Part shown: positions 1 through 26,189 of the stretch, one piece after another | How the letters are laid out: each line of letters starts with the position of its first letter | How positions within the stretch are numbered: position 1 is the first letter of the stretch | Virus record (IMG/VR): IMGVR_UViG_3300005805_000415 | Span: 1 to 26,189 of that record | Origin: a virus | Taxonomy: Duplodnaviria; Caudoviricetes | Strand: one strand, 5' to 3' | DNA length: 26,189 nt | Program-made: the position numbers and the translations under genes | The notes under the pieces: model-generated | The model's database searches: none | Told to the model about the DNA's origin: nothing | Seen by the model: only the letters and a program-made list of their open reading frames with translations

Positions 1-86
1 TCCCAAAGGCTACGATACCAGATATTGGTGGGATCTCCAAGATACTTCTTGGGATTCCTTGGTGAGAAACGTCCTGAATATGCCAT
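1..86 (-). CDS. gp4: Head completion protein/nuclease, T4 gp4-like (5' part only; runs off the left edge)
   Basis: The reverse complement from ATG at 86 reads MAYSGRFSPRNPKKYLGDPTNIWYRSLW. This matches the gp4 N-terminal pattern MAYSG.f.P.N..KY.GDP..I.YRS.W. It is divergent from the gp53/gp5 cluster, as in T4-like phages. Not in the supplied ORF track. Confidence 0.93.
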   Translation of the reverse strand, partial: MAYSGRFSPRNPKKYLGDPTNIWYRSLW

Positions 87-93
87 ATAAATA
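86..93 (+). promoter_or_regulatory. T4-type late promoter (gp55 sigma) TATAAATA driving the baseplate operon
   Basis: Exact TATAAATA at 86-93, 27 nt before the ATG at 121, with an SD-like AGAGGT at 108-113. Confidence 0.85.
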
Positions 94-99
94 TTTAGT
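92..99 (-). promoter_or_regulatory. Late promoter variant ACTAAATA for gp4
   Basis: The minus strand reads ACTAAATA-TTTAT-ATG. The same ACTAAATA octamer occurs in the only other sizeable intergenic gap (26074-26081). Confidence 0.65.
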
Positions 100-120
100 C
101 AATCCATAGAGGTATTGTAG

Positions 121-1020
121 ATGGGATTTACTGATGAATTAATTTCAAAAGCCAGCAACTATTTAAATAACCTGGCTAAAGGACCGAGCGCAAAAGGTGA
201 TTTCACGCAAAATGATGATGCGAAAAATTCACGTTTTACTTTTCCAGATAATCTTGGAACACAAAGATACCCACATTTAATGAAATTTAGCGCCATACAA
301 TATCCAGATTATCAGATGTATAAAAAACAAACTGCTAAACCAGTTAGTAATATTTTTTTACCAGTTCCAGATAATTTAGCGGTGAGTCAACAGCACGATT
401 GGTCGAATTTTAATTTAGCAGAAATGTTGCAAAATTATGAAGTTGTAGCAAATGTAGTCGGGGGTCCTTTTGAATCTCTTTTAAACAGAATAGGAATTAG
501 CAACACAGATTTATTTGATGCATCAGATGCAACAGTTGAGGGTCTATCAAAACTGGCAGAAGCTGGGTTGGGATTAAAAGATGCTACTAGAGCTGCTTTG
601 GCATCAGTCAATAGAGCTGTAAATCCTAGATATGAATTGATGTTTAATTCTACGACTCCAAGACAATATGTATTTGATTTTAAAATGGTTCCTAAAGACG
701 CAAAAGAATCGGCTGCTATAAAAAAAATTATTGATGAATTTCAAAAATGGGCACTACCATCAGCTGCAAATGAATTAGCAAGATATTTAACTCCACCAGC
801 AATTTGGGGAGTGAGATTTTATTTTGGGGAAAACCCAAATAATTATTTGTTTAAGTTACTCAATTGTGCTTTAGTTGGTATTGACGTGAGTTATCCAAAC
901 GGAGGAAATCAATTCGCATCTTTCTACGATGGCTATCCGATTGAAACTGCACTACAATTAAGATTTGCTGAAACAAATGCATTAACCAGAGAAAGATATC
1001 AAAGTCTAGTTGGTATATAA
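121..1020 (+). CDS. gp48: Baseplate tail-tube cap/initiator, T4 gp48-like
   Basis: 299 aa. Motifs NPRYELMFNSTTPRQYVFDFKMVPKDAKESAAIKKIIDEF, P.IW.V.F, C.L..IDVSY.NG and LQLRFAETNALTRE are typical of the gp48/gp54 family. Lies directly upstream of gp53. Confidence 0.8.
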   Translation: MGFTDELISKASNYLNNLAKGPSAKGDFTQNDDAKNSRFTFPDNLGTQRYPHLMKFSAIQYPDYQMYKKQTAKPVSNIFLPVPDNLAVSQQHDWSNFNLAEMLQNYEVVANVVGGPFESLLNRIGISNTDLFDASDATVEGLSKLAEAGLGLKDATRAALASVNRAVNPRYELMFNSTTPRQYVFDFKMVPKDAKESAAIKKIIDEFQKWALPSAANELARYLTPPAIWGVRFYFGENPNNYLFKLLNCALVGIDVSYPNGGNQFASFYDGYPIETALQLRFAETNALTRERYQSLVGI

Positions 1021-1022
1021 AA

Positions 1023-1706
1023 ATGTCTCAAAAATATTTTGAACCTTTTAAAAAGATAAGATATACGTTTAGTGACAGAAATTTAAATCAAACAGCTGTT
1101 ATTAACATTTTTCAGAGATCATCCTTTTTAAGTTCATTAAAAGAAAACATTGACGCCTTTTATACACACATAGTGACTGATCAGGACACTATAGAAATCA
1201 TTGCTAACAGATACTATGGTGATCCAAAATACAACTGGATAATACTTTTATTCAATAATATTATAGATCCATTTTATAGTCTGCCTCTCTCAAGAGAAAA
1301 TTTTGAAAAATTTGTTGTACAAAAATACAACCACAATAGCATATCAGAATCTATAAGTGCAGTGCATCACTATGAACTGGAGACGATCACTAGAGAATTT
1401 ATTAATGGCTTTTTGATGAGCACAACAACTTCAACTAGAATAACATCAGATTATGAGGTTGATTACGATACAGGTGCAATTACCAAAAGAGCTGCTCTTC
1501 CTGTTGCAGGTCAAACTATTGAATTAGACTCCAAAACAATTACAATTGATTCATCTGTTATAACTTATACTGACACCATAAAAGCAATATCAAATTATGA
1601 CTACGAAGATGATTTAAATGAAAAAAAGAGAAGAATCAAAATACTTCGCCCTGAACTCAAATCTCCAGTAGAAATTGAGTTTAGAAAATTAATGCTAAAT
1701 GGGTGA
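1023..1706 (+). CDS. gp53: Baseplate wedge protein gp53 (LysM-like)
   Basis: 227 aa. N-terminal YFEPFKKIRY, LysM-like DTIEIIANRYYGDPKYNWIILLFNNIIDPF, VHHYE, and C-terminal SNYDYEDDLNEKKRRIKILRP. Confidence 0.92.
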   Translation: MSQKYFEPFKKIRYTFSDRNLNQTAVINIFQRSSFLSSLKENIDAFYTHIVTDQDTIEIIANRYYGDPKYNWIILLFNNIIDPFYSLPLSRENFEKFVVQKYNHNSISESISAVHHYELETITREFINGFLMSTTTSTRITSDYEVDYDTGAITKRAALPVAGQTIELDSKTITIDSSVITYTDTIKAISNYDYEDDLNEKKRRIKILRPELKSPVEIEFRKLMLNG

Positions 1707-1712
1707 TGAATA

Positions 1713-3086
1713 ATGGCTGATGCACCACAAGAAATTACTGGAGATCAACCTGCAGAGCAACCTGCCATACTACCAGGAGTTGAGGTTGTGGCATCAAGAA
1801 TTAATGATTCTGAAGGTGCTTCGACAGGAGTCACTCACAAAAATTATGAAATTAAATCCATTACACTTAGAACAGAAAATGGTATAGACATAGACATCAG
1901 ATTGCAAGTACAAAGACTAGAAATATATTTTGATTTATTTGGCAATTGTTCATCTGGACAGTTTATCATATATGACGGTAATGATCTCATTAGTGGTTAT
2001 GTATCAAGAACTGATGGAAGTGTTGCGGCACCATTAGCTGGCTTAGAAAATTTAGACATTGAGATAGATGTAAAAGTTGAAAGTGAATCTGTTGAAACGA
2101 TCAATAAATTGTATAGAATAGATAAAATTTCAAAGATGAAGCCATCTACAAATGGCTCTCAAATGTATTTGGTTCATTTTGTTTCTCAACCTAAAATCAG
2201 ATCATTAACATCAAAAATAAGTAAATCATACAAAGGTGAGGTGACTAGCAATATTGTGCGAGAAATTTGTAGAGATCAACTGGGAATAACAAATTTAGAT
2301 ATAGATTCAACAACAAGTAAGCATGATGTTATCATACCAAATTTAAGACCACTGCAAGCAATTTCTTGGCTCGCATCCAAATCATACTCTGGTGAAGAAG
2401 ATGTTTGCTTTTTCTTCTATGAAACTAATGATAAATTTAAATTCAAATCACTGCAAAAATTATACGATCAAGCACCAAAGTATACTAAACCATACACTTT
2501 CGGATCTAAAATAGTTGATGATAACGCGGAATCTAGAAATCCTCAATTTGAAATTATAGATTATACGGTGAGAGAATTCGATATGCAAGCTGCTCTAATC
2601 ACAGGAGGCATTGGTTCCAAAATGTTGGGTGTTGATATTTTTAATCAAACAACTAACATTTATGAGGAAAGTTTTAGTAAGAATATAGGATCAAGTTTGA
2701 ATGGGAATTTGCCTTTCTATGATACATCATTAGTGTCTGAAAAATATGACTCATTCTATTTAACCTCAAATGAAGTTAAAGATCAACCTGGTGTTTCTGA
2801 TAATGATGTTAAATACACCATCAAAAGAGCACAAACTATGGCAATGATGAAACATTTTTCAATCACTATACATGTTCCAGGAAATTGGGATTTATCTCCA
2901 GGAGATATAGTAAATGTAACTTATCCTAAGCATAAAGTTACTGAACATGGTAAAACTCCTGAACAAAATCCATATAGAAACGGTAAGTTCTTAGTAACAG
3001 CTGTAAATCATGTCTTAGAACAAGGTATGATGAGAACTACTGCAGAATTGTGTTCAGATTCTTTGGTAACTGCTTTACCAGGATAA
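1713..3086 (+). CDS. Probable baseplate hub protein (gp27/gpD-like)
   Basis: 457 aa between gp53 and gp5. Motifs KISKSYKG..S.IV..I, IPNLRPLQAISWLA, FFFYET...F.FKSL..L, VPGN..L.PGD.V and GKFLVTAVNH fit the hub (gp27/VgrG-N/gpD) fold. Confidence 0.72.
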   Translation: MADAPQEITGDQPAEQPAILPGVEVVASRINDSEGASTGVTHKNYEIKSITLRTENGIDIDIRLQVQRLEIYFDLFGNCSSGQFIIYDGNDLISGYVSRTDGSVAAPLAGLENLDIEIDVKVESESVETINKLYRIDKISKMKPSTNGSQMYLVHFVSQPKIRSLTSKISKSYKGEVTSNIVREICRDQLGITNLDIDSTTSKHDVIIPNLRPLQAISWLASKSYSGEEDVCFFFYETNDKFKFKSLQKLYDQAPKYTKPYTFGSKIVDDNAESRNPQFEIIDYTVREFDMQAALITGGIGSKMLGVDIFNQTTNIYEESFSKNIGSSLNGNLPFYDTSLVSEKYDSFYLTSNEVKDQPGVSDNDVKYTIKRAQTMAMMKHFSITIHVPGNWDLSPGDIVNVTYPKHKVTEHGKTPEQNPYRNGKFLVTAVNHVLEQGMMRTTAELCSDSLVTALPG

Positions 3087-3089
3087 TAT

Positions 3090-4754
3090 ATGACAACTCC
3101 AGTTAAACATTACATGGGTTTAGATGGCTTCGTCTGGTTCGTTGGCGTTATAGAAGATCGCATGGATCCAGAGAAATTAAATCGAGTTCGTGTGAGATGT
3201 TACGGATTTCATTCGGAAAGTAAAGAAGACATCCCAACTGAAGATCTTCCTTGGGCTAATTGTGTGGTGCCACCAACAAACCCAGCTGCATATTCACCAA
3301 AGGAAGGTGATTGGGTTGTTGGCTTTTTTATGGATGCATATGATGCTCAGCAGCCAGTCATTATGGGAATACTACCAGGAAAACCAAAAGCAAAACCAAA
3401 GAAATCTAATGGATTTGCTGATCCAAATGGTGTTTATCCAAAATATGTAAACGAACCAACTACCACTAGATTGGCTAGAGGCGACATTAAGAAAACTGTA
3501 ATTGAAACTATAAAGAAACAAAGAAAGAAAAATGTAAGATCAACTAGAATAAGTGGTAAAAGATGGGATGAGCCAGAGCCACAATATGGTGCAAAATATC
3601 CATACAACTATGCTCATGAAACTGAGTCAGGGCATGCTTTTGAAATGGATGACACTAAGGGTAAAGAAAGAGTCAATTTGGCGCATAAAATTGGAACAGT
3701 CATAGAATTTAGTTCTAAAGGTGATCGCGTAGATCATATACACAAAGATAAGTATAGTGTTACGATGGGTAGCGATTTTATGTACGTTAAAGGTTCGTGT
3801 AGCATTACTGTAGATGGTGATTGTGATATGAAAATTGGCGGTAAGTGGAATGTGGAAGCTGGTGAGATTAATATATGCGCTACACGTCATGTTAAAATAA
3901 AAGGTGGTTCCAAAACTCAAATTGAATCTGGTGGTGGAATGGACATCAAAGCTGGTGGTTCAATGAAAGTCGGTGGTGGTGGTAAAGCATCATTTGGTGG
4001 ATCTTCTGCAGTTGTATATGGTGCTAAAGTTGATTTAGCTGGTGCTTTTATAAACATTCCTGGTGGTTCGCCAAGTTTTCCAAAAGGAACAGGTTTGTCA
4101 TCAGGTGGATTAGAAGGATTCGTCCCAGGTGCAGCCATCGGAACTTTAGACTACTTCAATTTTAAGGGATTGGGTCTCATCGATGCAATAGGAAATCCAT
4201 TAGGTGACTTTAAAACTCTATTGGATACTGGCGGATTAGTTGCTGGATTGGCTGGAGGATTAAATTTTGGAGCGATTACATCAGCTCTAGCTGCCACTAG
4301 CCAATTTTCTAATTTAACTAAAGAGATAGCAGGCATAACATCAACTGTCAGCTCTGTTTATGGGGATGCTCAAAATTTGATAAATCAAGGTAATTCTTTG
4401 TTAAAACAAGCATTGCCATTGGGACAGTTAGAAAATGGTTTACAAACAATTGAAGGTGGATTAAATAGTTTGTCTGGTGATATACTAAATCTATCACCAA
4501 ATCAAATTACGAATATACAAACAAGTGCTGGATCTTTGGTACAAAGAGCTGCTGAGAGCGGAGTCACTATGGATTTGAGCTCAATAGTTGGAACAGCAAC
4601 AGGAGGAGCAACTTCCCCTGTAGCACCAGGAGGAGTTTTGTCTATCGGCGCAGGTGGAACTCAAGAACCCACCAGCATTATTGCCAAGGAACTTTTCCCA
4701 AGAACTATAACATTTCCAATATCGCCTATATCTTCTAACACTAGTGGTACATAA
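3090..4754 (+). CDS. gp5: Baseplate central spike gp5 (OB-fold plus beta-helix, no lysozyme domain, C-terminal extension)
   Basis: N-terminal FVWFVGVIEDRMDPEKLNRVRVRCYGFH...DLPWA...GDWVVGFFMD...QQPVIMG (gp5 OB domain), then YPYN..HETESGH..E.DDT.G.ER, then 8-residue V.G-type beta-helix repeats. Confidence 0.93.
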   Translation: MTTPVKHYMGLDGFVWFVGVIEDRMDPEKLNRVRVRCYGFHSESKEDIPTEDLPWANCVVPPTNPAAYSPKEGDWVVGFFMDAYDAQQPVIMGILPGKPKAKPKKSNGFADPNGVYPKYVNEPTTTRLARGDIKKTVIETIKKQRKKNVRSTRISGKRWDEPEPQYGAKYPYNYAHETESGHAFEMDDTKGKERVNLAHKIGTVIEFSSKGDRVDHIHKDKYSVTMGSDFMYVKGSCSITVDGDCDMKIGGKWNVEAGEINICATRHVKIKGGSKTQIESGGGMDIKAGGSMKVGGGGKASFGGSSAVVYGAKVDLAGAFINIPGGSPSFPKGTGLSSGGLEGFVPGAAIGTLDYFNFKGLGLIDAIGNPLGDFKTLLDTGGLVAGLAGGLNFGAITSALAATSQFSNLTKEIAGITSTVSSVYGDAQNLINQGNSLLKQALPLGQLENGLQTIEGGLNSLSGDILNLSPNQITNIQTSAGSLVQRAAESGVTMDLSSIVGTATGGATSPVAPGGVLSIGAGGTQEPTSIIAKELFPRTITFPISPISSNTSGT

Positions 4755-4756
4755 TT

Positions 4757-6604
4757 ATGACAGTTTCAGTTGGATTAGTTAAGAAAATCGTATTAGCCTT
4801 CATTGGTGGTGTTAAGTTGATGCCAGTTCCAACAGTACAAATTGGAGGAACAACAGCAGTCACACAATTAGGTGGATTAGCAGGTATGGCTGCAAGTTTT
4901 GCTGGTGGTGCTTTGGGCGGTCTATCAGGAGTATTATCAGGTGGACTTGGTAGTGCGTTGGGTGGAGCATTAGGTGGAGCATTATCTGGTGGACTTTCTG
5001 GGGCATTATCTGGAGCAATATCTTCTGGTGGATTAAGTGGTGCGCTGGGCGGATTTACTGCTGGCTCATCAGCGCTGTCTGCTGTTGGTAAATCTTTAAC
5101 TGGTGCTCTTGGTGGTAATATTGGTGGTTTAGATAATTTAACTTCTAAATTTGATCAGGCTAATGTTGATGTGGATTCTTTCAGCAATATCATTGGAGAG
5201 GTCGGTAGCTTATCAACTACATCACAGTTAAAAGCAGCAGCAGATAGAGTCGGTGTGACTGTAAATTATGGAGAACTGTCAGACATCAGTAGCTTGAATG
5301 CTAAGTTGGAGAGTATTGGGGTAAATCCAGCTGAGTATGGTGATTTAAATGAGATCAGCAATGTTGGGCGACTTTCTGACACTCTTTCAAGTATGGGAGT
5401 TTCTAAAGAATTTGATTTTGGAGATTTGACTGGCGTCACAGCATCAATTCCTGTAACACCAGCAACAATACAACCACAAACCTCAGACGCATTCGCTGCT
5501 TTGGTGCAAAGAGAAGGTGGATTGAACTTTTTGGCTAAGAGCTTAGCAACTGGCGGAGTTTCTCTGGATGAAACTCTATCATCAATTTCTAGAAATCCAG
5601 TTTCTAGTACGATATCGTCAACCAAAACCACTTTGAATACATTGACAGCCTGTAACTATACTGGACTCGATTCTTCTCTATCTAACATATCTTCTGATCC
5701 AGCATTGTCAGCAGCATATCAACAACTTAAATTATCAATTGGCGGACCAGACGGTTTGTCTGGTGCAGTTTCTTATGTCAATGCTTTTGAGGATCACACC
5801 AATAGGTTATCTGGTATAACTCTATCTTCTGATGTAACTGGTATCATCCCAGAGGAAGAAAACACTGAAATTTTTGAGTACAAATACGATCTTCCTATGA
5901 ATACGCCATATGTGGTTGCATCTTTTACACCGCAAAAGATTCGTTCTGCAAAGTTTTTTATACAGGCTACCTCTAACGTAGATCACCAAACTACGGAAGT
6001 GTTCGTGGTTCATGATAATTTACGAGTTTATACCCGCGAGGTAGATGTTATCTACTCACACGACCCTTTTATAACATTTACCAGCCAATTTACGACCAAT
6101 AATGTAACAGTTTTGGCTACCAGTACCAAACCTAATACCGACATTGTGATTTATAGTATTAGATTACCAGTCATAACCAAAGCCAATTCTAATCACACAA
6201 TAGATCAGGGTAGTATCATCGATAATGCACGTGTTCTAAAGGGATTCTTCCCAGAGGATAATGTTGATTATATATCAGCCCAAACAGGTAGTTTGAAAAA
6301 GGCTAATACTGTAGCCGAGTTGAATACGCAAATTAACGACGCAATCATAAAGTTGAATAGCTCAGAATTCAACTCCTTATCCGTTGAAGATAAAAAACAA
6401 TACATAAATTCTATCGCAAGTTCTATAAATACAAGAAGCGTATCTCTACAAACCTCAATAGATTCTGATTTGTCAGCATATAGCGATTTAGAAAAGGTGA
6501 TAAATGCTGCAGATGTCGTTTCTACATTAGTGATAAACTACGCTTCGATAGATACAAAGAGTTTGTTTAGCACAACTACTGCGGTAGGATTGGATCAGAA
6601 ATAA
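4757..6604 (+). CDS. Hypothetical Gly-rich virion protein between gp5 and gp25
   Basis: 615-aa ORF, 2 nt after the gp5 stop, overlapping the gp25 start (TAATG). It has a GGxL-rich N-terminus, internal repeats of about 24 aa, an RSAKFFIQ...EVFVVHD beta-domain resembling T4-like virion structural proteins, and a helical C-terminus. Confidence 0.7.
   Translation: MTVSVGLVKKIVLAFIGGVKLMPVPTVQIGGTTAVTQLGGLAGMAASFAGGALGGLSGVLSGGLGSALGGALGGALSGGLSGALSGAISSGGLSGALGGFTAGSSALSAVGKSLTGALGGNIGGLDNLTSKFDQANVDVDSFSNIIGEVGSLSTTSQLKAAADRVGVTVNYGELSDISSLNAKLESIGVNPAEYGDLNEISNVGRLSDTLSSMGVSKEFDFGDLTGVTASIPVTPATIQPQTSDAFAALVQREGGLNFLAKSLATGGVSLDETLSSISRNPVSSTISSTKTTLNTLTACNYTGLDSSLSNISSDPALSAAYQQLKLSIGGPDGLSGAVSYVNAFEDHTNRLSGITLSSDVTGIIPEEENTEIFEYKYDLPMNTPYVVASFTPQKIRSAKFFIQATSNVDHQTTEVFVVHDNLRVYTREVDVIYSHDPFITFTSQFTTNNVTVLATSTKPNTDIVIYSIRLPVITKANSNHTIDQGSIIDNARVLKGFFPEDNVDYISAQTGSLKKANTVAELNTQINDAIIKLNSSEFNSLSVEDKKQYINSIASSINTRSVSLQTSIDSDLSAYSDLEKVINAADVVSTLVINYASIDTKSLFSTTTAVGLDQK
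6424..6431 (+). promoter_or_regulatory. Possible internal late promoter TATAAATA upstream of gp25
   Basis: Exact consensus about 170 nt before the gp25 start. It is inside a CDS in AT-rich DNA, so it could be chance. Confidence 0.5.
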
Positions 6605-7002
6605 TGGCAATTCTAACAAAAAATAACAGATATTTAGATTTAGATTTAAATTTTGCTGCTCATCCAGTTACTGGGGACATAGTTAAAGTCAAAGACGAGA
6701 AAGCAGTTATAGCCTCAATCGGTAATTTAATACAAACAAATTTTTTTGAGCGATTGTTTAATCCTGATCTGGGATGTGACATTAAACAATACTTATTTGA
6801 TCCAATTGATTTGATAACCTCTATAAAATTAGAAGATAGTTTACGATTAGTTATTTCTAGATATGAACCAAGAGCATCAATACAAGAATTAAGAGTTACT
6901 CCTAATTTTGACAGCGAGAGATATGATATTTCATTAACCTTAGTAATTAACAATTTGACTGATCCGTTTACAATAGATTTTTTTCTAGAGAGAATAAGAT
7001 AA
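6604..7002 (+). CDS. gp25: Baseplate wedge subunit gp25
   Basis: 132 aa. YLDLDLNF..HPVTGDI, AVIASIGNLIQTNFFERLFNPDLGCDIKQYLFD, YEPRA, and terminal LERIR. Confidence 0.95.
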   Translation: MAILTKNNRYLDLDLNFAAHPVTGDIVKVKDEKAVIASIGNLIQTNFFERLFNPDLGCDIKQYLFDPIDLITSIKLEDSLRLVISRYEPRASIQELRVTPNFDSERYDISLTLVINNLTDPFTIDFFLERIR

Positions 7003-7003
7003 A

Positions 7004-9061
7004 ATGGCAGAAAAAAACATCAATATTTCAGAATTAGATTTTGATACTATCAAAACTAATTTGAAGAGATTTTTAAAAGATCAGTCTGAATTCTCAGATT
7101 ATAATTTTGAGGGTTCTGGTCTTTCCGTATTGCTAGATGTGTTGGCATATAACACACATTATATGGGCTACTATTTAAACATGGTAGCCAATGAAATGTT
7201 TATTGACACTGCTCAGCTAAGAGAGTCAGTAGTTTCTCACGCAAAACTTCTCGGTTATACCCCAATGTCTAGAATTGCTTCTCAAGCAACGATTAATGTA
7301 TCGTTTCAGGAAGTGAGTGGTGGTTCTAACAGCGCCATTACAATGCCAAGATTTACTCAATTTGGATCAGCTTCGAAGGATGGTATAACATACACTTTTG
7401 TAAATGTTGAACAAAAAACTGCTACAAAAAACAATCAAGGTTTCTTTAATTTTACTAACGTCAAAATCAAAGAAGGTAATCCAGCATCATTTACATTTGT
7501 ATACGATTCACAAACTAATCCTAAACAATTGTTTGTATTGCCTGATGCAGGTATAGACACAACTACATTATTAGTGCAGGTGCAAAAATCTTCTAGAAAT
7601 GCTAATTTAGAAACTTTCGTATTGGCACAAGACGCTACAGAAGTTGACTCTACTGCACCAGTGTATTATTTGGAACAAAATCGTGAAGGCAAATATCAAA
7701 TATATTTTGGTGATGATGTCATCGGTAAAAAATTATCAGAAGGCAACATTATAATCGTATCATATATTACAACTTCAGGTGATGCTGCGAATGGAATTAA
7801 AAAATTCAAAATGATAGGAACTTTGTTGAATACAGTAATTCCAACTATCACGCTGGTAAATGAATCTTCTGATGGTAAACTTGAAGAGTCTATTGAGAAA
7901 ATTAGATTTACTGCACCGAAATCATTTATCGCACAAAACAGAGCAGTAACCAAAAACGACTACATTTCTTTAATCAATAAAAATTACCCATACTTTGACG
8001 CAGTAACTGTTTGGGGTGGCGAAGAAGCTGTTCCTCCAGTGTATGGTAAAATTTTCTTCTCAATTAAACCACGCGGAAATTACGAAATAACTGAAACTGA
8101 AATTGATTACATAAAGAAAGAAATAATTCAACCTGTGAGTGTTTTGACTGTCACTCCAGAGTATGTGGCTCCAGACTATAACTATCTGAATCTGGTTGTT
8201 GATGTTGTATATGATCCAAGAAAAACAACTAAATCTATTGGTGAGATTAGAACAGCTGTTAAAACTGCGATTGAAAACTTCTCAGATGAATATTTAAATT
8301 CATTCAACAACACGCTAAAATTATCTAGAATGATTCGTGCTATAGATGATTCAGATCCTTCAATAGAAAATAATTCTGTTAAGTTGCTATTAGAAAAGAG
8401 ATTTAGACCAACTCTAGGTCAATCTAAAGGATACAAATTAGATTTTAATGTGGAAATAAAAAGGGGAACTGTCAATGATAGAGTTTACAGTGAACCTTCT
8501 TTTGAACATTTAGATGAATTTGGTGTGTTGAGAACATGCTTCATAGAAGAAGTTCCACTATCGTTTTCTGGCATTGATGAGGTGGAGATAGTTTCAGCTG
8601 GGGATGGGTACACTGAAATTCCAAGCATTGTTATTGAAGGCGATGGTGAGGGTGCTATAGCTGAGGCAGTAATTGTAAATGGTAAATTAAAATCTGTTAT
8701 TGTCACAAGATCAGGATCAAATTATTCAGCAGCTGTAGCAAGAGTTGTTGGTGGCGGTGGATCTGGGGCAGAAATAAAACCAGTGCTGCAAGGTAAAAAG
8801 GGTAACTTAAGATTGTATTATTTCGATACGAATAATGTTAAAAGAGTAATCAATCCGAATGTCGGAACGGTTTTTTATTTGGATGGAGTAATTGAATTAA
8901 ACAACTTCATGCCAGAAACTATTGCGGATGCATTCGGAACACTGGTATTCAAGGCTTCCCCCAGCACCACTACATTTTCATCAGATAGAAACTCTATCAT
9001 AACTTTAGATAAGACTGACCCAGCAGCAATACAAATCAACATTAGTCAAGTTACAAGTTAA
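7004..9061 (+). CDS. gp6: Baseplate wedge subunit gp6
   Basis: 685 aa. LDFDTIKTNLK, FSDYNFEGSGLSVLLDVLAYNTHY, ANEMFIDTAQLRESVVSHAKLLGY.P, FGDDVIGKK, QNRAVTKNDY and WGGEEAVPPVYGK. Confidence 0.96.
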   Translation: MAEKNINISELDFDTIKTNLKRFLKDQSEFSDYNFEGSGLSVLLDVLAYNTHYMGYYLNMVANEMFIDTAQLRESVVSHAKLLGYTPMSRIASQATINVSFQEVSGGSNSAITMPRFTQFGSASKDGITYTFVNVEQKTATKNNQGFFNFTNVKIKEGNPASFTFVYDSQTNPKQLFVLPDAGIDTTTLLVQVQKSSRNANLETFVLAQDATEVDSTAPVYYLEQNREGKYQIYFGDDVIGKKLSEGNIIIVSYITTSGDAANGIKKFKMIGTLLNTVIPTITLVNESSDGKLEESIEKIRFTAPKSFIAQNRAVTKNDYISLINKNYPYFDAVTVWGGEEAVPPVYGKIFFSIKPRGNYEITETEIDYIKKEIIQPVSVLTVTPEYVAPDYNYLNLVVDVVYDPRKTTKSIGEIRTAVKTAIENFSDEYLNSFNNTLKLSRMIRAIDDSDPSIENNSVKLLLEKRFRPTLGQSKGYKLDFNVEIKRGTVNDRVYSEPSFEHLDEFGVLRTCFIEEVPLSFSGIDEVEIVSAGDGYTEIPSIVIEGDGEGAIAEAVIVNGKLKSVIVTRSGSNYSAAVARVVGGGGSGAEIKPVLQGKKGNLRLYYFDTNNVKRVINPNVGTVFYLDGVIELNNFMPETIADAFGTLVFKASPSTTTFSSDRNSIITLDKTDPAAIQINISQVTS

Positions 9062-12000
9062 TGTCTACCACAGAAAAAACTATATCTAGTTTAATCAGCA
9101 TGCAGTTGCCTGACTTTGTCAGGAATGATTATCCCACATTCAAGAGATTCATAGAACTTTACTATGAATGGCTGGAAGATGAGAGTAAGGGAAATACTGT
9201 TTATCATATTATGAACTCAGAAAAGTATCGAGACATCGATCAAACTATAGATCCTTTCATTCGAATCTTCAAAAATGAACTACTACCATATTTCCCAGAA
9301 AAAACTGAATTAGATTTAGTTAAGATTTTGAAGGGGGCGCGAGAATTTTACATTAAAAAAGGTAGCGAAGAATCTTTAAAGTGGCTGTTTAGAGTTTTAT
9401 TCGCGCAAGAAATTGAAATATATTATCCAAAACAACAGATTCTTAAAGCATCTGATGGTAAATGGAAATTACCTAAAGCATTTCAATTAACTTTAAGTGC
9501 GGAAAATGAAAGTATAAATCCAAATTTATTAGAAAAACGTAAAGGTGTTGGTTCAGAATCTAAGGCTACATGCGTAGTTGAATCCGCAAATAAAACAATT
9601 GATCCGAATTTTGGTAATGAGATTTTAGAAATTTATGTTTCTAATGTATTTCGAGAATTCATCAATGGAGAGCAACTGGAGATAACATACACAGATGAAG
9701 ATGATGTTGAACAAGTGTTTTCGGAAAAAATCATTGGAGCGATTTCAAGCATAAGAATCGATTCCACAATCAGAACAGATCCTCAGCAAATTCGTCGTGG
9801 ATTATCTTACAACGTGGGCGATCCAGTTATAGTTTTTGGTGGTTTGGATAGCACAGCAGAAGCAGTGGATGCAATAGCCTATGTTGGTAACGTGTCGTTT
9901 GGTTCTGTTGAAGGTATTAATCCTGTATTTCCTGGATATGGTTATAGAACATACACAAACTCAATTTCAACAATCTATAGAAGCGAAGGCGATGATCCAG
10001 CTGCCAATAGTTCAACTGACGTTCGTGTAGTTGGATTAAACACCACAAATGTTGCAACAAACAGCCAAGCCACTTTCCTAGAAGTCATTTCTGTGGATAA
10101 GATGCCAATTGATTATTTGCTCACAGAAGTGATTGGTGGTGATGACGCGACTGAAGGCTCTCCATACGGCTATCAAGAATATGAAGTCTTCACCTCAAAC
10201 AATAGAAACATCGTGCTCAATCTAACAGAGCAAGATGATGACGATCCTTACATAAATTTTGAGAGAGTGTATGCAAATTCTAGCAGTGGGTATGCGAGCG
10301 CGAACTTTAAGGCTAGAATTGCAACATCCAATTCTTCTGGATTTGGACAAGGCGTTTCTGCATACACAGGTGATTTGTTATTGTATAATGTACAGTTGAG
10401 TAATGCAGCAGGTAACATTGTATTTTCAGCTGCAAATTTAACTAATGTTTTGGGTGGCGTTACAGAAGTTTATTGCGAAGATTCCAACAAGGTATTTGAT
10501 TTCAACTCAATAACCTCCAACGACGTTAGAGCGAATGCCAATTCAAAAATTATTCAGACTCTAAACTACGAAGATATTGAGACTGGTGGGATAGCGTTGT
10601 TCAACGTATTAGATGGTGGTGCTGGATTTAGATCTACACCGACCATCACTGTGTCAACTTATTTCGACACATATTTGTCTGAGGCAGAAAAAGTTTCTTT
10701 AGTAGAAAACGATGGGTTTTTGGAAGATTCAGGTTACATAGAATCTAGACAACCAATCAGTTCTTTCGGTCAAATTGCTCACGTGTACATTAACAACCCA
10801 GGAACTGGTTATGCCAATGGAGACTCAATCGTAGTTGGCGATCGAGGCTACGGATTCGTCGGATTTGTAAATGTTAATGCAACAGGATCAATTACCAGAA
10901 CTACCATCACCAATCGCGGCGAAGGTTACTATGGCAATAAAACAGTAACTGTCACAACTTCAGGTGGATCCAACGCTTCGTTGACTGCATATGGATTCGG
11001 CGAGGGTGTTGTCAACGCAGTAGAAACAGGAGCGATTGGTCGTATTCGCGACATTCGAGTTGTGTCAAGAGGATTTGATTACATCTCAACACCTATCGTA
11101 TCACTGAAAGTTGTTGACATGGTAATCAATGCAATTGATGAGGGGGAAACACTTAGCGAAGGTGAGAGAGTCTATCAAGGAAACAGTTTAGATACTGCGA
11201 TCTTTCAAGGAATCGTCAAGAGTTATAATAGAACCACAAACACTCTGAGATTATTTAATTATTCTGGTTCATCGTTTACCAACTTCAATAGAACTCTGCC
11301 ATTCACCAGCGAAGGTGGTGTGGTATTTACAATTGATCTTGAGCAAACCGTAATTGCCCCTGAACAGTATTCAGCTGATGCCCAGCTTGCAGGTCTACCA
11401 AATCCATATTTCTATGGTAACGGTAAAGCTCGTGCTGTCGCTGAGTTCTTCAACGGATTAATTAAGTATCCAGGATTTTATATAAACACAGATGGATTCC
11501 CAAGTGCAGATAAAAAATTACAAGACGATAAGATTTACCACAACTATTCATATATTATTGAATCTGGTAAATCAATTAGTGAATATAAAAATGTGATAAG
11601 AGACATTGTGCATCCAATTGGAATGTCTATGTTGAGTAGATTTGTTGCGGAGAATAAAGTCGAAAATAATTCTAAATCAAACACAGTAATCTACTTAAAT
11701 CTAAGAAATGCAAACAACTCTCAAATAAATGTTGAGGTTTCTACTGGAAATACAATTACAGGTATCAACACAGAATTCACTAACGTAACCTTCCAAGCTG
11801 ATGTCAGCGACATGGTCATTTTAAAAGATTCAGTCCATCCATTGCGCGGTTTCGCAAAGATCATCACATCGGTAAACAGCGATACTGAACTTGAAGTTGA
11901 GAGCGACTTTACCTACATCGGACAAGGTAAGATCAAAACAAATACCGAATACAGTGCAGTAACTGGAACAGCATCGTTGAACCCAGCTGTCACTGGAACA

Positions 12001-13050
12001 GTAGAAGTCAACTCAGATATAAATGGAACGATGAATGTTATCAGATCTAGCAACGCAGTGTTTGGTAACACTGCAGTTCCATCCAATACTGCATTTACAA
12101 CTGATCTAGATGTTGGAGACATCATTACCATCAACAATCAGACTAGACAAGTTATTGTGATTGCAAACGACTACTATTTGGAAGTCAATTCAGCCTTTAG
12201 ATTTAGCGGTAACGATAACGTCGCTTATCTATCTAGCAACTTGATTACAGGATCAGGAACTAATTTCAATCCTGAAGTTTCGGTTGGAGATATCGTGACG
12301 GTAAATGGCGAAATCCGCGAAGTTATGGTAAGAAACTCAGACACCTCGCTAGTGGTGAACACTCCATTTAATTATTTCGTCACTGGCGCATCGCTATACG
12401 TCTCGAATACCATCGTTCTTGGTTCTGGAACCAATTTCAATCCTCAAGTAAATGCTGGCGATATCATCAAGATTAACAATGAAATTCGAAGAGTTGTAAC
12501 TGTAACAGACGATACACATATAACCGTAAACGCTGCATTCGTCTATAACTCTACTGGACAAACCATAAATAAGTTGAGTAACACTACAGTTACAATTTTT
12601 GGTAATACCAACTCTGTATTTGACTTTATTGCTAGCGGAGATCAGATTAGTTTCAATATAGCCACTGCGAATGTGTTTTTGGCTCAAACTGGAACTGTGC
12701 AGATCTTCAGCTCAAACGGAAAGGTGGTTGGAACATCAACTTCCTTCAGTACTCAGTTGGCAGTCAATGACATTATTAAGATAAATAATGAGGTTAAGAA
12801 AGTTGTCAATATAGCCAGTGCAACAGTAATGAACGTAAACTCGGCATTCGATGACGCTTCAACTGGAGAGCTGTTGTACAAATTAGCCACAACAGTAAAC
12901 GCTAATGTACAATTTGGTATTGGACTAGAATCAGGAAACGTCTTGGCAACCGACCTAGTAACCGAAGCAAATCTATCTGGAGTTGTATATAAGGTGATAC
13001 CAGATTATACCGCAGATTATGATTATGAAATTATAACCGTAACGGACTAA
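9061..13050 (+). CDS. gp7: Baseplate wedge initiator gp7-like, with repeat-expanded C-terminus
   Basis: 1329 aa between gp6 and gp8. QLPDFVRNDYPTFKRFIELYYEWLE, FYIKKGSEESLKWLFRVLF, YPKQQILKASDGKW, and KLQDDKIYHNYSYII...VHPIGM. Confidence 0.85.
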   Translation: MSTTEKTISSLISMQLPDFVRNDYPTFKRFIELYYEWLEDESKGNTVYHIMNSEKYRDIDQTIDPFIRIFKNELLPYFPEKTELDLVKILKGAREFYIKKGSEESLKWLFRVLFAQEIEIYYPKQQILKASDGKWKLPKAFQLTLSAENESINPNLLEKRKGVGSESKATCVVESANKTIDPNFGNEILEIYVSNVFREFINGEQLEITYTDEDDVEQVFSEKIIGAISSIRIDSTIRTDPQQIRRGLSYNVGDPVIVFGGLDSTAEAVDAIAYVGNVSFGSVEGINPVFPGYGYRTYTNSISTIYRSEGDDPAANSSTDVRVVGLNTTNVATNSQATFLEVISVDKMPIDYLLTEVIGGDDATEGSPYGYQEYEVFTSNNRNIVLNLTEQDDDDPYINFERVYANSSSGYASANFKARIATSNSSGFGQGVSAYTGDLLLYNVQLSNAAGNIVFSAANLTNVLGGVTEVYCEDSNKVFDFNSITSNDVRANANSKIIQTLNYEDIETGGIALFNVLDGGAGFRSTPTITVSTYFDTYLSEAEKVSLVENDGFLEDSGYIESRQPISSFGQIAHVYINNPGTGYANGDSIVVGDRGYGFVGFVNVNATGSITRTTITNRGEGYYGNKTVTVTTSGGSNASLTAYGFGEGVVNAVETGAIGRIRDIRVVSRGFDYISTPIVSLKVVDMVINAIDEGETLSEGERVYQGNSLDTAIFQGIVKSYNRTTNTLRLFNYSGSSFTNFNRTLPFTSEGGVVFTIDLEQTVIAPEQYSADAQLAGLPNPYFYGNGKARAVAEFFNGLIKYPGFYINTDGFPSADKKLQDDKIYHNYSYIIESGKSISEYKNVIRDIVHPIGMSMLSRFVAENKVENNSKSNTVIYLNLRNANNSQINVEVSTGNTITGINTEFTNVTFQADVSDMVILKDSVHPLRGFAKIITSVNSDTELEVESDFTYIGQGKIKTNTEYSAVTGTASLNPAVTGTVEVNSDINGTMNVIRSSNAVFGNTAVPSNTAFTTDLDVGDIITINNQTRQVIVIANDYYLEVNSAFRFSGNDNVAYLSSNLITGSGTNFNPEVSVGDIVTVNGEIREVMVRNSDTSLVVNTPFNYFVTGASLYVSNTIVLGSGTNFNPQVNAGDIIKINNEIRRVVTVTDDTHITVNAAFVYNSTGQTINKLSNTTVTIFGNTNSVFDFIASGDQISFNIATANVFLAQTGTVQIFSSNGKVVGTSTSFSTQLAVNDIIKINNEVKKVVNIASATVMNVNSAFDDASTGELLYKLATTVNANVQFGIGLESGNVLATDLVTEANLSGVVYKVIPDYTADYDYEIITVTD
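12058..12855 (+). repeat. Tandem beta-rich protein repeats of about 57 aa in gp7
   Basis: At least four copies of G.GT.F...(V/L)..GDI(I/V).(I/V)N.E.R.V......L.VN.(A/P)F, starting near 12058, 12241, 12412 and 12724. The middle two are 171 nt apart. Confidence 0.85.
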
Positions 13051-13052
13051 AA

Positions 13053-14876
13053 ATGAATTCAATATTAACTCAATTTTTCAAGTACCAATTAGCAGAGAAA
13101 ATTAAGAGTAATCTTTTCTCAGCTGGATCTAACACCTATATCGCAATAGGACGTCCGATTCGTTGGGGCGACGATAACACAGAAACAAGTAACGAGATAG
13201 AGTCTCCAGTACTAACTACAAATTATAAAAATCAGTTATACAGAGACATGGTTGCGATTAAAAAGATACAAACAGCTGATATGGCGCTGGTTGTTCCTCG
13301 AGTAAATTGGAATTCAGGGGTCAAATATGATATGTATCAAGATCATGATGAGTTATTCTCGCACAATCAAAAACTAAATCTTGGCACCGTAAACGCAAAT
13401 TCAAATGTTACTTTGACTGGAAGAGTTAATGTTAGCGCAAACATTGTAGTTGGTAACACCACAGGCTCAAATGCAACTTACTTTAGCGGGAATCTGTTTA
13501 TTGGGGACGTGATTAGTGTTAACAATCAGTCTCGTTCAGTTGTAAATGTAACCAACAACAATCACTTAGTGGTTAATGCAGCATTTACATATTCTGGGAC
13601 TGATAACACCATTATTGCTCTTGCCAATTCTTTGGTTGTTAGATCTAATAGCGCAATATTTACTGGTAATCTAGAAGTTTCTAATGTAATACAAATTGGA
13701 ACTGAGACTAAGGAAGTAGTTGGTGTTTTGGGAAACTATACAGTTTCTATTAACACTGCACTTCAATACTCATATTCTAGCAACGTAAATTTAATCAAGA
13801 TTAGTAACACCTATCCCAAGTTTGCGAATAACTATTATGTTAGAAATTCTAGAGATCAAGTATTCAAATGTTTGGACAATGGCAATGTAAGCTCTACTAT
13901 TGAACCCACCATTGATATCGATGGGCAACTTCCAGAAAATCCTTATATTTTAACTGGTGACGGATACAAATGGAAGTATCTGTATACAATTCCATATGGG
14001 CTAAAACAAAAGTTCTTCACATCTACTTGGATGCCAGTTATAAAAGATAATGCAGTCACTGCAGGATCTGTAGATGGTAGAATAGATATAATTCGAATCT
14101 TAAATGGTGGAACTGGTTATTATACCGTGGGCGAGTCAGGAAGTAGTAATAGTCTACCGATCATCACAATTACTGGTGATGGAACTGGTGCGAATGTAAC
14201 TGCTAAAGTTCAAAGCGGGGTAATCACTGATTTAAACATATTAAATGGTGGTGCTGGATATACAACAGCAGGGGTTATTGTTACAGATGAAGATCAATCT
14301 GTAACAGGTAACGCAGCTTCCTTTGATGTTGTTATCGGACCATATGGTGGTCATGGATCAGATCCAGCCAGAGAACTTGGTTGCTATTCTGTTATGATCA
14401 CCGTAGAATTGGATGGTACGGAAAATGATCTAATTCCTGTCAGTTCTGCTTCTGGGGAATTTGATTTCAGACAGATTAGTGTTCTCAGAGATCCTTTGTT
14501 AGCAAACGGGTACTATGCTAACGCTTCAGTTTATTCCGCGACAACTGTAGTTACTACCACTGACCCAGGAGTAACTAACTTCTCAAATGATGAAACTGTA
14601 TACTTGGGCACATCATTAGCAGAAGCCACATACACCGCCACAGTGGTTTATTGGAATCCTTCTACCAATGAATTGTACCTAAATAACATCAATGGCGAAT
14701 TGTCATCTGGTCAAACTTTAAGAGGATCATTCTCAGCTGCAGTTGCAACTGCGCTTTCTATTCGAGAACCTGAAATTGAGATGTTTTCTGGAGATGTACT
14801 ATATATTGAAAACAGAGCAAAAATTATTCGTGATGTTGACCAATCGGAACAAATCAGACTAATTCTATCATTTTAG
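13053..14876 (+). CDS. gp8: Baseplate wedge subunit gp8
   Basis: 607 aa. YIAIGRP..W, M.AIKKI, VVPRVNWNSG..YDMY, VFKCLDN, DGYKWKYLYTIP, GGHGSDPARELG, DFRQI, and SGDVLYIENR..I.R...Q.E.I.LIL.F. Confidence 0.93.
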   Translation: MNSILTQFFKYQLAEKIKSNLFSAGSNTYIAIGRPIRWGDDNTETSNEIESPVLTTNYKNQLYRDMVAIKKIQTADMALVVPRVNWNSGVKYDMYQDHDELFSHNQKLNLGTVNANSNVTLTGRVNVSANIVVGNTTGSNATYFSGNLFIGDVISVNNQSRSVVNVTNNNHLVVNAAFTYSGTDNTIIALANSLVVRSNSAIFTGNLEVSNVIQIGTETKEVVGVLGNYTVSINTALQYSYSSNVNLIKISNTYPKFANNYYVRNSRDQVFKCLDNGNVSSTIEPTIDIDGQLPENPYILTGDGYKWKYLYTIPYGLKQKFFTSTWMPVIKDNAVTAGSVDGRIDIIRILNGGTGYYTVGESGSSNSLPIITITGDGTGANVTAKVQSGVITDLNILNGGAGYTTAGVIVTDEDQSVTGNAASFDVVIGPYGGHGSDPARELGCYSVMITVELDGTENDLIPVSSASGEFDFRQISVLRDPLLANGYYANASVYSATTVVTTTDPGVTNFSNDETVYLGTSLAEATYTATVVYWNPSTNELYLNNINGELSSGQTLRGSFSAAVATALSIREPEIEMFSGDVLYIENRAKIIRDVDQSEQIRLILSF

Positions 14877-14886
14877 TAGGTAGCAA

Positions 14887-17800
14887 ATGGAATTTAACGT
14901 AGATCCGTATTATGATGATTTTGAGCAAAACGCTAAAGAAAATAATTATCTAAAGATTTTATTTAAGCCTGGGGCATCGGTTCAGGCTCGCGAACTAACT
15001 CAAATTCAATCTATTCTACAAAATCAAATCAAGTCTTTGAGCGATCACATTTTCCAAGACGGTTCTCCAGTTATCGGTGGTAATCTAACTCTTGACAACA
15101 AGATAACTTATCTAAAACTAGACGATACCTTCAATAATGAAGACATTGAACTTGATTTGTTTAATGGGAAGGTCATTATTCGCGACTCAGATAGTTTGGT
15201 TCAAGCTAAGGTTTTGGCTACATATTTCCCTGCTGGTGGATCACCAACTTTGATGGTTAAGTATGTTAGTGGTGTTGAATTTGATGATGGCGATGTTTTT
15301 AGAGTGGCAGGAACAATTACCAAGGCTAAGTGTGTTGATAGTCAGGCTTCTGGTAAGGGAACTGTAGTTTCTATCAACGAGGGTATCTTTTATGTTGATG
15401 GATACTTTATTCAGGTTGGTGAACAAACCACTGTTGTAAGCGCATACTCTCAGACTGCGAATGCTAAAATTGGTCTAGAAATTTCTGATGAAATTGTTGA
15501 TAGCGTAGTCGATTCTACATTACTAGATCCAGCGCAACAATCATTTAACTACCAAGCTCCTGGTGCAGATCGTTATCAGTTTAATCTGACTCTAAGCACC
15601 AGACCGTTGGATACCGCGATTGATGAATCCTCTTTCTTCGAACTAATGCGAATTGAAAGTGGTGCGATCACAAAGCAGGTCAAGTATCCAATCTATTCAG
15701 AAATCGAAAAGACTTTGGCTCGCCGTACCTTTGATGAATCTGGCGATTACACCGTAACACCTTTCCGCGCATCAGTTTCGAAGTCTCAAGATGCTAATAA
15801 TTACATCATCAACATTGAACCTGGTAAAGCATACGTCAAGGGATTTGAATTTGAAACTCTTGGCACATTCAAGATGGAAGTACCAAAACCAAGAGGAGCA
15901 TCAGATCAAAAGTCTGTAATTGATCTTGATTTCGACACCTCTTATGGTAACTACATTAAAGTTAGAGATGTGTATGGTTCAGCAAACGGAAACTCATTCC
16001 TAGATGTTGTCAGTCTAGAAAAAGTTGATCTACACTGCGTAGATTCTGCTAGTGTTAATGTTGGTATAACCAGCCCCTTAACTGGTGCAGTTGTCGGCGC
16101 AGCCGCTGATTTCGCAGCATACGCAAACACTAAAATTGGAACTGCGAGAGTACGTGCAATTAAGAGAGATACCCCATCTGGTAATACTGCAGCAGATAGT
16201 CAAGGTGTATATAATTTTTATCTGACTGATGTTGATGTGAGACCAAAAACTATTCGTATGAATGTTGCGAGCGGACTCACATCAACTACCATTAACTTAA
16301 CATCAAATGCATCTAGAAAAGATAACGCATACCAAAACGTCACGATCACAGTATTACCTATTCTATTAAACAATGTTGCGAATGTGTCAACAGCCGATCT
16401 ATATGCGAATGGATATATTTTCGCGAACAGTGCTGTAAGTAGCACTTTCGCTTCACCAAACGTATCTGTTGGTGACATCATCCGCATAGAAGATTATGTT
16501 CGACAGGTAGTTCGCGTGTCGAATGATTATCTAGTCGTCAATAGTGGATTTCAAGCAAACATTACTGGAAGAGATCTACAGGTATTTGTTCAATCCCCAT
16601 ACACATCAAATGTAACTGGTCAAACTAGAAAGATTATTAGTTATGTTGGTGCAACTCAGATCGCAACTCTAGATCGACCATTTGATGAAGGTTCTGTTCC
16701 AACTAGAAACAATGTCGTGCAACTAAACTTTGCATTGAAGGATCTAGAATCCTTAATGGAAGCCAACGTATCAGTTCCAGTTGTAAACGTCCACGCTAAT
16801 GTTTCTGTACAGTCTAAGTTGATTGATGGAGAAACTGTGCTCTTTGAGAATGATGATAAGACTCTAATCTATCGTCTACCAAAGAACTATGTGAAGAGAG
16901 GCAGTTTAGATAACATCGACTATAATCATATCAAGTATGTACAAAAAGCAGTTGACGTCGGTGCTCCTGGTGTGTTCACAGTCTCTCTTGAATCTTATGA
17001 AACGATTCCTTGGTCTGTTACCAACTCAAACATTCAAGATAATCTAATTTGCATACCAAGAAATCACTCAACACCAGCTTCTGGTGAACCAGCGAACGGA
17101 GAAGTCATCACACTAACAACCGCGAATGTTTCTGAAGTTGTCGGTGGTCTTGAAATTGACACTGGACTAACCACTCTAAACGATCTTGATATTTTAGTCA
17201 CCACTAAAGTGAATGACGCCGAAGGTAATGTTCGTAGTAAGACATACAGAAGCAACACAACCTACACATTATCTCCGTTCAACTACCCAAGCGTATCTGA
17301 TGTGAACATTGATCACACAGTTACCATGCCTGCATATGGTGATGCAGTCAAGATTAACGTGGCTCATGGATTGGTATTCGTTACCGAAGCAAATGTAACA
17401 AATATCTTCCCTGGAGATTCAATTAATCTATTTGTCCCAGATGTAGTTCAAGTTCGTAGAATTCTAAGTGGAAACACAACTATTCACGCTAACTCAACTG
17501 TGTACACAGATATAACTGATCACTTCTTAATTGATTATGGGCAGAAAGATGATATTTATGATCATGCTAAGTTAATTTTGAAGCAGGGCTACCCATCACC
17601 AAATGCAAAACTAACTGTGCATTTGGACTTCTTCCAGCATACATACCCAGCTGGAGCAACCTTCTTCTCTGTTGACTCGTATAATTCGACATTAGATGAT
17701 GCTGGAGAGATTCCAGTTTATTATTCATCTAAGAATGGTGTATTTGTATTGAGAGATTGTTTGGACTTCAGACCAACCAAGAGAATTGGAACATTGGATA

Positions 17801-19428
17801 CCATTGACACTGGTCTATTACCAGCTCCAGATGCATCCACAGAACTTTCGTTTGATTATTATCTGCCAAGAATTGATAAGTTGGTTGTGAGCAAGACCAA
17901 AGAATTTAGAATCATTCAAGGTGTTTCTGCGCCAAAACCAGTCGCGCCGCCAGATGATGATGACTCAATGACACTGTATGTCATCTACCTACCTCCATAT
18001 GTTAATAGCATTAATGATATTCGCTTGAAATATGTTGAGAACAAGCGTTACACTATGAGAGACATTGCCAAGATCGACAAACGTGTTGATCGCGTTGAAT
18101 ACTATACAGCACTAAACTCAATTGAAAATAAAGCACTTGATGATACATCGCAATATGAAGATGGAACAGAGAAAGAGAAGTTTGGAATTATTGGCGAAAA
18201 CTTCCGCAACTTTAACATTGCAGATTATCGCAATCCAGACTTTAACTGCAGTATGGTGAGAAATGCATTAACACCATTCTTTAAGAATAAGGTGCTGGGA
18301 ACTAAATTGGTTGGTACAGATTCAGCTAGAGAAAATCAAAGAACTATCACACTCGACTACACCGAAACTCCTGCTGTGAAACAAGAAATCGCCAGCGATA
18401 AGAAAATTACAGTCCAACCATTCTTGTTTGGTACATTTATCGGAGATTTGAGAATTACGCCAGAAGTGGACTACTGGATTTCTACCGAATTAAAACCAGA
18501 AATTATACAAGAACCAGAATATACTCCTGAAGTTGCACCAGAGGCAGTTAAAGAAATCACAAACACCATGGTAATAGTTGAGCGAGTTAAGGATAGACTG
18601 GTGATCGTGACTGTTCCTGAGTGCGCTGTGAACAATTCTCCAGCTCTAATTGAAGTTCCTAGAACTGACCCACCACCAAAACGTCAGGAAGATGACAGAC
18701 CAGTTGGTAGAAATAGACCACCGCCAGTTGTTCCTGATGAGCCATCTTCATCAAGAAAGGCAATATTGCTGGATCCAGATCCTCAAAATGAATCTGTTCC
18801 TGATATTTTGGCACCATTCTTCATCCCAGCTGCAGCTGACTTTGAGCAACATCCATACGAACCACCTCCACCTGAATCAGATATTGAATCTACCATTGGA
18901 ACATCGCGTTTGGTTGCTTCCACAACATCTAAGAAAACATTCAGCGGTGGGTGTGTTGCGCTAGAAAGTTATGTGCCTATGATTGATGACAATATGGTGA
19001 ACAATGGTCCTGTAACACAAGCGTATCAATTAAATCGTACGCATAAGTTAATGTTATGCAATCTAGAAGAACTGAATAACATTGTTGGAACTGTTAAAGA
19101 TGCGTTTATTGATTATCAAGTTTGCCATAGATTGGTAACTGAATCTGGAGCATCGCTAGTTTGCTCAGACACAGCACCAATACCTACGTTAAATAATGGT
19201 ATCAAGAAACCACCAGAATTGGTTGGAGAAATGATACCAGTGTTGCGCAGCGGTGCAATTATTTGGGAAAGAGTAGTTTCTAATGAAAATGTTGGATATA
19301 AATTTGTAAGAGTTATTGATGCCCACGATAATTACTTCTGGGCTGGTGAAACTTCAGACGCATATATTCTACACCATAACATTACAAGTAAGTTCAAAGT
19401 CGCAGATATAAGTTACGAAAAAGATTAA
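14887..19428 (+). CDS. VrlC/DUF4815-like virion structural protein, N-terminal half, with C-terminal Hint domain
   Basis: 1513 aa. FNVDPYYDDF, ILFKPGASVQARELTQIQSILQNQI, APGADR, LARRTFDESGDY.V.PF, PGKAYVKGFE, LRDCLDFRP, YYLPRID and NKRYTMRDI.KI.KR...VEYYT.L are characteristic of the large structural protein that follows gp8 in T4-like marine and freshwater phages. Confidence 0.85.
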   Translation: MEFNVDPYYDDFEQNAKENNYLKILFKPGASVQARELTQIQSILQNQIKSLSDHIFQDGSPVIGGNLTLDNKITYLKLDDTFNNEDIELDLFNGKVIIRDSDSLVQAKVLATYFPAGGSPTLMVKYVSGVEFDDGDVFRVAGTITKAKCVDSQASGKGTVVSINEGIFYVDGYFIQVGEQTTVVSAYSQTANAKIGLEISDEIVDSVVDSTLLDPAQQSFNYQAPGADRYQFNLTLSTRPLDTAIDESSFFELMRIESGAITKQVKYPIYSEIEKTLARRTFDESGDYTVTPFRASVSKSQDANNYIINIEPGKAYVKGFEFETLGTFKMEVPKPRGASDQKSVIDLDFDTSYGNYIKVRDVYGSANGNSFLDVVSLEKVDLHCVDSASVNVGITSPLTGAVVGAAADFAAYANTKIGTARVRAIKRDTPSGNTAADSQGVYNFYLTDVDVRPKTIRMNVASGLTSTTINLTSNASRKDNAYQNVTITVLPILLNNVANVSTADLYANGYIFANSAVSSTFASPNVSVGDIIRIEDYVRQVVRVSNDYLVVNSGFQANITGRDLQVFVQSPYTSNVTGQTRKIISYVGATQIATLDRPFDEGSVPTRNNVVQLNFALKDLESLMEANVSVPVVNVHANVSVQSKLIDGETVLFENDDKTLIYRLPKNYVKRGSLDNIDYNHIKYVQKAVDVGAPGVFTVSLESYETIPWSVTNSNIQDNLICIPRNHSTPASGEPANGEVITLTTANVSEVVGGLEIDTGLTTLNDLDILVTTKVNDAEGNVRSKTYRSNTTYTLSPFNYPSVSDVNIDHTVTMPAYGDAVKINVAHGLVFVTEANVTNIFPGDSINLFVPDVVQVRRILSGNTTIHANSTVYTDITDHFLIDYGQKDDIYDHAKLILKQGYPSPNAKLTVHLDFFQHTYPAGATFFSVDSYNSTLDDAGEIPVYYSSKNGVFVLRDCLDFRPTKRIGTLDTIDTGLLPAPDASTELSFDYYLPRIDKLVVSKTKEFRIIQGVSAPKPVAPPDDDDSMTLYVIYLPPYVNSINDIRLKYVENKRYTMRDIAKIDKRVDRVEYYTALNSIENKALDDTSQYEDGTEKEKFGIIGENFRNFNIADYRNPDFNCSMVRNALTPFFKNKVLGTKLVGTDSARENQRTITLDYTETPAVKQEIASDKKITVQPFLFGTFIGDLRITPEVDYWISTELKPEIIQEPEYTPEVAPEAVKEITNTMVIVERVKDRLVIVTVPECAVNNSPALIEVPRTDPPPKRQEDDRPVGRNRPPPVVPDEPSSSRKAILLDPDPQNESVPDILAPFFIPAAADFEQHPYEPPPPESDIESTIGTSRLVASTTSKKTFSGGCVALESYVPMIDDNMVNNGPVTQAYQLNRTHKLMLCNLEELNNIVGTVKDAFIDYQVCHRLVTESGASLVCSDTAPIPTLNNGIKKPPELVGEMIPVLRSGAIIWERVVSNENVGYKFVRVIDAHDNYFWAGETSDAYILHHNITSKFKVADISYEKD
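18952..19380 (+). other. Hint (intein-like, endonuclease-free) domain, 143 aa, residues 1356-1498 of the 1513-aa ORF
   Basis: Starts at Cys after SGG (CVALESYV, block A-like). Block B-like RLVTESGASLVCSDTAPIPT, then WERVVS.ENVG, block F-like VRVIDAHDNYFWAG, and terminal ILHHN. Only 15 aa follow. Confidence 0.85.
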
Positions 19429-19439
19429 GGGTAATTGAA

Positions 19440-22400
19440 ATGGCAGAAATTTATGTACAGCAAGGAACTTTAATTTCAGAAGTTTCTTTGATAGCATTTA
19501 TTCGTAAACAAGATATTGCATTCGATGCAGATAATCTTCGTCCATATAAGATTGCACGCGCATTCTTTGACGATATTGCAGTTACACAATTTTGCCAAAA
19601 GGGTAACAAGCTAATCTTAAATTCTAAAAAGAATATTGTAGTTAATGCGAACAGTACACTAGCTCATACCTCTAATTCTGTTTATCAAGGAACTTCGTTA
19701 GCTGCTGCAACATTCACAGCTGTAGTCGATAACTACTACTCTGGTAACAATACATTGATTATCAAATCAATGTCTGGTAATTTTGACGACAAGGCTTCAA
19801 TTTATGTGCAAAATGCAAATGGAATTACAGCCTTCAGCGCAAATATTGTTTCATTTAGTAACGAAAATAATTCAGACATATTTTTCAATGGTGAGGGGTT
19901 GGTTTGCCCCAACAATAATGTCTACTTCGAAGTTCTTGGAACATCAGGAGAAAACATTTTATATGTAAACGAAAATTTTACAACATTGGATGTGTCTGAT
20001 AATAGTTCAGCCGAAATTAACAATTTTAAAATTGGTGATCTGGTTTTCCAAACAGTTGATGGTTTGAATAAAGTAAACGCAGCTTCATACTTTGGTCAAG
20101 TTGTATATTCTACAGGAACTGGTGGTTCTATCGCTGTTCAAACTTTGAAGGGCGACTTGAATGTACACTCATCGAACGCAAATTCTAGATTATTTAATGC
20201 AACCAACGCATCAGTAGCTTCGTTGAGAGTAAAAAATACTGTAGCATACGACATTGAACCCAACAATGTGATTACTTCTATAACAACACCATCAAAAAAT
20301 GTATCAATTATATCTCACGAACATAGTTCAGGAATTATAGCAACTGCCAACGCGAATACTGTTCTGGGTGGTGGACAATACGTTTATGTAAATTCAAGTA
20401 ATACATCATTGGCTAATGGTAATTTAATGTATATTACTGCAGGCACAGGAATCGGACAATTCCGTAGAGTTGTTGCTGTAAGCGATAAAACCATAACTCT
20501 AAATTCACCATTCGTTGTGGATCCCACCCACACTTCAAAATATTCTTTCGGCAATCATATTGTTGATGAAAACGGTTCTCTATCAGGCATCTTTAATATG
20601 CCATCAGAACCAAACTTTAAATTTAAAACTGGTGAAAGAGTATTTTCTATTACAGATACTAATGTTTTAGCAGACGCAAACTTTACTATGAAAGGTTCTG
20701 CTAAATTTACTGCGGCTGGATTGATCAATCAAAATCAAACTATTGTGACAACACCGATCAATAATCCAATGCCTGAGTATACTCCTGATAATCCTGTTAC
20801 ACCATTATCTCCAACCGACAGAACATATACATCAACAACACAATCTGAACCAGTAACTGGAGCAACGACTACATCTGTTCCTAGAGTTCAGCTTGCTGAT
20901 GGCTTATCACAAACATTCTTCACACCTAAGCCAACTTCAAATAAAGTGAACAATGGATTGTATGCAACATCAATCGATCTATTCTTCAAGAACAAGCCCA
21001 GCGTGGCGAATGGTTCTTTACAACTACCTGTAACAGTTAAGATTGCTGAAGTGTTAAATGGTTATCCTACAAAGAATTATGTGGCAGCGAAAACTATAAA
21101 AGCAAAAGATGTGAAAATTTCAGATAATCCAAGCACATCAAACGTTGCAACATTGACTAAGTTTGAGTTTGATGATCCAGTTTACTTGCAACCAGACAGT
21201 GAATATGCTATTGTTATTTCTAGCGAATCTCCTGAATATGAATTGTATGTGGCTGAACTTGGTGGTGATGTACTTGGAGCCGATCCTCCTCGTCGTATCT
21301 CTGAACAGCCATATGCAGGATCACTATTCCGCACTCAAAATGCTACAACATGGACTCCATATCAAAACGAAGATTTGATGTTCGTGGTAAATAAGGCTGT
21401 GTTCGCATCTAGTGGCACTGCCACATTTAACTTAGAATCACCACCTAGATTCACGCAAAACGTAGATCGTTTGATGCTCCACAGCAATCAACTTTCTTTC
21501 CCAACTGCCAAAATTGACTATCGTATAAAGGGTGTATTCAAGGCTAATAATAATCAAGAAAATTTTGGCTATTATGTTTCACCGCACAAAGAATTTTCAT
21601 ATGGTAGTTTATTAGATACTTCAACAAAATTATCTTCGACATCGAATACTAATAGTAGATTGGTTCAATTCGGTAATGCTAACAGTGTGGTTATTGTGGT
21701 TGAATTAAGTACATCAGACACTGATGTCACTCCAATATTTAATTCTGAAACTCTAGCCATTGCTACTGTTGAACATGATGTGAACAACGCAGATTTACCA
21801 AACACTGTAATTTCAATAACAAATAGAGGTGTGGGTTATAATGCATACGCCGCAAGTGGTAATGTAATTCGTACTCACGCTGGAACTACTGAAAGCGATA
21901 CACCACTAGCCAACTCTGCGAAAGCATTTAGACAGACATTCCTATCTGATAGCTACAATGTTGCTATGTATGCAGTATCAATCAACGGAGGCGGTGGTAG
22001 TGGAGCGAATGGATTCGCAGTAGCGAACACCACTGGCTCAAATACTGTAGATTACATTGTAATGTTTACAGGTGGTTCTGGTTATGTTGAAAATCCAACA
22101 ATCTCTATTGCCAAGGGAACCGCAACCACAAACGTAAATGCAGAAGCGATTATTTCTGGTGAAACAGGTAAGAGCGGTGGCAACATTCGCGCTAAATATT
22201 TGACCCGCCAAATCGTTCTAGAAGATGGATTTGAGTCTGGTGATCTAAGAGTGTTTATGGATGTAATTCGTCCAAATGGAACAGACGTTCAGGTCTATTA
22301 CAAGGTTCTATCTGCTGAAGACCCAGATCGTTTCAATGATAAGAGATGGGTCCGTATGTTAAAGAGAGTAGATAAGAAATCTAAGAGCCAGCGAGAAATC

Positions 22401-22583
22401 GTTGAACTGGAATTCAAACCAAACTTAGAAGAAAACAAACTATATTACTATGATAATGGTGTCAAGTATCCTATTGGCGAAAAATTTAAATACTTTGCAA
22501 TTAAAGTTTGTATGTTATCAGAGGATCAAGCTGTTATTCCTGTTGTAAGAAATCTTCGTATTATAGCAACTCCAGAGGGTTAA
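19440..22583 (+). CDS. VrlC/DUF4815-like virion structural protein, C-terminal half
   Basis: 1047 aa. Starts with VSLIAFIRKQDIAFDADNLRP...AFFDD, then FKTGERVF.ITD, DGLSQTFF (DPLAQTF-like), TSIDLFFKNKP, TKFEFDDPVYLQ...EYAIV, QPYAGSLFRTQNATTWTPYQNEDLMF, AKYLTR.I.L and FAIKV.M......P....LRIIA. These motifs normally form the second half of the same polypeptide. Confidence 0.82.
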   Translation: MAEIYVQQGTLISEVSLIAFIRKQDIAFDADNLRPYKIARAFFDDIAVTQFCQKGNKLILNSKKNIVVNANSTLAHTSNSVYQGTSLAAATFTAVVDNYYSGNNTLIIKSMSGNFDDKASIYVQNANGITAFSANIVSFSNENNSDIFFNGEGLVCPNNNVYFEVLGTSGENILYVNENFTTLDVSDNSSAEINNFKIGDLVFQTVDGLNKVNAASYFGQVVYSTGTGGSIAVQTLKGDLNVHSSNANSRLFNATNASVASLRVKNTVAYDIEPNNVITSITTPSKNVSIISHEHSSGIIATANANTVLGGGQYVYVNSSNTSLANGNLMYITAGTGIGQFRRVVAVSDKTITLNSPFVVDPTHTSKYSFGNHIVDENGSLSGIFNMPSEPNFKFKTGERVFSITDTNVLADANFTMKGSAKFTAAGLINQNQTIVTTPINNPMPEYTPDNPVTPLSPTDRTYTSTTQSEPVTGATTTSVPRVQLADGLSQTFFTPKPTSNKVNNGLYATSIDLFFKNKPSVANGSLQLPVTVKIAEVLNGYPTKNYVAAKTIKAKDVKISDNPSTSNVATLTKFEFDDPVYLQPDSEYAIVISSESPEYELYVAELGGDVLGADPPRRISEQPYAGSLFRTQNATTWTPYQNEDLMFVVNKAVFASSGTATFNLESPPRFTQNVDRLMLHSNQLSFPTAKIDYRIKGVFKANNNQENFGYYVSPHKEFSYGSLLDTSTKLSSTSNTNSRLVQFGNANSVVIVVELSTSDTDVTPIFNSETLAIATVEHDVNNADLPNTVISITNRGVGYNAYAASGNVIRTHAGTTESDTPLANSAKAFRQTFLSDSYNVAMYAVSINGGGGSGANGFAVANTTGSNTVDYIVMFTGGSGYVENPTISIAKGTATTNVNAEAIISGETGKSGGNIRAKYLTRQIVLEDGFESGDLRVFMDVIRPNGTDVQVYYKVLSAEDPDRFNDKRWVRMLKRVDKKSKSQREIVELEFKPNLEENKLYYYDNGVKYPIGEKFKYFAIKVCMLSEDQAVIPVVRNLRIIATPEG

Positions 22584-22584
22584 T

Positions 22585-22794
22585 ATGAAACTTAGAGTGA
22601 GAGAAAATGATAGATTGGTGAGAGATTCCAATAATCTTGCGTTATTGAACACAGATCGTGACGCTATCAAGAGACACGAGATGAAGATGGAGCAGCTGCG
22701 TAAACAAAAGCAGCGAGACGAAGAAATAAATAGTATCAAGAATGATATTACAGAGTTGAAACAAATGCTTAGAGAGTTAATCAATGGCAAGTAG
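22585..22794 (+). CDS. Small conserved coiled-coil hypothetical protein
   Basis: 69 aa. LVRD..N.A.LNTD motif followed by a heptad-rich helix (EINSIKNDITELKQMLRELI). This kind of gene typically follows VrlC-like genes in T4-like phages. Confidence 0.8.
   Translation: MKLRVRENDRLVRDSNNLALLNTDRDAIKRHEMKMEQLRKQKQRDEEINSIKNDITELKQMLRELINGK
22725..22732 (+). promoter_or_regulatory. Possible late promoter AATAAATA upstream of the fibre gene
   Basis: One mismatch to TATAAATA, about 50 nt before the ATG at 22784. Inside a CDS. Confidence 0.35.
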
Positions 22795-25339
22795 TAACAA
22801 TATTAGCAATGTAGTCACATCAAATACGTTTAATAATTGGCGTATACAGACCAACCTAGCGATTAATGATGTAAATGAGATTGCTCGTGGTGATTTCGTA
22901 AAGCCTAATGGAAATGTAATCATTACTGATGGCTATCTATTGCTAGACAAAGGAAGTGGAACTACTCTGACTGTTGACTCAGATGCTCGTATTTCTGGAT
23001 TGCTCGATGTAAAGAATATTGAGCAAGATAATGGGGCATTCTTCTATTCTGAGAGCGGAGACGTACAATTTCAGAATGGTTCAATTGAATTTCAAATTGC
23101 TGGCAATACTAGAACAAGATTTTTGTTCAATAATAACTTTGCCAGTCTGTCAAATGTAAACGCCAACGGTTACATAGAGACAACTGGAACACATGCCAAT
23201 AATGGCTTGTTCATGAACATTGCGAATGTATTGAAAGTTAATACAACAGGCACTGTGAACATCTCCTCATCAGCAAGTTCACAGGGTAATTTAAATGTAG
23301 CAAATCTGTCAGTGCAAACCTTTGCGCGAATTCACAATGCATATATTCCAACACTAGAGGTTGATACACTAACTACCAACTTCCCTATTCAAGGTGAAGC
23401 GGAAGTTGATGCCGATAGTTATAGACTGCGCGCCTCTCAAACTTCAGATGGCGATGGAGTTTTTGGTGTTTCAAGAGGTGGAAGTCCTGCAGGATTGGCT
23501 GGAAATGCATTCTTAAAATTTGAATCTAGTGATTCTATTTGGCAAGCAACTGCAAATAATCTAGTCCCAGGAACTCAGGCTTCTATTGGATTCACTGTTT
23601 CAAACGGATATTATACTCTGTTAACAACACAGAACTTAGTTGACTCAATTACATCTACCAGTTTGACGAATGTTCCTACTGCTAACTCAGTGAAGTGGGC
23701 GTATGAGACTGCGCAGTCTGGTGGTTCTGCTGCGAACGTGGCTGCTAATACAGTTCGCGTTTCATTGAATGGATCTAGCACACTAGATAAACAACAGTTG
23801 AACTTTGTTAACTCTGCAACTATCATTGTAAATGTTGAGGGTGCGCAAGGATCCTTGGCTGGTAATGCAAATATCTCATTCACAGTAGCGCAAGCAGTTG
23901 GTGCTCAGGGTGCTCCTGGTGTGCAAGGCGCACAAGGAGTGCAGGGTGCTCAAGGTGTGCAAGGTTCACAAGGATTTCAAGGTGTACAAGGAACACAAGG
24001 TCCTCAAGGTCTACAAGGTTTAACAGGTGTTCAAGGATCCCAAGGCATTCAAGGTGCGCAAGGTCGTCAAGGCGCACAAGGTTTACAAGGTGTGCAAGGT
24101 CCACAGGGATTCCAAGGCAGCAGAGCTGGTGTAAATTATCAGTTCTCTAGTAACCAAGTTGACGAAGATCCTGGTGTAAATAAGTTTAGATTTAATAATG
24201 GAACCATCGCTTCTGTAAATAGAATTTTCATAAGTACAGTTGGTAATGGTGGGACAACTCAAACTAACTTTATAGAGTCATGGGATGATAACTCTGCGCC
24301 CGTTAGTGGTGTGCGAGGATATTTGTACATACAGGCTAGAGATCCTAGCGAAAGCACTATTGCAATATTCAAAATTTCTGGTGCTGTAATTGCTGGCGAC
24401 ACCAGTGGCTATAGAAAAGTGCCTGTAACATATGTTTCGGGAACCATGCCTACAAATGGTCTTGAGATGATTTTTGAATTCTCAGCAACAGGTGATGTTG
24501 GTGCACAAGGTTTAACTGGAGCACAGGGAGCAGCTGGTGCCACTGGTAATCAAGGTGTACAAGGAGCTCAAGGTCGTCAAGGCGAGCAGGGTCCGCAAGG
24601 TGTGCAAGGAACCAATGGTGTGAATGGAACTAATGGTTCCACAGGCGCACAAGGTATTCAAGGTGCACAAGGTCGCCAAGGTGCACAAGGTTTACAAGGC
24701 ATACAAGGTCCACAAGGTTTCCAAGGAAATGCTGGTACTAACGGAACTAATGGAACTAATGGTTCTACAGGTGCACAAGGTGTTCAAGGTGCACAAGGTA
24801 TAATAGGTGTTCAAGGTGCTCGAGGTCTACAGGGTGCTGTTGGTGCTGCAGGTACACAAGGTCCACAAGGATTCCAAGGAATTGCTGGTCCATCAGGAAC
24901 GATTAATGCAACTGATGTGACAGGTGGTGGAGTTCGATACTTAGTCGGTGTTGCAGCTAGAGGGTCTAACCAAACAGCTTCCGCATCTAGCCCATATTTT
25001 GATGGTGGTACTGTGTATGCTACAGATTTCTCAGCATCTTCTGATGCTAGACTGAAGGATGTAGTTGGTAAGATTGAAAATGCTCTAGAAAAAACTACAC
25101 AAATTGATGGTGTGAAGTATTATTGGAACAATTTAGCAAAACAAATCGGATTTGGTGAAAGTGAAGAATTACAAGTTGGATTGTTAGCGCAAAATATCTT
25201 GGAAGTTCTACCAGAGGCAGTAGACACCACACAAGGTCATTTGCGTGTCAAGTACGATCGTATTGTTCCTCTATTGGTTGAAGCCATCAAAGAACTCAAT
25301 GATAAGGTGAAAGCACTAGAAGCAAGATTGGGTGAGTAA
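22784..25339 (+). CDS. Tail fibre/whisker protein with collagen-like repeats and C-terminal intramolecular chaperone (peptidase S74)
   Basis: 851 aa. N-terminal [10 protein letters not shown] virion-attachment motif, two Gly-X-Y blocks, and C-terminal SDARLK...ALEK..QIDGV.Y.W...GLLAQ....VLPEAV...[16 protein letters not shown]. Confidence 0.88.
23900..24124 (+). repeat. Collagen-like block 1: 25 uninterrupted Gly-X-Y triplets (mostly G-x-Q)
   Basis: GAQ GAP GVQ ... GPQ GFQ GSR, counted by hand. The DNA has a 9-nt caaggNNNN periodicity. Confidence 0.95.
24491..24904 (+). repeat. Collagen-like block 2: 46 uninterrupted Gly-X-Y triplets
   Basis: GDV GAQ GLT ... GIA GPS GTI, counted by hand. It includes GTN/GVN sub-runs. 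Confidence 0.95.
25040..25336 (+). other. Peptidase S74 intramolecular chaperone autoprocessing domain
   Basis: SDARLK (Ser/Lys dyad motif) starts at 25040, followed by GLLAQ, PEAV and a terminal coiled coil. Confidence 0.9.
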
Positions 25340-25341
25340 CT

Positions 25342-26043
25342 ATGCCAATTCAGTCATCAGCTAGTGGTGCAGACCCAGTAAAATTGAGTGAATTGTCCAC
25401 TGAATTCGGCAGTTCTGGAACAGTATCATTATTAGATTATCTAAGATATCCTGGTGGATCTTTGGTTCCAGACACTCAATTAAATAGAGATGTTGGAATA
25501 CCAACATCAGCTCCAGTCACTCTTTTAGATTTTTTAAGTGGCTCAAATGTTAGAATTCGCATTGAAAATGCCTCTGTTGCTAAAATAGCAAGAGGTGCGA
25601 ACAATGCTGCATCTTTATATAGAATCGCATCAAACGGTTCAGTAATTTTAACCGAAGCTGATGGCGGATCCACCGTCAGAAAAACTCATTTTGCTAATAA
25701 TAAAATCGCTACAGTTACTAACAGCGGAACCCCGTCATATACTCAAGGAACTGATGCTACTGCAGGAATGGGTTGGGCTAAAGAATTGACACCTGCATTG
25801 GATGCAACTTTATACAGCGTTAGAGCCACGTTAGTCAGTGGTTCAGTAAATACAGATGGTTACGCTTCTACTGGGGTTTGGTATGGATGTGAAACTAGTC
25901 CAGAATGGCGAGTTTTAGCTGGTAGTGGTATAGGGGGATCTCAATCTGCAACTTTAACAGTGGAAATTAGAAGAGATTCAAATTTAGTTGTTTTGGACTC
26001 AGCGTCAATTAGTCTATCGGCAACCTGGGAAAGTTTGGCATAA
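25342..26043 (+). CDS. Hypothetical protein, probable fibre-tip/adhesin
   Basis: 233 aa, 2 nt after the fibre stop. The N-terminus MPIQSS.....V.LSEL..EFG....VSL.DY...IPTS..V.L.DF resembles the fibre-docking N-terminus of proteins that follow S74-chaperoned fibres. The C-terminus is beta-rich. Function is inferred. Confidence 0.6.
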   Translation: MPIQSSASGADPVKLSELSTEFGSSGTVSLLDYLRYPGGSLVPDTQLNRDVGIPTSAPVTLLDFLSGSNVRIRIENASVAKIARGANNAASLYRIASNGSVILTEADGGSTVRKTHFANNKIATVTNSGTPSYTQGTDATAGMGWAKELTPALDATLYSVRATLVSGSVNTDGYASTGVWYGCETSPEWRVLAGSGIGGSQSATLTVEIRRDSNLVVLDSASISLSATWESLA

Positions 26044-26073
26044 GTTGTAAAATAACGATTAAATTTTTCATTA

Positions 26074-26081
26074 ACTAAATA
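26074..26081 (+). promoter_or_regulatory. Late promoter variant ACTAAATA
   Basis: Located in the 69-nt intergenic gap, 31 nt before the ATG at 26113, with GAGAG upstream of the start. Confidence 0.65.
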
Positions 26082-26112
26082 CTATGGCACCCCACACTCA
26101 TAGAGAGCGCAA

Positions 26113-26189
26113 ATGGCTTACGCAGAACTTACTCTTGATCAAGGAACTACATTTGAAACCTCTATCGACCTAACCAACGATGATGGAAC
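26113..26189 (+). CDS. Conserved phage structural protein, 5' fragment (runs off the right edge)
   Basis: Reads MAYAELTLDQGTTFETSIDLTNDDG. The L.lDQG.tF motif is common in small virion proteins of T4-like phages. Not in the ORF track. Confidence 0.7.
   Translation, partial: MAYAELTLDQGTTFETSIDLTNDDG

Follow-up and report, generated by a model that had tools for sequence, protein, structure and literature searches.

Residues 1356–1498 of a phage baseplate protein are predicted to form an endonuclease-free Hint fold, which caps the N-terminal half of a split VrlC. The protein is encoded in a stretch of 26,189 nucleotides from a virus of the Caudoviricetes (IMG/VR record IMGVR_UViG_3300005805_000415), hereafter the window. 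Our preferred reading, held tentatively and at slightly under an even chance, is that of a self-excising cap resembling type A bacterial intein-like (BIL) domains, which would transfer Gly1355 to a lysine of its own tail.

The window and its split VrlC gene

The window encodes a T4-like baseplate module in which gp48-, gp53-, hub-, gp5-, gp25-, gp6-, gp7- and gp8-like genes were recognised with Pfam and PHROGs. On the 3' side of the gp8-like gene, the same profiles identify two ORFs that both match phrog_358, followed by a collagen/S74 fibre. Since the two adjacent ORFs share phrog_358, the 1513-aa protein is the N-half of a split VrlC/DUF4815 protein; it matches the DUF4815 profile and lies after the gp6/gp7/gp8-like wedge genes (Pfam, PHROGs). 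The features discussed below are the following:

14887-19428, + strand: Hint-bearing ORF of 1513 aa, VrlC/DUF4815 N-half
14887..18498, + strand: VrlC/DUF4815 N-half body, residues 1-1204, baseplate protein and putative N-extein (PF16075, E 3.5e-59)
18499..18936, + strand: stalk rich in Pro and Glu, spanning about residues 1205-1350; the Hint-free relative L066 has it too (sequence, L066 alignment)
18937..18951, + strand: TFSGG, short form of a poly-Gly linker; G1355 is the -1 residue
18952..19380, + strand: Hint domain, C1356-N1498, 143 aa, no endonuclease (sequence, model, structure matches)
19162..19179, + strand: block B CSDTAP (C1426-P1431), with Ser1427 at B:7 and Ala1430 replacing the His of B:10
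19372..19380, + strand: block G His1496-His1497-Asn1498 (in the family H 134, H 138 and N 136 of 139 clusters)
19381..19425, + strand: 15-residue tail ITSKFKVADISYEKD, putative C-extein, with Lys at +4, +6 and +14; predicted disordered
19440..22583, + strand: VrlC C-half gene, 1047 aa, separated by 11 nt from the N-half stop (best phrog_358 stretch 1321-1586)

The N-half ORF covers phrog_358 positions 6-1117 of 2056. Both halves match ORF65 of PDB entry 9euf, a DUF4815 protein of a Staphylococcus phage baseplate, the N-half body with E 5e-29 up to ORF65 residue 609 and the C-half over residues 804-970. ORF65 is one chain of 1152 aa, whereas the window has two genes plus the stalk and the Hint domain. 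ORF65 is probably the tripod protein of phage 812 (PMC13433997), tripods being trimeric, putative receptor-binding parts of the baseplate; gp119 is a candidate label for it.

Four lake-water runs of one study, two of them possibly the source of the window, contain the stretch. In their contigs the domain and its stop codon show no other letters, indels or joints, and no joint skips the Hint domain in the four runs, contigs being prone to drop rare variants.

Three further regions of the module deserve mention. A 615-aa Gly/Ser-rich ORF after gp5 (4757-6604) has no Pfam or PHROG match, and the C-terminal third of gp5 (4000-4754) is an unannotated Gly/Ala-rich extension. The module has a further autoprocessing cap in the self-cleaving Peptidase_S74 chaperone with which the collagen-repeat fibre (22784-25339) ends.

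Predicted structure of the domain

The landmarks that the earlier note had read from the letters are all in place. The TFSGG|C junction puts the Cys at residue 1356 (nt 18952), and Cys1356 to Asn1498 is exactly 143 aa, without room for an endonuclease; the C-terminus is ILHHN|ITSKFKVADISYEKD-stop, the +1 residue is Ile and block B, CSDTAP, has no His. An AlphaFold2 model built on a 47-row homologue alignment has a mean pLDDT of 89.0, and the tail falls to 44-56, i.e. is unordered. Every listed Foldseek PDB row for this model is an intein, a BIL or a Hedgehog domain, in agreement with the Hint fold that had been expected; the best, 4o1r, has E 4e-8 and TM 0.75/0.86. VIA-align scores range from Z 19.8 to 14.0 for 50 entries, in a register that places the model Cys on intein residue 1 and the model Asn on the intein terminal residue. 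The top matches in a viral structure library are 448 and 285 aa long, as are cultured-phage proteins found by tblastn. The single-sequence ESM Atlas search gave leads at 0.87-0.91 only, with low recognition.

Sequence profiles miss the domain: Pfam returned 0 families at E<=1, PHROGs 0 and NCBIfam 0 at E<=5. PT-HINT, Hint_2, Intein_splicing and every other Hint family of Pfam matched 0 of 8 family members at E<=10. Single-sequence searches with the domain gave 0 matches in the PDB (phmmer) and 0 new loci in viral contigs, and the window holds no second Hint. The placement of Ala at B:10 comes from an HMM alignment pairing LVCSTTAP with IRCTPDHP of NrdJ-1 (weak, E 0.85), and a His-retaining sister family, which reads CSTTHK at the same columns, supports it. 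This sister family does carry PT-HINT matches.

Relation to known Hint systems

The predicted β-fold, with its termini at the splice junctions, belongs to the HINT superfamily. The domain shares the position-1 Cys and the terminal His-Asn of class 1 inteins (C1356, H1497-N1498), and has Ile instead of their +1 Cys/Ser/Thr and SDTA instead of the block B TxxH. Class 3 inteins are described in PMC7765530 by a Trp-Cys-Thr triad with its Cys at F:4 and by the absence of an N-terminal nucleophile; here Cys1 is present, F:4 is Val and G:5 is His. The type A BIL definition in PMC4031507 (Cys1, His-Asn, no +1 nucleophile, no endonuclease) corresponds to what is found. Judged on motifs, the domain would thus be a type A BIL and would work like one in our proposal, while standing outside the described BIL profiles. 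It is no BUBL, with a Pro stalk upstream, a 15-aa tail downstream and no ubiquitin-like Pfam match, and no Hedgehog Hog domain, the 15-residue tail being followed by a stop with no sterol-recognition region.

The Clostridium thermocellum BIL (2lwy) shares the Hint fold (Foldseek E 1e-6, Z 16.4), Cys1, His-Asn and the lack of an endonuclease, and type A BILs likewise have no +1 nucleophile and sit in variable regions of surface proteins. The window domain departs from them by Ala for His B:10, by HHN, by a conserved downstream Lys and by its phage baseplate host. BIL2 of Tetrahymena thermophila BUBL1 (6y75/6tmm) also has the Hint fold (6y75, Z 17.2), and its ATP-free splicing, which makes an isopeptide with a Lys side chain (PMC8616854), is the chemistry proposed for the window Hint. 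BIL2 has ubiquitin-like flanks and keeps the catalytic H69, whereas the window Hint lacks both and its acceptor would be the 15-residue tail. The Hedgehog autoprocessing domain (1at0) shares the fold (Z 18.2) and passes its N-terminal partner to a non-extein nucleophile, as proposed here; the window Hint differs in keeping His-Asn. Vertebrate Sonic hedgehog has a Gly-Gly|Cys junction.

Range and conservation of the family

Searched with a profile of the domain, 7999 candidates yielded 341 proteins, of which 120 were listed; a larger search gave 1057 representatives at 50% identity, 681 of them at E<=1e-10. Motifs were counted in the best 150 of the 1057 representatives, whose 160 domain hits, after dropping 8 without His-Asn, yielded 139 clusters (<70% identity) with a located Cys1 and 145 clusters with a tail. 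Position B:10 is Ala in 134 of the 139, Thr in 5 and His in none; B:7 is Ser/Thr in all 139. In block G, HHN is usual, with His at G:5 in 134 clusters and Asn in 136, and three clusters without a tail end in HHD. A +1 Cys/Ser/Thr occurs in 7 of 145 clusters. The view of the earlier note that the domain is BIL-like rather than a canonical intein is right.

The domain is found in VrlC N-halves, gp5-like spikes, lambda-J-like tips, phrog_15511 proteins of giant phages, pilin-, PKD- and RHS-bearing proteins and a 600-880-aa protein encoded after ribonucleotide reductase genes. Nine cultured phage records contain it (tblastn), among them Stenotrophomonas phage DLP6 (AMQ65897.1), where it sits at the end of a VrlC N-half whose split lies further along. 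Its dN/dS is 0.06-0.12 in the four informative pairs of six, two being near-identical and the window pair lying near saturation. The domain, an endonuclease-free Hint without a +1 nucleophile, is therefore under purifying selection. The domain is maintained; a self-removing passenger would be conserved too, so a benefit to the phage does not follow.

No description of this family turned up in the openly accessible literature searched; Amitai 2003, Dassa 2004, Tori 2012 and Chiarini 2021 may already mention the lysine. In the XacN1 paper (PMC5852040), ORF231, a carrier of the domain, is absent from the text and supplement as available, and the protein list sits in a figure.

Several arrangements of Hint domains were observed beside the main family. 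Tandems of two subfamilies (L036:6111-8477, P0044, P0045, P0047, P0048) have an 8-10-residue Lys/poly-Gly spacer, the first Hint keeping the block-B His and the second lacking it. Tandem His-less Hints with a KK-bearing pentapeptide between them occur in P0255, P0256 and P0350 (also P0257, P0259, P0315 and P0335); two hosts of this type bear pilin N-methylation motifs, and the last copy has neither tail nor Asn. Arg/Pro/Gly-rich proteins (P0121-P0148 and others) contain two to three His-retaining Hints with a Lys after each. In Xanthomonas phage PhiXhv-12, a free-standing degenerate Hint ORF of 139 aa (L148:6423-6842), with no Cys1 and no His-Asn, lies directly after the Hint-capped gene. Adjacent phrog_15511 paralogues of giant phages are both Hint-capped (L053:8465-9826, L057, L059, L060), the second with a Cys-Cys junction and a Cys-rich tail, and a third paralogue has no Hint match. 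A Pro stalk and the Hint are combined in the 600-880-aa protein whose gene follows those of ribonucleotide reductase (L021:5901-8483 and some 35 loci like it), and this protein has no PHROG match.

A conserved lysine in the tail

The domain's own tail holds a conserved acceptor candidate, a lysine, which the earlier note had missed. K1512 (nt 19420-19422) is the conserved penultimate Lys of ITSKFKVADISYEKD; with three Lys in that tail, the window sequence alone does not single it out. Among the 145 tailed clusters, 144 have a Lys in a tail that is otherwise variable, at +1 to +3 in 105, at the penultimate position in 44 and at either in 140. Lys is rare at +4 to +10, with 2-7 per column of 104-140 rows. 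The 112 tails of at least 8 residues divide into 73 with an early Lys only, 30 with a penultimate Lys only, 6 with both and 3 with neither. Each of the 148 distinct close domains has a Lys in its tail of 5-31 residues, penultimate in 135. Chance would give a Lys in about 25-34 of 49 clustered tails. Among 156 other ORFs from these loci Lys is penultimate in 24, and among 22 split VrlC N-halves without a Hint in 2.

The penultimate position is mostly that of the 38-row clade of the window, in which 36 rows have it and the early Lys is mostly lost, with few separate cases elsewhere. As the shift belongs largely to one clade, the counts are not independent and the Fisher p of 5e-18 is inflated. 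A His at F:4 accompanies the early Lys in 73 of 91 clusters versus 2 of 41 with the penultimate Lys, and the window has Val1476. The window adds a subclade in which the move of the Lys to the penultimate position goes together with the loss of the F:4 His, as well as the caution that comes from the M86 mutant discussed below. Binding of the tail carboxylate by an Arg at F:3 was considered and set aside: Arg stands there in 26 of 35 penultimate-only clusters and in 0 of 5 outside the main clade, a property of one clade only.

A search for the sister family with the His-retaining Hint that four proteins carry in tandem gave 428 matches, 120 of them listed, which after removal of partial domains without His-Asn form 43 clusters. 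In these clusters the Lys is at +1 in 33 and at +2 in 10, i.e. in 43 of 43, and among the 120 proteins listed are 20 VrlC N-halves with a His-retaining Hint in the same stalk. Because the sister family has the Lys as well as the His, the Lys is not merely a substitute for a lost His. It therefore predates the loss of the His, and it occupies the place of the +1 nucleophile of inteins.

The missing histidine

PMC4031507 describes His B:10 as more conserved than any other intein residue and names two exceptions, a pseudogene and Tko CDC21-1, which uses Lys58. Together with the H73A mutant of the Ssp DnaB M86 intein, Tko CDC21-1 indicates that function without this residue is possible, as the window Hint would need; in the VIA comparison 6fre (G-1F/H73A) ranks first with Z 19.8, a score that His-bearing inteins share. 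The two His-less inteins depend on Lys58 or on a large side chain at -1 and retain a +1 nucleophile, whereas in our family Gly or another small residue dominates at -1. The N-S shift on which the earlier note builds is not to be assumed, because His-to-Ala plus Gly(-1) leaves the M86 intein completely inactive (PMC6333167), and the thioester step therefore needs an activator. Compensation by Gly(-1) was rejected, the same source saying the opposite. The extra His of HHN is weakened as a universal stand-in by the 5 of 139 clusters that have neither it nor the block-B His (including DLP6, LucasX, PhiXhv-12 and XacN1).

The N-terminal step might accordingly be dead or dormant, leaving a folded appendage on the stalk that at most clips its tail at Asn. 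The inactivated model intein, the absence of the F:4 and F:13 helpers in the subclade of the window (F:13 is Asn, in a register taken from a weak HMM alignment) and the degenerate second copies, such as the 8 of 160 hits without His-Asn, point this way. We find it improbable: Cys1 heads all 139 located full-length clusters (location used Cys, and Cys-less rows are mostly fragments or second copies), B:7 is invariably Ser/Thr and -1 residues are mostly small.

Ligation, cleavage or an outside acceptor

In the preferred reading, Cys1356, aided by Ser1427, would attack the Gly1355 carbonyl to give a thioester, with His1496, Arg1475 or the tail Lys as candidate stand-ins for the block-B His. A tail amine, most likely the side chain of Lys1512, would take the acyl group as Cys/Ser/Thr+1 does in inteins, and cyclisation at His1497-Asn1498 would free the 143-aa domain. 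The product would be VrlC(1-1355) capped by a short branched peptide, with a hydrolysed side product carrying a free Gly end. The predicted fold and its Cys1/Asn register match inteins, and type A BILs splice by aminolysis (PMC4031507). A C-terminal cap could leave by N-terminal cleavage alone, yet His-Asn and the Lys tail are kept, which suggests ligation. Against it stands the apparent lack of three usual helpers, His B:10, polar F:4 and F:13; moreover, as the tail is unordered in the AlphaFold model, the prediction does not dock K1512.

The strongest competitor is cleavage without ligation. The thioester would be hydrolysed and the Asn would cyclise to give VrlC(1-1355) with a free Gly end, and the Lys would stabilise an oxyanion or a leaving group rather than accept the chain. 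Such an outcome, which we consider unlikely while taking it seriously, suits the accounts that type A BILs yield mostly cleavage products (PMC4031507, PMC7664689) and that Lys58 of Tko CDC21-1 replaces His as a catalyst rather than a nucleophile (PMC4031507), and the Hint-free L066 ends 13 residues past the stalk, near the cleavage product. However, the Lys is kept in the His-retaining sister family (all 43 clusters listed), and its tolerance at +1, +2, +3 or the tail end suits a long-armed nucleophile better than a fixed catalytic residue. Moreover, more than 40 residues lie downstream in 29 of the 43 sister clusters and in 33 of the 148 clusters of the family itself, and cleavage would shed them.

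The earlier note had the Gly thioester passed to an outside amine, of a virion protein, a small molecule or the host surface, making a covalent linker on the stalk. The domain is carried by distal or surface proteins (VrlC, gp5-like spikes, lambda-J-like tips, pilin/PKD/RHS proteins), the Pro stalk is long, BIL2 conjugates to other proteins (PMC8616854) and a crippled active site could delay the reaction until triggered. Ligation to another baseplate protein or a host target is nonetheless unsupported and, in our estimate, has a small chance of being right: the conserved cis Lys would compete, no ligand-binding domain follows the Hint, and the domain is dispensable in L066. The ubiquitin-like Gly-Gly signature dissolves on comparison: GG reads as the end of a poly-Gly linker, and no more than 73 of the 139 family clusters have it, as do 10 of the 40 sister clusters. 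The junction is GGG|C in 132 of 148 distinct close domains, and VrlC-borne members with NEG|C and IVG|C exist. Of the motifs whose conservation the earlier note proposed to check, HHN and the Ala at B:10 are kept, and GG|C is not family-wide.

The Hint domain and the VrlC split

Of 247 loci retrieved with the VrlC core, the best 80 contained no Hint (Hint-fetched loci not among them). The closest of these, L066, at 72% identity, keeps the split and the stalk, with no Hint remnant; with a relative so close lacking the domain, the "domesticated" module of the earlier note is not established. In the VrlC tree the Hint occurs in 19 of 20 rows of the clade of the window, a proportion enriched by the way of finding, L066 being the exception, and P0101 and DLP6 carry it on separate branches amid Hint-free kin.

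In three separate VrlC lineages, whose splits lie at two different points, the domain sits at the break; this could suggest that it rejoins the halves, G1355 being ligated to the N-terminus of the protein encoded next. Such rejoining is very improbable. The closest Hint-free relative keeps the split gene, and therefore the domain does not serve to rejoin the halves; the Hint clade lies amid split lineages without Hint, a Hint is absent from 22 distinct split loci, the C-halves share no conserved nucleophile at their N-termini, and the same domain caps unsplit, unrelated proteins. The VrlC split does not depend on the Hint, and the free stalk end was colonised repeatedly.

Further lineages have their VrlC split at several different places (L092, L094, L095, L104, L110, L114, L118, L120). 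Some N-parts there end in hydrophobic/basic or Gly-rich tails, and three-piece forms exist.

Significance

Several hundred sequence clusters lack His B:10 and have a lysine where inteins have Cys/Ser/Thr. They might form a Hint class that splices without either the block-B His or a Cys/Ser/Thr acceptor, through an isopeptide with a downstream lysine, which in this subclade would be read from the free C-terminus (phi-x-K-x-COOH). Such a class could make virion tips that are branched or cross-linked, or could arm a flexible stalk with a covalent hook that awaits a trigger; we regard this wider proposal as possible, though doubtful. Cultured carriers, such as Stenotrophomonas phage DLP6 and Xanthomonas phages, make the domain testable now. 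If it only cleaves, annotation pipelines still miss a common autoprocessing site. If ligation to the lysine is true, it would be an ATP-free, single-domain isopeptide ligase of use to protein engineers, and phage virions and bacterial surface proteins would have a maturation step not described before.
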